Origin: Candidatus Latescibacterota bacterium
GTDB lineage: Bacteria; Latescibacterota; UBA2968
Length of the DNA stretch: 64,000 nucleotides
NCBI GenBank assembly: GCA_965204745.1
Contig: OZ242010.1
Coordinates: forward strand, 2,272,001 to 2,336,000
Direction of reading: 5' to 3'
The notes below the pieces were generated by a model, which worked only from the letters and a program-made list of their open reading frames with translations, did no database searches and was not told the DNA's origin. Of this stretch, positions 1 through 64,000 are shown in pieces (the stretch's first letter is position 1; each line of letters begins with the position of its first letter). The translations under genes were made by a program, and so were the position numbers.

Positions 1-674
1 ATGCCGCCGGATCGGTGACAGGGCACGCATTTTTGTTGCAAAATGGGCGCGACCTCTCGGGCGTAGGAAATCCGCTCGTGTCTCGCCTTGTCTTTGCCCG
101 GCAAGGCGATGAGGCAACCGGGCGATGCGATGGCTTTGCGGACGATTTCCCCGCCTGCGAGATGGGCGCGCAGGGCATCGGCGAGATAATGCGCGGACGC
201 GCTCGGCTTTTGCGCTTCGTAATGCAGGCGATCATCGATCGGCCCTCGGTACGCGACTCGCCACGTCTTGGGATCGATCAGGATGGCCTCAGCCGTGCGG
301 CGCAATTCGAGCGATTCCGCGACGAGTTGCGCTTCGTCAACGAGGATAGGATAGTCGAGCGAGAACGCCTCGGCTTCTCGGCGGATGCGTTCGCGGTCGT
401 CCTGCAAATTGGCATTGAGCATGAAAAACCGCACGCCCTTGGGCGCGTACTCATCGCGCAGCGCGTTGAGGCTATGCACGGCATTGCGAACGATGGGACA
501 CCCATTGCCCTGCACGAACAAGACAATCGCAGCAGCATCCGCATGCGCGTAAAGCGTGTGAAACTCGCCCCGCTGGTCATACAAGCCAAAATCGTCGACG
601 ACGATATCCGCGGATTGCGGCGGTTCGAGGGTCGCGCACCCGAAAAGAAAAAGAATGAAAAACAGGTATTTCAT
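1..674 (-). CDS. Redoxin/thioredoxin-like domain plus cytochrome c lipoprotein (partial, runs off window start)
   Basis: Manual translation, not in the ORF track: MKYLFFILFLFGC (lipobox), GNGCP, PILVDEAQ, YRGPIDDR, SYAREVAPILQQKCVPCH (CxxCH). GGAG RBS upstream. Confidence 0.8.
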   Translation of the reverse strand, partial: MKYLFFILFLFGCATLEPPQSADIVVDDFGLYDQRGEFHTLYAHADAAAIVLFVQGNGCPIVRNAVHSLNALRDEYAPKGVRFFMLNANLQDDRERIRREAEAFSLDYPILVDEAQLVAESLELRRTAEAILIDPKTWRVAYRGPIDDRLHYEAQKPSASAHYLADALRAHLAGGEIVRKAIASPGCLIALPGKDKARHERISYAREVAPILQQKCVPCHRSGG

Positions 675-749
675 AAAAAAACTCCTTATGCCCATTTTGA
701 CGTTACGCGCAGATTAAAATGTGTTGCTTGCTGATTTAATGCGTTTGGT

Positions 750-985
750 CCTTTGATGGCTTAGGTTGCTCTGATGGCGTTTTGCGAGGGGACCTATCCC
801 CCGGCCCCTTTCCTACGAGGAAAGGGGAGTAAAGCTCCTTTGATGGCTTATATCAATGGCTGTTTTTAAGAGCGTTGCGCGAGGGCATAAAGCGATTGAA
901 AATCCCTCATCAATCCCCTCGCAAAACCGCTCACAGTTCCCCCCCTTCCTCGCAGGAAGGGGGGTTAGGGGGGTAGGTCCCGATA
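750..985. repeat. REP-like palindromic intergenic repeat (family A)
   Basis: GGGGACCTATCCCCCGGCCCCTTTCCTACGAGGAAAGGGG core; reverse-orientation homologue of the copies at 9050-9656 and 42568-42925. Confidence 0.85.
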
Positions 986-998
986 AGGAGCGACTATT

Positions 999-1086
999 CC
1001 AGTTTCTCAAACCGAGAGCATATTCTGCGATAGAGCTTGATTTTCTCGATAAACCGCTCAAGCCAGTTGCTTTGCTCGTAAATGTC
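999..1086 (-). pseudogene. 88-bp IS5-family transposase C-terminal remnant (copy 1)
   Basis: Translates DIYEQSNWLERFIEKIKLYRRICSRFEKL, resembling the IS5 YxxRxxxERxFxKxKxxRRIxxRxxK motif. Second copy at 55461-55548. Confidence 0.65.
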
Positions 1087-1093
1087 CTTTCTG

Positions 1094-1984
1094 TCAATAC
1101 CCCTCATTACGCAACAACTCCAGCACCCGGTCGAGGTCGTCGTTGCTGTAAAATTCGATTTCAATTTTTCCCTTGGACCCCCTGCGGTTGATGTTGACGG
1201 ACGTGCCAAAATAACGTTGGAGGTCTTCTTCCAGCGACAGCAGGTTGGGGTCTTTGTTCGGCGTGGGCTTCTTTTTGTTCGCCTTTTCTTTTAAGGCTTT
1301 GACGATAGTCTCTGTGCGCCGAACCGACAGCCCCTGCGCCATGATCTGCTCGCACAGCGCGATTTGCTGATCCGCATTGTCGAGTCCGAGCAAGGTGCGG
1401 GCGTGACCCGCGGATATTTGCCCGGCTTGCAGGGCATCGAGAACCTCGGCTGCCAATGCGAGGAGGCGCAAGGTATTGGCAATGGTGGAGCGGTCCTTGC
1501 CCACGCGCTGTGCGACCTCGTCCTGCGTGAGAAAACACTCGTCGATGAGCATGCGATAGGCTTTGGCTTCTTCGATGGGGTTGAGATTTTCCCGCTGGAT
1601 ATTTTCGATCAGCGAGAGCTCCATCATTTCTTGATCCGTCCCCACATCCATCACAATCGCGGGCACGACCGCGCACTCGGCCTGACGCGCAGCGCGAAAC
1701 CGCCGCTCGCCCGCGATCAACTGATAGCCCGATCCATACCGCCGCACGGCAATGGGCTGGAGAATGCCCTTCTCCCGAATCGATTGTGCCAGTTCGCTCA
1801 CGGCTTTGGGATCGAAATCCGTGCGCGGTTGATGCGGATTCGGTTCGATCTCATCGATGGGGATTTCCAAAATTTGCCGATGGCCCTGCGCCGCGTGAGA
1901 CGGATGGCTCTCCGCGATAGCGGTGTCCGCGGCGCCGGGAATGAGCGCACCCAAACCCTTGCCTAGGGCAGTGCGTTTAGCCAT
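1094..1984 (-). CDS. parB: Chromosome partitioning protein ParB
   Basis: [41 protein letters not shown] and HTH; overlaps parA. Confidence 0.96.
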
Positions 1985-2738
1985 TGATGACCTCCCCGGC
2001 CAAGTTCATGTAATTTTGCGCGCCGGCCGACAGAATATCGTAGAGGATGATGGGTTTGCCAAAGCTAGGGGCTTCGCCGAGTTTGACGTTGCGCGTGATC
2101 ACCGTGTTGTACACGCGGTCTCCAAAGTGCGATTTGGTCTCTGCGGCCACTTGGCGCGACAAGTTGAGGCGACCGTCGTACATGGTGAGCAAAACGCCTT
2201 CGATAGTGAGGTGATGGTTGAGGTGCTGCTGTACGAGGCGCAAGGTGTTGAGCAACTTGCTCAATCCCTCGAGCGCGTAGTACTCGCATTGGATGGGGAT
2301 GAGCACGGAATCGGCGGCGGTCAGCGCGTTGAGCGTGAGCAACCCGAGCGAGGGCGGGCAGTCGATGATGATGAAATCATACGTGTTGCACGCAGGTGCG
2401 AGGGCGGTTTTGAGGCGTTGTTCCCGCGAAATCACAGACACCATCTCCACTTCCGCACCCGTCAGGCGAATGTGCGAGGGCGCGATGCCGAGAAAGGGCA
2501 ACTCGCTCTGGCTGATCACCTCCGACAAGGGCACGTCATCGAGGAGCACCTCGTACACGCAGGGCGTCTGGTCATCCACCACAATGCCGCACCCGCTAGA
2601 CGCATTGGCTTGCGGGTCCAAGTCGAGCAACAGGGTTTTCTTTTCCGCAGCGGCCAAACACGCCGCCAAGTTGACGGCCGTCGTGGTCTTGCCCACGCCG
2701 CCTTTCTGATTGGCTATGGCTATGATGCGAGCAGGCAT
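1977..2738 (-). CDS. parA: Chromosome partitioning ATPase ParA/Soj
   Basis: [40 protein letters not shown]; start placed at MPARII (2738). Confidence 0.96.
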
Positions 2739-2955
2739 AATGAAATCCCGTAAATTCACAACGACGTTCAAAGTCGAAAAAATATAGGTTAAGCACGGGG
2801 AAAAATCAAGCGCGGGCATAACGCCCCAACTTGACACACACACCCCAAAATCGGGGATATTGAGATGAGATTGACAACTTGACAAAAACGCGGAGAAAGG
2901 AGCGTTTGTCGTGACCGATTTGAGCAGAGAGACCGCCGCTTACAAATACAACCCA

Positions 2956-3557
2956 ATGGCAACATGGGATGATGACGTAACTGTGCCCAAGTTCAAAGAG
3001 CGCAAGACCACTCAGGTCGCGGCATTGCTCGCGCAGAATTGCAGCGGGGAAATCGATCTTTACAAGTTGGTTAAGCTCATCTATCTCATCGACCGAGAAA
3101 CCCTGAAGTGTTGGGGCCGACCAGTGACTTTTGATCGCCCGTTCAACCTTCCTTTGGGGCCAACGCCGAGCGCGACTTATGATATGGTTCGTCATCCAGC
3201 GAAAGGGCGGTATTGGTCTTCGTCATCATCTCTCTGTCCAGAGATCCCGAGCGCCATGTCTTCGCAGCTCCTCAGCACAACGTCATTAGATTGATCTCGC
3301 CCGATACGGGTGTTGATGAACTCTCTCAAGCCGAGATCGACTTGGTGCAAGAGGTCTTTCGAGAATTTGGACACAAAAGTTTTGGGGAATTGAAAAGTTA
3401 CGTACACGCTTTGCCCGAATTTAGGGATCCGGGCGAATCGTCTGAACCTATAGGATGGGATACATTACTCCGCGCAGTGGGCTGGAAAGGCGAGGATTTA
3501 GAAGAGATCAAACGAGAACTTGAAGCGAGTGCTAAATTTGAAAGCGCGATTGGATAA
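2956..3557 (+). pseudogene. DUF4065 (SocA/Panacea)-type antitoxin, split by a frameshift near 3215-3255
   Basis: Frame 1 has KLVKLIYLIDR...LPLGP; frame 2 has ELSQAEIDLVQEVFREFG...YVHALPEF. The two halves are in overlapping frames. Confidence 0.75.
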
Positions 3558-3590
3558 ACATGGATTTGGCAGGCACATGCGTCATTCATC

Positions 3591-3640
3591 ACAACAAACG
3601 CCCGCTCTCTCATGCGAAAGCGGGCACTGTTGTTTTTTTG
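3591..3640. terminator. Probable bidirectional intrinsic terminator
   Basis: GCCCGCT...AGCGGGC stem with ACAACA/TGTTGT extension and a T-run, between convergent genes. Confidence 0.6.
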
Positions 3641-3655
3641 GAATGAGAGATGAAC

Positions 3656-6289
3656 TTACTCTGCCAGCGCGGCGTGGGCCGCGGCGAGGCGGGCGATAGG
3701 CACGCGGAAGGGCGAGCAGGAGACGTAGTCCATGCCGATATTGTGGCAGAAATGCACAGAGGCAGGGTCCCCGCCGTGTTCGCCGCAGATGCCCACCTTG
3801 AGGTCTGCGCGGGCATGGCGACCGGTTTGCGTGCCGAGTTTGACGAGTTGCCCCACGCCGGTTTGGTCGAGGGTTTGGAAGGGATCGTTTTCCAAAATGC
3901 CCTTCTCCACGTATTCGCCCAGGAATTTGCCCGCGTCGTCGCGCGAGTACCCATAGGTCATCTGCGTGAGGTCGTTGGTGCCAAAGGAAAAAAAGTGTGC
4001 GTGTTCCGCAATCTCCGCAGCGGTGAGGGCCGCGCGGGGAATCTCGATCATCGTGCCCACCAAATACGAGACGCATGTGCCCGTCTCTCTCGCCACGTCG
4101 CGGGCCACGCGATCCGTCATCTCCTTGAGTTCGGTGAACTCCTTGACCGCGCCAACCAGGGGAATCATGATCTCGGGAACGGCTTTGTCCCCCACATTCG
4201 CGGCGGCTTCCAAAATGGCGCGCACCTGCATCTCGTAAATTTCCGGATAGGTAATGCCCAACCGACACCCGCGATGCCCGAGCATGGGGTTAAATTCATC
4301 GAGGGACTCGACCTTGTCTTGAATGACGCGCAAAGACGTATCCAGGCGCCGCGCCATTTCGCGTTGCTGATCGCTCTCGTGCGGCAAAAACTCGTGCAGG
4401 GGCGGGTCGAGCAGGCGAACGGTCACGGGCAACCCGGCCATCGCATTGAAAATCCCCTCAAAATCGCCGCGCTGAATGGGCAACAATTTTTCCAAAGCGC
4501 GGCGGCGCCCCGCTTCGTCATCCGCCAAAATCATCTCGCGCACGATATTGATGCGGTCGCCTTCAAAAAACATGTGCTCGGTGCGGCACAGGCCAATGCC
4601 CTCGGCGCCAAACTCGCGGGCAACCGCTGAATCGCGTGGCGTGTCCGCATTGGTACGCACCTCGAGGTTGCGAATCTCGTCTGCCCAGGCCATCAACGTG
4701 GCAAAATCGCCCGAAAGCTCCGGCTCTTGCGTGGGCACGCGACCGAGCATCACTTCGCCCGTCGAACCGTCTATCGAGACCCAGTCCCCGGCTTTGACGA
4801 CCACATCGCGGACCGCAAACTGATTCGCGTTGTAATCAATCGCCAAATCGCCGCAGCCGGCCACGCAACACTTGCCCATGCCGCGCGCCACCACAGCGGC
4901 GTGAGAGGTCATGCCCCCGCGCGCCGTGAGAATGCCCTGCGCGGCGTTCATGCCCCCAATGTCTTCGGGCGACGTTTCGAGGCGCACCAACAAAACCCGT
5001 TCGCCCTGTGCCGCGGCTTCTTCGGCTTCTTCGGCGAGAAAAACGACTTTGCCCGAGGCCGCGCCCGGGGACGCGGGCAAGCCCACGGCCAGCACCTGTC
5101 GTTCGGCGTTGGGGTCGAAGGTGGGATGCAGGAGTTGGTCGAGTTGCCCCGGTTCGACGCGCTGCACGGCTTCCCGTTGCGTAATCAATCCCTCCCCGAC
5201 CATGTCGACGGCAATTTTCACCGCGGCGGCGGCGGTGCGCTTGCCATTGCGGGTTTGCAACATCCACAACTTGCTCTGTTGCACAGTAAATTCGATATCC
5301 TGCATATCGCGGTAGTGCTTTTCCAGCGTTTGATAAATGCCCTCAAGGGTCTGATACGCGCCGGGCAACTCGCGCGCCATTTTCGCCACCGGCTCGGGCG
5401 TCCGCACGCCTGCGACCACGTCCTCGCCCTGGGCATTGGTGAGAAACTCGCCGTAAAATGCGTTTTCACCCGTGGAGGGATCGCGGGTAAATGCAACCCC
5501 GGTGGCGCAGTCGTCGCCCATGTTGCCATAGACCATCGCCTGCACATTGACCGCCGTGCCCCAGTCTGCGGGAATATCGTTCAGCCTGCGATAGGTAATC
5601 GCGCGATCCGCCTGCCACGAGCCGAACACCGCGCCAATCCCGCCCCAGAGTTGCTCCACCGGGTCCGTGGGAAAATCTCGCCCCGTGCGGTTTCGGACGA
5701 TGGCTTTGAACATGTCAACCAGCGTCTTGAGATCATCCACTGTCATGTCGAGGTCGTCTTCAATGCCGCGCTTTTTCTTGACTTCATCAATGGCGACTTC
5801 AAAGGGGTCCAACTCCCTGCCTTCTGCGGCCACGCCCATCACCACATCGCCATACGTCTGAATAAACCGGCGATAGGAGTCCCATCCAAAGCGCGGGTTG
5901 TCGGTGCGGGCGATGAGACCTTCGGTGATCGCGTCATTGAGGCCCAGGTTGAGCACGGTCTCCATCATGCCGGGCATGGAAACGCGCGCGCCCGACCGCA
6001 CGGACAAGAGCAACGGGTTTGCCGCATCCCCGAATTTGCCGCCCATCACCTGCTCGATTTTGGACACATTGTCCAACACCTGTGCTTTGAGCGCGGGGGG
6101 ATAGGTTTCGCCGTGGTCGTAGTAATACGTACACACTTCGGTGGTGATGGTGAACCCGGCCGGCACCGGAATGCCCAAACCCGACATCTCTGCCAGATTC
6201 GCGCCCTTGCCACCGAGCAAGTTCCGCATGTCCGCCGCGCCTTCGGCCTTGCCATCGCCAAAAAAATAAACGTACTTTTCGTTCGCCAT
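3656..6289 (-). CDS. ppdK: Pyruvate, phosphate dikinase
   Basis: [58 protein letters not shown]. Confidence 0.98.
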
Positions 6290-6412
6290 TGCATCCTCCA
6301 AAAGGGTTCATATCGAGGCACAATCATGTGCCGAGGTCAGGTCAAAACATATAACAGCACAAAAAAACGAGCAAGGATTTTGTGAAAAAGAAAAGGCAAA
6401 GCAACCACATAA

Positions 6413-6860
6413 TACCAATTTGATTTGATTTTATATCCGCATCCTGCCTCATATCAGGGATGAATGAGGAACAGACATTGCTTGTCTAAAGCGTTTAGCC
6501 CTAAAGCCTCGTTGGTTGCCTTTGATGCCTTCGGCGACTTACTTTTTTTCAACAGCAAAAAAAGTAAGCGAGCGGGGTACAACTGCCCCAGCAGTTCAAA
6601 AATGCCGCTCTCAAACGCCGAGAGGCTTGCACAGCGCAAATCGCTTTTGTAACAGGACGATATGCGCCGGCCTGCAAAGTGGGTTGCATAATGGATGTTG
6701 GTTGCGAGACGGCCTTGCGCGCTGTGCGTGATGGCTTTAGCTGATGGTCTTTTGCGATGGCATGGTTGCGATGGCTTCTCTAAATGACTGCGGAACGCAA
6801 GGGTATCACGGACTAGTAGCATACCGCATCACATTAGGACAATAACAATTCAATTTGGTA
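6413..6860. mobile_element. MITE of about 450 bp with terminal inverted repeats and TAA target duplication
   Basis: Ends TACCAATTTGATTTG / CAATTCAATTTGGTA, with TAA on both flanks. Interior is homologous to 15975-16326. No credible ORF. Confidence 0.75.
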
Positions 6861-6869
6861 TAAGAACGC

Positions 6870-8972
6870 TCACAGGTTGATTTCAAACGCGCAGTAGAGG
6901 CCGAAGGGGGCCGCGGGGATGATGGAGGGGGCCGGACCGCCAAAGCCTTGGGTGTCGTATTTTTGATCGGTCAGGTTTTTGGCGTTGATGCGGAAGGTCA
7001 CGCGCTTGTAAGTGTGCGATGCCGAGGCGTCCCACGTCCACACAGCCGCGATTTGGTACTCATTGTCCGGGGCGATGAACTGGCGGGTGACGTAGCGCGT
7101 GCCGAGGCCAAATTCCAAGCCATTATCCCAACCGATGGCGGTCCACACGTTGAGAATGTGGCGCGGGGAAAAGGCGGGCGCGTTTCCGGATCGGTCGGTG
7201 GGCTGATAGACGACGCCGGTTTGCGTGAACACGGGAACGATTTCCGCGAACCGGGTGAGCGTGGCATCGGAAAATGCGTAGGACAAAAAGGTGTGCCAGT
7301 TTCGCACCGGGCGCAGCATCACTTCGAGTTCGATGCCGCGAGATCGCTGGTCGCCCTCTTGTTGGGTGATGCCCGTGGCGTCGGGAATGGCGATGTTGTT
7401 TTTGGTCAAATTGTAAAACGCGACAGAGGCGTGCAAGCGGTTGTCCATGAGGTATTTTTTCGCGCCCACTTCAATTTGCGCGCTCTCTTCGGTTTGCCGA
7501 GGGCCGGCGACTCGGGTGGAGGGCGGGGCAAAGGCCCTGCCCGCATTGGCGTAAAACGAGAGGTCCGCAGTCGGCGAGAACACCAGCCCGGCCATGGGAC
7601 TCAGTTTATTGTACTCTCGCGCCGTGTTTGTGAGGGGGTCGTCGTAATCGATGCGGTCGTAGCGCGCGCCGAGGAAGGCTTGAGCGCGGTCCGAAAAGGC
7701 CATGCGGTTCACGATGTAGGGCGCGATGACCAGACTTCTGGCATCCGCGAATTGGTACGGGGAGCTTTCGGGCAACTGGCTCGCGGTTTCCGTGGGCGAG
7801 GCCAGGTCAATGGGGAGCAGATTGGCTGTGTCTAAGGTGAATTTGTCTTTCCACTGCATCAGTTCTAGCCCTGCCAACAAGGTGTGTTCAACGCGGCCGG
7901 TTGAGAATGTGAACAGCAATTCGGCCTGATTGCCCAAGACTTTTTGGCGGTCGTCCAAGAGCAACAAGGTGCGGTAGATGTCCAACCCCTGCTGGGCATT
8001 GGGGAAAATGGCACTGAACAAGGTGCCGTCCGATACCCACGAGAAATCCGTGTAATAGAGTTTGTCGCGCAAGGTGACGCGCTTGGACAGGCGAGATTGC
8101 ACATCGAATCGGGCGCGGTAAATTTTTTGGTCGGACGTGTCAAAGGGCGATTGGTACGACTGCGTGCGCGGCACTTCGGCCACGCTTCCGTTGACGATGG
8201 GCAGGCCCGAGTCCGGTTTGTATTTGCTCGTGACGTATTCAAAATTGACGGTCGCGGTGGTGTTGTCATCGACCCGCCAGGTCGCGGCCGGGTTGATGGC
8301 CCACAAGCCGCTGTTTTTGTCGTCTCGGTACCCGTTGGAAACTTGGCGCAGGGCATTGACGCGCAGGGCCGTGCCGCGTTCCAAATTCGCCCAGTTGCCG
8401 TCTATGGTGCCGCGCCCCGTGTTGTACGGGCCGTAAGAACCCGTCACTTGGAGGGCGTTTGAGAAAATGGGTTGTTTGCGGCTCAAGTTGACCGATCCAG
8501 ACAGGGGGTTGCCCCCGTATAAAAACGCGCCCGGGCCTTTGAGCACTTCCACGCGCTCCAAGTTGTAGAGGTGGTAAAATGTGGCTTCTGGCTCAGACGC
8601 GCCATCGGTGAGCACCAAGCCGCTGGTGAGCGAATCGAACCCGCGAATGACGAAGAAATCCGTGACTCCAGAGATGGTTTGGATGTTGACGCCGCTGATG
8701 TTTCGCAGCGCGTCTCCCAAAACCACGCCGCTTTGATGCTCGAACAAGCCGTGATTGACCACGCCGATGCTGGCCGGGGTCAATCGGATGGGCACTGGGA
8801 TTTTGGTCGCCACCGTGCTGACCGTGGGGACTTTTTCCTTGCTCTCCGTCACCACGATCTCCTCGCCCGCATAAACGGGCAGTTCGCTTTCTTCTTCCGC
8901 GTCCTCTGCAAAGATGAGGTTTGTCGAGAGGCAGAGGATACAGGTCAGTGTGAAGAAGTGGCGGAGGTGCAT
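6870..8972 (-). CDS. TonB-dependent receptor
   Basis: Signal peptide, EEIVVT TonB box-like, ERVEVLKGPGAFLYG plug motif, beta-barrel pattern, NAKNLTDQKY near the C-terminus. Confidence 0.93.
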   Translation of the reverse strand: MHLRHFFTLTCILCLSTNLIFAEDAEEESELPVYAGEEIVVTESKEKVPTVSTVATKIPVPIRLTPASIGVVNHGLFEHQSGVVLGDALRNISGVNIQTISGVTDFFVIRGFDSLTSGLVLTDGASEPEATFYHLYNLERVEVLKGPGAFLYGGNPLSGSVNLSRKQPIFSNALQVTGSYGPYNTGRGTIDGNWANLERGTALRVNALRQVSNGYRDDKNSGLWAINPAATWRVDDNTTATVNFEYVTSKYKPDSGLPIVNGSVAEVPRTQSYQSPFDTSDQKIYRARFDVQSRLSKRVTLRDKLYYTDFSWVSDGTLFSAIFPNAQQGLDIYRTLLLLDDRQKVLGNQAELLFTFSTGRVEHTLLAGLELMQWKDKFTLDTANLLPIDLASPTETASQLPESSPYQFADARSLVIAPYIVNRMAFSDRAQAFLGARYDRIDYDDPLTNTAREYNKLSPMAGLVFSPTADLSFYANAGRAFAPPSTRVAGPRQTEESAQIEVGAKKYLMDNRLHASVAFYNLTKNNIAIPDATGITQQEGDQRSRGIELEVMLRPVRNWHTFLSYAFSDATLTRFAEIVPVFTQTGVVYQPTDRSGNAPAFSPRHILNVWTAIGWDNGLEFGLGTRYVTRQFIAPDNEYQIAAVWTWDASASHTYKRVTFRINAKNLTDQKYDTQGFGGPAPSIIPAAPFGLYCAFEINL

Positions 8973-9049
8973 GGAAATCTCCTTGGCGTAGTGGTTAGAC
9001 GGCTTAAACGGTTTATCGAGAAAATCAAGTCCTGACGTTCCGCAGTATC

Positions 9050-9656
9050 GGGGCCTACCCCCCTAGCCCCCGTTACTCGCTACGCTTCGTTGTAGGCTAC
9101 GCCTGTGCCTGCGAGGAAGGGGGGAACGGTGAGCGGTTTTGCGAAGGTATTGATGGGGTTTTTTAATCGCTTTATGCCCTATCGGGACCTACCCCCCTAG
9201 CCCCCCTTCCTGCGAGGAAGGGGGGAACAGTGAGCGGTTTTGCGAGGGCATTGATGAGGGTTTTTAATCGCCTTATCCCCTCGGTCAACGCCATCGGAGC
9301 AACCAGAGCGAGAAGCCATCAAAGGGACTTTACTCCCCTTTCCTCGTAGGAAAGGGGCCGGGGGATAGGTCCCCTCGCAAAACGCCATCAGAGCAACCAG
9401 AGCGAGAAGCCATCAAAGGCACTTTACTCTCCTTTCCTCATAGGAAAGGGGCCGGGGGATAGGTCCCCTCGCAAAACGCCATCAGAGCAACCAGACCGAG
9501 AAGCCATCAAAGGGATTTTACTCCCCTTTCCTCGTAGGAAAGGGGCCGGGGGATAGGTCCCCTCGCAAAACGCCATCAGAGCAACCAGACCGAGAAGCCA
9601 TCAAAGGGACTTTACTCCCCTTTCCTCGTAGGAAAGGGGCCGGGGGATAGGTCCCC
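9050..9656. repeat. REP-like family A cluster including four tandem 94-bp units (9290-9656)
   Basis: Units start at about 9290, 9384, 9478 and 9572; each has a CCCCTTTCCTCGTAGGAAAGGGG-type hairpin. Confidence 0.9.
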
Positions 9657-10868
9657 ATCCGATATATTCAAACACGCGATTTTGTGCATGTCGCGGATGA
9701 ACAATTTGCCGTTGGCGAGTGTGGGGGCGGTCCAGCAAGTGCCTGACAGGACTTGCGCGTTGGCTTTTTCGCGGAAGGCTTCGGGCGATGCCTCGGCCAG
9801 TGCGAGTTTGCCCTTGTCGCTCAAGATGATCAAATGCCCATCCGCGTAGATGAGCGATCCTTTGCCATACCCGCGCTGCCGCCACTGCTGTTCGCCCGTG
9901 CTGGCGTGGATACATTTTAGGTTCGAGTTGTCAAACCCGTAGAGGTAGTCGCCGAGCAAGATGGAGGTGCTGAAATGATTTTTCATGACGCGGCTTTCCC
10001 ACACTTTTGTGACGTTCAAGCCCTCGCCGCGTTGTTCGATTTGCAAGAGGGCCGCGCCGTGGTCGTAGCCCGAAGAAATGAAGATGCGATTTGGGGGCAC
10101 GACAATGGGCGTGGCGATGTTCAGGTCGTACTGGGTCTCCCAGGGAAATCGCCAGTAGAGCGCGCCATCGGCGGGCGAGAGGCCAACGGCTGCTTCGCCA
10201 GAGACAAAGACCACTTGGCGAGTGCCCGCGAGGGTCGTGGCGATGGGCGAGGAGTAGGATACGATGTCGTTTTGAGACGCCCATTTGATCTCCCCGGTTG
10301 TTTTGTCCAATGCGAGAAAGGTGCCGCGGCGCGCGCCGGTTTCCAAGAGCAGGAGGCCGTTTTCGACCAGCGGCGAAGTTGAAAACCCGAATCTCGGGAT
10401 GCGACTGCCCAATTCGTCGCGCAGGTTGACCTGCCACAATTTTTTGCCATCCCTGGCGTCGAGGGCGTACAACACGCCCGTCGCGCCGAGCACGAAGACC
10501 CGATTCTCATCCACAGTGGGTTGGGCCCGAGGGCCGTTCCCGCCCTGGCGTTCATGGAATTTGGCACCGGTTTTGAATCGCCAGATTTCCGCGCCGGTCG
10601 CTTCGTCGAGGCAGATGGCAAATTCGCTTTCGCGGTCAGAGAACATGGTATAGACCCGTCTATCGGCGACCGAGATCCCGGAAAAGCCCTCGCCGAGTTC
10701 TGTTTCCCAAACGACGGGCGGCCCGTCTGCGGGCCAAGTCGTCAACAGCCCGGTTTCAGATGAATGCCCAGTCCTATCAGGCCCAAGCCACTGCGGCCAG
10801 TCGGCATGCGCGAGATGAAACGAAAAACAAATTGCTATGGCGATGAACGAGTAATGCCGGTATGACAT
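9612..10868 (-). CDS. Secreted PQQ-binding-like (BamB-type) beta-propeller protein
   Basis: Signal peptide, DWPQWLGPDR, repeated ALDxxTGxxxW blades; last residues are encoded by the REP repeat. Confidence 0.9.
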   Translation of the reverse strand: MSYRHYSFIAIAICFSFHLAHADWPQWLGPDRTGHSSETGLLTTWPADGPPVVWETELGEGFSGISVADRRVYTMFSDRESEFAICLDEATGAEIWRFKTGAKFHERQGGNGPRAQPTVDENRVFVLGATGVLYALDARDGKKLWQVNLRDELGSRIPRFGFSTSPLVENGLLLLETGARRGTFLALDKTTGEIKWASQNDIVSYSSPIATTLAGTRQVVFVSGEAAVGLSPADGALYWRFPWETQYDLNIATPIVVPPNRIFISSGYDHGAALLQIEQRGEGLNVTKVWESRVMKNHFSTSILLGDYLYGFDNSNLKCIHASTGEQQWRQRGYGKGSLIYADGHLIILSDKGKLALAEASPEAFREKANAQVLSGTCWTAPTLANGKLFIRDMHKIACLNISDGDLSPGPFPTRKGE

Positions 10869-10916
10869 GATATTCTCCTGTAAAAAAAAATGAACAAGTG
10901 ACGCCTAAAATGCAAT

Positions 10917-12263
10917 TTAGGTGTAGCGGGCGTTGCGGTATTTGGGGTGGTAAAATTCGGGGAGGAGTTGGTCCACGCGCAGGAGCCCCTGGCGGCTTAG
11001 GGTGATGCTGTGGGAATCGAAAGACAACATCGCGGCATCGCGGAGTTCGCGGTAGATCGGCCCGAATCGCTGCAGGATATCCACGCCGAATTTGTCTTGA
11101 AAATACGCGGTTTCGATGCGCCCGAGTTTGAGTTGCAGGATCATTTCCCTGATCAGACGCTCTTCTTCTGTGGGCACAAAAGATCGGTTGATCGGGAGTT
11201 GCCCGCGGCCCGCGGCGTCGATGTACGGGTCCCAGTGCGTCTGGTTTTGGAAGTGCATGCCGCCTGCGTGGGAAAATGAGGCCACGCCCGTGCCGATGAG
11301 GTCCGCGCTGCGCCACAGGGCGTCCCGATAGATGAATTTGTTTGGGCGACCTTTTTTTGTCAAGGTGTACGCGCTAGAGGGTTCATAGCCCGCGGTGGCG
11401 AATTGTTCGATAGCGTAATCGTGCCATTCCCGCTTGGTTTGCCAGTCTGCGACCGGCACCCCATTGCCGCTGCGGATGGCCTGCGAGTACGTGGTGTTGA
11501 AGGGCAGTTCCATCTGGTAAATGGTCACGCTGTCCGCATCGAGGTCGATGGTGCGCTGCACTGTGTCTCGCCACGTCTCGAATACCTCCCCCACCATGCC
11601 CGCGATGAGATCCACGTTGACCTGTGCGAATCGTTGCGCTTTGACCCATGGCATGACCGCGTAAATTTCCTTGCTGACGTGGGCGCGGCCATTTTCGCGC
11701 AAGATGTCGTCGTTCAAATTTTCCAACCCCAAGCTCAAGCGCGTGACCCCGATATCGCGGATGGCCTCAACTTTGGATTGCGACAAAGTGCCCGGCTCGC
11801 ATTCAAATGCCACTTCTTCGGCAGCGTCCCACGGCATCGCGGCTTTGACCCGATCCACCAAAGCGCGTAGGTGTTTGACGCTGATGTAGGACGGGGTTCC
11901 GCCCCCAAAATAGATGAAGTGCAATGCGCGGCCCGCAATGCGCGGCAGGGTGCTGTACGTTTCGACTTCGCGGGCCAGGGCGTCCAGGTACGTTTGGATT
12001 TCAGAACTGTTGCGCCCGGTATAAACCCTGAAATAACAGAATTTGCACCGCTTGCGGCAAAAGGGGATGTGCATGTACAAGCCCAAGGGGATGGCTTTGT
12101 CCGCGGGGTCAGCGGCGTGCAACATGGCTTTGATGCGTGCCGTGTTTTCGTCTCGCCAAAAGGAATAGGGCGGGTAATTGGACACAAAGACGCTGCCCAC
12201 GTCTGTTTCCTTCCAAGCCTTGCGGGTGGTAGCCGGCTCTGGAATCAGGATTTGTTCGCTCAT
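10917..12263 (-). CDS. HemN-like (class C) radical SAM enzyme
   Basis: YMHIPFCRKRCKFCYF (CxxxCxxC), YFGGGTPS, RLSLG, NVDLIAG; ATGA-coupled to the upstream gene. Confidence 0.9.
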   Translation of the reverse strand: MSEQILIPEPATTRKAWKETDVGSVFVSNYPPYSFWRDENTARIKAMLHAADPADKAIPLGLYMHIPFCRKRCKFCYFRVYTGRNSSEIQTYLDALAREVETYSTLPRIAGRALHFIYFGGGTPSYISVKHLRALVDRVKAAMPWDAAEEVAFECEPGTLSQSKVEAIRDIGVTRLSLGLENLNDDILRENGRAHVSKEIYAVMPWVKAQRFAQVNVDLIAGMVGEVFETWRDTVQRTIDLDADSVTIYQMELPFNTTYSQAIRSGNGVPVADWQTKREWHDYAIEQFATAGYEPSSAYTLTKKGRPNKFIYRDALWRSADLIGTGVASFSHAGGMHFQNQTHWDPYIDAAGRGQLPINRSFVPTEEERLIREMILQLKLGRIETAYFQDKFGVDILQRFGPIYRELRDAAMLSFDSHSITLSRQGLLRVDQLLPEFYHPKYRNARYT

Positions 12264-13378
12264 TTTTGTTCTCCAAAACAATACAAGGTGCCGTCGGTCG
12301 TGCCGATAATCAGCCGGTTGCGCGCCACGCTCGGAGAGGCCACAAAGCCGGAGCCCGCGACAAATTCCCATTCGGGTTCGCCCGTCTGCCGGTTCAAAGC
12401 CACGAGTTTGCCGCCGGTGGTGGCCGCATAGATGCGGTTGCCAGCGATGACCGGAGAGGCTTCAAACCGGGATCGAGAGGCGTAGGTCCACAGGGTTTCG
12501 CCGGTGTCTAGGTGCAAGGCGTGAACCATCTTGTCGCGGCCCGCAACGACGAGCAGATCAGCGGTGAGAGCAGGCGACGCGTAGTAGGGAAATTTGCGTT
12601 GTGGGTGTTCGTAGTGCCACGCGATTTTTTTGTCCTCGAGGTCGATGCACAACACTTGGTTGCCGTACGTGCCCACGTACGCGCGGGTGTTGCGAACCGC
12701 CGCGCTCGCGCCCACGTACGCATCGAGTGCGATTTCCCCGCGTTCTTCGCCGCTATCGATGTCGATCACGCGCAAGAACCCGTCGCATCCCGCGATGAGG
12801 GCCTGCGCTTGCGCGATAGCCGGCATGCCGTGGACGTAGCTATCGGTTTCGACCTGCCACAAGACGGCGCCGTCTTTGGGCGCGAGGCAATAGAGGGTGT
12901 GATCATAAGAGCCGATCAAGATGCGGTCAGGCGTCGCATTGGCCGATGAGAGGATTTCCCCATCTGTTTGAAAGGTCCATAAAACCTTCCCGGTTTGGGC
13001 ATCGACCGCGTGAAAGACGCCATTGCCGTCGCCGACGAAGACGCCGTTGCCCAGGGCCAATGGCGAGGCTTTGATCTCGCCGGTTGCGCGATAGGTCCAC
13101 AGCAACGCGCCGCTGTCCAAATCAAAGGCGTAGAGTTTTTCGTCCAACCCGCCCACATAGACCGCGTTTTGCCAGATCGCGGCTGTGGATTCAATGCCGA
13201 TTTCGATTTGCGCGGTCCACAAAACCGCCATGTCCTGTGGCAGGGCCGTGGCGACGCCTGTGGATTGTGCATCCCCGCGAAACCGCGTCCAGTCTTCTGC
13301 GCGGAGGGGCAGGACAAACAAAAAGCAACCGCTGATGAACGCGGATAACCACAGATGAAGGCGGGAGATGTCGTTCAT
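12260..13378 (-). CDS. Secreted PQQ-binding-like beta-propeller protein
   Basis: Signal peptide, DWTRFRGD, multiple SP...G..YA.D..TG..LW blades. Confidence 0.9.
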   Translation of the reverse strand: MNDISRLHLWLSAFISGCFLFVLPLRAEDWTRFRGDAQSTGVATALPQDMAVLWTAQIEIGIESTAAIWQNAVYVGGLDEKLYAFDLDSGALLWTYRATGEIKASPLALGNGVFVGDGNGVFHAVDAQTGKVLWTFQTDGEILSSANATPDRILIGSYDHTLYCLAPKDGAVLWQVETDSYVHGMPAIAQAQALIAGCDGFLRVIDIDSGEERGEIALDAYVGASAAVRNTRAYVGTYGNQVLCIDLEDKKIAWHYEHPQRKFPYYASPALTADLLVVAGRDKMVHALHLDTGETLWTYASRSRFEASPVIAGNRIYAATTGGKLVALNRQTGEPEWEFVAGSGFVASPSVARNRLIIGTTDGTLYCFGEQK

Positions 13379-14502
13379 GAGTACACCGATGAATAAAGGG
13401 ACAGATAGGCTTGCTCGTCAACGGGTCTTGGGTTAAACGCCCCCGTCCATTGTTCTGTTGCATTTTTTGCCAGCGATGGGAGGTGGTCGCGGGCGACGCC
13501 GAGGTCGCGCAGGCGCGCAGGGAGGTGCGCGCGTTCTTTTAGGGCGATGATTTGCCGGGCGAGGGCGTCGGTATTTTCGCACAGGCCGCGATAGCGCGCG
13601 CTTTGGGTTTCCCCGTTGAATCGGATGACCGCGGGCAACATGAGGCCCACGGCGACGCCATGCGCGATGCCGAAATGCGCGGTTAAGGGATTGGCGCATG
13701 CGTGGGCCGCGCCCAACATGGCGTTTTCAATGGCTGCGCCGGCAAAGTGCGCCCCCAATAGCATGTGGCTTCGCGCCTCTTTGTCAGACGGATGGTCGAG
13801 CACGCGCTCGAAGCCGCGCGAGAGCAAGTGCCACGCCTTTTGCGCGAACAGTTGCGAGATCGGGGTCGCCCGCGTGCAGACGTAGCTTTCGATGGCGTGG
13901 GCCATAGCGTCGATGCCGGTTGCCGCAACCACGGGTCGCGGCGCGCTTTCGATGAGGGACGGATCGAGAATGGCGGTCTTGAATCGCGCTTTGAGGTCCC
14001 CACACGCCATTTTTTCGTGGGTCTTTGCATCGGAGATCAGGGCGTAGGATTGCGCTTCGCTTCCCGTGCCCGCGGTGGTGGGGATGCCGATAGACGGCAA
14101 CATGGGTTTGGTCGCGTGTCCCATGCCCCGGTAATCCGCCATCTGCCCGCCGTTGGTGAGGATGAAGTTGATGCCTTTGGCGCAGTCCATCGCGCTACCC
14201 CCGCCCAGGCCGATGATGCAGTCGATGGGGCCCCGCGCTTTTGCAAATGCCACGCCCGCCGAGACGTGTTGCGTGGTCGGATTTTCACCCGCGCCGTCGA
14301 ACACGCAACACGCGAGGGACGCGCTTTGCAGAGACGCGATGGCCCTGTCCGCAAGCCCGGCGCGCACGATGCCCGGGTCCGTGACGAGCAAGACGCGGTT
14401 GACGCCGAGTTCTGCGGCGCGTTGCCCGAGTTGCGCGAGTGTTCCCTCGCCGAATATCACGCGCGTTGAGGGGTGAAAGTCAAAGGGTGTGTGCGTGTAC
14501 AA
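13375..14502 (-). CDS. Iron-containing alcohol dehydrogenase
   Basis: GGGSAMDCAK, IPTTAGTGSE, DAMAHAIE, AHACA, HG; TTG start after AGGAGG. Confidence 0.92.
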   Translation of the reverse strand: MYTHTPFDFHPSTRVIFGEGTLAQLGQRAAELGVNRVLLVTDPGIVRAGLADRAIASLQSASLACCVFDGAGENPTTQHVSAGVAFAKARGPIDCIIGLGGGSAMDCAKGINFILTNGGQMADYRGMGHATKPMLPSIGIPTTAGTGSEAQSYALISDAKTHEKMACGDLKARFKTAILDPSLIESAPRPVVAATGIDAMAHAIESYVCTRATPISQLFAQKAWHLLSRGFERVLDHPSDKEARSHMLLGAHFAGAAIENAMLGAAHACANPLTAHFGIAHGVAVGLMLPAVIRFNGETQSARYRGLCENTDALARQIIALKERAHLPARLRDLGVARDHLPSLAKNATEQWTGAFNPRPVDEQAYLSLYSSVYS

Positions 14503-14519
14503 GGTGGTACCCTCCTTCT

Positions 14520-15947
14520 CTAGCCGGCCCGCCTGGCCCATTGCAGGGCGCGCTGGCGGTACAGGTGTTCAAACAAATTGCCTTCATGGGGCTGATCCCA
14601 CGAGAGTTGATGCGTGGGGATGGCGCCCACATTGAGGCGTTCGACATGGGGGGACGCGAGCAAGTCGTCGATCAACGCGCCGTCTTCGGTCAACGCGGTC
14701 ACCACGAGGCTCGGCCCAATGGCGTTCAACATTTCCGCTTGCGGGACTTCCACTACGCTCGCAAAGGGGAACAGGTACTCGGTATTCGCCAAGGGGTGCG
14801 CCGCATCCTCGCACCAGATAACCGTGGGGGTTAAGAATTTCAAGCCGTGGATTTCCACGAGCCGATCCCCGCGCAATTTTTGTGTGAGGTCTGCCGCGCC
14901 CGGGGTTTTGAGGTGGATATCTATGGCGCCCGATAGTTGCTCTGCGAACGCGGGATTGGTGAACGCGGCGAGTTGCGCGTTGGGGTCGCGCAAGGGCCGC
15001 GCGTGGATCGTCGCCAGTCGCTCGGCGAGTGCTTCGGCGATTTCCCGGCCGCGTGCGGGGACCCACACGCCGGACGCATTGATGCAGGAACGCCCGCCGT
15101 TTGCTGCGATAGAGGACGCGATGAGGTCGAGGTGGTCTTCCCAGCGGTCTATCTCGTCTTCGCCGATGATGATTTTGCTCTGCCCCGGCCCGTGGATTTC
15201 CACGCGGGGGTCGTTTTCCCACGCCGCGACGGTTGCCCCGCCGCCAAAGAGCATGGTGCGCCCGCAGCGCAAGAGGATTTCGGTCGCGCCGCCGTGGTCC
15301 GTGGGGTAAAACCCAAAGGCTTCGGCCGGGCAACCGGCTTTGATAAATGCCTGTGCAATGCGAAAGGGGGTCCACGGTTCTTCGCGCCCAGGTTTCAACG
15401 CCAAGGGCACTTTGAGCGGAATGGCGGGCAGCCACAGCGCGTGGACCCCAGGCGAGTTGCTCGGCAAGATCGCGCCCAGCGCGTCGGTTTGACAAATATA
15501 GCTGAGGGAACGGCCATCTTGATCGCACCAGCCCCCGTCGAGCACCGAGAGGTTTAACCCGCGCGTCAGGCCGCCCAAGATGGGTTCGATCTCATCGCAG
15601 GTGCGCTGAATTTTTGCCATGTTTGCGCGGCAGAGAACTTCGGGCATGCCGGTCGTGCCAGACACTTGCCGTATGTAGTCTTCGGGCGATTGGACGTGAT
15701 CGCCGAGGGGCAAGTCCGCGCTTGCAAACAAGTCCGCGGCGCGACGGGTGATGGCGATGAGTTCAGAGACGCTCATAGCGTCCAGCGCACGTTTGTTCGC
15801 GGCGGCGGTATTTAAGTCTTTTGCGATCAGCCCCCGGTTTGCCTGACTGACCCGGACGAATGGCTCGCGCGTTTGAATGTGCGCGACTTCCTGAACGCTC
15901 AGGCTCGCATAGGGTTTTCCCGCACGCAAAATGGGGATGTGAATCAT
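14520..15947 (-). CDS. Divergent aldehyde dehydrogenase-family protein (GriD/EhpG-like reductase component)
   Basis: ILPSNSPGVH, LKPG, GRSCINAS catalytic Cys, EYLFP; paired in the cluster with a GriC/EhpF homologue. Confidence 0.8.
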   Translation of the reverse strand: MIHIPILRAGKPYASLSVQEVAHIQTREPFVRVSQANRGLIAKDLNTAAANKRALDAMSVSELIAITRRAADLFASADLPLGDHVQSPEDYIRQVSGTTGMPEVLCRANMAKIQRTCDEIEPILGGLTRGLNLSVLDGGWCDQDGRSLSYICQTDALGAILPSNSPGVHALWLPAIPLKVPLALKPGREEPWTPFRIAQAFIKAGCPAEAFGFYPTDHGGATEILLRCGRTMLFGGGATVAAWENDPRVEIHGPGQSKIIIGEDEIDRWEDHLDLIASSIAANGGRSCINASGVWVPARGREIAEALAERLATIHARPLRDPNAQLAAFTNPAFAEQLSGAIDIHLKTPGAADLTQKLRGDRLVEIHGLKFLTPTVIWCEDAAHPLANTEYLFPFASVVEVPQAEMLNAIGPSLVVTALTEDGALIDDLLASPHVERLNVGAIPTHQLSWDQPHEGNLFEHLYRQRALQWARRAG

Positions 15948-15974
15948 GGGGTATCCTTATTTAAGTTGTCTGTA

Positions 15975-16326
15975 TCCCGCTTCACATCAGGGATGAATGA
16001 GAAACAGACATTCAGTAGGGATCATGCGGTGCTGGTCTAAAACGTTTGGTCCTACAACCTCGTTGGTTGCATCCGATGCCTTCGGCGACTTCTTTTTTGC
16101 TTGCCCAAAAAAGAAGCAAAAAAGGGCACTCTCAAACGCCGAGAGGCTTGCACAGCGCAATGCGCTTTTGTAACAGAACGATACGCGCCAGCCTGCAAGG
16201 TGGGTTGCATAATGGATGTTGGTTGCGAGACGGACTTGCGCGCTGTGCGTGATGACCTTATCTGATGGTCTGTTGTGATGGCATGGTTGCAAGGGCTTCT
16301 CTGAATGACTGCGGAAGTCAAGGATC
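15975..16326. mobile_element. Second, end-less copy of the 6413-6860 MITE
   Basis: Long shared blocks such as ATCAGGGATGAATGAG, CTCTCAAACGCCGAGAGGCTTGCACAGCGCAA and GTTGCATAATGGATGTTGGTTGCGAGACGG. Confidence 0.8.
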
Positions 16327-16345
16327 ACCTGCTCTTATTTTTTTT

Positions 16346-17420
16346 GGACTTACGCCAGGGTCATTGGTATCGCCGGTGTTTTGAGTTGTTGTCTCAAATA
16401 GTCCTCCCATAAGCCATGTTTGACTTGATAGATGGTTTGTCCGGTCTGATGAGCGACTTGGGTCAGTCGTCCCCAAACGAGAAAGGCACACGCAATGTGG
16501 TTTCGCACAATGCGTGCCAATCGGCATTGACACTTTTCAAGCCCCGTTACCTGTTTTGCTTCCCGGTGAACTTGCTCAATCTTCCAACGCAAGTGGCACA
16601 CCGCTTGTGCCACCGACGGGTCGGTTTGAGTCAAGTCGTTCGTCACGATATACGCCGTGCGTCCCGTAGGAGATGCAACCCGGAATACGTTCACCTTATG
16701 GTTTTTGGGGAACCCTCTGAGTTTCATGCGTTTTCCTGTGGCCTGTTCGCGTTTGGTCCAAGTTAAGGCATCAACCCGTTGATAGGGGTTTTCACCTGCC
16801 GAATCGTCCACGAGGCGATTCTTTTTAATAGGACAGTAATAGGTCTTTTGCAAGTGCTCAATGTGAAGCATGACCGCTTTGGTGGCATACCAAGTATCCA
16901 TCACGACCCGATCAAAAGGCAGCTTTTTGTGAGAGACCAAGAGTGACAACATCTCTTTGACGGGGTCTAACTTGGTTTTTCCGTCCCCTTCTGGGTCATA
17001 AATGCGATAGTCAATCAACCAAAACTGATCGGTAACCGGATTGACATACACACACGTCACCACACCGATCCCATTGATGACCCCCTTCGCATTGCCACTG
17101 TATTGCCGACGCACGAGGGCCATCTTTTTCGCATAGCGCTTGTCTTGGACCGTATCATCAAAGAGAACCACGCCCTTTGCGGTCAACGTGAGGTGGGGGG
17201 TGACGTTTTTCCAGATCTCACGCGGCGAGACGCGATCCCCACCCAGCGTGCGGTTGAGCATATCATGCGTGAACCGATCGCTGTGATCTGCGAAATGAGT
17301 CAGGGTATAGTTGTGCGGACTACTAAGCAAATACTGGCAGTCATCCAGGCGCGTTGGTTTCGCCATACAGACCTCCAATGTGAGGATGGGGGGCGATCTC
17401 GTTCTTTTTTGCGTAAGTCC
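16346..17420 (-). mobile_element. IS701-family insertion sequence
   Basis: Inverted repeats GGACTTACGC (16346) / GCGTAAGTCC (17411-17420); TATTTTT on both flanks is a likely target duplication. Confidence 0.85.
16350..17366 (-). CDS. IS701-family DDE transposase
   Basis: FDDTVQDK, RRQYSGN, VMDTWY, RWKIEQVHREAKQVTGLEKCQCR; start MAKPT after GGAGG. Confidence 0.9.
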   Translation of the reverse strand: MAKPTRLDDCQYLLSSPHNYTLTHFADHSDRFTHDMLNRTLGGDRVSPREIWKNVTPHLTLTAKGVVLFDDTVQDKRYAKKMALVRRQYSGNAKGVINGIGVVTCVYVNPVTDQFWLIDYRIYDPEGDGKTKLDPVKEMLSLLVSHKKLPFDRVVMDTWYATKAVMLHIEHLQKTYYCPIKKNRLVDDSAGENPYQRVDALTWTKREQATGKRMKLRGFPKNHKVNVFRVASPTGRTAYIVTNDLTQTDPSVAQAVCHLRWKIEQVHREAKQVTGLEKCQCRLARIVRNHIACAFLVWGRLTQVAHQTGQTIYQVKHGLWEDYLRQQLKTPAIPMTLA

Positions 17421-17885
17421 TATTTTTGATAAAAACATAAGGGGTTTGATCGGTTTTCACAATTTTTTTCATAAAAGCCACATAGTTCTCGTACTGCGAC
17501 AGCGGTATTTGTTTTTTCATCAACTCGAATGTTCGGGTGTGGTGCAACGCGCCATCTGAAAAGCGATAGGTGGTTTTGAAAGAACCGAAGGGCGTTGTGA
17601 TTTCTTTTGTCTCGGGCGCGGTTTCCAAGGCGTATCCCTCGGGAATATCGATGGATAGGGAGTCGATATGCGTATAGGGATAGGAGTGGTACACGGAGAA
17701 TTGGCGTTCCCGTTCTCTCGGCACGTCCCTAGGCGTGGCGCGGTTCACGATGTTGGGATTGACAAAGAGTCTCTTCGCGCTTCGAGTGCCGAATTTGCCG
17801 GACGTGCCGCGGATGCACACCTCGAGGGGTTGATCGAAGTCCTCGTGCAGATGATCGATCTCATAAGTCGCCAAGTCCAGCACGG
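17421..17885 (-). pseudogene. C-terminal fragment of a DUF3857/transglutaminase/DUF3858-type protein
   Basis: IDIPEGYALE...TPFGSF...Y..FMKKIVKTD pattern; 5' end cut by the tnpB right end and 3' end cut by IS701. Confidence 0.7.
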
Positions 17886-17990
17886 GTGAAGAACCCCTCG
17901 CTGAAGCATCGGGGCTTCAGCCCCACTTCAGCGTAGGTTGTGCGATCAACAGACAAAGCAGGTCAAGCCGCGACCTGTCTTACTTGTCCT
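17886..17990 (-). ncRNA. IS200/IS605-type right end, putative TnpB omegaRNA scaffold
   Basis: Minus strand CGCTGAAGTGGGGCTGAAGCCCCGATGCTTCAGCG hairpin, then ...GGGGTTCTTCAC end, directly after the tnpB 3' end. Confidence 0.6.
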
Positions 17991-18190
17991 TCTGCAAAGG
18001 TTGTCTTCCCAACCTCATGGATATTATACGCGGCGTTCAAGTCTCGGTCGCACGTCCAACCGCAGTAGCAACGGAACACACGGTCGCGCAAGTTCAAGTC
18101 TTCTTTGACCGTCCCACAAGCATTGCATGTCTTGCTGGACGGATAGAACTTGTCAATGAACACAATGTCTTTGCCGTGCTTCTCTCCACT
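17963..18190 (-). pseudogene. tnpB: TnpB C-terminal remnant (zinc ribbon and RuvC-III)
   Basis: IDKFYPSSKTCNACG...FRCYCGWTCDRDLNAAYNI. Confidence 0.9.
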
Positions 18191-18227
18191 CTCCCTCGCC
18201 TTCAACCGCGCCTTTGTGGTGATGGCA

Positions 18228-19319
18228 CTACCGGCCCCTCAAATCCAGCGCGATGCCAGTTGGCGACCTCAATCCTGTGGTGATGAGGTCTTCAACCTGG
18301 GAGCCATCCAAGTTGGCACGCTGAATCTTACCCGTCCAGGCCGTCCAGTACATCTTTCCGCGTCCCACATCCAGCGCGATGCCTTCTGGATTCCTCAATC
18401 CTGTGGTGATGAGGTCTTCGACATTGGAGCCATCCAAGTTGGCACGCTGAATCTTACCCGTGCCAAAGAACGGACTGTCCGTCCAGTACATCTTTCCGCG
18501 TCCCACATCCAGCGCGATGCCCCGTGGCCACCCCAATCCTGTGGTAATGAGGTCTTCGACATTGGAGCCATCCAAGTTGGCACGCTGAATCTTATCCGTG
18601 GTAACGTCCACCCAGTACATCTTTCCGCGTCCCACATCCAGCGCGATGCCCCGTGGCCCCCTCAATCCTGTGGTAATGAGGTCTTCGACATTGGAGCCAT
18701 CCAAGTTGGCACGCTGAATCTTATCCGTCCAAGTGTCCGTCCAGTACATCTTTCCGCGTCCCACATCCAGCGCGAAGCTCTCTGGCCACCTCAATCCTAT
18801 GGTGATGAGGTCTTCGACATCGGAGCCATCCAAGTTGGCACGCTGAATCTTACCCGTGCCAGAGAATGGCGAGGCCGTCCAGTACATCTTTCCGCGTCCC
18901 ACATCCAGCGCGATGCCAACTAGCGCACTCAATCCTGTGGTAATGAGGTCTTCGACATTGGAGCCATCCAAGTTGGCACGCTGAATCTTATCCGTGCGAA
19001 CGTCCGTCCAGTACATCTTGGGCGTCCCTCCCCCACTGCCACCAGGAGGTGGAGGCTGTGGGGGAGGGACCGGACACGATGTGCCATAACTGCTGGCAAA
19101 ACTAAGAAAATCCTGAAAGTCTATCGCGCCATCGCTATTCAAATCGTACTTGGCTTGGTATCTGCCATCCCCTTGCCGCGTGCCAAATTGCCCTGCAAAC
19201 GCAAGAAAGTCGGAAAAGCCTACCGTGCCATCGCCATCAAAATCTGCTTCGCACTGTGCTCCAGCCGGGGCGTGCATCACCAACACACAACTCATAACAC
19301 ACAGATACCACAGCCGCAT
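18228..19319 (-). CDS. Secreted EF-hand/dockerin-like plus six LDL-receptor class B (YWTD) repeat protein
   Basis: Signal peptide, DFDGDGTVGFSDFL and DLNSDGAIDFQDFL, Pro/Gly linker, six copies of KMYW...KIQRANLDGS.VEDLIT.GL...IALD; AGGAGG RBS. Confidence 0.9.
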   Translation of the reverse strand: MRLWYLCVMSCVLVMHAPAGAQCEADFDGDGTVGFSDFLAFAGQFGTRQGDGRYQAKYDLNSDGAIDFQDFLSFASSYGTSCPVPPPQPPPPGGSGGGTPKMYWTDVRTDKIQRANLDGSNVEDLITTGLSALVGIALDVGRGKMYWTASPFSGTGKIQRANLDGSDVEDLITIGLRWPESFALDVGRGKMYWTDTWTDKIQRANLDGSNVEDLITTGLRGPRGIALDVGRGKMYWVDVTTDKIQRANLDGSNVEDLITTGLGWPRGIALDVGRGKMYWTDSPFFGTGKIQRANLDGSNVEDLITTGLRNPEGIALDVGRGKMYWTAWTGKIQRANLDGSQVEDLITTGLRSPTGIALDLRGR

Positions 19320-19394
19320 AACCGCCTCCTAAAAAAAATTTTGGGCGACTTTAGAATAGGCGTCGCCCAGAGCCTTATCGTACAAACAAACGCC

Positions 19395-19481
19395 TCAATA
19401 GGCGTCACCGGCGCATCTGCGTAACGTGCTCGGATGAACGCCAAGCAAAGCAACCGCTTTGCGCGTATTTACATAAGCCAT
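19395..19481 (-). pseudogene. tnpA: IS607-family TnpA N-terminal (MerR-like HTH) stub, 28 codons
   Basis: Manual translation MAYVNTRKAVALLGVHPSTLRRCAGDAY*, resembling IS607 TnpA N-termini of the type MAY..RKAV..LG.HPNTLR.YAD. Confidence 0.65.
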
Positions 19482-19541
19482 AACCGATAACTTACCACAA
19501 TAAACAACAAAAGTCAGCAATCTATTTACAAGACGTTAGCA

Positions 19542-20630
19542 CTAATAAACCCCGACGACCACGGATTCTTGCAATTCGGAGAACAAGCCGAGGTTTCGCA
19601 CGCCGTCCCATGGATAGGCTTCGATGGGTTTGGCGCGCTCGGCTTCGTCGCGTTCGAGGAACCGGGGCATGAAAAATTCCTCGGTGAGGGTCGTGAGCAT
19701 GACGCGACCGACCGCGTCGTAATCGACTGTTTCGTCCGGATCGTTTGGATCGACCAATTCGATGAACGCACGGGGCACGGGAGGGTAGTAGGTGATGGCG
19801 TAGTTGTCTTCCGGCGCGAAGGGTTTGGAATAGGCCAGGCCCATGAGGGTGTTGCCGTACGTGGGGACGAAGTCGATGCCGGGAATCAGTTCTTCCCGAG
19901 CAAAGCGATTGAATTGCGCGTCCATCTCTGTGCCGCCGCAAAAGATGCCGGTGATGCCGGCTTTTTGCAGGGATATTTTTTCGCACAATTCCTCGAGGAG
20001 CTTGGGGGTTGTGAACATGCATTTCACGTTGTCATTGGCGCGCAAAATCGTGAGGGCCTGGTCGATGACGTGGGCTTTGTACAGTTCCAATTCGTGGAAC
20101 GCGCCGCGCTTGATCAGCTTGTTGACCCATCGGGGATCGAGATCGACGAGAAAGCAGATCCCCCCGCGAATCTGGCACAGGTATTCCACGGCCAAGCGCA
20201 AGCGGCGAGGCCCTGTCGGCCCCAGCATCAACCAATCCGCACCCTGGGGAAAGGTCTCGTCAGAGAGGTGGTCGCTGAACATTTTGTAGTCGATCTGAAA
20301 ATCGTTTTGGCTGATCCGGTATTTGGGCACGCCGGTCGAGCCGCCCGTTTCAAAGACGTACGTGCGTTCTCCCTCGTTGCCCTTGGGAATCCAGCGGCGC
20401 ACGGGCCCACCGCGCAACCATTCGTCTTGGAAATGCCCGAGGAGCTTCAAATCGCCGTACCCGCCGATTTCCCGGCGCGGATCAAAGTCCAATCCCCGCG
20501 CAAAATCCAGCCAGAACGGACAACCCGTATTTGAATCGAAATGCCATGCGACCATCTCGCGCACCTGGGCATCGAGGCCCTCACGCGCTGCTTTGACCCT
20601 GTCGGCGATGGGGGTGGTTAAAATTTCCAT
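19542..20630 (-). CDS. EhpF/GriC-like adenylate-forming (ANL-like) protein
   Basis: WHFDSNTGCPFW, ETGGSTGVPK, PTGP, DLDPRWV, TTP, GGTE, YGNT, ERD and C-terminal GVY all match my recollection of EhpF/GriC. Confidence 0.85.
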   Translation of the reverse strand: MEILTTPIADRVKAAREGLDAQVREMVAWHFDSNTGCPFWLDFARGLDFDPRREIGGYGDLKLLGHFQDEWLRGGPVRRWIPKGNEGERTYVFETGGSTGVPKYRISQNDFQIDYKMFSDHLSDETFPQGADWLMLGPTGPRRLRLAVEYLCQIRGGICFLVDLDPRWVNKLIKRGAFHELELYKAHVIDQALTILRANDNVKCMFTTPKLLEELCEKISLQKAGITGIFCGGTEMDAQFNRFAREELIPGIDFVPTYGNTLMGLAYSKPFAPEDNYAITYYPPVPRAFIELVDPNDPDETVDYDAVGRVMLTTLTEEFFMPRFLERDEAERAKPIEAYPWDGVRNLGLFSELQESVVVGVY

Positions 20631-20686
20631 GTGATGATCTTTCCGTGAATCGGGTTGAAAAACAGCGTTCAGGGCGGGGCGGAGGG

Positions 20687-20716
20687 ACTGACCACTGACT
20701 ACTGACCACTGACCAC
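20687..20716. repeat. Heptamer tandem repeat (ACTGACC-type, about 4 copies)
   Basis: actgaccactgactactgaccactgaccact immediately after the stop of the upstream minus-strand gene. Confidence 0.85.
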
Positions 20717-20719
20717 TTT

Positions 20720-22144
20720 CTACTGCCCCCCTTTAATCGCAAACAACGTATTTCGCGTGCCGATGTAGAGCATGCCATCTTTGGCGATAGGCGTGGTATA
20801 GACCGCGCTGCCCATGTTGATGTCGGCGATGAGTTCCAATTCGGTGCCGGCTTTCAAAATCGCCACATCGCCATCTTCGTCTCCGATATAGACTTTGCCA
20901 TCGGCGACAAAGGGCGACCCCCAGATCGCGGCGTAAGTGTCGTATTTCCAGTGCTGCGCGCCGGTCATGACGTCGAGGCAATAGACAAAGCCGCTCAGGT
21001 CCGCGGCGTAGAGCAGGCCGTCTTGGATGGCGACGGTTGAAATGGTTCGGTTGAATTTTTCGTCGCCAAAGTGCCACATCGCGTGCGTGCCGGTGACGTC
21101 GCCCGTGCCGGTGGCGTCGATGGCCCACAAGTGCCCGATGCCTTCGCCGTGTTCCGGATCTTGTCCGACGCCGATGAAGACCTTGTCGTCATAGATGACG
21201 GGCGTGGCGATAATGGCATTGCGCGTGCCGCGGCCGCCCAGTTCCCACACGGATTCTTTGGGGTTGCTATCGAATTTCCAGATCAGGTCGCCGGTTTCGG
21301 GCTCCATCGCATACACCCAGCCGTCGCCGCCCGGGCAGATCACTTGGGGCTTGCCCGCGATGACGCCGTACGCGGGATTGGACCATTGCCCGTGCAAGAT
21401 GTGTTCCCCCGGATAGTCTTTTTCCCAAACCAAGTCCCCGCTGTCCAGGGTGAGGGCGATAAAGCTAGGCGCCAGGGGCGAGGGGATGGCGATATGGCCT
21501 TCATCCACGCCATTGGCGGTGATGACGAACAACAGATTGCCCGCGGCCACGGGCGAACACACCGCCAAGTTGTGCGGGAAAACGTCCAACTCCTCCATCA
21601 TGTCGTATTCCCAAATAATGTCCACGCCAATCGCGCTCGTGTCGTCTTCTGCGGTGAATGGGCCGTCGTTTTCGCCGTCTAAAAACCCCTCGGTGTCCGC
21701 ACAGACCACGCGGCATTGGTTGGAGATGTAATACATTCGGTCGCCGCGGATATACGGCGTGGAGCAAACGCCCTGTTGCGGCCAGTCGTTCACCCGGCCC
21801 GCGGGCAATTTGGGATGGGCCGCTTGCCAGAGGAATTTGCCATCGGCTTCCCGAAAGGCCATGATCACGCCCTTGTCCCCCTTGATTTTGGGATTGCGCG
21901 CGATTTGGTTGTTCGTGCCCATGAAAATTTTGCCCCCGATTTTGATGGGGCCTGCGTAGGATTGGGCACCCAGGGCCGCTTTCCAAACGATGTTTTCACC
22001 GGTTTCCACATTCCAAGAGGTGGGCAGATTTTTTGCTTCTGACACCAAGTTCCGCTGTGGGGTGAACCCCCACATAGCCTCTTCGGCAATGGCTGACGAG
22101 GCGATCATGCTGACGCATCCGATTACAAGTGCTTTCAGTTTCAT
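20720..22144 (-). CDS. Secreted PQQ-binding-like beta-propeller protein
   Basis: Signal peptide, NLPTSWNVETGENIVW, blades with GVCSTP, HNLAVCSP and HGQWSNP. Confidence 0.88.
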   Translation of the reverse strand: MKLKALVIGCVSMIASSAIAEEAMWGFTPQRNLVSEAKNLPTSWNVETGENIVWKAALGAQSYAGPIKIGGKIFMGTNNQIARNPKIKGDKGVIMAFREADGKFLWQAAHPKLPAGRVNDWPQQGVCSTPYIRGDRMYYISNQCRVVCADTEGFLDGENDGPFTAEDDTSAIGVDIIWEYDMMEELDVFPHNLAVCSPVAAGNLLFVITANGVDEGHIAIPSPLAPSFIALTLDSGDLVWEKDYPGEHILHGQWSNPAYGVIAGKPQVICPGGDGWVYAMEPETGDLIWKFDSNPKESVWELGGRGTRNAIIATPVIYDDKVFIGVGQDPEHGEGIGHLWAIDATGTGDVTGTHAMWHFGDEKFNRTISTVAIQDGLLYAADLSGFVYCLDVMTGAQHWKYDTYAAIWGSPFVADGKVYIGDEDGDVAILKAGTELELIADINMGSAVYTTPIAKDGMLYIGTRNTLFAIKGGQ

Positions 22145-22164
22145 TTTGTTCCTTTGTTTGTTAA

Positions 22165-22300
22165 GAGGTGAGAGGCAAGAGGCAAGAGGCAAGAGGCAAG
22201 GCAATCGCCCCTACACACGGCTCGCCTTTGAACTAGCTGTCGCCAGTTGTACCCCGCTCGTGCCTTTGAACTGGCTGTCGCCAGTTGTACCCCACTCGTG
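22165..22300. repeat. Composite repeat: (GGCAAGA)n plus tandem GCCTTTGAACT.GCTGTCGCCAGTTGTACCC units
   Basis: Inverted homologue of part of 37220-37270. Confidence 0.75.
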
Positions 22301-22339
22301 GCTAAACTTCCATCTTCCCGTCAGGAGGATAGGGTGGTT

Positions 22340-24484
22340 TTACCACACTTTCACATTGTCGTAATAAATCATCGCAGGGGAATACCCGTAAAGGCCGGGG
22401 CTGCCTTCGCGGATGGGCAAGGGATCTTCGGCTTCGATGGTCCACGCATTCGGTTCGGGATCGCCCGTTTTCCACACCTTGCCGCGCACGATAGCCTTAT
22501 CGCCTTGGATATCGACCTTCATTTTTGCGGTGTACCAAGTGCCCATCTCCCACGGGAAGTCGATGCGTTTTGCCATTCGCAAATCCGATGACCACGACCG
22601 AATTTCGAGGCGTTGGTGAATGCCCTGAAGGTCGAGGATGTAGCGGTGCGCGATGAGGCCCATGTCTGGGCGTCGCCGCTTGTTTTGCGTGCCCATCAGG
22701 TCGGCTTGGATGGTGTATGCCGAGAGCGTGTGCCGCGCCATGTAGAGGTTTGAGCGGTCGAGGCCACGCGCTGCCGGCGGTTTGGTCAGCACTTTGTTGC
22801 CGTCTTGTTCCTCCACCCGAAACCCGCTGCCGGCCCAGACCCAGTGCAAGGGGTTTTTGCCGACTTCCACATTTTCAAAATCCTCTGTCCACGGCACCGC
22901 GGGCAAGACGCGCACCCAGGTTTGGCGGGTCAAATCGCCCACTTTGGCGGTGATCCAACCGCCGCCCGGTTTGGATGGGGTGAACGCGCTGGTTGCGATT
23001 TTGCCTTCCAAGCCATCCAACGACCACTCGGCGTCCAGGTCGCCGATGGCGCGGCCCTTGTCGTCGTAGGCGACAGCGCGCAGGGGCAGGGATTCGCCGG
23101 CTTGCACGGTGGCTTCGGCGGGGATGGATAGGATGGACGCGGGTTGGGCACCTGCGGGCGCGGGTTGGTGCTCTGCGAAAGCCGAGGAGGTGACTTCAAA
23201 CGGCGCGGTTTTGTCGCCCAAGCAGAACAGCCCGGCCTCGGTTGCAAAATAGATGCGGCGATAAGCGATGGCGACCGACCCGTAGATTTCAGCGTGCCCG
23301 CCTTCGGGCATGGCGATTTTCTTTTTGTCGAGCACGGTGGCGCCCGCGTCCTCTACTTTGAGGATTTGCACGCCGCCATTGACTTCTGTGACATAGACTT
23401 TGCCATCGGCCCAGGTGGGCGATCCCCTGCCCACGGTGCCGATGTTGTGTTCCCAGTACTGTTTGCCGGTCTCGGCGTCCAAGCAGTGTAGATTGGCCGA
23501 GTTGTCGATCACATAGACGCGGCCCGCGTGGACCGCGGGGGACGCATAGCCCGCGGTCATGCCGTCTTGCCGCCAGAGTTCCTCGCCCGTGCGAGCGTCC
23601 AAACAGGCGACGCGGCCGAGGGAGGTGTTATCGACATTTTCCTCGCTGTGCGCGACATAGACGCGACCATCAGCCACCGCGGGCGAGGTGTTGATGCCCC
23701 GCAGGCTAAAGGGAAATCCCCATACTTTTTCTCCGGTTGCGGCTTTGAAGGCGAAAATGCCGCCGTTGCCATTGCCCGCGATGAGCACGCGTTGCCCGTC
23801 GATGGTCGTGACAACCGGGGTCGAGTAAATGGTCAAGTCCTTCTGCCCGCCGCCGCCCGGACGCGCCATCCATACGGTTTGCCCGGTGCGCTTGTTCAGG
23901 GCGAGATACCGATGCGAAGGGGGTTTGCCGGCCCACCCGCGGTTGCCCAGGCTGATGATGACGAGGTCGCCTTCGACCACCGGCGTGTGCAATCGCCCGC
24001 CATACCCGGAGAATCGGTTAAATTCCTCGGTGAGGGAGCGCGTCCAGATTTCGTTGCCATCCGGGTCAAAGCAGATCAACAACCCGCTGACGAGGTGCGC
24101 GTAGATGTTGCCCGTTTCCGGGTCTGCGCCCAGGTTTGCCCAGCCGAGGCGGTTGAAGGAAATGGTCGAGTGCCAGACATTGAACTTCTTTTCCCACAAG
24201 AGTTCGCCGGTTTCCGCGTCAAAACAAGCGATGTGTTCTCGCTGCGTGATGTCTTTGCCCGTGCGCCCGACGACATAGACCCGGCCATTGACGATGGCCG
24301 GGGTCGATCTGCCGATGAACGGGCGACGCCAGATCAGGTTTTCGCCGTCGAGGGACCAGGTGGCGATGAGGCCCGTCTCCGGCGAAGCACCCGTTTGCAT
24401 GGGGCCGCGCCAATGCGTCCAATCAGACGCGTCGGCAATTCCCAGCGAAGAGATGCAGAACAACGCAACCAAAATAATCTTCAT
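22340..24484 (-). CDS. Secreted PQQ-binding-like beta-propeller with Ig-like and C-terminal beta-sandwich domains
   Basis: Signal peptide, DWTHWRGP, blades, then an Ig-like segment and GSPGLYG...YYDNVKV. Confidence 0.85.
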   Translation of the reverse strand: MKIILVALFCISSLGIADASDWTHWRGPMQTGASPETGLIATWSLDGENLIWRRPFIGRSTPAIVNGRVYVVGRTGKDITQREHIACFDAETGELLWEKKFNVWHSTISFNRLGWANLGADPETGNIYAHLVSGLLICFDPDGNEIWTRSLTEEFNRFSGYGGRLHTPVVEGDLVIISLGNRGWAGKPPSHRYLALNKRTGQTVWMARPGGGGQKDLTIYSTPVVTTIDGQRVLIAGNGNGGIFAFKAATGEKVWGFPFSLRGINTSPAVADGRVYVAHSEENVDNTSLGRVACLDARTGEELWRQDGMTAGYASPAVHAGRVYVIDNSANLHCLDAETGKQYWEHNIGTVGRGSPTWADGKVYVTEVNGGVQILKVEDAGATVLDKKKIAMPEGGHAEIYGSVAIAYRRIYFATEAGLFCLGDKTAPFEVTSSAFAEHQPAPAGAQPASILSIPAEATVQAGESLPLRAVAYDDKGRAIGDLDAEWSLDGLEGKIATSAFTPSKPGGGWITAKVGDLTRQTWVRVLPAVPWTEDFENVEVGKNPLHWVWAGSGFRVEEQDGNKVLTKPPAARGLDRSNLYMARHTLSAYTIQADLMGTQNKRRRPDMGLIAHRYILDLQGIHQRLEIRSWSSDLRMAKRIDFPWEMGTWYTAKMKVDIQGDKAIVRGKVWKTGDPEPNAWTIEAEDPLPIREGSPGLYGYSPAMIYYDNVKVW

Positions 24485-24689
24485 ATACGCTCCTCGTGTT
24501 TGTGCCCAACAGGGCGGTGAAAAAGGGATGCGCGAAATCCGCATATATGATAACACCGCATCGCACCAGAGTCAAGCAACGCGGTTGACAGGCTCAATTT
24601 AGAATATACGCCATTATTCGGTTCGCGTTCCCTCTTTCTCGTGAATTGCGCGGATCGAGAATTGATTTTGCGAGAGCGGGTTAGAGTTT

Positions 24690-25045
24690 GTAAATTGCGT
24701 ATGGGCATTCAGCCATCAACAGAGGTGAGAGGCAAGAGGCAAGAGGCAAGAGGCAAGGTAAATTGCGTATGAGCGTTCAGCCATCAACAGAGGCGAGAGG
24801 CGAGAGGCAAGGTAAATTGCGTATGGGCATTCAGCCATCAGCCCCACCACTCTACCGCTGACCTCTAGGTATGAGGACAAGTGACCACTTGGGGTGGCGG
24901 GGTTGTCTCACCTCTTACGTCTTGCGTCTCACCGAAGGGGGTTGGACGGTGGCGGGGTTGTCTCACCTCTCCCGTCTCCCGTCTTACCGCTTACCGAAGG
25001 GAGTTGGGCGGGGTAGGGACTGACAACTGACAACTGACAACTGCT
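24690..25045. repeat. Composite nested repeat region
   Basis: Three GTAAATTGCGTATG.GC.TTCAGCCATCA units (24690, 24758, 24812) separated by variable AGAGGCR heptamers; duplicated GGTGGCGGGGTTGTCTCACCTCT; (ACTGACA)3 before the RBS. Confidence 0.85.
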
Positions 25046-25060
25046 TCAAGGAGCATTGAC

Positions 25061-25804
25061 ATGGGACTGACAGCCGCGGAACGCGCATTTTACGATGAAA
25101 ACGGGTACGTATTAAAGCGGGGATTGATCGCGCCCGCCGCGATTTCGCAAATCGAGCGGGAGATCGCGGGTTTGCACGAGCGCATGGCCGCGAAGATGCC
25201 CGAGGGCGTGGGGATTTCATGGGAGGAGTTTGAAGACGGGCGCGTGCCCAAGCGCATTCGGCAGTTGATGCACAGCGAGGTGGTCAGCGAGGGGTTGAAC
25301 CGCGCATTGCGTTGCGACGCGATGTTGGATAGTATCGAAACCCTGATCGGGCCGGATATTTCCCTGTATCACAGCAAGTTGTTGATGAAGGCCGCCCGCG
25401 ATGGCACGGCGATTCCGTGGCATCAGGATTATGCGTATTGGAAACGCGAGGACAACGCGCCGTTGATGGTGAATTGCCAACTCGCCATCGACCGCGCAGA
25501 CGATGAGAATGGGTGCATTCAGTTCATCCCCGGCAGCCACGAGTGGGGCCTGCAAGAACACGAGCGGGCGCAGACGAGTTTCGGCGTGTTCTTGCCGGGG
25601 CACTACCGCCAGCGCGATGACGCCGTGCCCGTGCCCATGGCACCGGGCGATGGCGTGTTTTTCAGCGCGCTGACCATTCACGGGTCCGGGCCAAATTCAT
25701 CGCCCCGCGACCGCCGCATGAATACGTTTGCGTACAATGTGACGGGCAACAGCGAAGGACAATGCCGCGAATGGCTACGCGGTCGCGTACTTCCCCAACG
25801 TTGA
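25061..25804 (+). CDS. Phytanoyl-CoA dioxygenase (PhyH) family Fe/2OG enzyme
   Basis: FYDENGY, WHQD, IPGSH, HGSGPN..R. Confidence 0.93.
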   Translation: MGLTAAERAFYDENGYVLKRGLIAPAAISQIEREIAGLHERMAAKMPEGVGISWEEFEDGRVPKRIRQLMHSEVVSEGLNRALRCDAMLDSIETLIGPDISLYHSKLLMKAARDGTAIPWHQDYAYWKREDNAPLMVNCQLAIDRADDENGCIQFIPGSHEWGLQEHERAQTSFGVFLPGHYRQRDDAVPVPMAPGDGVFFSALTIHGSGPNSSPRDRRMNTFAYNVTGNSEGQCREWLRGRVLPQR

Positions 25805-25970
25805 CGCACCTGCCATTCGCCTTTCCCAGTGCCCGATAAATCGTTTGACAAATCCATGTGGCAAGGGTATAATTTTCCCTCGATTCTTTGGCGCGTCCCG
25901 TGTCGCCATCCCCTCCAATGTCTTTCCCACCTCTGCGGGATCATCCCCGTTCACCTGTGATTCATCGCCC

Positions 25971-27965
25971 ATGGCCCTCGATGCTCAACACCCTCAGCAA
26001 GATGTTTTAGACGAACAGTCGCAACCCGCTGTCACTGCGCGGTCCGTGGGGTTGGGGCTGTTTTTGGTCATTGCGCTCGACCTCTTGGCGATTTACGTGC
26101 GCTATGTGTTTCACGGCGCGCTCATGACCTATAGCCACATTCCAATGGCGATGCTGATCGCGTTGATGCTCATGATGTTTGGCCTCGCCATCATCGCCAA
26201 GATGACCGGGTGGGTGCTCTCAAAAGGCGAGTGGCACGCGATTTTGGCCATGGGCATCGTGGGCGCCGCGCTGCCGGGCTTTGGCCTGACCGGGTATTTG
26301 CTCGGGTACATCACGGCGCCGTATTATTTCGCCACGGAAGAAAACGAATGGGCCGAGCACTTGCACCCGCATTTGCCCAACTGGCTGTTGCCGAGCAACG
26401 AAGGCAATGCGGTCGCGTGGTATTACGAGGGCTTGCCCAGCGGCGCGGAAATCCCTTGGGGCGTGTGGTTGTTGCCCCTGTTTTGGTGGACCACAGTCGT
26501 GGCCGCGGCCTTTGTGATGCTGGCGTGCGTGGCAGTCGTATTTCGCAAACAATGGGTGCAAAACGAACGCTTGGTCTTTCCGGCCATGGCGCCGCTGATC
26601 GACATGGCCTCCGCGCCTGGGGATGGCAAGCGGTGGTTGCCCGAGTTCACGCGCAGCCGGTTGTTCTGGATCGGATTCGCCATTGCGTTTGGGGTGCTGG
26701 CATGGAATTGCATCAACTACTTTTTGCCGGGGTTCCCGCGCTTTCCCATCTACCGATCTCGGTGGTACTGGATCGACCGGCAACTGCCGCCGATTCGGGG
26801 CTACTTTGGGATTTTCACCGTGTTTTTCTCGTACTTTGCCAGCTTGGACGTGCTGTTCTCGATCTGGTTTTTCGATCTGGTCTTCATCTTTGAAGGCGGG
26901 CAACTCAGCAAGTGGGGGTACAAAGCCATCACCCCGTACTATCGCACGGGCGTGTATTACTGGCAAACCTTCGGGGCCTTTGTGGTCTTTGTGGCATCCG
27001 CATTTTGGGTCGCGCGAAAACATTTGCGCGACGTGCTGATGAAAGCCCTAGGGCGCGATCCCACTGTGGATGACGCGCACGAGTTGATGTCGTATCGCGC
27101 CGCGTGCATCGGCTTGATCGGCGGCATGGCGTATTTGTTCATCTGGTTGGTGCAGATGAATTTCGATCCGCTGAAAGGGTTTTTGTTTTTGTTGGCCTTG
27201 ATCTTTGTCTATACGGGGGTGGCGAAAATCCTCGCGGATACGGGCATGCCATTTACGAGCAAGCCCATCGGTACGTGGAGCATGGTCGCGTCGTTTGTCG
27301 GGCGGCGCAATATCTCGCTGCCCACATTGGTCGCGTTCCGGTTTTCGTGTTTGATCACCGAGAATTTCAAGGGCTTGTTCTTGCCCGCGCTCTCCCATGC
27401 CGGGCGCGTAGCAGAAGGCGTTCCCGGCAATCAGCGGCGGCGGTTGATGGGCGCGCTCGGCTTGGTGTTCATCGTCAGTTTGCTGTTCAACCTGCTGTTC
27501 ACGGTTTGGCTCGGGTACGACCAAGGGGCGTACAATTTCAACAGTTGGGAAATCACGCGCGCCGCAGAACGCCATTTTCAGCGCACGGTTGACGCCCTCA
27601 AAAAACCCGACGAACCGCCGTTTTACGAAAAGAATCCCGAAGAGGCGGTCTTCTTGGGCATCGGCGGCCTGCTGATGGCCGGGTTGATCTACATGCGCTA
27701 TCGCTTCGTGTGGTGGCCCCTGCATCCGGTTGGGCTGGCGATTTCGGGCCATTACTTGGCGCGGCGCACGAGTTTTACCACGTTTTTGGCGTGGCTCATC
27801 AAGTTCGTGATGATGAAGGTCGGCGGGCCAACCGTGTATCGCAAATCCCGGCCCTTGTTCATCGGGTTGCTGGTCGGGTACATTCTCGGCGTGGCCCTGT
27901 CAACTGGCATCGACATGATTTGGTTCCCAGAACGCGGCCACGGGGGGGTACATCGCTATGGATAA
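25971..27965 (+). CDS. DUF6785/DUF6784 polytopic membrane protein (OPT-superfamily-like)
   Basis: RKQWVQNERLVFP, WWPLHPVG, PLFIGLLVG and many TM helices. Confidence 0.8.
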   Translation: MALDAQHPQQDVLDEQSQPAVTARSVGLGLFLVIALDLLAIYVRYVFHGALMTYSHIPMAMLIALMLMMFGLAIIAKMTGWVLSKGEWHAILAMGIVGAALPGFGLTGYLLGYITAPYYFATEENEWAEHLHPHLPNWLLPSNEGNAVAWYYEGLPSGAEIPWGVWLLPLFWWTTVVAAAFVMLACVAVVFRKQWVQNERLVFPAMAPLIDMASAPGDGKRWLPEFTRSRLFWIGFAIAFGVLAWNCINYFLPGFPRFPIYRSRWYWIDRQLPPIRGYFGIFTVFFSYFASLDVLFSIWFFDLVFIFEGGQLSKWGYKAITPYYRTGVYYWQTFGAFVVFVASAFWVARKHLRDVLMKALGRDPTVDDAHELMSYRAACIGLIGGMAYLFIWLVQMNFDPLKGFLFLLALIFVYTGVAKILADTGMPFTSKPIGTWSMVASFVGRRNISLPTLVAFRFSCLITENFKGLFLPALSHAGRVAEGVPGNQRRRLMGALGLVFIVSLLFNLLFTVWLGYDQGAYNFNSWEITRAAERHFQRTVDALKKPDEPPFYEKNPEEAVFLGIGGLLMAGLIYMRYRFVWWPLHPVGLAISGHYLARRTSFTTFLAWLIKFVMMKVGGPTVYRKSRPLFIGLLVGYILGVALSTGIDMIWFPERGHGGVHRYG

Positions 27966-30900
27966 CCACCTCACGCACATCGCGCGCCTACTCGCGGCAT
28001 TGGGCATTGCGGTCGGCGCGCTCTTGCTCGCGGGCCCGGACCGCGTGAACATCTACTTGAGCGCGTTGTTGGGCTTGGAAGCCCCGACCGAGGTGCCGCC
28101 CGAGCCGGTTCCGCGCGCCGAAGAGGTCAGCGCGAGGGTTTTCGACGCGGTGCGAGAAAGCCGCATCCGCGAGTTGATGCATGAGTTTGCGCGCCACGAC
28201 TCGCGCGTGGTGGGCTATCCGGGCCATGAAAAAGCCGCGGATTTCATCGCGTCCGAGTTTCGGCGGTTGGGCATGGAAGACGTGGAAGCCGAGACCTACG
28301 GCGTTGCCGTGCCCATGGACCACGGGGGCACGTTGACCGTGGAAGGCACCGGCGAATCCTTTCCCATCCACGGGTTGTGGCCGAATTTGATCAAGACCAC
28401 CACCTTGCCCGCAGACGGGGTGCGCGGGCCCCTCTTGTGGGGCGGTTCTGGCGAGGTGTCGGCCTTCAACGGGCATGTAGTCGAAGGCGCGGTGGTGTTG
28501 ATGGACTTTAATTCCTGGAACAACTGGCTCAACGCCGCCATGCTCGGCGCGCAACAAGTCGTGTTTATCGAACCGGACTCCACCTTCACCGCAGAGGCCG
28601 AGACCAAGTTCTTGCAAGTGCCCAACAGCGTCGAGCGGTTTTGGATCGACAAGGCGAGTGGGGAAAAACTCAGGGCATTGACCGCGCAAAAAGACGCGGT
28701 CTATGTCACCCTCGAGGCGCGCATGGATTGGGAAAAGCCCGAGACCCGCAACATCCTGGGCTGGATTCGCGGCACGGACCCGGCGTTGCGCGACAAAATC
28801 GTGGTGATCAACGCCTATTACGACGCGATGTCCGTCGTGCCCGCACGGGCGCCTGGCGCGGAAATGGCGAGTGGCATCGTGGGCCTGATGCAGTTGGCCG
28901 AATACTTCAGCAGGTACCCGCCCAAACACACGCTTTTGTTTTTGGCGTCTTCGGGCCACCACCTCGGCTTTCGGGGAATCTGCGATTTTTTGAGCCGGCA
29001 CTCGCGCAAGGAAAAACATTTTGCCGCGTTGATGACCGAACCCCTCGACCTCCCGCTGTTGATCTCGCTGGATTTGACGAGCCAGACCGACGAAGTGGGG
29101 GTTTGGAACAGCACGCGCAACTATTATTACAAGCGGTTCTTCACGCCCTTTGGCAAGTCCTTCGTGCATTACTCAAAGGCCATCGCCGAGCATTTCGACC
29201 TCGACCCCGCAGACGCGCTCATCGACGGGATCAACCCCAAGGGCGGCATGAACTGGGACATGTACATTCCCGGAAAAATCCTCAAAACCGATGGCGAAGT
29301 CGTGCTCGAAGCGGGCACCCCCGCGCTGTCGCTCATCACGGTCAACGACGCGCGCTTCCGGGTGGATACGCCCTTGGACAAAGCCGAGTACGTGAATTTC
29401 AAAAACCTCACCGGGCAGATTCGCACCCTCGCAGGCGTGCTCGATTTGGGCCTCAATTCCGACGATTTTCTGCCGGATTACAAGTTGGATCCCGACGACC
29501 GCATGCGCGGCCTCAAGGGCTTTGTCCGCACGTTTCCCCGGCGGAGCATCACGCCGGATCGCCCCCGGCCAGGCGCGGTCGCCTCGCTGCGAATGGGCAT
29601 CGACAAATCGGTCAAAGGCGTGCGCCGCATCTATTACGACATCGCGGATGAAAACGGCGAGTTTTACATGCCGGGCATCGCCGAGCGTCGCGTGGATGTG
29701 AAGGCGTTTTACATGGATCCGCAAACCGGCGAGATCACGTACGCGCCCAATCGCGGTCGTCAAGCGCGCATCTATCGGGGCGAGTTCGACATGGACTGGT
29801 GGATTTCCAAGCGCACGCAAATTTTATTTCCGTGCATTACCACCGATTTTTACGATACGGTCGACCCGCGCTACCTCACCAAGTTGTCGAGCATCAGCGT
29901 GCTCGGCCTGGGCAATACCGCGCCGCAGGAATACGGCTATGCCATCGGCTTTGGCCCGGAAGAACCGGTCGGCACGATTTTCACCACCCCGGGCGAGCGG
30001 GTCAAAATCGTGATGCGCGAGCGCGAGATCGGGGTGCGCTATTTGTTGCTCAACGCGAAAAGCGCGGAGAGCGTGGAAGTCGCGCGCGGCGATGGCTTCC
30101 AAATCCTCACGCACGGGTCCTTTACGCGCTCCTCGTTCCAAGCGGCAAAAGACATGTGGACGTTGAACGAGGCGCGCATGCGCGAATTGAAAAAGTACTC
30201 TATCGAAAACCAGCGCATGACCCAGTTGCACGCGCAGGCCAAAGAGCATCTCGACCTGGCCGAAGCGGCGTTGCACACCCAGCAATGGGATACATTTATC
30301 AAACACACGCGCGCGGGCATGGGCCTGGAGTCGAAAGCCTATCCGGACGTGAAATCGACTCAGAACGACGTGATCCGCGGCGTGATTTTCTTCATGTTGC
30401 TGGTGGTCCCGTGTGCGTTTTTCGTCGAGCGATTGGTCTTCACGTTTTCCGATATCCGCATGCAAATCGCCGGCTTTGGCGCGGCATTTGTGGTGATCTG
30501 GATTTTTCTGTCGCAAGTGCATCCCGCGTTTGACCTGTCCAACCCCTTTGTGATTTTGCTGGCCTTTGTGATTTTGGCCTTGGCGATTTTCGTCATTTCT
30601 ATCGTGTCGAGCAGGTTTAGCGACAATATCCGCCAGTTACGCGCCGAAGAGGTCTTGCTCCACGACACGGATGTGGGGCGAATCAGCGCGTCTGTGGCCG
30701 CGTTTCAGTTGGGCATTGCCAACCTCAAAAAGCGCAAAATGCGTACCGGCCTCACGTTCGTCACGCTGGTCTTGCTGACCTTTACCGTATTGTCCTTCAT
30801 GTCCATCAAAACCACGCTGAACTTTTCGCAACTCCCGCTGGACGTGGAAGGCAAGTACCCGGGCCTATTGATCCGCAGCCAGTTCTGGGGGCCGCTAGAA

Positions 30901-32463
30901 GACGCGGCCTACGACTACGCCAAGATCAACTTTTTCGACCGAGGCGAAATCGCGCCGCGCAGTTGGTACATCACCCACGACAAGAAAAAGACGCCGATAG
31001 AAACCCCGGACAAATCGACCAAAGTGCTGGGCATTTTGGGCTTGGCGGCCAACGAACCCGCGGTCACGAAAATCGACACCTTGCTCAGCCATGGGCGTTG
31101 GTTTGAGCAGGGCGAATCCGCGTGCATCTTGCCCGGCAAAATGGCCGACCTGCTCGACGTGGCGCCCGAAGATGTGGGGGAAAAACACGTCCGCTTGTTC
31201 GGCAAACAACTAAAAGTGGTGGGCCTCATCGACGCGGAAAAAATGCGCCAGCACCTCGACTTGGATGGCGAAATGCTCAGCCCTGCGGATTTCAAACTCA
31301 CGGATGAGGAAATCGTCGCCCGAATCACGCAACAAGAGACCCGGGAAAAACAGGGCTTGGAACAACCCCAACTCGAGAACATGTCCTTTGAACACCTCGA
31401 TCCCGACGACATCGCCATCACCCCCTACAAGATGTTGCGCGAAGTGGGCAGCCCCTTGCAATCCGTGGCGATTCGCCTCCGCGATGAGGGGGAGGTCGAA
31501 GCGCAGATCAAGGAATACGTGTCGCGCTTGTCCGTGGTGTTATACGCGGGCATTCCGCAGGCCGATGGCAGCATCCGCGTGGCGATTTACAGTTCCCTCG
31601 GTTGGGGCCCCTTGCCCGGCTTGGCGAATTTGTTCGTCCCCATTTTGGTCGCCGCGCTGATCGTACTCAACACGATGATGGGGTCCGTGTACGAGCGATT
31701 TCGGGAAATCGGGATTTATTCTTCGGTGGGCCTGGCGCCGGTTCACATCGCGTTTTTGTTCATCGCCGAGGCGTGCGTGTACGCGGTTTTGGGCACGGTG
31801 GCCGGGTATCTCTTGGGCCAAGGCGTCGCCAAATTCTTGCTGTGGCAAGGGTTATTGCAAGGGCTTTCCATCAATTATTCCGCATTGTCAACTGTGATCT
31901 CGTCCGCGCTGGTGATGCTGGTGGTGTTGCTGTCTTCCCTCTATCCGGCGCGGCAGGCATCTCTTATGGCCGTGCCGGACGTGACGCGCCGCTGGAAATT
32001 GCCCGACCCGGATGGCAACCGCTGGCATTTTGAGTTTCCATTCACGGTCGGCGGCAAGGACGTATTCGGCCTGTCCGTGTTTTTGGTCGATTATTTCGAG
32101 TCGCACATGGGCGAATCCATGGGCGCGTTCTACACGGATGGCGCGCGCTTTGGCGCTATCGAAACCCCGACCGGGCCGGGCTATACCATCGACACCGCGA
32201 TCTGGTTGGCCCCTTACGATTTGGGCGTGCGCCAGCAAGTGCATTTTGAAGCCGTCTCCACGGGCGAGCACGACATTTACGCCATGACCCTGACCATAGA
32301 CCGGCTTTCTGGGGACGCGGCTTCCTGGCGGCGGAGCAATCAGGGCTTTATGAACGCGCTCCGCAAACAATTCTTGATCTGGCGCACGGTCGATCCCACC
32401 TATCGCGTCAAGTACACGCAAAAGGGCAGGGAACTGCTCGCGGCCCAACCCGTCACCGCATAG
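27958..32463 (+). CDS. M28-peptidase-like domain fused to FtsX/MacB-like permease domains
   Basis: SRVVGYPG, NILGWIRG, AYYD...PGA; central TM bundle; NLKKRKMRTGLT; ERFREIGIYSSVGL..HI..LF..E; YPARQAS. Confidence 0.8.
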   Translation: MDNHLTHIARLLAALGIAVGALLLAGPDRVNIYLSALLGLEAPTEVPPEPVPRAEEVSARVFDAVRESRIRELMHEFARHDSRVVGYPGHEKAADFIASEFRRLGMEDVEAETYGVAVPMDHGGTLTVEGTGESFPIHGLWPNLIKTTTLPADGVRGPLLWGGSGEVSAFNGHVVEGAVVLMDFNSWNNWLNAAMLGAQQVVFIEPDSTFTAEAETKFLQVPNSVERFWIDKASGEKLRALTAQKDAVYVTLEARMDWEKPETRNILGWIRGTDPALRDKIVVINAYYDAMSVVPARAPGAEMASGIVGLMQLAEYFSRYPPKHTLLFLASSGHHLGFRGICDFLSRHSRKEKHFAALMTEPLDLPLLISLDLTSQTDEVGVWNSTRNYYYKRFFTPFGKSFVHYSKAIAEHFDLDPADALIDGINPKGGMNWDMYIPGKILKTDGEVVLEAGTPALSLITVNDARFRVDTPLDKAEYVNFKNLTGQIRTLAGVLDLGLNSDDFLPDYKLDPDDRMRGLKGFVRTFPRRSITPDRPRPGAVASLRMGIDKSVKGVRRIYYDIADENGEFYMPGIAERRVDVKAFYMDPQTGEITYAPNRGRQARIYRGEFDMDWWISKRTQILFPCITTDFYDTVDPRYLTKLSSISVLGLGNTAPQEYGYAIGFGPEEPVGTIFTTPGERVKIVMREREIGVRYLLLNAKSAESVEVARGDGFQILTHGSFTRSSFQAAKDMWTLNEARMRELKKYSIENQRMTQLHAQAKEHLDLAEAALHTQQWDTFIKHTRAGMGLESKAYPDVKSTQNDVIRGVIFFMLLVVPCAFFVERLVFTFSDIRMQIAGFGAAFVVIWIFLSQVHPAFDLSNPFVILLAFVILALAIFVISIVSSRFSDNIRQLRAEEVLLHDTDVGRISASVAAFQLGIANLKKRKMRTGLTFVTLVLLTFTVLSFMSIKTTLNFSQLPLDVEGKYPGLLIRSQFWGPLEDAAYDYAKINFFDRGEIAPRSWYITHDKKKTPIETPDKSTKVLGILGLAANEPAVTKIDTLLSHGRWFEQGESACILPGKMADLLDVAPEDVGEKHVRLFGKQLKVVGLIDAEKMRQHLDLDGEMLSPADFKLTDEEIVARITQQETREKQGLEQPQLENMSFEHLDPDDIAITPYKMLREVGSPLQSVAIRLRDEGEVEAQIKEYVSRLSVVLYAGIPQADGSIRVAIYSSLGWGPLPGLANLFVPILVAALIVLNTMMGSVYERFREIGIYSSVGLAPVHIAFLFIAEACVYAVLGTVAGYLLGQGVAKFLLWQGLLQGLSINYSALSTVISSALVMLVVLLSSLYPARQASLMAVPDVTRRWKLPDPDGNRWHFEFPFTVGGKDVFGLSVFLVDYFESHMGESMGAFYTDGARFGAIETPTGPGYTIDTAIWLAPYDLGVRQQVHFEAVSTGEHDIYAMTLTIDRLSGDAASWRRSNQGFMNALRKQFLIWRTVDPTYRVKYTQKGRELLAAQPVTA

Positions 32464-32471
32464 GAAAATCA

Positions 32472-34913
32472 ATGGCCTTAAGCAACCTGTTGAGACGCAA
32501 CAAAGATCCGGAAAAGAAAAACACCCAGTTTGAGGAAATCGAGGAGTACCGCGATCTGCTCGACGACCCGGATGAATTTGTCGATGGCTTCAACATGAAG
32601 ACCATCGTGGGCGCGTTGTTCGTGTCGATAGTGATGGTGCCGGGCAACATCTACCTCGACCTGATGATCGGCGGGTCTATCGGCGCGGCAGCGCAATGGG
32701 TGACGATCATCTTGTTCATCGAATTGGCAAAGCGGTCGTTCACCACCCTCAAGCGGCAAGAAGTCTATTTGCTGTTCTACGTGACGAGTTCGCTGGTCAA
32801 CCGGGAGTCCAATGCGTTTGAAGGTCTGTTGTGGCACCAGTACTTCGTGCAATCGCCCGCAGCCGTGCAATTCGGCATCCAAAAGGCATTGGGCGAACTG
32901 TGGTGGTGGGCGCCGCCGGCCGATTCAGAGGCCCTGGTCGAGCGCACGTTTTTACACGCCGATTGGTTTTGGCCCATTGCGTTTTTGGTCTTGGGTACGA
33001 TCATGGGGCGAACCGCGTGGTTTTCCGCGAGCTACGTGTTGTTCCGCATCACCTCCGACTACGAAAAGTTGCCCTTTCCCTTTGCCCCGATCAACGCGCA
33101 CGGGGCCATGGCCCTGGCCGAGGAGAGCAGCGGGGATATCACGTGGCGCTGGCGCATGTTTTCTATCGGCGCGGTCATCGGCGTGGTTTGGGGGATGGTC
33201 TATGTCGCCGTGCCCGCGATTTCGGGCGCGTTCATGGAACAACCCGTGCAACTCATCCCCATTCCCTGGGTGGATTTCACGCAGTACACGGGCTACTTTT
33301 TGCCGGCCACGCCATTGGGCTTTACCCTGCACTTGGGGCCTATTTTCACCGGCTTTCTCGCGCCGTTTTGGGCCGTGATCGGCACGTTTATCGGCGTGGT
33401 CATCCACACCGTCTTAAGCCCCATTTTGTACAACTACGGCTATATGCCCCACTGGTTTATGGGCATGGACACCATCCAGACGCACTTCGTGACCGGCATC
33501 GATTTTTGGATGAGCTTTGGCATTGGCATCACGTTTGCCATAACGGTCATCGGGTTCTATCAGGTGTGGCGGGGCGTGCGAACCGCGCGCATCGAAAAGA
33601 CCGAAAAGGGATCGTGGGAGACCCCGCCCGGCCGCGGCGATTTCAAAATTTGGATCTGCGTGGTGTTGTTCTGTCTGGCGAGTTTGTACACCATCGTGGT
33701 GTCCAAAATTCTGTTCCCGCAGTTGGTCACCGTCACCCTGCTGATCTTTTTCTTCGTGTTTTCCTTTGTGTACACGCCCCTCATTTCCTTTGTCAATGCC
33801 CGCTTGGACGGCATGGTGGGGCAAAACGTGAGCATCCCCTACATCAAAGAAGCCACCATTTTCCTCAGTGGCTTTCGGGGCATTCAGATTTGGTTTGTCG
33901 ATTTTGGCTTGGACAACTACGGCGCGGCAGCGCAACGCTTCAGGGAGATCGAGTTGACCGGCACTAGCTTTCGCAGCATTTTGCGGGCCGAGGTTTTTAT
34001 GGTGCCCTTGGTGTTCCTCACCAGTTTTATGTACTGGTCCTACATCTGGAAACTCGCGCCCATTCCCTCTGACGCGTACCCCTACGTGCAACTGTTCTGG
34101 CCCTTGCGCGCCCTTCAGCGATGCGTGTGGATCACGAGCACCATGCGCGGGGAAGTGACTTACGGTCGGGAAAACACCGTGACGTGGACCCCGGCAAACT
34201 TGTCGAACAATGCGTGGTGGTACTGGCGCGTGCGCGCAACAGCGGACGATCCAGAAACCGTGCCCCCCGAACAGCGCAAGTACGGCCCGTGGTCAAAGAC
34301 CGCCTATTTCTACACCAATTTTGAAGACACGCAACCCCCGCCATATCCGGCCACCGTCTTGAGCCGCGCCCCGCCCGATATTTCCGACGCCCTGGCGCAA
34401 GGACTGCCTTCGGCCCCGGAAATCCGCAGCGCGGACACTGGCGCGCACATGAACACGCCCAACCCGGAAATGGGCATTTCCCAAGCCGTCGATCCCCAAG
34501 GGCGGGACTTGTTCTACCAATTCGAGGTCGATCAAGTGCCCTCTTTTGATGGCGCGTTCTTGCAGTCCTCAGACGATAAGCCCATTTTGTTCGAGGCCCT
34601 CAAGCCCTGGGTGATCGGCTCTGGCTTTGCCGTTGGGATCGTGTTTTTCTGCGTTCTGTCCGTGTTCGGGTTGCCCATCTTGCTCATCTTTGGCTACGTG
34701 CAGAGTTTGACCAATATCCCGCATGTGGTGATCACGCAGATCATCGGCGCGCTGATCGCCCGGTTCTACTTTTGGAAGCGGTTCGGCAAGAAGCAATGGC
34801 GCCTGTACGCGACCGTGCTGGCCGTGGGCTTTTCCGTGGGCATGGCCCTCGTGGGCATGGCGTCTGTGTCTATCGCGATGATCCAAAAGTCCGTATCGGT
34901 CTTGTTGTTCTGA
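32472..34913 (+). CDS. OPT-family-like peptide transporter with an extracytoplasmic Fn3-like insertion
   Basis: EKLPFPFAP, IPIPWVDFT, IPSDAYPY, many TM helices; soluble insert at about 34150-34580. Confidence 0.75.
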   Translation: MALSNLLRRNKDPEKKNTQFEEIEEYRDLLDDPDEFVDGFNMKTIVGALFVSIVMVPGNIYLDLMIGGSIGAAAQWVTIILFIELAKRSFTTLKRQEVYLLFYVTSSLVNRESNAFEGLLWHQYFVQSPAAVQFGIQKALGELWWWAPPADSEALVERTFLHADWFWPIAFLVLGTIMGRTAWFSASYVLFRITSDYEKLPFPFAPINAHGAMALAEESSGDITWRWRMFSIGAVIGVVWGMVYVAVPAISGAFMEQPVQLIPIPWVDFTQYTGYFLPATPLGFTLHLGPIFTGFLAPFWAVIGTFIGVVIHTVLSPILYNYGYMPHWFMGMDTIQTHFVTGIDFWMSFGIGITFAITVIGFYQVWRGVRTARIEKTEKGSWETPPGRGDFKIWICVVLFCLASLYTIVVSKILFPQLVTVTLLIFFFVFSFVYTPLISFVNARLDGMVGQNVSIPYIKEATIFLSGFRGIQIWFVDFGLDNYGAAAQRFREIELTGTSFRSILRAEVFMVPLVFLTSFMYWSYIWKLAPIPSDAYPYVQLFWPLRALQRCVWITSTMRGEVTYGRENTVTWTPANLSNNAWWYWRVRATADDPETVPPEQRKYGPWSKTAYFYTNFEDTQPPPYPATVLSRAPPDISDALAQGLPSAPEIRSADTGAHMNTPNPEMGISQAVDPQGRDLFYQFEVDQVPSFDGAFLQSSDDKPILFEALKPWVIGSGFAVGIVFFCVLSVFGLPILLIFGYVQSLTNIPHVVITQIIGALIARFYFWKRFGKKQWRLYATVLAVGFSVGMALVGMASVSIAMIQKSVSVLLF

Positions 34914-34990
34914 CCCGCGAAAGTCGGTATTCATGACGAAATTCCGTTGGTGATCGTTTGCGCCAACGGAATTTTTTTAGAGAGAAAATC

Positions 34991-35989
34991 ATGGCTGACG
35001 AACGTTTTTTGGTCACGGGCGCGTTGGGGTGTATCGGCGCGTGGACCGTGCGGAATCTCATCCGCGAAGCCGTGCCGGTCACGGTCTTTGATCTGGCGAC
35101 AGAGCCGCGCCGATTGCAACTGCTGCTGTCGGATGCCGAACTCGCGCAGGTGAATTTTGTCGCGGGCGACATTGCGGATTTGCGCGCTTTTGAACGGGCA
35201 TTGGACGAGAACGCGATCACGCACGTCATTCATCTGGCCGGATTGCAAGTCCCGTTTTGCCAAGCGGACCCGCCCCTGGGCGCGCGCGTCAATGTGGTGG
35301 GGACGGTCAATGTGTTTGAAGCGGTGAAGCGCAGGAAAGACCGCATGGACAAAGTGGTCTATGCCAGTTCGGTCGCCGTGTTTGGCGCGCCCGAAGATTA
35401 CGCCCCCGGCGAGGTCATGCGCGATGATTCCGCGCTGATGCCCCACACGCATTACGGCGTGTACAAGCAGGCCAATGAGGGCACTGCCCACGTATATTGG
35501 CTGGACGCGGGCATCTCCTCTATCGGCTTTCGGCCCTACGTGGTCTATGGCGTGGGCCGCGATCAGGGCATGACCTCCACGCCCACGACCGCGATGCTGG
35601 CCGCAGCCGCCAACCTGCCCTATCGCATTTCCTACGGCGGGCGCACCGTGGTTCAATACGCAGACGACACAGCGCGCGCGTTCATTCAGGCAGCGCGGGC
35701 AAATTACGCGGGCGCGGGCGCGTTTAACTTGGGCGGATTCACGCCGACGATGCAACAGGTGAAAGACGCGATTGACCGCGCGGCCCCGGAAGCAGCGGAT
35801 AAGATCGCGTTTGAAGACCTCCAGTTGCCCTTTCCGCAAGCGGTCGATGGCAGTGGCTTAGAGGCCGCGATTGGCGCGCTGCATCACACGCCCCTAACCC
35901 GAGGCGTGGTCGAGACCGTGGCCCTGTTCCGCGAATTGATCGACGCGGGTAAAATCGATCCCAAAACCTATATCGCAACGCGGTCGTGA
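34991..35989 (+). CDS. NAD-dependent epimerase/dehydratase (extended SDR)
   Basis: TGALGCIG, HLAG, YASS, YGVYK. Confidence 0.9.
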   Translation: MADERFLVTGALGCIGAWTVRNLIREAVPVTVFDLATEPRRLQLLLSDAELAQVNFVAGDIADLRAFERALDENAITHVIHLAGLQVPFCQADPPLGARVNVVGTVNVFEAVKRRKDRMDKVVYASSVAVFGAPEDYAPGEVMRDDSALMPHTHYGVYKQANEGTAHVYWLDAGISSIGFRPYVVYGVGRDQGMTSTPTTAMLAAAANLPYRISYGGRTVVQYADDTARAFIQAARANYAGAGAFNLGGFTPTMQQVKDAIDRAAPEAADKIAFEDLQLPFPQAVDGSGLEAAIGALHHTPLTRGVVETVALFRELIDAGKIDPKTYIATRS

Positions 35990-36020
35990 GAAATTTTAAC
36001 CTACCCTCAAAGGAGCAGAT

Positions 36021-37154
36021 ATGTCCAACCCATGCGATGTGCTGATAACAAATGGCCGGGTGATCGACCCGGCAAATGGCGTGGATGCCGTTCGAGATGT
36101 CGCGCTGAACGAGGGCAAAGTGTCCGCCGTGGGGCACAATTTGGGCGAGGCCGATGCGGTGATCGACGCAACCGGGTGTCTCGTGGTGCCTGGCCTGATC
36201 GACTTGCACACCCATGTGTACAAGGATGTGTCGATCTTCGGCATTGAGGCCGACGCGTTGTGCCCGCGTACCGGCGTGACCACGAGTGTGGATACGGGCA
36301 CCGCCGGGTGGATCAATTACCGCGGGTTGGAACGCTACGTGATCGAACCGTCCGAAACGCGCATTTTGGCCTATGTCAATCTTTCCGGCGTCGGCTTGCC
36401 CTGGCGGAGCGGGGAAATGGTGTACGAAGGCTATGTGTCCGCCAGCGAATGCGCCCGCGCGGTTTTGAACCATCCGCAATCCGCCTTGGGCGTCAAGGTG
36501 CGTCTGTACAGAGGCGTGGGCGGAGACGCGGATTTGCGCGATCTGTTGCAAATCGCACTCGAAGCGGCCCATCGCTGTGAAAGACCCCTGATGGTCCACG
36601 TCAGCAATGCGGACGTGCCCCTGCGCGATTTGATCCGACACCTGCGCCCGGGGGATATCGTCACGCATTGTTTTCACGGCACGCAACCTGCGTCCATCAT
36701 CGACAGCCGGGGCAAGGTGATTGCCGAGGCGTGGGAGGCGCGTGACCGCGGTGTGATTTTTGACATTGGGCACGGCTTGGGCAGTTTTAGTTACGACGTG
36801 GGCCGCGCAGCAATGGAAGACGGCTTTCCGCCCGATACCATCAGCAGCGATATTCACTCCTACAATATCGACGGCCCGGTTTACGATTTGCCCACGACGA
36901 TGTCCAAGTTTTTGAATTTGGGCATGCCCCTCGACGAGGTGATCCGCCGTTCCACCCTAGAACCGGCGCAGGTGATCGCCCGAGGCGATGATCTCGGGCA
37001 TATAGGCGTTGGCGCGGCAGGCGATGTCGCGGTGTTCGCATTGGAAACCGGCGCGTTTGAACTGACCGATTCCATGCAACAGGTGTTGATGGGCGAGCAA
37101 CGCTTGGTGTGCCGCGCGTCTGTTCGAGCGGGAAAAATCTGGTGGCAAGCGTGA
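36021..37154 (+). CDS. Amidohydrolase (dihydroorotase-like deacetylase/metallohydrolase)
   Basis: PGLIDLHTH, GVKVR, MVH, THCF, DIGHG, ISSDIH. Confidence 0.9.
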   Translation: MSNPCDVLITNGRVIDPANGVDAVRDVALNEGKVSAVGHNLGEADAVIDATGCLVVPGLIDLHTHVYKDVSIFGIEADALCPRTGVTTSVDTGTAGWINYRGLERYVIEPSETRILAYVNLSGVGLPWRSGEMVYEGYVSASECARAVLNHPQSALGVKVRLYRGVGGDADLRDLLQIALEAAHRCERPLMVHVSNADVPLRDLIRHLRPGDIVTHCFHGTQPASIIDSRGKVIAEAWEARDRGVIFDIGHGLGSFSYDVGRAAMEDGFPPDTISSDIHSYNIDGPVYDLPTTMSKFLNLGMPLDEVIRRSTLEPAQVIARGDDLGHIGVGAAGDVAVFALETGAFELTDSMQQVLMGEQRLVCRASVRAGKIWWQA

Positions 37155-37179
37155 GTTGAGCGGGGTACAAGGCGAGCTA

Positions 37180-37420
37180 CCCTTTGTGCCTTTTGTGCCT
37201 TTTGTGGCTCTTTGTGGCTCTTTGTACAACTGGCGACAGGCCGTTCAAAGGCGAGCGTGTAGGGGCGTGGCCAGAGGTGAGACGCAAGAGGCAAGAGGCA
37301 AGAGGCAAGAGGTGAGTACAACTGGAGCGTGTAGGGGCGTGACCAGAGGTGAGACGCAAGAGGCAAGAGGCAAGAGGCAAGAGGTGAGTACAACTAGCGA
37401 GCGTGTAGGGGCGTGGCCCC
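37180..37420. repeat. Composite repeat: 9/10-mer TTTGTGCCT/TTTGTGGCTC run plus two ~72-bp units containing (GCAAGAG)n
   Basis: GAGCGTGTAGGGGCGTG occurs three times; heptamer runs lie between the copies. Confidence 0.85.
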
Positions 37421-37456
37421 CGTGCCCGCTTGAAGGCAAGATGGAGGGATTGATCG

Positions 37457-38197
37457 ATGACACCGACTCAAGTCGCGCAGTACGAGCGCGATGGTTTTCT
37501 CATGGTCCGCGATTTGTTGACCGCTGATGAGATCGCCGCGTTTCTCGCCGCAGAACGCGAACCCAAACCCCAAGCGTGGCGCGAATTGGGACTCAGGCGG
37601 CATACCGCCGATCCGCACTGGCGATATCTGGCGATGCACCCCAAAATTTCGCGTGTGGTCGCGCAACTGCTCAACGGGCACCCGCGCATCGTGCAGACGA
37701 TGTTCATGAACAAACAGCCCGACGGCGGCACGGGCGTGGCCCTGCATCAGGACGTGCATTATATTCGGAACGAACCCGAGACCCTGATGGCGTGTTGGCT
37801 GGCATTGAGCGATACGGACCGCGACAACGGGGGCCTGTGCGTGGTGCCGCGCAGCCACAAGCGACCCGTGTACAAAACCGCACCGCCCAAGGATGACCGC
37901 GAACACGCGCGTTGGGAAAAGGTCTATCGCATGCGCGGGGCAGATGGGCAGGCGTGGGATGAACCCATGCATTCGCACGAGGTGCAGGGCTTGGATGTGG
38001 ACGAGGTGGTGTATTTGCGCGTGCCAAAGGGCGGCGGGGTGTTTTTCACGAGCCGCACGATCCACGGCTCGTTTGCCAATCGGTCAGGGGATCGCCCGCG
38101 CCTCGCATTCGCCACGCACTACGTCAAAGACGGCACCTGGGTTTATCGGGCGGATATTCAAGAGACGGTGTCGGTGGGGAAAGGCGAAAGGCAGTAG
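37457..38197 (+). CDS. Phytanoyl-CoA dioxygenase (PhyH) family Fe/2OG enzyme
   Basis: YERDGF, LHQD, VPRSH, HGSFAN..R. Confidence 0.92.
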   Translation: MTPTQVAQYERDGFLMVRDLLTADEIAAFLAAEREPKPQAWRELGLRRHTADPHWRYLAMHPKISRVVAQLLNGHPRIVQTMFMNKQPDGGTGVALHQDVHYIRNEPETLMACWLALSDTDRDNGGLCVVPRSHKRPVYKTAPPKDDREHARWEKVYRMRGADGQAWDEPMHSHEVQGLDVDEVVYLRVPKGGGVFFTSRTIHGSFANRSGDRPRLAFATHYVKDGTWVYRADIQETVSVGKGERQ

Positions 38198-38453
38198 GCA
38201 GTAGTCAGTGGTCAGTCCCCGCACCGCCCTTCCGCAAGTGAGACGTGAGAGGGAAGACGGGAGAGGGCCGCCCATCCGCTCAAGCGGATCGGGTATAGAT
38301 GATGAATCGAATGTCGAAGTAAATGTGTTGCTAAATAAAGACCGTATATTTTCAATTACAGCGATACTTAATATATCCCCTTTCTGAGTTCTCACTCGAT
38401 CTACCGATAGGTGCAACGGTTTTAGTTAACGGTGAAAGCGTAGGGAAAACGCC

Positions 38454-41400
38454 ATGACAGGACAACTTTTTACCCAGAACTTCCTCACCATCGGCATACG
38501 AGACACGGATGAATGGCGGGGGTTGGACGCGCCATTTGCCGAGTTTCAACGCGATGTCGCGCAAGCCTATCAGAGCTTCGAGACGCGCCAAGCACCCAAC
38601 GAAGCCGTCACCGAGGAAGACCTCATCCGCCCGATTTTGAGACTGCTCAATTGGACCGACTACTCGCCGCAACAGGACAGTGGCGACGACATTCCCGATC
38701 ACCTGCTGTTCGCCGATGCGGAATCCAAAGCGCGTGCCGATGCCCGCAGCAATGCGCGCCACCGGTTCAAAGACGCCCTGGCGATTGAAGAAAGCAAGCG
38801 GTTTGGCCGTTCGCTCGACGCACGGGATGGCAACCGCACGCCCCACGGGCAGATATCCGAGGCCCTGTCAACTGCGGTTGCCCTCTCGGATGGGCAAATC
38901 CGCTGGGGCATCTTGACCAATGGCCAGAGGTGGCGTCTGTACGACTACCGCACCCGGCCGCGCACGAGCAGTTACTTTGAGGCCGACTTGGACGACTTGC
39001 TCCAGCCCGGCAATGAAGACGACCTCCGCGTCTTTTATCTCTTGTTTCGGCGCGAGGCGTTCATCTATCGGGATGGCGCGACAACCACCTTTTTGGAATA
39101 CGCCCTGGCCGAGGGGCAGCGATACGAAGACGAGGTCGCAGAAGACCTTTCGAGCGTGGTCTTTGAGCGCGTCTTTCCAAATCTCGTTGCAGCACTTGCA
39201 GATGCCACCTCGGAAAACCTGTCAAAAATCCGGGAAGCCGCCCTGATTTTTCTGTACCGCGTGCTCTTTGTGCTCTACGCCGAGGACAGGGGCTTGTTGC
39301 CGGTCAACGAATCGCGTTACGACGACTATGGCCTGCGAAAGCGCGTGCGGGACGACATCGCGCGCCGGATGGATCAGCAAGATGCCTTTTCCAGCATCGT
39401 GACCAATTATTTCGATCACCTTTCCAACCTGTTCCTGATTATCAACACAGGCGACCCGTCCATTGGCCTGCCGCCCTACAACGGTGGCTTGTTCGCGCCA
39501 GAGGTCGCACCCCTTCTAGAAACCGTCCGCCTGCCCGACGCCACTATCGCGCCGATCATCTACGACTTGAGCCACACCGAGTCCAAAGGCAACCGCAACT
39601 TTGTCAATTACCGCGACCTGTCCGTGCAACAACTCGGCTCCATTTGGGAGCGTCTCCTCGAACGCGAACTCGTGCGTGAAGGCGACGAGATCGCCATTCG
39701 CCTCAATGCGTACGCCCGCAAAGACAGCGGCAGTTTTTACACGTCCCAAGACCTCGTCGATCTCATTGTGGCTAGGACCCTGAAACCCTTAGCCGAAGAG
39801 CGTCTCAAGGCATTTGAAGACAAAGCCGCCGCGCTCGCCCATGACCCCCGGCCCAAAGCTGAGCGGAAAGCCGAGTTGTGCAAATGCGACCCGGCCGAGG
39901 CGGTCTTGAATCTCAAAGTTATGGACCCGGCCATGGGTAGTGGGCACTTCCTCGTCACTGCGGTCGATTTCCTCGCGGACATCATCTCCGAGTTGGTCGA
40001 GCGCGTTCCCACCCCCAAGTGGCTGAACGGGGAATACGTCTCGCCACTCATGGCGCGGGTGACGGCGATTAAAGAGGACATCGTCCAACGGGCAAAGGCA
40101 TCCAACTGGATTTTGAACGAATCCCAACTGACCGACCAAGCCATCATCCGGCGCATGGTGCTCAAGCGGTGCATCTACGGCATAGACAAGAACCCGCTCA
40201 CCGTGGAACTGGCAAAGGTCTCCCTGTGGTTGCACAGCCTCACGATGGGCGCCCCCCTGTCCTTTCTCGACCACCACTTGCGCTGCGGGGACTCGCTCAT
40301 GGGCATGCGCGTCAAAGACGCCATTGACGAAATGAACCGACTCGGCGGCCTGTTCGTCCACAATGCCATTGCCGGGGCCGAAGCCGCCACCGCGGGCATG
40401 CAACGCATTGAAGAAATGTCTGACGCGGATATGACCGAAGTGCAAGAATCCGCGTTCCTATTCGGGCAAGTGGAAGATACAACCGCTGCCCTGCGCGGCC
40501 TGCTCGACTTCCTCTGCGGCCTGCGCTATCTGACCGCGGGGATGAACCCGCGAGAACTCGCCGCTTATGAAGCCCCGCTGATGACAACCCTCGGCCGGCA
40601 ACCGGAAAATGCTTATGGGCTTTTGTCCCGAGGCCCTGACGAGAGGGGCGATGGCGCGGATTGGTCGGGCTTCTCCGAACTGTGGCGAGACGCCCATGCC
40701 ATTGTCCAGCGCGAGCGTTTTTTGCACTGGGAGGTCGCGTTCCCGGGCGTGTGGCAGAACTGGCAACACAATCAGCCAGAAGGCGGCTTTGACGCGGTGA
40801 TCGGCAACCCGCCGTGGGATCGCATCAAGTTGCAAGAGGTCGAGTGGTTCGCAAGCCGCGCGCCCGAGTTGGCACGCGCCCCAACCGCAACAGCGCGGCG
40901 CACCGCCATCCAAAAGCTCCGCAAACAGGCCGATCCGCTGGCCGCCGACTTCGACGCGGCCAAGGCGCAATCGGACAAACTCGCGCACTGGGTCCGCACC
41001 TCTGGCGACTATCCCCTGCTCGGTGGCGGCGACATCAACCTCTACGCCTTGTTCGTGGAGCGGGTGATGAGCCTCGTAAAGCCGGATGGCATCATCGGCT
41101 TGATTACGCCCTCGGGCATCTATGCGGACAAGACCGCGGCACCCTTCTTCAAATCCGTCTCCACTGCCGGGCGCGTCGCCTGCGTGTTCGATTTTGAGAA
41201 CAAGAAAATTTTCTTCCCGGACGTTCACGCCTCATTCAAATTCTGCGCCTTCGTATTCGGCGGCGAAAACCGAACATTCGCCGAGACGCACTGCGCCTTC
41301 TTTCTCCACGACATCGCAACGATTGACGATCCACAACGCTGTTTCCCGCTGACGCCGGACGACTTCGCCCGCGTCAACCCCAACACCGGCACTGCCCCTG

Positions 41401-42569
41401 TCTTTCGCAACCTCAGAGATGCCGAGATCACCCGCTACATCTACGAGCTCCACCCTGTATTGGTCGATCACGCAGGGGACAAAGAACGCCGCGCTTGGCC
41501 GGTGCGCTACAACAGAATGTTCGATATGACCAACGACTCTGAACTCTTTCGCACGCGGGAAGAATTGGAAGAGCGGGAAAGCGCGTATCCCACAGGGGAC
41601 AAAGAACGCCGCGCTTGGCCTGTCAAGTACGCCACGATGTTTCACATGACCAACGACTCTGGACTCTTTCACACGCGGGAAGAATTGGAAGAGCGGGAAG
41701 GCGCGTATCCCATCGGCGGCAATCGCTTCAATAGTCCAAGCGGGGAATGGCTACCGCTGTACCAAGGCCGAATGATTTGGCAATTTGATCACCGCGCTAA
41801 CTCGGTTCGCATCAACCCTCAGAGTACGCACAATCCCTATTTGAGCGAGGAAGTCAGCGCGGGGCAACACGCGGATCCGGACTTTCTCCCGCAACCGCAA
41901 TACTATGTTCCTGCGGAAAATGTGGAGATGGCCTTTCCGCAGAGCAGCGGCTGGGCATTGGGTTTCCGCGACATTACCAACCCGACTAATATGCGAACGA
42001 TGGTCGCATCTATTGTCCCATGGGCGGGCTATGGCAACACCCTTCCCCTGCTCATCGGCGATGACAGCGTCGCCGCGATGTGTCTGGTTGCGAATTTGAA
42101 TGCTCTTGTATTCGATTTTGTTACGCGCCAGAAAGTGCAAGGTCAGCATTTGAACTGGTTCATCATCGAGCAACTCCCGGTCATCGCCCCGGACGCTTAC
42201 GATAGGAAATTCGGCCCCAAAACCGCCCGCGATCTCGTCCGCGAAGCCGTGTTGGAACTCACCTATACAGCGCACGACATGGCCCCTTTCGCCCGCGACT
42301 TGGGCTATGTCGATAAATCGGGCGAGGTGCTGCCGCCCTTTGTTTGGGACGAGGACCGCCGCCTGCGTTTGCGCGCCAAACTCGACGCGGTATTCTTCCA
42401 TCTCTACGGCATTACTGACCGCGATGATGCGCGCTATGTCTATTCGACATTTCCCATTGTCGAGCAGCAAGAAACCGCCGACTATGGCCGGTATTTGTCC
42501 CGCGATCTGTGCCTCGCGTACATGAACGCACTGGCGGCCGGTGACGCGGATGCGGAGCCGGTGGTGTGA
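38454..42569 (+). CDS. Type IIG (Eco57I-like) fused restriction endonuclease / N6-adenine methyltransferase
   Basis: PDHLL...IEESK nuclease motif, WGILTNG, RKDSGSFYT, DPAMGSGHF (motif I), GNPPW (motif IV), C-terminal TRD. Confidence 0.9.
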   Translation: MTGQLFTQNFLTIGIRDTDEWRGLDAPFAEFQRDVAQAYQSFETRQAPNEAVTEEDLIRPILRLLNWTDYSPQQDSGDDIPDHLLFADAESKARADARSNARHRFKDALAIEESKRFGRSLDARDGNRTPHGQISEALSTAVALSDGQIRWGILTNGQRWRLYDYRTRPRTSSYFEADLDDLLQPGNEDDLRVFYLLFRREAFIYRDGATTTFLEYALAEGQRYEDEVAEDLSSVVFERVFPNLVAALADATSENLSKIREAALIFLYRVLFVLYAEDRGLLPVNESRYDDYGLRKRVRDDIARRMDQQDAFSSIVTNYFDHLSNLFLIINTGDPSIGLPPYNGGLFAPEVAPLLETVRLPDATIAPIIYDLSHTESKGNRNFVNYRDLSVQQLGSIWERLLERELVREGDEIAIRLNAYARKDSGSFYTSQDLVDLIVARTLKPLAEERLKAFEDKAAALAHDPRPKAERKAELCKCDPAEAVLNLKVMDPAMGSGHFLVTAVDFLADIISELVERVPTPKWLNGEYVSPLMARVTAIKEDIVQRAKASNWILNESQLTDQAIIRRMVLKRCIYGIDKNPLTVELAKVSLWLHSLTMGAPLSFLDHHLRCGDSLMGMRVKDAIDEMNRLGGLFVHNAIAGAEAATAGMQRIEEMSDADMTEVQESAFLFGQVEDTTAALRGLLDFLCGLRYLTAGMNPRELAAYEAPLMTTLGRQPENAYGLLSRGPDERGDGADWSGFSELWRDAHAIVQRERFLHWEVAFPGVWQNWQHNQPEGGFDAVIGNPPWDRIKLQEVEWFASRAPELARAPTATARRTAIQKLRKQADPLAADFDAAKAQSDKLAHWVRTSGDYPLLGGGDINLYALFVERVMSLVKPDGIIGLITPSGIYADKTAAPFFKSVSTAGRVACVFDFENKKIFFPDVHASFKFCAFVFGGENRTFAETHCAFFLHDIATIDDPQRCFPLTPDDFARVNPNTGTAPVFRNLRDAEITRYIYELHPVLVDHAGDKERRAWPVRYNRMFDMTNDSELFRTREELEERESAYPTGDKERRAWPVKYATMFHMTNDSGLFHTREELEEREGAYPIGGNRFNSPSGEWLPLYQGRMIWQFDHRANSVRINPQSTHNPYLSEEVSAGQHADPDFLPQPQYYVPAENVEMAFPQSSGWALGFRDITNPTNMRTMVASIVPWAGYGNTLPLLIGDDSVAAMCLVANLNALVFDFVTRQKVQGQHLNWFIIEQLPVIAPDAYDRKFGPKTARDLVREAVLELTYTAHDMAPFARDLGYVDKSGEVLPPFVWDEDRRLRLRAKLDAVFFHLYGITDRDDARYVYSTFPIVEQQETADYGRYLSRDLCLAYMNALAAGDADAEPVV

Positions 42570-42925
42570 CCTATCCCCCCGGCCCCCGTTATTCGATTCG
42601 CTCATTGTAAGGCTACGCCTGCGCGCCTGCGAGGGGGACCTACCCCCTGGCCCCCTTCCTACGAGGAAGGGGGAATGGCGAAAGGTTTTGCGAGGGGAAG
42701 GGGTGAGGGATTTTTAATCGCTTTGTCCCCTCGGTCAATGCCATCAGAGCAACCAGAACGAGAAGCCACCAAAGGCACTTTACTCCCCTTTCCTCGTAGG
42801 AAAGGGGCCGGGGGATAGGTCCCCTCGGTCAATGCCATCAGAGCAACCAGAGCCAGAAGCCACCAAAGGAACTTTACTCCCCTTTCCTCGTAGGAAAGGG
42901 GCCGGGGGATAGGTCCCCTCGCAGA
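42568..42925. repeat. REP-like family A cluster with two tandem 94-bp units
   Basis: Same units and orientation as 9050-9656. Confidence 0.88.
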
Positions 42926-43012
42926 ACTTACTAAATTGATTTTTTGTTGTCCTAATCTGTTTGAATGTCTCGTCGTATCACTCCCGTCGTCCTATCACAG
43001 AAAGGAATGGAG

Positions 43013-43972
43013 ATGAAAATCGTTTTGCACCCCCCGGTCGATGACGCCCTTTGCCAGCAGGTTCGAGACACCGCGCCCGACGCCGAAGTCGTGATGGTCG
43101 ATCAGGGCGATGCGGTCGCTGCCGTTGCCGATGCCGAAATCATCTTTGGCGTTTTTACGTCTGAATTGGTGTGCGCGGCGCCCAACCTCAAGTGGATTCA
43201 ATCCACGAGCGCGGGCATGGACAAGGCCCTGATCCCAGAAGTGGCGGACAGCGACATCGTCCTTTGCAATGCCAGCGGCGTGCATGCGGTGCAGGTTGCC
43301 GAACACGCCTGGGCACTCACCACGGCCCTCACGCGCGGGCTTCACGTTTCCCTGCGCCACCAGCGCGACCACGCCTGGAAGCGACCGCCCCTCGCGGATT
43401 TGTTGGGGGCGACCGTTCTCATCATCGGGTTTGGAGGCATCGGCCAGTACTATGCCCAACTCGCGCAGGGCTATGCGGCGCGGCTGATCGCGTTGGATAT
43501 TCAGGGCGGCGACAAACCCGATTACGTGGAAGCGATCTGGAGCATGGATCGCTTGGACGAGGGCCTGCAACTCGCCGATGTCGTGTTCATCGCCGTGCCG
43601 TACACGCCCGAGACCGCAAAACTCATCGATGCCCGCACCTTGGGGCTGATGAAAAACACCGCGTTCTTGGTCAACACCGCGCGCGGGCCTATCGTGGATG
43701 AAGCCGCTTTGGCCGAAGCACTCCAATCCGGCGAAATCGCAGGTGCGGGCCTGGACGTGTTTGAACGAGAACCGCTGTCCCCGGACAGTCCACTATGGGA
43801 CTTGGAAAACGCCATCATCACTCCACACGCGGCCGGGGGATCGCCCAATCGGCACAACCGAACCGTGGCGTTTTTCTGTCAAAACCTCAAACGCTACTTG
43901 GCCGGCGAGCCGCTCTTCAACGAAGTGGATAAATCCCTCGGCTATCCCAAACGGGAACGCCGCGTCAATTAA
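43013..43972 (+). CDS. D-2-hydroxyacid dehydrogenase
   Basis: GFGGIG, NTARG, GLDVFEREP, TPHAAG. Confidence 0.93.
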   Translation: MKIVLHPPVDDALCQQVRDTAPDAEVVMVDQGDAVAAVADAEIIFGVFTSELVCAAPNLKWIQSTSAGMDKALIPEVADSDIVLCNASGVHAVQVAEHAWALTTALTRGLHVSLRHQRDHAWKRPPLADLLGATVLIIGFGGIGQYYAQLAQGYAARLIALDIQGGDKPDYVEAIWSMDRLDEGLQLADVVFIAVPYTPETAKLIDARTLGLMKNTAFLVNTARGPIVDEAALAEALQSGEIAGAGLDVFEREPLSPDSPLWDLENAIITPHAAGGSPNRHNRTVAFFCQNLKRYLAGEPLFNEVDKSLGYPKRERRVN

Positions 43973-44030
43973 AAGCGGGAATGTGCGAATAGACGCCCCC
44001 CGGTCAATTCCATTCACATGAGAGGGAAAA

Positions 44031-45635
44031 ATGAAAAAACCCAACATCATCGTCATTCTCGTAGATGACATGGGCTATTCCGATCTGGGGGCTTATGGCG
44101 GTGAAATCCGAACCCCCAACCTGGATCGCTTGGCGGCTCGTGGCCTGCGATTCACGCAGAGTTACAACTCGGCCCGCTGTTGTCCTTCGCGGGCTTCTCT
44201 GCTTACGGGCTTGTATTCCCATCAGGCGGGCATTGCCAATTTCACGGGCAAGGACCAAACCGCCGAGTTGGGCCCCGCGTACTTGGGGCGGCTGAACGAC
44301 AACTGCGTCACAGTGGCCGAAGTCCTCAAAACCGCGGGCTACAACACCTACGGCGTGGGCAAGTGGCACGTCGGGGACCAGCTCAATCCCATCGACCGGG
44401 GATTTGACGAGTACTACGGGTTCATCAAAGGGCACAGCGCGTCGCAGTGGGAACCGGAACACTACTATCGCCATCCCGAGTCCTGCACCCCGGAACACGA
44501 GTACGCGCCCGACGCGTTTTATGCCACAGACGCATTTGGCGATTACGCCATTGAATTTATCGACCAAGCGCGACGCAAAAACGCGCCGTGGTTCCTCTAT
44601 CTCGCCCACTCGGCACCGCATTGCCCCCTGCACGCGCCGGTGGAAACCCGGGATTCCTATCTCGACATCTACCGCCGCGGCTGGGATGTGTTGCGTCGCG
44701 AACGCTATGAACGCCAGCGCGCATCTAACTTGGCAACCGAGAACTGGCAATTCACCCCGCGTTCTCTCGTACCTATCGAGGAAAACGAAGCGATAGCCCA
44801 TGGGTACAGCGGCGAGCAGAATCCCGCGTGGGTCGATCTGCCCGAAGATCGCCGCGAGGATCTCGCCTATCGCATGGCGGTCTTTGCCGCGATGATCGAA
44901 CACATCGACCGCGGCGTCGGCAGAATCATCGACCTGTTGGAAACCACCGGCGACTTGGACAATACGCTCATCTTGTTCACGAGCGACAACGGCGCGAGTT
45001 ACGAATGGGGCCCTTTTGGGTTTGACGTGCGAAGCAGGGCGGGCATCACGCATCTCCACACCGGCGACGACCTGCAAAAGATCGGCGGGCCGGGGACTTA
45101 CCATGCTGTCGGCAGCGCGTGGGCATGCCTGAGCAACACGCCCTTGCGAATGTACAAACACTACAACCACGAAGGCGGGAATTGCAGCCCATTCATCGCG
45201 CATTGGCCCGAAGGGATCGCGCAACCCGACCGCTGGGTTCGCACGCCCATGCACCTGTTTGACATCATGCCGACCCTGTGCGAAATCGCCGCCGCCAACT
45301 ATCCGCAAACGCACAACGGCAACCGCATTCACCCGCAAGAGGGGATGAGCCTCATCCCTCTGTTCAACGCCCGCGACCTGCCCGAGCGCGCCCTGTGCTT
45401 CGACCACTTCGACGCCAGTGCCATCCGCAAGGGCCGCTGGAAATTGCTACGCGGAAATACGCGCTATCCCACCCGCGACTGGGCACTCTACGACATGGAC
45501 GCGGACCGCTGTGAAACCACCGATCTCTCGGCCCAGCATCCCGAATTGGCACGAGAACTCGAGCGCGAATGGCACGCCTGGGCCATCCGCGTCAAAGTCC
45601 ATCCCTACCACTTGGCGGCGGGCACCGCGGACTGA
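44031..45635 (+). CDS. Arylsulfatase (formylglycine-dependent)
   Basis: PNIIVILVDDMG, CCPSRASLLTG, GKWH, SDNG. Confidence 0.95.
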   Translation: MKKPNIIVILVDDMGYSDLGAYGGEIRTPNLDRLAARGLRFTQSYNSARCCPSRASLLTGLYSHQAGIANFTGKDQTAELGPAYLGRLNDNCVTVAEVLKTAGYNTYGVGKWHVGDQLNPIDRGFDEYYGFIKGHSASQWEPEHYYRHPESCTPEHEYAPDAFYATDAFGDYAIEFIDQARRKNAPWFLYLAHSAPHCPLHAPVETRDSYLDIYRRGWDVLRRERYERQRASNLATENWQFTPRSLVPIEENEAIAHGYSGEQNPAWVDLPEDRREDLAYRMAVFAAMIEHIDRGVGRIIDLLETTGDLDNTLILFTSDNGASYEWGPFGFDVRSRAGITHLHTGDDLQKIGGPGTYHAVGSAWACLSNTPLRMYKHYNHEGGNCSPFIAHWPEGIAQPDRWVRTPMHLFDIMPTLCEIAAANYPQTHNGNRIHPQEGMSLIPLFNARDLPERALCFDHFDASAIRKGRWKLLRGNTRYPTRDWALYDMDADRCETTDLSAQHPELARELEREWHAWAIRVKVHPYHLAAGTAD

Positions 45636-45654
45636 CCCCTTCCTGCCAACCGCT

Positions 45655-45825
45655 TGGGCGGTGGCGGGGTTGCCTCACCTCTTGTATCTTTGGGCGAGCA
45701 CAGCGATTGCGCCTTTATGTTTCTCTCACCTCTTACGTCTTGCCTCTTGCGTCTCACCTCTCCCGTCTCCCGTCTTACCTCTCACCGCAGGGGGTTGGGC
45801 GGGGTGGGAACTGACAACTGACCAT
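45655..45825. repeat. Composite heptamer repeat element
   Basis: Homologous to 24890-25045 (TCTCACCTCTTACGTCTTG, TCTCCCG repeats, GGGTTGGGCGGGGT, ACTGACA). Confidence 0.75.
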
Positions 45826-45841
45826 TATCCCCGAGGACGCC

Positions 45842-47134
45842 ATGAAAATCACCCAATTTACAATGGAAGAGGTGCGCTGTTTTGCCGAACGCCAGCAATT
45901 CGACATCCGCCCCCTGACGTTTTTGGTGGGCGAAAACAGCACGGGCAAGACGACCATGCTGGCGTGTTTTCAAGCGTTGGCAAATTATTTGAAGCGCGGG
46001 GAGATGGATTTCAATTCGCAACCCTACGCCCTGGGCATTTTTCGGGACATCGTCAGAAACAGCAAAAAAAGGGAAAAAGCCTTTCGGCTCGGATTTGTGG
46101 TTGAAGGCGATTCTGAAAATGTCGAATACACCGTCGAGTTCGTGCAAAAAAGGGATGGAGTTGAACCCGCCATCGCGTCCATAAAAATAAAATTCACTGA
46201 CGGGGAGATCGTTTTCAAATACGAAGATACGGGGAAAGGAGAGGCGCGTCTCACAGACTTTGATGCAACGAAGAATCAATACCACGTAGAAGCACCTGAT
46301 GGCTTTCCACCTTTCTTTTACTTTTCACCCTTCTTTAATTTGACGCTTTGGATTAGCGTGCTCAATGGCAAAGGCAAACACGCCTTAGAGAAATATGTAA
46401 AGCAGAAGTATCAGGGCACTAGATACTCGGGCATGATGCGCGCCATATCCGTAGTCAGCCTCTCGCCGATTCGCGCCCGCCCAAAGCGGACTTATGATCC
46501 GACGCGGGAATTTAACGACCCCGAGGGAAGCGATGTGCCGATGCGGTTGATGCGGACGCAAGCGACGAAAAAAGAGCGATGGGAGGGCTTAAAACAAAAA
46601 TTGGTCGAATTTGGCAAGCACTCGGAACTGTTTCAAAACATAGAAATTAAAAACCTGGGCGGGTCTCTGGGCGACCCATTTCAACTGAAAGTCAAGGTGC
46701 GAGGCCCCAGTGCCAATCTCATTGACGTGGGTTATGGCGTCAGTCAAATCCTGCCGATCTTGGTGCAGATTTTAGACGCCGATATTTATAGCAACGCGAG
46801 AACGACCTTCTTATTGCAACAACCCGAAGTCCATCTCCATCCCAAAGCGCAAGCGCAACTGTCTTCATTGCTCGTCGAATTGGCGAATCACGGGCACCAT
46901 GCATTCATCGTTGAAACGCATAGCGACTACATGATTGACCGCGCGCGCATTGAAATCCGAAGAGGCAATATCAGCCCCAAAGACGTGTCGCTGATCTATC
47001 TGGAACCCAAGGGCCGCGTCGTCCATGTCCACAATATCCGCTTCGACAAAATGGCAAACATGCTCGACGTCCCCCCGCATTATGGCAAATTTTTCCTGCA
47101 AGAAACCGACCGTCTTATGGGATTTGAGGATTGA
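45842..47134 (+). CDS. ABC-type/AAA_15-like ATPase (DUF3696-type C-terminus), putative defence
   Basis: GENSTGKT, DVGYGVSQ signature, QQPEVHLHP, ETHS. Confidence 0.85.
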   Translation: MKITQFTMEEVRCFAERQQFDIRPLTFLVGENSTGKTTMLACFQALANYLKRGEMDFNSQPYALGIFRDIVRNSKKREKAFRLGFVVEGDSENVEYTVEFVQKRDGVEPAIASIKIKFTDGEIVFKYEDTGKGEARLTDFDATKNQYHVEAPDGFPPFFYFSPFFNLTLWISVLNGKGKHALEKYVKQKYQGTRYSGMMRAISVVSLSPIRARPKRTYDPTREFNDPEGSDVPMRLMRTQATKKERWEGLKQKLVEFGKHSELFQNIEIKNLGGSLGDPFQLKVKVRGPSANLIDVGYGVSQILPILVQILDADIYSNARTTFLLQQPEVHLHPKAQAQLSSLLVELANHGHHAFIVETHSDYMIDRARIEIRRGNISPKDVSLIYLEPKGRVVHVHNIRFDKMANMLDVPPHYGKFFLQETDRLMGFED

Positions 47135-47136
47135 TT

Positions 47137-47556
47137 ATGTGCGTTATTTTGGATGCCAACGGTCTTGGTCAATACAAGGATCCGAACAATGCGGAGATGC
47201 AACCCGTGCGGGATTGGCTCAGAAGATCCGGGAAAATCGTTTATTCCGACACCGATAAAGTTAGAAAAGAATGGGCAAAAGGGGGCGGACACAATTTGAT
47301 GCGGGAACTACAAAGGCGGAACAGCCTCAAGTTGGTGTCGATTCGAGATGTGCGACAAAAAGAGAATGAACTCAAAGGGAACATAGAATCAGATGACGAA
47401 CACATTATTGCACTCGCTATGGTCGCAAACGTAAAGGTCTTGGTTTCCAAGGACAAGAAATTGCACCGAGATTTCAAGAACCGCGATCTGGTCGGCGGCA
47501 AAGTGTATCAAACAGCGCGACACAAACACCTACTGACCAGAGATACTTGTCCTTAA
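47137..47556 (+). CDS. PIN-domain protein
   Basis: VILDAN, SDDEHIIALA, VLVSKDKKL; starts 2 nt after the ATPase stop. Confidence 0.75.
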   Translation: MCVILDANGLGQYKDPNNAEMQPVRDWLRRSGKIVYSDTDKVRKEWAKGGGHNLMRELQRRNSLKLVSIRDVRQKENELKGNIESDDEHIIALAMVANVKVLVSKDKKLHRDFKNRDLVGGKVYQTARHKHLLTRDTCP

Positions 47557-47606
47557 TCGGCTTTCAGCCATCAGCCCCGCCGCTTCGCATATCCCCGAGG
47601 TCTTCC

Positions 47607-48419
47607 ATGAAAATCATCATCCTCTCCACTATCGGCGCGCTCATTTTGCTCGGCGTGGGTGTGTACATTGTGTTTCAAGTTTCCGAGCGCGTCCAAACCG
47701 AAGACAAATCCTTTTTCCGCATCGAAGCCCGATGGCTCTACGGGTTCTTGGTATATGCCTCGGTCACGGTCACCATCTTTCTGATCTTGGTCTTGCAAAC
47801 CTCCCTCACGCGCCAGACGCGAACGCTTGAAAACACGCAAGCGCGCTTCCAGCAAGAACTCACGGCTTTTCGCACGCGCCTCGGCGACCAAACCGACCGC
47901 CTCATGTCGCAGATCGATGAAAAGGCCGAACTGACCGGCTCAGAAATCGAGATGCGCGGCAAGTTGTCCAATGAGATCGCCCATCACCAACGCACGCGGC
48001 AAGAGCGAGACGCAACACGCGCTGACTTGCAAACCACCCAAGGCGAACTCAAGCGGGAAACGCGGGCGCACTATGCCTATCGGGATAGCCTCAACACGGA
48101 GCGATCCCTACACGCAACCGTGCGAAAACAACTCGCGGACGAACAAAAACAGCATGCCAAAAACCGCGACATCTTGCGAAATACCCGACAAAATCTCGAC
48201 CACGCCAACGAGCGGCTGGATACGCAAAATCGGCAACTCGCAGCACTGCGAAACGATTTCAAACGCGCCCAGGACACCGCCGACAACGCGCTCCAAATCG
48301 CCGAAACAGCCAAACGCCTCCTGCGTCAATCCAACGCCCAGCAACGCGCATTGACGACCCTTCAAGCCACTGCGGATTCGCTCTTCCTCAAAGAATTTAA
48401 GCGACCGCGAGAGCCGTAA
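47607..48419 (+). CDS. Hypothetical protein with two TM helices and a long coiled coil
   Basis: Two hydrophobic segments followed by a heptad-rich Q/R/E region. Confidence 0.7.
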   Translation: MKIIILSTIGALILLGVGVYIVFQVSERVQTEDKSFFRIEARWLYGFLVYASVTVTIFLILVLQTSLTRQTRTLENTQARFQQELTAFRTRLGDQTDRLMSQIDEKAELTGSEIEMRGKLSNEIAHHQRTRQERDATRADLQTTQGELKRETRAHYAYRDSLNTERSLHATVRKQLADEQKQHAKNRDILRNTRQNLDHANERLDTQNRQLAALRNDFKRAQDTADNALQIAETAKRLLRQSNAQQRALTTLQATADSLFLKEFKRPREP

Positions 48420-48494
48420 AAAAATATGACCCCATCCTCGTCTCGATCCTCGGCGGAGCGAGTAATGGGAATTCCCAACCCATTGGAGAAACAC

Positions 48495-49691
48495 ATGAAT
48501 CGAAAAAAAATCCTCCTTCCCATCCTCGTCCTGTTCCTCGGCGCGTTGAGTACTTATGTCGTGATGTTGATGGGCGGCAAAAAAATCGTGGTCACAATTA
48601 AAAACCGGGAAATCGCACAGGTTCGGCCCGAAGTGCCGCCGCCGCTCGTGCGCGTGCAAACCGTTGAACTCGAGGACCTGCAACTCGTGGTGCCAGCGCA
48701 GGGCACGGTCGCGCCGCGCACCGAAAGCACGCTCGTCGCGCAAGTGGCCGGGCAAATCACCCGCGTATCGCCCGCATTTGCCAACGGGGGTTTTTTTGAA
48801 AAAGGCGCTGTGTTGCTCACCATTGACCCGCGCGATTACGAAGTCGCGGTTGCCCAAGCCAACGTGCAAGTCGCGCAGGCGAAGTTGCGCTTGGCACGCG
48901 AAGAGGAAGAAGGCGCGATAGCCCGAGACGAGTGGCAACGCCTAGGCGATGGCGAACCGACCGCATTGGTGTTGCGCGAACCGCAAATCGCCGAGGCGCG
49001 GGCCACCCTCGCCGCTGCCGAAGGCGCGCTCGCCCGGGCGCGTCTCAACCTCGAGCGCACGCAAATCCGCGCGCCGTATCCCGGGCGCGTGCGCGCCAAA
49101 AGCGCGGATGTGGGGCAATACGTCAACCCCGGTTCCCCGGTGGGGCGCATCTACGCGGTCGATTATGCCGAGGTGCGCTTGCCCGTGCCCGATGACCAAC
49201 TCGCGTACCTAACCGTGCCCCTGTCCTTTCGCAACCGCGCCGATGCCAAAGGCCCGAACGCGCGCTTCTATGCCACCTTTGCCGGGCGAGAACACGCGTA
49301 CCTGGGCCGCATCGTGCGCGTGGAAGGCGAAATCGACCCGCGCTCGCGCATGGTCACGCTGGTCGGCCGCGTGGACAACCCCTACCGGCAACGCGACTCC
49401 AATCGCCCGCCCTTGGCCGTGGGCATGTTCGTCACCGCGGAAATTCTGGGCCATCGCGCCGAGGGGGTCGCGGCCATTCCGCGCGTTGCTCTGCGCGGCA
49501 AAGATCGCGTGCTCGTAGTGATAGAGAACCGCCTCTATTATCGCGCCATCGACATCTTGCGCGCAGACGCGGCAACAGTCGTCGTCAAAGCCGGTCTCAA
49601 CTCGGGCGATCAACTCTGCGTATCGCCACTCGACACGGTGGTGGATGGCATGCGCGTCCGCATCACGACGCAAACCGGAGGTACGCCGTGA
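48495..49691 (+). CDS. RND efflux periplasmic adaptor (MFP)
   Basis: N-terminal TM, AQVAGQI, LERTQIRAPYPG, GMFV. Confidence 0.93.
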   Translation: MNRKKILLPILVLFLGALSTYVVMLMGGKKIVVTIKNREIAQVRPEVPPPLVRVQTVELEDLQLVVPAQGTVAPRTESTLVAQVAGQITRVSPAFANGGFFEKGAVLLTIDPRDYEVAVAQANVQVAQAKLRLAREEEEGAIARDEWQRLGDGEPTALVLREPQIAEARATLAAAEGALARARLNLERTQIRAPYPGRVRAKSADVGQYVNPGSPVGRIYAVDYAEVRLPVPDDQLAYLTVPLSFRNRADAKGPNARFYATFAGREHAYLGRIVRVEGEIDPRSRMVTLVGRVDNPYRQRDSNRPPLAVGMFVTAEILGHRAEGVAAIPRVALRGKDRVLVVIENRLYYRAIDILRADAATVVVKAGLNSGDQLCVSPLDTVVDGMRVRITTQTGGTP

Positions 49692-52600
49692 AAAATGCCA
49701 TTGAATGGTTTGCCCGAAACAGCGTGGCGGCCAATTTGCTGATGGTGCTGATCCTGGGCGGTGGGCTTTTTCTCATTTCCAGCATTCGCATGGAAATCTT
49801 CCCAGAGTTCTCGTCGGACATCATCTCGGTCTCTATGGTCTATCGAGGGGCCGCGCCCGAGGAAGTTGAAGAGGCGATCTGCGTGCGTATTGAAGAAGCC
49901 GTACAGGGCCTCGACGGCATCAAACGCCTCACCTCCACGGCATCGGAGAACATGGGCACGGTCAGAATCGAAGTCGATCCCAGCGCGGATTTGCGAAAAT
50001 TGCTCGACGATGTCAAATCCCGCGTGGATGCGATCACCACATTTCCGGCGGAAACGGAAAAACCCATCACTCGGGAAATCATCAACCGCCGCCAAGTCAT
50101 TAACATCGCAATTTCGGGGCCGGCGGATGAGAAAACCCTCAAAATAATTGGCGAGCGCGTCCGAGACGATATCGCCGCCATTCCCGGCATCACGCAGGTC
50201 GATCTCGCCAACACGCGCCCCTACGAAATCGCCATCGAAGTCTCGGAAAGCGATTTGAGACGCTACGGCCTCAGCTTTGGCGAAATCGCCATGGCGGTCA
50301 GGCGTTTTTCGATAGACCTGCCCGGCGGCGGCATTCGCACGCAAAGCGGCGAAATTTTGTTGCGAACCAAAGGCCAAGCCCATCGCGGCGACGAGTTTGA
50401 ATCCATCGTTTTGCGAACGCGCCCGGATGGCACGCACCTCCGGCTCGGCGATGTCGCCACGGTGAACGACGGGTTCGCAGAAACCGATCAATCCGCGCAA
50501 TTCGACGCAGAACCCACCGCGATTGTTCAGGTGTATCGCGTGGGGGATCAAAATGCCCTCGACATCACGGAAAAAGTCAAAGCCTATATCGAAGAAGCCC
50601 AAGCGCGCATGCCCGACGGGATCAAACTCACGGTGTGGTCGGATTTTTCTCGCGTTTTGAGAGGCCGCCTAGATCTCATGCTCCACAATGGGCGCCTGGG
50701 CTTTATCCTCGTCTTTATCGCGCTGACGATGTTTCTGCGGTTGCGGCTCGCCTTTTGGGTCTCGCTGGGCATTCCCATTTCCTTCCTCGGCGCGATCAGC
50801 CTGATGCCCTCGCTCGATATTTCCATCAACCTCATCTCGCTCTTCGCATTTATCATGGTGCTCGGCATCGTGGTTGACGATGCCGTCATCGTGGGCGAAA
50901 ACATCTATCGCCACCATCAGATGGGGAAACGCGGCTTGCGCGCCGCCATCGACGGCACGCGCGAGGTCTATGTGCCCGTGGTTTTTGCCATCCTCACGTC
51001 TATCGTGGCCTTCTCGCCCTTGCTCTTGGTCGAAGGTAGCCTGGGCAAAATCATAAGACTCATTCCGCAAATCGTCATTCTCACCCTCATCTTTTCCCTC
51101 ATCGAATCCCTTTTCATTTTGCCCGCGCACCTCGCGCATTCCAAAATGGATCGCACCTCCGCTTCAAAACGCACCTTGCCCCGCCTGTGGCAGCGGTTTC
51201 AAGATCGGGTCTCCACTGGCTTGCTCGCCTTTGTCGAGCGCTATTATCGCCCCTTTCTCGAATGGACACTCCAATGGCGGTATTTGACCCTGGCCTCGGG
51301 CATTGCCGTGTTCGCGCTCGCCGTGAGCCTCGTCGGAGGCGGATGGATCAAATTCATCTTTTTGCCCAAGATCGATTCCGACAATGTCGTGGCATTGCTC
51401 ACCATGCCCCAAGGCACGCCCGCAGAGGTCACGGAAAGCGCGGTGCGTCGCCTCGAACGATCTGCCCTGCACCTCAAACGCGAAATTGAGGGCGATAACC
51501 CCGGCGCGGTCTTTCGGCACATCCTCGCCTCGGTGGGCGAACAGCCCTTTCGCGCAACGCAAAGCCAGAACGTCGGGGGCAATGCCGAATTTTCATCGGC
51601 GCATTTGGGCGAAGTCAACATCGAACTCGTGCCGTCTGAAAACCGCACCGTCGGCAGCGAGGAAATCGTCCAACGCTGGCGCGAACTCAGCGGCGCGATT
51701 CCCGATGCGGTGGAACTGACTTATACGGCCTCCCTGTTTTCAACGGGCGAGGCGATCAACATCCAGTTCTCGGGGCCGGATTACGGCGAACTGCGCGAAG
51801 TCGCCGAGAAATTCAAAAGCACCTTGGGGGAATACCCCGGGGTATTTGACATCGCGGATACCTTTCGCCCGGGCAAACGGGAAGCGAAACTCTCCCTCAC
51901 GCGACAAGCCGAAATCATGGGCATCACGCTATCGGACCTCGCGCGCCAAGTCAGACAGGCGTTTTACGGGGAAGAAGCGCAGCGCATTCAGCGCGGCCGC
52001 GACGACATCCGCGTGATGGTGCGCTATCCCGCATCCGAACGCCGCTCCCTCGGCAACCTCGAGGACATGCGCGTTCGCACGCCCGACGGGGGCGAAGTGC
52101 CTTTCTCCATCGCCGCCGAGGCCGAGTTGAGCCGGGGCTATGCGTCCATTCGCCGCGCAGACCGCCAAAAGGCCATCAACGTCACCGCGGATGTCGATCA
52201 AAACGTCGCCAATGCAAACGAGATACTCGCCGATGTCACGGGCGCTGTCTTACCCAAAATCCTGGCCGACCACCCCCGCGTGCGCTACGGGTTTGAAGGC
52301 GAACAACGGCAACAAGCCGAAACCCTGGCCGGGATGGCCGACAGTTTTGTCCTCGCCTTGCTCATCATCTATATTTTGCTCGCCATACCCTTCAAGTCCT
52401 ACACCCAACCCCTCATCGTGATGACCGCGATCCCATTTGGAATTGTGGGCGCGATCTGCGGGCATGTCATTCTCGGATTTGACCTCACCATTTTCTCCTT
52501 GTATGGCATTGTCGCCCTCATCGGCGTCGTGGTCAACGACAGTTTGGTGATGGTCGATTTTATCAACAAACAGCGCGGCGAGGGCCACGCGCTTTCCATT

Positions 52601-52885
52601 GCCCTCCGCGAAGCCGGGTCCGTGCGGTTCCGCCCCATTCTCCTGACATCCCTCACGACCTTTCTCGGTCTCACGCCCATGCTGTTTGAAAAAAGCATTC
52701 AGGCGCAGTTCCTGATCCCCATGGCGATCTCGTTGGGGTTTGGCATCCTCTTTGCCACGGTCATCACCTTGTTGCTCGTGCCCATCAGCTACAACATTCT
52801 CGAAGACCTCATCGGCGTTTTCTACCGCATCATCGGCCGCGAACGCCGCGCTTTCCGCGCAGACCTGCATCGCGCAGTGGATTAG
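49688..52885 (+). CDS. RND efflux permease (AcrB family)
   Basis: GIVVDDAVIVGEN, GVVVNDS, RFRPILLTSLTT. Confidence 0.96.
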   Translation: MKNAIEWFARNSVAANLLMVLILGGGLFLISSIRMEIFPEFSSDIISVSMVYRGAAPEEVEEAICVRIEEAVQGLDGIKRLTSTASENMGTVRIEVDPSADLRKLLDDVKSRVDAITTFPAETEKPITREIINRRQVINIAISGPADEKTLKIIGERVRDDIAAIPGITQVDLANTRPYEIAIEVSESDLRRYGLSFGEIAMAVRRFSIDLPGGGIRTQSGEILLRTKGQAHRGDEFESIVLRTRPDGTHLRLGDVATVNDGFAETDQSAQFDAEPTAIVQVYRVGDQNALDITEKVKAYIEEAQARMPDGIKLTVWSDFSRVLRGRLDLMLHNGRLGFILVFIALTMFLRLRLAFWVSLGIPISFLGAISLMPSLDISINLISLFAFIMVLGIVVDDAVIVGENIYRHHQMGKRGLRAAIDGTREVYVPVVFAILTSIVAFSPLLLVEGSLGKIIRLIPQIVILTLIFSLIESLFILPAHLAHSKMDRTSASKRTLPRLWQRFQDRVSTGLLAFVERYYRPFLEWTLQWRYLTLASGIAVFALAVSLVGGGWIKFIFLPKIDSDNVVALLTMPQGTPAEVTESAVRRLERSALHLKREIEGDNPGAVFRHILASVGEQPFRATQSQNVGGNAEFSSAHLGEVNIELVPSENRTVGSEEIVQRWRELSGAIPDAVELTYTASLFSTGEAINIQFSGPDYGELREVAEKFKSTLGEYPGVFDIADTFRPGKREAKLSLTRQAEIMGITLSDLARQVRQAFYGEEAQRIQRGRDDIRVMVRYPASERRSLGNLEDMRVRTPDGGEVPFSIAAEAELSRGYASIRRADRQKAINVTADVDQNVANANEILADVTGAVLPKILADHPRVRYGFEGEQRQQAETLAGMADSFVLALLIIYILLAIPFKSYTQPLIVMTAIPFGIVGAICGHVILGFDLTIFSLYGIVALIGVVVNDSLVMVDFINKQRGEGHALSIALREAGSVRFRPILLTSLTTFLGLTPMLFEKSIQAQFLIPMAISLGFGILFATVITLLLVPISYNILEDLIGVFYRIIGRERRAFRADLHRAVD

Positions 52886-52892
52886 CGCGCAA

Positions 52893-52930
52893 AAAAGGGC
52901 CGGTTGCAAAAGCAATCGGCCCTTTCTCTT
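52893..52930 (+). terminator. Intrinsic terminator after the RND operon
   Basis: AAAGGGCCGGTTGC-AAAA-GCAATCGGCCCTTT stem-loop followed by a pyrimidine run. Confidence 0.75.
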
Positions 52931-53136
52931 CCCTCTGCGGTGCGCGATCACCGCGTACCTGCCTATTGAATTGACAAGCTATGCCAATACCCGTACATTG
53001 GGTTTAACCGCTGATCGCTTCGGGCGGTTGGGCGGACTGACAGTTGTCAGTGGTCAGCCCCCGCCTAACCCTACCACCCAAGTAGTCAGTGGTCAGTCCC
53101 CACCCACTCCCCACCGCTATGTTCGTTAGAATTAGT

Positions 53137-53335
53137 CAACTGACAACTGACAACTGACAACTGACAACTGACAACTGACAACTGACAACTGACAACTGAC
53201 AACTGACAACTGACAACTGACAACTGACAACTGACAACTGACAACTGACAACTGACAACTGACAACTGACAACTGACAACTGACAACTGACAACTGACAA
53301 CTGACAACTGACAACTGACAACTGACAACTGACAA
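53137..53335. repeat. Perfect heptamer VNTR (CAACTGA), about 28 copies
   Basis: 199 bp of uninterrupted repeat ending at the RBS of the sulfatase. Confidence 0.97.
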
Positions 53336-53349
53336 GGAAAGGACACCCC

Positions 53350-54726
53350 ATGACCGCTCCCAACATCATCTTCATCCTCACCGACGACCAAGGGCCGTGG
53401 GCCGCTGGCTGTTATGGCAACTCGGAAATCCGCACGCCCAATATCGACCGCATTGCCGCCACCGGGATGCGATTTGACAATTTCTTTGTCACCATCCCCG
53501 TGTGTTCCCCGAGCCGCGCTTCTTTTTTGACGGGGCGCATCCCGTCTCAGCACGGGGTCCACGACTGGATTCGAGAGGGCAATACCGGGCCTGATGCGGC
53601 ATCGTATCTTCAGGATGAAATTTGCTATACCGATATTTTGGCCGCGCACGGCTATACGTGTGGCCTGTCCGGGAAGTGGCATTTGGGCAACAGCACCTTG
53701 GCACAGCACGGGTTCTCGCATTGGTTTGCCCACGAAAAGGGCGGGGGGCCGTACAACGGCGCCAAACTGGTTCGCAATGGCGAACTCGTCACCGTGCCGA
53801 GGTACGTCACCACTGCGATCACGGATGACGCCTTGGCATTCATCGACGCGCACGCCAAAGACGACAATCCCTTTTACCTCAGCGTTCACTACACCGCGCC
53901 GCACAGCCCATGGACCGGGCATCCCCAAGACATCGTGGATTCGTACGACGACTGCCCGTTTGAATCCTGCCCGCAAGAAGACCCGCACCCGTGGGCCGGT
54001 GGCTTGAGCAAGAATTTGGGCAACCGCGAAAGCCTCAAGGGTTATTTTGCCGCTGTCACGGCGATGGACGCCGACGTGGGGCGCGTCCTCGACAAAATCG
54101 AGGCCGAGGGGATTCGCGACAACACCCTCGTCGTCTTCACGTCTGACAATGGCTTTTCCTGTGGGCATCACGGGTTTTGGGGCAAGGGCAATGGCACGCG
54201 GCCCTTGAACATGTACGAAAACTCCATCAAAGTGCCTTTTTTGGCGAGCCATCCCGGGGTGATTCCCGAAGGCGTCGCGCAACCCGCTATGGCATCGGGA
54301 TACGATTTTATGCCCACCCTGCTCGACTACCTCGGCCTGCCCCTGCCCGAAGGCCGCCCCTATCCCGGTCAATCCTTTCTCGCCGCGCTCAAAGGCGAAG
54401 AAGATACCGCCCGCGACAATGTCGTCATCTACGACGAATACGGCACCACGCGCATGATTCGCACGGTCGATTGGAAATACGTCCACCGCTATCCCGACGG
54501 CCCCAACGAACTCTACGACCTGCGAAACGATCCGGACGAACGCGACAATCTCGTGGATCACCCCGCGCGGACCAACCGCGTCAAAGCGATGAAAGCGCAG
54601 ATGGAAACGTGGTTCGCAACGTACGTCGTTCCAGACAAAGACGGTCGCGATTACACGGTCAGCGGCGGCGGTCAACTCCGTCCCGTGGGCAGAAACTGGG
54701 AAGACGAGCGCGAGCCGTTTGCGTGA
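53350..54726 (+). CDS. Sulfatase
   Basis: PNIIFILTDDQG, CSPSRASFLTG, GKWH, SDNG, HG.WGK. Confidence 0.95.
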   Translation: MTAPNIIFILTDDQGPWAAGCYGNSEIRTPNIDRIAATGMRFDNFFVTIPVCSPSRASFLTGRIPSQHGVHDWIREGNTGPDAASYLQDEICYTDILAAHGYTCGLSGKWHLGNSTLAQHGFSHWFAHEKGGGPYNGAKLVRNGELVTVPRYVTTAITDDALAFIDAHAKDDNPFYLSVHYTAPHSPWTGHPQDIVDSYDDCPFESCPQEDPHPWAGGLSKNLGNRESLKGYFAAVTAMDADVGRVLDKIEAEGIRDNTLVVFTSDNGFSCGHHGFWGKGNGTRPLNMYENSIKVPFLASHPGVIPEGVAQPAMASGYDFMPTLLDYLGLPLPEGRPYPGQSFLAALKGEEDTARDNVVIYDEYGTTRMIRTVDWKYVHRYPDGPNELYDLRNDPDERDNLVDHPARTNRVKAMKAQMETWFATYVVPDKDGRDYTVSGGGQLRPVGRNWEDEREPFA

Positions 54727-55024
54727 AGGGGCAGTTGTCAGTCGTCAGTTGTCAGTTGTCAGTCCACCCAACCGCCCAACCCCAAGCGGTCAGCCCCCGC
54801 ATCCATCAACCCGTAGGGACAGTCCCCCGTTCCCACACCGCCGGACGGATGCGCGAGGAACGCACACGGCGGGGTTGGGCGAGGCAGGGCACGCTACGGG
54901 AGTCAATTTTCTGGGAAGGGCGAGGATGGCGGCGTTTCACAGCATGACAGCACCTTGTGTGCTTACTCACAACATGAAAAACTACCGATGCTCTCGTCCG
55001 ATTTTTTTCATTTGGAGGCAAGAA

Positions 55025-55135
55025 ATGACCACATTTGAAGTTCAGGTCGATAACGAGTTGGAATTTGCCGAGGCATTCCAAAATTTTTACAACCTGATCG
55101 GAATCAAAAAAGAAATGGTGGAGGGGCGAGAATGA
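55025..55135 (+). CDS. Small hypothetical protein (36 aa)
   Basis: GGAGG RBS, MTTFEVQVDNELEF..., ATGA overlap with the next gene. Confidence 0.5.
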   Translation: MTTFEVQVDNELEFAEAFQNFYNLIGIKKEMVEGRE

Positions 55136-55446
55136 AGATCAAACACATCATCGCTGGCGTCCTCATCGCCATCGCCATCGTCATTTTGGCAACACTTGCT
55201 CGGGATAGGCTCGCAAACAAAAGAGTCGCAGAGGGGTTGGCACATGCCGAGTTCGTTTGGAACATGCAGACGGTGCGAAGTATTGCACGCACCGAGATGC
55301 GCGATGCTGAGGGGAAGGTGTACTATGGCATCCTCTTGCGCCACAATGTGAAATTCGCAGAACGTAAGGTGCTTCTGTACAACACGCGCAAAGAGCGCGA
55401 CGATGTCTTTGGACACATGGAAGCACAGATCTACGAAAAACGCTAA
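55132..55446 (+). CDS. Hypothetical protein with N-terminal TM helix
   Basis: MKIKHIIAGVLIAIAIVILA; GGAGG upstream. Confidence 0.6.
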   Translation: MKIKHIIAGVLIAIAIVILATLARDRLANKRVAEGLAHAEFVWNMQTVRSIARTEMRDAEGKVYYGILLRHNVKFAERKVLLYNTRKERDDVFGHMEAQIYEKR

Positions 55447-55460
55447 GGTATCGACCTGTC

Positions 55461-55548
55461 CCAGGTTCTCAAACCCAGAGCATATCCTGCGATATGGCTT
55501 GATTTTCCCGATAAACTGCTCAATTCGGTTGCATGGTTCGTAAATGTC
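55461..55548 (-). pseudogene. 88-bp IS5-family transposase remnant (copy 2)
   Basis: Ungapped match to 999-1086, 13 mismatches by hand count. Confidence 0.65.
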
Positions 55549-55587
55549 AACACAACCTAGTATCGGTTGGAGTACCTTGAGATAACC

Positions 55588-56910
55588 ATGAACACCAGCG
55601 ACCTCAAACCCTACCCCCACTACAAGCCCTCCGGCGTGGAATGGCTCGGCGACGTGCCCTCGCATTGGGAGGTGTTGCCAAACCGTGCGATTTTTGCCGA
55701 GGTGAACGAGCGAGGGCATCCACAAGCAGAGATGCTTTCGGTTACGATAGCAGAGGGCGTTATTCGCCAGCGGACATTGTTGGAAGACAGGTCAAAGAAA
55801 GATACTTCGCGGCTCGACAGGTCGGCCTACAAACTCGTTCAACCTGGGGACATCGCATACAACAAGATGCGAGCATGGCAGGGTGCAATCGGAATGTCTG
55901 AGTACCGCGGTATCGTCAGCCCTGCGTATATCGTGCAACGGCCACGGAATGGGGCAAACGCACGCTACTTGCACTATTTGTTGAGAACGCCGGCATTTGC
56001 AACAGAAGCCGAGCGATGGTCTTATGGCATCGCTTCGGATATGTGGAGTTTGCGACCAGAGCACTTCAAGATGATCTATGCGTGCGTTCCACCCCTCGCC
56101 GAGCAAGCCGCTATCGTCCGCTATCTCGATCACACCGACGGGCGCATCCGCCGCTACCTCCGCAGTAGGGAACGGCTCCTCGAGTTGCTCAAAGAGTATC
56201 GGCAGGCCGTCATCCACGAGGCGGTCACGCAAGGGCTTGACCCGGATGTGCCCCTCAAGCCCTCGGGCGTGGAATGGATCGGCGACATACCCGCGCATTG
56301 GGAGGTGCGGCGGTTGAAGCATTGGGTCGAAATAAATGAGGCGATGCTACCCGAAACAACTGATCCCGACTTTGAATTTCGTTATTTGGAAATCGGCGCA
56401 GTAGGCACAGGTGTACTCGTCGAGGAACCTGCCACCATTCGTTTCGCTCATGCGCCATCGAGGGCTAGGCGCATCGTCAAAAGCGGAGATACCATCATCT
56501 CCACAGTGAGGACGTACTTGAAAGCGGTTTGGTTTGCCGAAGAAGTGAACGACGCCTTGATCTGCTCGACGGGCTTTGCGGTTCTTACTCCGCGCCGTGC
56601 GACTGTGCCCAAATTCGTGAGTTACGTGGTCCAAGACAACGCATTTACCGACCGCGTAACAGCGGAATCGGTTGGCATTGCGTATCCGGCCATTGCTGAA
56701 AGTCGATTTCGTTCATTTCACGTCTGCGTTCCGCCCCTCGCCGAGCAAACCGCTATCGCCGCGTATTTGGACAAACAGACCGCCGCTATCGCCGCCGCTA
56801 TGGCGCGTGCCCAGCGGGAGATCGACTTGTTGAGCGAATACCGCCTGCGCCTGATCGCCGACGTGGTCACCGGGCAAGTGGATGTGCGGGATGAACGCCC
56901 TGCCCGTTGA
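55588..56910 (+). CDS. hsdS: Type I R-M specificity subunit (orphan in this window)
   Basis: Two KPSGVEW.GD.P.HWEV blocks, two PPLAEQ blocks, two TRDs, LIADVVTGQVDVR end. Confidence 0.93.
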   Translation: MNTSDLKPYPHYKPSGVEWLGDVPSHWEVLPNRAIFAEVNERGHPQAEMLSVTIAEGVIRQRTLLEDRSKKDTSRLDRSAYKLVQPGDIAYNKMRAWQGAIGMSEYRGIVSPAYIVQRPRNGANARYLHYLLRTPAFATEAERWSYGIASDMWSLRPEHFKMIYACVPPLAEQAAIVRYLDHTDGRIRRYLRSRERLLELLKEYRQAVIHEAVTQGLDPDVPLKPSGVEWIGDIPAHWEVRRLKHWVEINEAMLPETTDPDFEFRYLEIGAVGTGVLVEEPATIRFAHAPSRARRIVKSGDTIISTVRTYLKAVWFAEEVNDALICSTGFAVLTPRRATVPKFVSYVVQDNAFTDRVTAESVGIAYPAIAESRFRSFHVCVPPLAEQTAIAAYLDKQTAAIAAAMARAQREIDLLSEYRLRLIADVVTGQVDVRDERPAR

Positions 56911-56989
56911 TGGCATTGCCAACCGATGGGAGCCAACGCCGGTTTGGTTTGTGATTTGGGCTGAAAGCAGTACTGAAACAGCTATGCCC

Positions 56990-57138
56990 TGCACGCACAC
57001 GGCGGGGTTGGGTGAAGCAGGGCACGCACGGGCAGACGGGTGGATGAGCGGGGAACGCACACGGGGCGGCGGTAGTGAGATGGGCACGCACGGGCGGATG
57101 GCCGGACGGGCGGATAATCGGAACAGGAGACTTAAACC
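56990..57138 (+). repeat. GC-rich GGGCACGCAC spacer/leader repeat preceding each AAA paralogue
   Basis: Related sequence at 54858-54900, 58714-58849, 60425-60554 and 62140-62157; the three leaders end GGAACAGGAGACTTAAACC-ATG. Confidence 0.8.
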
Positions 57139-58713
57139 ATGCGCTTCTTCAACACTGCCGGCCCCACCAAGCCCGAAAAGCATTATTGCATCCCACCGCT
57201 GGAACGCTTGGACATAGACGATGTACTCGCCCTGATCCGAGATGAAAAGTACTTCGTTCTGCACGCGCCCCGGCAGACGGGCAAGACCTCGTCTCTGCTG
57301 GCTCTGCGCGACTTGCTCAACGCCGAGGGCCTCTACCGTTGCGTGTACGTCAATGTCGAAGGTGGGCAAGCCGCACGCGAAGATGTGGAACAGGTCATGC
57401 GTACCATTCTGGGCGAGTTGGCTCTCCGAGCACTCTCGGCGCTGGACGACGGGTTTCTCGACGCGAGTTGGCCCGACATCTTAACCAAGTACGGTCCTCA
57501 CGGTGCCTTGCGTGCAGCATTGACGCGCTGGGTAGCGTCGGATGCGAAACCTTTGGTATTGCTCATCGACGAAATCGACGCGCTGATCGGGGACTCGCTT
57601 CTGTCCGTGTTGCGGCAGTTGCGGGCCGGCTACGATTTGCGTCCCGAGGAGTTTCCGCAAAGCGTGGTACTGTGCGGGATGCGCGATGTGCGCGATTACC
57701 GCATCCATTCCAGTTCTGCAAACGCGACCATCACCGGGGGCAGTCCGTTTAACATCAAAGCACAATCGTTGCGCTTGGGCGATTTTGCACAGGACGAGGT
57801 ACAAGCCTTGCTTGACCAACACACCGAGGAAACGGGTCAGGTGTTCACGCCAGACGCGCAGGAGATGATCTGGACGCAAACCCAAGGGCAACCGTGGCTG
57901 GTCAATGCTTTGGCGGATCAAGCCTGCTTCCGAGATGGCGCCGTGGATCGGCGCGATCCGGTCACCGCCGCCGCCATCATCGAAGCGAAAGAGCACCTCA
58001 TCCTGCGCCGCGAAACGCATTTGGAGCAGTTGACCGACAAACTCAAAGAGGAGCGCGTGCAGCGCGTCGTGGAACCGCTGTTGAGCGGGGCTGAGACACG
58101 CCACTTCACGGATCGGGATTTGGAGTATGTGCGCGATCTCGGGCTCGTGGCTCAAGATCGCCCCTTGCGTATCGCCAATCCGATCTACGCCGAGGTCGTC
58201 CCGCGCGAATTGACATGGGTGATCCAAGAGGAGTTCGATCAGGACACCGCTTGGTACGTCCATGCCGATGGCAGTTTGGATGTGGTCAAATTGCTGGTCA
58301 CGTTCCAGACCTTCTTCCGCGAACACTCCGAGCATTGGGTCAAGCGATTCGCGTATCGAGAGGCCGGCCCGCAACTGTTGCTTCAAGCGTTTTTGCAACG
58401 GATCATGAACAGCGGCGGGCGCATCGAGCGCGAGTATGGCTTGGGTCGCATGCGAACCGATCTGCTCATCATCTGGCCGCAAGGCGAGCGGACGCGCAAG
58501 TTCGTGATCGAGTGCAAAATTCTCCACAAGGGCTTGGATCAGACCATCGCCGCGGGGTTGTCACAGACCGCCGAGTATATGGATCGTTGCGATGCAGAAG
58601 CGGGTCATCTGGTGATTTTTGACCGGCGCGAGGGCAGACGTTGGGAGGACAAGGTATTTCGGGATCGCCGAATGTCGGACAGCGGGGTAGAGATCGATAT
58701 CTGGGGCATGTGA
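57139..58713 (+). CDS. AAA-like P-loop ATPase with C-terminal PD-(D/E)xK-like domain, copy 1
   Basis: MRFFNTAGP, APRQTGKT, LLIDEID, SPFNIK, RTDLLI...VIECK. Confidence 0.88.
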   Translation: MRFFNTAGPTKPEKHYCIPPLERLDIDDVLALIRDEKYFVLHAPRQTGKTSSLLALRDLLNAEGLYRCVYVNVEGGQAAREDVEQVMRTILGELALRALSALDDGFLDASWPDILTKYGPHGALRAALTRWVASDAKPLVLLIDEIDALIGDSLLSVLRQLRAGYDLRPEEFPQSVVLCGMRDVRDYRIHSSSANATITGGSPFNIKAQSLRLGDFAQDEVQALLDQHTEETGQVFTPDAQEMIWTQTQGQPWLVNALADQACFRDGAVDRRDPVTAAAIIEAKEHLILRRETHLEQLTDKLKEERVQRVVEPLLSGAETRHFTDRDLEYVRDLGLVAQDRPLRIANPIYAEVVPRELTWVIQEEFDQDTAWYVHADGSLDVVKLLVTFQTFFREHSEHWVKRFAYREAGPQLLLQAFLQRIMNSGGRIEREYGLGRMRTDLLIIWPQGERTRKFVIECKILHKGLDQTIAAGLSQTAEYMDRCDAEAGHLVIFDRREGRRWEDKVFRDRRMSDSGVEIDIWGM

Positions 58714-58849
58714 GGCAAGCGGCGGTGGCGAGGCAGGGCACGCACGGGTGGCGGGCGGATGAGTGGGGCACGCACGGGTGGCCGGGCAGATGAGTGGGGC
58801 ACGGGCGGACGGGCGGATGGGCGGATAATTGGAACAGGAGACTTAAACC

Positions 58850-60424
58850 ATGCGCTTCTTCAACACTGCCGGCCCCACCAAGCCCGAAAAGCATTATTGC
58901 ATCCCACCGCTGGAACGCTTGGACATAGACGATGTACTCGCCCTGATCCGAGATGAAAAGTACTTCGTCCTGCACGCGCCCCGGCAGACGGGCAAGACCT
59001 CGGCTCTGCTGGCTCTGCGCGACTTGCTCAACGCCGAGGGCCTCTACCGTTGCGTGTACGTCAATGTCGAAGGTGGGCAAGCCATGCGCGAAGACGTGGA
59101 ACAAGTCATGCGTACCATTCTGGCAACATTGGCGTCTCGGGCGCGCTTGACCTTGGGCGACGAATTTTTGGGTAAAGTCTGGCCCGGCATTCTCGCTGAA
59201 GTCGGGCCGGGTGCCGCACTCCAAGAAACGTTGACGCGCTGGGCCGCGGCAGATGCGAAACCTTTGGTGCTACTCATCGACGAAATCGACGCGCTGATCG
59301 GAGACTCGCTCCTGTCCGTGTTGCGGCAGTTGCGGGCCGGCTACGATTTGCGTCCCGAGGAGTTTCCGCAAAGCGTGGTACTGTGCGGGATGCGCGATGT
59401 GCGCGATTATCGCATCCATTCCAGTTCTGCAAACGCGACCATCGCCGGGGGCAGTCCGTTTAACATCAAGGCGCGATCATTGCGCTTGGGCGACTTCTCG
59501 CAGGACGAGGTACAGACCCTGCTCGCACAACACACCGAGGAAACGGGTCAGGTGTTCACGCCAGACGCGCAGGAGATGATCTGGACGCAGACCCAAGGGC
59601 AACCGTGGCTGGTCAATGCCTTGGCGGATCAAGTCTGCTTCCGCGATGGCGCCGCCAATCGGCGCGATCCGGTCACTGCCGCCGCTATCATCGAGGCGAA
59701 AGAGCACCTCATCCTGCGCCGCGAGACGCATTTGGAACAGTTGACCGACAAGCTCAAAGAGGAGCGCGTGCAACGCGTCGTGGAACCGCTGTTGAGCGGG
59801 GCCGAGACACGCCACTTCACGGATCGAGATTTGGAGTATGTGCGCGATCTCGGTCTCGTGGCTCAGGATCGCCCCTTGCGTATCGCCAATCCGATCTACG
59901 CCGAGGTCGTCCCGCGCGAACTGACATGGGTGATCCAAGAGGAGTTCGATCAGGACACCGCTTGGTACGTCCATGCCGATGGCAGCTTGGATGTGGTCAA
60001 ATTGCTGACCGCGTTCCAGACCTTCTTCCGCGAACACGCCGAGCATTGGGTCGAGCGATTCGCGTATCGAGAGGCCGGCCCGCAACTGTTGCTTCAAGCG
60101 TTTTTGCAACGGATCATGAACAGCGGCGGGCGCATCGAGCGCGAGTATGGCTTGGGTCGCATGCGAACCGATCTGCTCATCATCTGGCCGCAGGGCGAGC
60201 GGACGCGCAAGTTCGTGATCGAGTGCAAAATCCTCCACAAGGGCTTGGATCAGACCATCGCCGCGGGGTTGTCACAGACCGCCGAGTATATGGATCGTTG
60301 CGATGCAGAAGCGGGTCATCTGGTAGTTTTCGACCGGCGCGATGGCAGGCGTTGGGAGGACAAGGTATTTCGAGATCGCCGGGCATCGGACAGCGGGGTA
60401 GAGATCGACATCTGGGGCATGTGA
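58850..60424 (+). CDS. AAA-like ATPase with PD-(D/E)xK-like domain, copy 2
   Basis: Near-identical paralogue of copy 1. Confidence 0.88.
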   Translation: MRFFNTAGPTKPEKHYCIPPLERLDIDDVLALIRDEKYFVLHAPRQTGKTSALLALRDLLNAEGLYRCVYVNVEGGQAMREDVEQVMRTILATLASRARLTLGDEFLGKVWPGILAEVGPGAALQETLTRWAAADAKPLVLLIDEIDALIGDSLLSVLRQLRAGYDLRPEEFPQSVVLCGMRDVRDYRIHSSSANATIAGGSPFNIKARSLRLGDFSQDEVQTLLAQHTEETGQVFTPDAQEMIWTQTQGQPWLVNALADQVCFRDGAANRRDPVTAAAIIEAKEHLILRRETHLEQLTDKLKEERVQRVVEPLLSGAETRHFTDRDLEYVRDLGLVAQDRPLRIANPIYAEVVPRELTWVIQEEFDQDTAWYVHADGSLDVVKLLTAFQTFFREHAEHWVERFAYREAGPQLLLQAFLQRIMNSGGRIEREYGLGRMRTDLLIIWPQGERTRKFVIECKILHKGLDQTIAAGLSQTAEYMDRCDAEAGHLVVFDRRDGRRWEDKVFRDRRASDSGVEIDIWGM

Positions 60425-60554
60425 GGCAAGCGGCGGCGGGGCAGGGCACGCACATGGCGGGGTTGGGTGAAGCAGGGGACGCACACGGGGCGGTGGTGGT
60501 GAGATGGGCACGCACGGGCAGACGGGCGGATAATCGGAACAGGAGACTTAAACC

Positions 60555-62126
60555 ATGCGCTTCTTCAACACAAGTGGGCCTGTCGTGGCCGCGGATCACT
60601 ACTGTATCCCACCCTTGGAACGGGTTGACCTCGCCGAGATTCGCAGACTCATCCGCGACAAACGCTACTTCGTCCTGCACGCGCCCCGGCAGACGGGCAA
60701 GACCTCGGCTCTGCTGGCTCTGCGCGACTTGCTCAACGCCGAGGGCCTCTACCGTTGCGTGTACGTCAATGTCGAAGGTGGGCAAGCCGCACGCGAAGAC
60801 GTGGAACAGGTCATGCGTACCATTTTGGCAGGTTTGGCGTCTCGGGCACGTTCAATCGGCGACGAATTTCTGGACGGGGTTTGGCTCGACATCTTGACCA
60901 AGTACGGGCCTCATGCTGCACTACAGGAGGCATTGACGCGCTGGGCAGCGTCAGATGCGAAACCTTTGGTGCTACTCATCGACGAAATCGACGCGCTGAT
61001 CGGGGACTCGCTTCTGTCCGTGTTGCGGCAGTTGCGATCTGGCTACGATTTGCGTCCCGAGGAGTTTCCGCAAAGCGTGGTACTGTGCGGGATGCGCGAT
61101 GTGCGCGATTACCGCATCCATTCCAGTTCTGCAAATGCCACCATCGCCGGGGGCAGTCCGTTTAACATCAAGGCGCGATCATTGCGCTTGGGCGACTTCT
61201 CGCAGGACGAGGTACAAGCCTTGCTCGACCAACACACCGAGGAAACGGGTCAGGTGTTCACGCCAGACGCGCAGAAGATGATCTGGACGCAAACCCAAGG
61301 GCAACCGTGGCTGGTCAATGCCTTGGCGGATCAAGCCTGCTTCCGCGATGGCGCCGCCAATCGGCGCGATCCGGTCACTGCCGCCGCCATCATCGAGGCG
61401 AAAGAGCACCTCATCCTGCGCCGCGAAACGCATTTGGAACAGTTGACCGACAAGCTCAAAGAGGAGCGCGTGCAGCGCGTCGTTGAACCGCTGTTGAGCG
61501 GGGCCGAGACACGCCACTTCACGGATCGGGATTTGGAGTATGTGCGCGATCTCGGGCTCGTGGCTCAGGATCGCCCCTTGCGTATCGCCAATCCGATCTA
61601 CGCCGAGGTCGTCCCGCGCGAACTGACATGGGTGATCCAAGAGGAGTTCGATCAGGACACCGCTTGGTACGTCCATGCCGATGGCAGCTTGGACGTGGTC
61701 AAATTGTTGACCGCGTTCCAGACCTTCTTCCGCGAACACGCCGAGCATTGGGTCGAGCGATTCGCATATCGAGAGGCCGGCCCGCAACTGTTGCTTCAAG
61801 CGTTTTTGCAACGGATCATGAACAGCGGCGGGCGCATCGAGCGCGAGTATGGCTTGGGTCGCATGCGAACCGATCTGCTCATCATCTGGCCGCAGGACGA
61901 GCGGACGCGCAAGTTCGTGATCGAGTGCAAAATCCTCCACAAGGGCTTGGATCAGACCATCGCCGCGGGGTTGTCACAGACCGCCGAGTATATGGATCGT
62001 TGCGATGCAGAAGCGGGTCATCTGGTGATTTTCGACCAGCGCGAGGGCAGACGTTGGGAGGACAAGGTATTTCGAGATCGCCGGGCATCGGACAGCGGGG
62101 TAGAGATCGACATCTGGGGGATGTAA
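60555..62126 (+). CDS. AAA-like ATPase with PD-(D/E)xK-like domain, copy 3
   Basis: Near-identical paralogue with a distinct N-terminal ~37 aa. Confidence 0.88.
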   Translation: MRFFNTSGPVVAADHYCIPPLERVDLAEIRRLIRDKRYFVLHAPRQTGKTSALLALRDLLNAEGLYRCVYVNVEGGQAAREDVEQVMRTILAGLASRARSIGDEFLDGVWLDILTKYGPHAALQEALTRWAASDAKPLVLLIDEIDALIGDSLLSVLRQLRSGYDLRPEEFPQSVVLCGMRDVRDYRIHSSSANATIAGGSPFNIKARSLRLGDFSQDEVQALLDQHTEETGQVFTPDAQKMIWTQTQGQPWLVNALADQACFRDGAANRRDPVTAAAIIEAKEHLILRRETHLEQLTDKLKEERVQRVVEPLLSGAETRHFTDRDLEYVRDLGLVAQDRPLRIANPIYAEVVPRELTWVIQEEFDQDTAWYVHADGSLDVVKLLTAFQTFFREHAEHWVERFAYREAGPQLLLQAFLQRIMNSGGRIEREYGLGRMRTDLLIIWPQDERTRKFVIECKILHKGLDQTIAAGLSQTAEYMDRCDAEAGHLVIFDQREGRRWEDKVFRDRRASDSGVEIDIWGM

Positions 62127-62192
62127 GTAAAGTCGGTGGTGGAGAGGCAGGGCACACATCAAAGGGCTTCGCGCAATGACGAGGAGGATATC

Positions 62193-63131
62193 ATGCCCAT
62201 GAAATCCGTTTATACGATAGCTGATTACAAAGAAAAAAGTCCCGTCGCCGTGGAGAAAAATGACGCCATCAAATCCGTGTATATGATGACCGATTTGGAA
62301 GGCGTGGCCGGGGTCGACGATTGGGACCCGAGGCACCGCGAGGATGCGACAACCGCAAAAGGCGTGTACGACCGCGCCGAAATGCAACGGTTGTTGACCG
62401 GCGAAGTGAACGCGGCGATCAGAGGGTTGTATCTCGCAGGCGTAGAAGAAGTGATCGTCAATGACGCCCATGGCGCGGGGCGCACGATTTTGTCAGAAGA
62501 TTTGGTTTCGATTGCGGGCGCGCATCCGTTTTCCGTGAAGTTGGTGCAAGGGGTCAATCGGCCGTGCTGGTTGCCGGGCTTGTCGCCGCGATGTGACGCG
62601 CTGCTCCAAGTGGGCATGCACGCCATGACCGGCACGCCCAATGGCTGCCTCGCGCATTCGATGAGCCGCGACGCGGTCTATCGCGTAAATGGCTCGGAAG
62701 TGGGCGAAATGGAAATGGCCGCGTACTTGTGTGGCCAACTCGGCGTTCCTTGGATCTTTACGTCGGGCGATCTGCACGCCTGCACCGAGTCCGAGCACTG
62801 GGTCGATGGCATCGTCACGGCGCCCGTGAAAGAGGGCTTGGGCGAATTGTGCGCCATCCACCTCTCGCCCATAGATGCGCGTACGCTCATTCACGACCGC
62901 GTCATCGACGCCATCGCAGCAACCCAAAATATCGCACCGCTCGTCGCCCAAGGCGATGTGGTGATGGAAGTCACACATCCCACCCCCGGTCGCCTCGCCG
63001 CACGCGAAGGCGTCGAGCGCGTGGATGACCACACCATCCGATGCACGGGCACCTCCTTCTGGGAGGTGTTCCACCGCGTCGTTTATGGCAAAGCTGATTT
63101 TCCAATACCCCAACAGGAGATTTCACCATGA
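62193..63131 (+). CDS. M55 family (DppA-like) D-aminopeptidase
   Basis: TDLEGVAGV, EVNAA, NDAHG, GMHA, LAHS, GE, SGD. Confidence 0.88.
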   Translation: MPMKSVYTIADYKEKSPVAVEKNDAIKSVYMMTDLEGVAGVDDWDPRHREDATTAKGVYDRAEMQRLLTGEVNAAIRGLYLAGVEEVIVNDAHGAGRTILSEDLVSIAGAHPFSVKLVQGVNRPCWLPGLSPRCDALLQVGMHAMTGTPNGCLAHSMSRDAVYRVNGSEVGEMEMAAYLCGQLGVPWIFTSGDLHACTESEHWVDGIVTAPVKEGLGELCAIHLSPIDARTLIHDRVIDAIAATQNIAPLVAQGDVVMEVTHPTPGRLAAREGVERVDDHTIRCTGTSFWEVFHRVVYGKADFPIPQQEISP

Positions 63132-63835
63132 ACGCGAAAATTGAGAAGCAATTTCGAGCGCCTTATGGCGCGCCCAACGGGTTGCAACTGACAGCCGAGG
63201 GCTTGTGGATCGTCGATCAAGCGACCGACCGCGTGGCATTGATGAGCATGGACGAAGCCGCGGACGATGATTACGGCACTCGGCGATTGTTGCGGGACAT
63301 TCCGTCCGAATCCTCGAATACCAGTGGCATGGCCGCAGGCGATGGCTCCTTGTGGCTGGCGGCCAATGGGCCGGGCAAACGCTGGCGCCTGCCGCGTGCA
63401 ACAGACGCGCTTCAAGGCGATGTTTTGCGCGTGGACCCCCAAACCGGAGCCACGCAAGGCCGTTGGGCATTGCCCACCGGCGGCGGCACGCACGGTATCG
63501 AATACGACGCGATTGAACCGGGCACGCTTTGGCTGACGACCTTGAAAGAACAGACCTTGACGCAGGTGCGGATTGACGATTGGGCCGTGTTGCACACAGT
63601 CAAACTCCCCTTGCCGCGCGCGCATGGGGTGGTGCGTCTGGACGAGGATGCGATTTGGGTGGTTCACACCGGGCATCGGGTCATCGTCAAATTGGATTTG
63701 GCGAGCAGTGCAGAACGCGACCGCATCGACGTGCCCGAACCGCATCCCGAACCCCATGGGCTGTCCGCGTGTGCGGATGGGTTCTTGTATTGCGACGCCA
63801 CCTCCGGCTGGGTGTCGAAAATCTCGTGTCGATAA
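63128..63835 (+). CDS. Beta-propeller protein (Vgb/glutaminyl-cyclase-like), function unknown
   Basis: Repeated PNGL/THGI/AHGV/PHGL..W blades; ATGA overlap with the M55 gene. Confidence 0.65.
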   Translation: MNAKIEKQFRAPYGAPNGLQLTAEGLWIVDQATDRVALMSMDEAADDDYGTRRLLRDIPSESSNTSGMAAGDGSLWLAANGPGKRWRLPRATDALQGDVLRVDPQTGATQGRWALPTGGGTHGIEYDAIEPGTLWLTTLKEQTLTQVRIDDWAVLHTVKLPLPRAHGVVRLDEDAIWVVHTGHRVIVKLDLASSAERDRIDVPEPHPEPHGLSACADGFLYCDATSGWVSKISCR

Positions 63836-63917
63836 TCGCCGCCGGCGCGACAAACTCATTCCCCGGCCCGCCGGGGTTTTTTTCTGTTGTCGCCAGCGGT
63901 TCAAGGGGACAGGCACT

Positions 63918-64000
63918 ATGTCTCGTTCACACGTCCAGCGAGCGATTCTCATTTTGTCAATCGCGCTGCTGATCTACCCGTTTGCCAATGCGCTGTTCGG
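63918..64000 (+). CDS. Start of a secreted or membrane protein (partial)
   Basis: AGGGGA RBS, MSRSHVQRAILILSIALLIYPFANALF, open to the window end. Confidence 0.5.
   Translation, partial: MSRSHVQRAILILSIALLIYPFANALF

Follow-up and report, generated by a model that had tools for sequence, protein, structure and literature searches.

Gene content of the locus

The window (the entire 64,000-nucleotide stretch of DNA that was analysed) carries three intact open reading frames on the + strand, named T1, T2 and T3, with start-to-start distances of 1711 and 1705 bp (Table 1). The near-identical ~1.7-kb tandem triplet reported for this DNA by a first-pass annotation is indeed present, the DNA identity of T1–T3 being 94.9–97.2% outside codons 6–37 and 91–134. 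The spacer ahead of T1 belongs to the duplicated unit; the core motif of the G-rich spacer repeat occurs 116 times genome-wide, and the homology of the unit with a dispersed local copy of the gene begins ~100 nt upstream of the ATG. We conclude that T1–T3 form a genuine tandem array and belong to a large family, as yet without a name, of stand-alone ~524-residue proteins. The family comprises 5512 clusters at E≤1e-3, and no NCBIfam model matches any of T1–T3. The genome itself yielded 12 near-full-length matches plus fragments, which a profile search resolved into 11 intact copies, one copy truncated by IS110 and one fragment. The slot between AcrB and sulfatase genes holds three copies in this genome, one in L026 and two in L013.

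Upstream of T1, with a sulfatase gene and a 104-aa open reading frame as its other neighbours, lies an hsdS gene (PADLOC Specificity_I, 5.9e-112 over residues 13–444; Pfam Methylase_S) with internal direct repeats D6 and D7. Its earlier description as an orphan is well founded: no hsdM or hsdR partner is adjacent, and one has to go ~383 kb to reach an N6_Mtase match, so that no methylase lies within 380 kb. The best hsdS paralogue (68% identity; G000 3414819-3416123) adjoins an hsdM gene. When compared with a paralogue at 4478 kb, the conserved parts of the window hsdS are 90–92% identical and the recognition halves are unrelated. A second orphan hsdS directly follows the dispersed local copy.

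Table 1. Positions of genes, spacers and protein-coding modules in the window.
Feature	Position	Strand	Description
hsdS	55567..56910	+	Orphan Type I R-M specificity gene; two target-recognition halves, conserved repeats between
Spacer 1	56991..57138	+	G-rich 31-nt repeats (GGGCACGCACGGG type, repeat family D5), then AGGAG and ATG
T1	57139..58713	+	ATPase-nuclease (predicted), 524 aa; N-terminal module type A, helical-insert cassette type 1
T1 N-terminal variable module	57154..57249	+	Codons 6-37; identical in T1 and T2, 58% identical to T3
T1 helical-insert cassette	57400..57543	+	Codons 88-135; between strand β2 and Walker B strand
T1 C-terminal nuclease domain	58330..58710	+	Predicted PD-(D/E)xK; D441, E458, K460
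Spacer 2	58714..58849	+	G-rich 31-nt repeats and ribosome-binding site
T2	58850..60424	+	ATPase-nuclease (predicted), 524 aa; N-terminal type A, cassette type 2
T2 cassette	~59111-59254	+	Type 2
Spacer 3	60425..60554	+	G-rich 31-nt repeats and ribosome-binding site
T3	60555..62126	+	ATPase-nuclease (predicted), 523 aa; N-terminal type B, cassette type 3
T3 cassette	~60816-60956	+	Type 3, shorter by one codon

Domain architecture

Motifs, fold and structural matches all agree with the initial assignment of the proteins as ATPases carrying a PD-(D/E)xK nuclease. A Walker A motif (PRQTGKTS, residues 44–51) and a Walker B motif (LLIDEID, residues 141–147) are found in T1, T2 and T3, and G48, K49, T50, D144 and E145 vary little or not at all among 44 diverse relatives. 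For the full-length structure model (pLDDT 91.1, pTM 0.88), VIA-align identified (i) 2qen (Z 17.1, 319 aligned residues, rmsd 4.0), (ii) 2fna (Z 15.7, 316 residues), (iii) an NLR (Z 15.2) and (iv) Cdc6/Orc1 (2qby_B; Z 14.6), and Foldseek likewise matched 2qen (E 4.2e-9). The matches to 2qen and 2fna cover model residues 1–356, that is, ATPase, lid and winged helix. A sequence-level search of the PDB found no relative of T1–T3, and PF01637 (ATPase_2, Arch_ATPase) matched none of the three at E≤0.01 and 16 of the 44 diverse relatives (best 1.4e-9). According to the model, the N-terminal ~355 residues are predicted to fold into an ATPase domain, a lid and a winged helix. This part most closely resembles PAB2304 and SSO1545, two Walker ATPases of archaea, followed by Cdc6/Orc1 and STAND (NLR, CED-4) NTPases.

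A predicted PD-(D/E)xK nuclease makes up the C-terminal ~125 residues, and its D, E and K are intact: RTDLLI contains D441, and VIECK contains E458-C-K460. These three catalytic-type positions are invariant in alignment A3, and the domain model has an α-β-β-β-α-β core with strands and helices in the order of the superfamily, in which D and (D/E)xK sit on strands 2 and 3. A VIA-align search of 48,161 chains returned McrC (Z 6.3), EcoT38I (6.2), AF1548 (6.1) and Hjc, NucS and PaqCI (5.6), along with Can2, Cap4, Cas4, MspJI and AspBHI; the scores are middling overall (Z 5–7.2). Judged by entry titles and known folds, at least 20 of the best 50 VIA-align matches are presumably PD-(D/E)xK nucleases. 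Foldseek alone gave no match for this domain at E≤1e-3.

Two variable modules on a common scaffold

The divergence first noticed at residues ~92–134 is strong: over codons 92–135 the copies are only 56–73% identical (T1/T2 56%, T1/T3 73%, T2/T3 70.5%), and the three peptides quoted for it are exactly residues 92–127 of T1, T2 and T3. The structure model also places this segment where it had been proposed to lie, in the stretch that separates Walker A from Walker B, on three helices (residues 83–102, 106–118 and 123–133), with the variable residues of the cassette alternating with an invariant hydrophobic face formed by F106, L107, W111, I114 and L115. It is not, however, the single hypervariable segment that had been assumed, since variation falls into two modules, codons 6–37 and ~88–135. 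T1 and T2 do share their N-terminus, being identical over codons 1–39, but that of T3, which is 58% identical to both over codons 7–37, is not private to T3, as it is 99–100% identical to that of the dispersed copy at G000 4476379. Nor is the T3 segment a recent mosaic of T1 and T2: it represents a third cassette type with its nearest relatives in other genomes (86% identity to L018).

The same pattern emerges from pairwise comparison of family members. Fifty of 1711 pairs have a backbone identity of at least 0.90, and 50–64% of these are less than 85% identical in windows 1–44 and 78–143, when compared with only 0–12% for windows within 144–517. Both modules exhibit a bimodal distribution of identity with all four same/different combinations present, and the tree of the N-terminal module comprises two deep clades (support 99). 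The cassettes of T1 and the 4476-kb copy are 98–99% identical, and the two copies differ in the N-terminus. Adjacent copies differ in at least one module in 11 of 11 pairs, which, by rough estimate for two N-terminal and three or more cassette types, is not unlikely to result from chance. Anchored by the conserved sequence around Walker A and Walker B, the modules are recombined in every possible pairing, so that the array encodes one scaffold with three different sets of modules.

A homogenised backbone and old cassettes

The backbone tree groups copies by genome (supports 100, 100 and 99), whereas the cassette tree groups them by type across three genomes. In AU tests, the four local copies are rejected as a single clade by the cassette data (p 0.006) and by the N-terminal data (p 3e-6), and the type sets are rejected by the backbone data (p 1.7e-33 and 2.6e-17). 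Backbone dS amounts to 0.04–0.24 within a genome and 0.41–0.64 between genomes. The gene conversion postulated at the outset is thereby supported, and codons 140–524 are homogenised within each genome. The family, which is multicopy in this Latescibacterota genus, evolves by unequal crossing-over and gene conversion.

The two modules escape this homogenisation, and their discrete types predate the species and are themselves under purifying selection. Different cassette types within one genome show dS of 0.60–1.9, to be compared with 0.04–0.24 for the backbone, and the same type in different genomes shows dS of 0.11–0.60. Backbone dN/dS is 0.07–0.24; between cassette types it is 0.19–0.35, with synonymous divergence of the segment saturated. 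No site class with dN > dS was shown, parsimony N/S being 0.34 in the cassette and 0.20 overall. Of the diversifying selection initially invoked, the long-term maintenance of distinct versions stands, types being shared across genomes, but an excess of dN over dS does not (dN/dS 0.11–0.37 within a type). Judging from the sequence comparisons, the cassettes are old, under purifying selection and reshuffled by recombination rather than positively selected.

It might be argued that the modules persist neutrally, as patches too diverged for homologous recombination, at which conversion tracts stop while the backbone around them is homogenised, and that they confer no specificity. This would agree with dN/dS below 1 in every comparison, with the saturated synonymous divergence between types, with the location of the variable residues on exposed helix faces that tolerate change and with the chance estimate for adjacent copies given above. 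However, at least three genomes retain the same set of three cassette and two N-terminal types, purifying selection within a type is as tight as in the backbone, and in one pair (L014b/L027a) the cassette is even better conserved than the backbone (0.947 vs 0.874). Moreover, whole modules are exchanged: since T1 and the 4476-kb copy have the cassette in common and not the N-terminus, conversion can cross the module regions. Neutral persistence is therefore unlikely, in our estimate, and the structural and evolutionary description of the array as a whole is very probably correct.

Relation to known systems

Archaeal ATPases of the PAB2304/SSO1545 type are likewise multicopy and their function is not known; with ~350 residues they lack the nuclease domain that T1–T3 carry. 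The same NTPase-lid-winged-helix module is found in Cdc6/Orc1 and in STAND NTPases such as NLR resistosomes, CED-4 and MalT (Z 12–15). In AAA+ proteins of the initiator clade, the DNA-contacting initiator-specific motif is located between strand β2 and Walker B, and the variable cassette of T1–T3 is placed likewise. The bacterial Avs defence proteins combine an oligomerising NTPase with a nuclease effector, and the logic of T1–T3 may be similar. In contrast to STAND and Avs proteins, however, T1–T3 are devoid of a C-terminal repeat sensor domain, comprise only 524 residues and have the nuclease at the C-terminus, and no Avs model of PADLOC matches them. In having two variable modules that are swapped among paralogues between conserved anchors, T1–T3 also resemble HsdS, although proteins and folds are different.

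A further likeness is to the multicopy DUF1703 proteins, in which an ATPase is followed by a PD-(D/E)xK nuclease at the C-terminus within ~520 residues (about 500–550); both families are expanded in host-associated bacteria, with paralogues recombining. At E≤0.01, PF09820 (AAA-ATPase_like) matched 8 and PF08011 (PDDEXK_9) matched 9 of the 44 relatives (best 9.8e-7 and 4.7e-7). T1–T3 have no match to PF09820, and only T3 matches PF08011, scoring 16.6 bits where the cut-off is 25.5. Since T1–T3 fall below the Pfam gathering scores and some relatives match, the family is distant kin of DUF1703 and not a member by Pfam's rule. The 25 DUF1703 paralogues of Cardinium cCpun average 39% identity, and the authors of that study observed no homogenisation (PMC6387759); here, in contrast, the backbone is homogenised to 95–99% within a genome and only the two cassettes stand apart.

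A possible role against foreign DNA

PrrC exemplifies a defence gene embedded in Type I R-M operons. Close relatives of T1–T3 occupy such a position between hsdM and hsdS in two loci, with gene orders hsdR-hsdM-[copy][copy]-TIR-SLOG/TIR-hsdS (L027) and hsdR-hsdM-[copy][copy]-SIR2-HerA-hsdS (L014), and only hsdS is left in the window. By analogy, the window hsdS is probably a relic of the type of operon that hosts these closest relatives. In other bacteria, genes found within Type I R-M operons have turned out to act in defence: TgvAB of Vibrio cholerae VPI-2 is one case (PMC11411939), and the principle has been termed 'guilt by embedding' (bioRxiv 10.1101/2024.01.29.577857).

The evidence for an anti-phage array is circumstantial. 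The proposal gains from the closest relatives, whose place is within Type I R-M operons and beside TIR/SLOG or SIR2-HerA genes. It loses from the location of most copies, which have ordinary metabolic genes on either side, from the search of PADLOC-DB v2.0.0 (5027 models), in which no family matched T1, T2 or T3 at E≤0.01, and from a neighbourhood rate equal to that of the control: PADLOC models matched 20 of 118 neighbouring ORFs (a random 118 of the 200 flanking ORFs at 51 loci) and 20 of 135 random ORFs of the same genus. For R-M, TIR, SIR2 and Dpd models only, a class picked after seeing the data, the counts are 11/118 (from 6 loci) versus 1/135.

The layout of T1–T3 suggests a varied set of sensors directed against foreign DNA. 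A role of the family in conflict with foreign DNA is a tentative reading, to which we give slightly less than an even chance; an ATPase-nuclease array that shuffles modules and acts against foreign DNA is the best explanation as a whole, and about evenly balanced between right and wrong. In the likely mode of action, a nucleic-acid or protein cue would induce ATP-dependent assembly, the assembly would render the nuclease active on foreign DNA, and the two exposed modules would set the cue or target recognised by each copy.

Alternatively, the family might be selfish or addictive, or a toxin-like nuclease, spreading for its own sake without benefit to the host. Copy numbers range from 1 to 19 in the same-genus genomes searched (family present in 20/20, broken copies included, of which there are many), copies are scattered to unrelated loci, 55–77%-identical relatives occur in bins titled Gammaproteobacteria, Acidobacteriota and Alphaproteobacteria, and ~40%-identical ones on cyanobacterial plasmids. 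However, the unit travels without transposase, integrase or terminal repeats, neighbouring IS elements varying by locus, and 50,697 phage records contained no match. Furthermore, the whole protein is under purifying selection, as is evident from the backbone dN/dS, and no conserved antitoxin-like partner gene adjoins, which makes a purely selfish family improbable.

It is just as doubtful that the proteins belong to the DNA metabolism of the cell itself (repair, recombination, resolution or the control of replication), the paralogues being sub-functionalised housekeeping enzymes. The ATPase does resemble Cdc6/Orc1, RFC, MuB and TnsC and the nuclease Hjc and NucS, and many copies are located amid housekeeping genes. 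Yet no copy was found in the four other genera of the same family (4/4) or in 11 of the 16 sister-family genomes, and such patchiness, along with 1 to 19 copies and pseudogenes, is unusual for core DNA metabolism.

A function as secreted symbiosis effectors acting on an animal host, which has been put forward for the DUF1703 nucleases expanded in Cardinium cCpun, a symbiont of insects (PMC6387759), would suit the sponge or marine metagenome labels of the runs that hold the sequence. It is very improbable, however, as the N-terminal sequence (MRFFNTAGP...HYCIPPLER) does not vary in the family and, read by eye, has no hydrophobic signal-like stretch, and secretion genes are not adjacent.

Integrity of the assembled array

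That the assembler placed strain variants of one gene side by side is the least probable alternative and, we believe, very improbable: none of the public contigs checked spans the whole triplet, and in two runs a low-depth joint (depth 13.4 and 5.2, side 30) leads from 58744 to 62181 and so bypasses T2 and T3, but the source genome was assembled as one 5.48-Mb contig and the copy-specific pieces recur in public data. Contigs of run X1 contain, free of mismatches, the hsdS/T1 junction, the T1 segment, the spacer/T2 start, the T2/T3 spacer leading into T3, the T3 N-terminus and the T3 segment; X1 may be the source sample of the window, so that these pieces do not constitute independent support. 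Several of the copy-specific and junction pieces are also found in runs from three other studies, and other genomes carry arrays of 2 to 5 copies that follow the same module logic.

Two exchangeable modules on a homogenised scaffold

The tandem triplet described in the first-pass annotation stands: three near-identical units with intact open reading frames, T1, T2 and T3, follow one another with start-to-start periods of 1711 and 1705 bp, and the three peptide strings quoted there are residues 92-127 of the respective proteins. Walker A, Walker B and the nuclease D/E/K residues are intact in all three. Differences among the genes cluster at codons 6-37, where T1 and T2 agree and T3 differs, and at codons 91-134, where all three differ; outside both stretches their DNA identity is 94.9-97.2%. 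The spacer before each gene is G-rich and 130-150 bp long; it is built of ∼31-nt repeats, after which come AGGAG and the ATG. Promoter and terminator scans of positions 54700-62400 yielded site numbers not above those of shuffled sequences. In the whole genome, G000, the repeat core occurs 116 times (62 and 54 by strand), and the repeats, which border about half of the family copies, could be substrates for the duplications. The CAACTGA heptamer arrays around the neighbouring sulfatase gene belong to a genome-wide repeat family, since the two-unit (14-nt) heptamer in the ACTGACA register has ∼590 occurrences on both strands.

Coordinates of the triplet, its surroundings and related loci (in the window unless another locus is named)
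Feature	Coordinates	Strand	Remarks
Perfect 7-nt tandem array, CAACTGA x 28.4	53137-53335		just upstream of sulfatase gene
Short inverted array of the CAACTGA heptamer	54732-54763		just downstream of sulfatase gene
G-rich ∼31-nt repeats, core GGGCACGCACGGG	54858-54927, 56991-57122, 58736-58819, 60441-60546		array spacers, and upstream of the small ORF preceding hsdS
hsdS, Type I specificity subunit	55567-56910		upstream of T1; PADLOC 5.9e-112
T1	57139-58713	+	524 aa, intact
T2	58850-60424	+	524 aa, intact
T3	60555-62126	+	523 aa, intact
4476 copy, dispersed, with second orphan hsdS	G000:C1:4476379-4479321 (L069 8379-11324)		T3's N-terminal module with T1's cassette
Cluster of hsdS pieces	G000, 3.400-3.416 Mb		beside hsdM
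TIR_2 gene, then SLOG (LD_cluster2)-ThsB_TIR fusion	L027 9275-11376; L022 8582-10752		between family genes and hsdS
Region of Pseudanabaena plasmid NZ_CP112875.1 with family member	L098 1-7539		39% identical; adjoins DISARM drmA/DUF1998, near NACHT gene

In the structural model, the variable segment noted earlier forms three helices (83-102, 106-118 and 123-133), an insertion that follows strand β2 (67-72) and precedes the Walker B strand (139-144). Its variable positions, each taking two to five common residues, alternate with invariant hydrophobic ones (L91, L94, A95, F106, L107, W111, I114, L115, L128 and W131), and the insert is the least conserved region in a 44-row alignment of distant relatives. 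Initiator-clade AAA+ proteins carry a DNA-contacting initiator-specific motif between strand β2 and Walker B, to which the insert is, by analogy, comparable in position. The segment is not the only variable one, as had been thought, because a second module is present at codons 6-37. The N-terminus shared by T1 and T2 was confirmed in a sliding comparison of 12 G000 copies, but that of T3 is not private to it, being 99-100% identical to that of a dispersed copy at 4476379 (the 4476 copy). The insert of T1 likewise matches that of the 4476 copy (98-99%), and the inserts of T2 and T3 found no close partner among the 12 copies (best 80% and 82%). Outside the modules T1, T2, T3 and the 4476 copy are 93-100% alike.

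The same pattern recurs in an extended comparison of 59 distinct full-length genes from G000 and the fetched loci, which provides 50 pairs, out of 1711, with a backbone identity of at least 0.90. In these pairs, identity drops under 85% in 50-64% of cases for windows 1-44 and 78-143, and in 0-12% for windows within 144-517. Identity is bimodal in both modules: for the insert, 34 of the 50 pairs have values under 0.9 and 15 have values of 0.95 or more; for the N-terminus, 24 are under 0.7 and 16 reach 0.95 or more. Each of the four possible pairings of a same or different N-terminus with a same or different insert was found. Two further arrays, the pairs at loci L014 and L027, follow this pattern (respectively, backbone 0.990 and 0.961, insert 0.612 and 0.651, N-terminus 1.000 in both). 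All 11 adjacent pairs, from eight arrays, have at least one module below 0.80; by a rough estimate this is not improbable by chance given how few types exist, and we give it no weight.

Protein architecture

The proposed combination of an ATPase with a PD-(D/E)xK nuclease is supported by profile matches and structure prediction. Pfam assigns T1-T3 only to generic ATPase families (AAA_22, AAA_35 and AAA_16), with a sub-threshold PDDEXK_9 match in T3, and 44 diverse relatives match ATPase_2/PF01637 (16), PDDEXK_9 (9) and AAA-ATPase_like/PF09820 (8). No NCBIfam family was found for T1 and no PADLOC model matched the triplet. For residues 1-356 of an AlphaFold2 model based on the 44-relative alignment (pLDDT 91.1, pTM 0.88), the best superpositions are with two archaeal Walker ATPases, 2qen (Z 17.1 over 319 residues) and 2fna (Z 15.7); plant NLRs, CED-4, Cdc6/Orc1, MuB, TnsC and MalT come next at Z 12-15. 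When T1 or the 44-row profile served as query, sequence searches of the PDB gave weak generic P-loop matches only, among them RADAR RdrA (‘Archaeal ATPase’, 8hr7; E 0.14). A homodimer prediction for residues 1-395 scored 0.00 in two runs without controls and counts neither way.

Modelled alone (pLDDT 80.8), the C-terminal 127 residues follow the α-β-β-β-α-β succession seen in PD-(D/E)xK nucleases. Strand 2 carries D441 and strand 3 carries E458-x-K460, and D441, E458 and K460 are each invariant in the alignment. Foldseek returned nothing at E≤1e-3 for this domain, and a VIA-align search of 48,161 chains is dominated by McrC, EcoT38I, AF1548, Hjc, NucS, PaqCI, Can2, Cap4, Cas4 and MspJI at Z 5-7.2. 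Because scores of this size are moderate, we base the fold assignment on the combination of this match list, the motif and the weak links to Pfam.

Evolution of backbone and cassettes

Trees of 16 genes from three genomes differ by region. Backbones from one genome group together (support 100, 100 and 99), and the insert groups by type across genomes: T2 with L026, L020a and L020d (type 2); T1 with the 4476 copy and L013a (type 1); and T3 with L018, L013b, L020b and L020c (type 3). The N-terminal tree consists of two deep clades (support 99), both of which draw on all three genomes. In AU tests, a single clade of the four local copies is rejected for insert (p 0.006) and N-terminal data (p 3e-6); with backbone data, the type 2 and type 3 sets are rejected as clades (p 1.7e-33 and 2.6e-17), these sets having been named after the insert tree was seen. 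Nei-Gojobori estimates agree: for the same insert type in different genomes, dS is 0.11-0.60 in the insert (dN/dS 0.11-0.37) vs 0.41-0.64 in the backbone, and for different types in the same genome it is 0.60-1.9 in the insert (dN 0.14-0.38, dN/dS 0.19-0.35) vs 0.04-0.24 in the backbone. Together with the trees, these values indicate that the cassette types predate these species and are conserved within type, and that the backbones have since been homogenised within each genome.

The recombination and dN/dS analyses which the first-pass annotation had called for thus support a concertedly evolving backbone with shuffled modules, but not the diversifying selection that it had proposed for the segment. 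Counted by parsimony over the 59 genes, nonsynonymous/synonymous ratios are 0.34 for the insert, 0.20 overall and 0.12-0.14 for the ATPase core; the insert is relaxed or mildly diversified, and its ratio as a region never exceeds 1. Distinct functional alleles have been retained over the long term, for which a neutral ‘divergence barrier’ is a live alternative explanation. Recent import from a local paralogue does not account for the T2 and T3 cassettes, for which G000 holds no donor. The idea that copy 3 is a mosaic of copies 1 and 2 in the segment fails as well: the comparison of modules among genes rules out a recent T1 x T2 recombinant, and the T3 insert has its nearest relatives in other genomes. 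Finally, we rejected a diversity-generating retroelement or local hypermutation, given that the same cassette is 98-99% identical in copies 2.1 Mb apart and that cassettes are conserved across genomes.

History of the locus and read support

The slot downstream of AcrB and the sulfatase holds one copy of insert type 2 in L026, two copies of types 1 and 3 in L013, where the window's M55 peptidase follows, and three copies of types 1, 2 and 3 in the window, preceded by a 104-aa ORF and hsdS. An ancestral array of at least three types followed by differential loss is the likely history.

Pieces specific to single copies of T1-T3 are present in public short-read contigs at 97% identity or more. 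Those in run X1 show no mismatch, though X1 may be the source sample and then is not independent; several were also present in runs from three other studies. Logan contigs at the array are pieces of 92-864 nt, none of which spans the triplet, so that they provide no independent confirmation of its tandem order. The T3 cassette bin has next to no depth in runs X3, X7 and X10. Two low-depth joints, one from 58744 to 62181 skipping T2 and T3 (depth 13.4 and 5.2, side 30) and one from 58749 back to 57104, which would place another copy ahead of a T1-type start (depth 7.07), would if real hint weakly at copy-number polymorphism among strains, their sides being only 30-38 letters long. None of the listed sequencing runs with array sequence is an RNA run.

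Restriction-modification genes nearby and a possible role in defence

The hsdS gene upstream of T1 is indeed an orphan, as the nearest N6_Mtase match in G000 lies ∼383 kb away. It is 68% identical to the hsdS adjoining hsdM at 3.41 Mb, and shares 90-92% DNA identity in its conserved parts with a second orphan hsdS next to the 4476 copy, the recognition halves being unrelated. The reading frame of this second gene stops before the conserved C-terminal region and the DNA homology goes on. G000 as a whole is very rich in restriction-modification genes (21 N6_Mtase and 23 Methylase_S matches). Its family copies occupy nine places. Upstream of the 4476 copy are GmrSD_N and an AAA_15/21-DUF3696 ATPase, and directly downstream are the second orphan hsdS and then TnpB (IS605-type); a copy at 22 kb adjoins a DUF2357/PDDEXK_7 gene, a fragment lies near an Eco57I-type enzyme, and the remaining copies have peptidase, transporter and metabolic genes as neighbours.

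In other genomes, Type I R-M operons enclose the closest relatives of T1-T3, with the orders hsdR-hsdM-[copy][copy]-TIR-SLOG/ThsB_TIR-hsdS-HicA in L027, hsdR-hsdM-[copy][copy]-SIR2-HerA-hsdS in L014 and [copy]-TIR-SLOG/TIR-hsdS in L022. In the TIR_2/SLOG pair only the second gene matches PADLOC, and weakly (ThsB, PDC-M50B). Genes embedded in this manner have repeatedly turned out to be defence genes, as described in a study of TgvAB (PMC11411939) and in a preprint on ‘guilt by embedding’ (bioRxiv 10.1101/2024.01.29.577857). We compared a random 118 of 200 flanking ORFs (two per side, 51 loci) with 135 control ORFs, drawn from ten same-genus genomes in 20 random regions of 9 kb each. At PADLOC E≤1e-10 the outcome is on its face negative (20/118 neighbours vs 20/135 controls), the control matches being mainly generic ABC ATPases, regulators and repeats; restricted to R-M, TIR, SIR2 and Dpd models, a class picked after the data were seen, the counts are 11/118 (six loci) vs 1/135. 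Given the embedding in R-M operons and the equal raw hit rates of neighbours and controls, a role of the family in defence is plausible but unproven, and we would rate its chances slightly below even.

If the family does act in this way, its proteins, like Cdc6/Orc1 or STAND proteins, might assemble in an ATP-dependent manner on a cue, either nucleic acid or protein, and so juxtapose the PD-(D/E)xK domains and license cleavage. The faces that the insert and the N-terminal module expose may set the cue or target accepted by each paralogue, the modules may be reshuffled where paralogues recombine in the invariant Walker A and Walker B stretches, and gene conversion may hold the catalytic scaffold uniform. 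It is then tempting to speculate, although we consider it rather unlikely, that the arrays constitute a germline-encoded combinatorial recognition repertoire, in which an ORC/STAND-like ATPase fused to a PD-(D/E)xK nuclease forms a novel class of immune sensor-effector made of one polypeptide. Two exchangeable cassettes, the N-terminal module and the insert at the position of the initiator-specific motif, would determine the specificity for target or trigger. Old cassette alleles would be kept in different species and shuffled anew, in a similar way to the recognition domains of HsdS, on a scaffold kept uniform by gene conversion. The recurrent sites between hsdM and hsdS, or beside an orphan hsdS, could even mean that the family and Type I R-M work together.

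Implications

Multicopy families combining an ATPase with PD-(D/E)xK, and recombination among their paralogues, are already known; DUF1703 in Cardinium is an example, in which homogenisation was not seen by the authors (PMC6387759). The window proteins fall outside DUF1703 by Pfam thresholds and are distant kin by architecture and profile links. New are a sister family without a specific profile, the resolved design of two cassettes, whose types are shared across species while the scaffold evolves in concert, and the embedding of this family in Type I R-M operons. A literature search for this family, or for cassette-type concerted evolution in ATPase-nuclease paralogues, found no paper; the list of 3,231 embedded families in bioRxiv 10.1101/2024.01.29.577857 may include the present one.

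The array and its relatives in sister genomes represent a clean natural experiment, in which one scaffold carries two short modules, each in a few old, conserved versions and in all combinations. The modules pinpoint ∼30 and ∼48 residues for specificity swaps, and the window alone offers three versions as a ready-made allelic series. Should a defence function be established, the proteins would form a stand-alone class of ATPase-nucleases missing from current defence catalogues, and would provide bacterial examples of paralogue arrays with trans-species cassette alleles, a pattern more familiar from the immune genes of eukaryotes. Should the proteins prove to have no such function, the locus would remain a well-resolved example of concerted evolution in which some segments are protected, with a copy number of 1, 2 or 3 at a syntenic site.

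Distribution of the family

The window lies within a single 5.48-Mb contig, and G000 holds 12 near-full-length family matches plus fragments. A profile search of all ORFs of at least 150 aa recovered 11 intact copies, one truncated beside an IS110 transposase and one fragment, and no more distant members (next match E 7.7e-4), which rules out three neighbouring ORFs of 521-535 aa as such. All 20 same-genus genomes contain the family, with 1-19 matches each including broken copies; one of them, G016, bears a five-copy array. It was found in none of four genomes from other genera of the same taxonomic family, and in 5/16 genomes of the sister family. Related public loci are nearly all titled Candidatus Latescibacterota, with single matches at 77%, 64% and 55% identity in bins titled Gammaproteobacteria, Acidobacteriota and Alphaproteobacteria, respectively.

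The wider family comprises 5512 clusters (50% identity) at E≤1e-3 and 1065 at E≤1e-30. Its thousands of members, spread over many phyla, have no known function; ESM Atlas names are only of the kind ‘ATP-binding protein’ or ‘ORC1/DEAH AAA+ ATPase domain-containing protein’. No match was found among 50,697 phage records. Members of ∼40% identity reside on cyanobacterial plasmids (16 plasmid records), and a member on plasmid NZ_AP017564.1 lies near parAB. A 993-aa representative, P0121, matches the query in two stretches and so looks like two family units fused in a single polypeptide.
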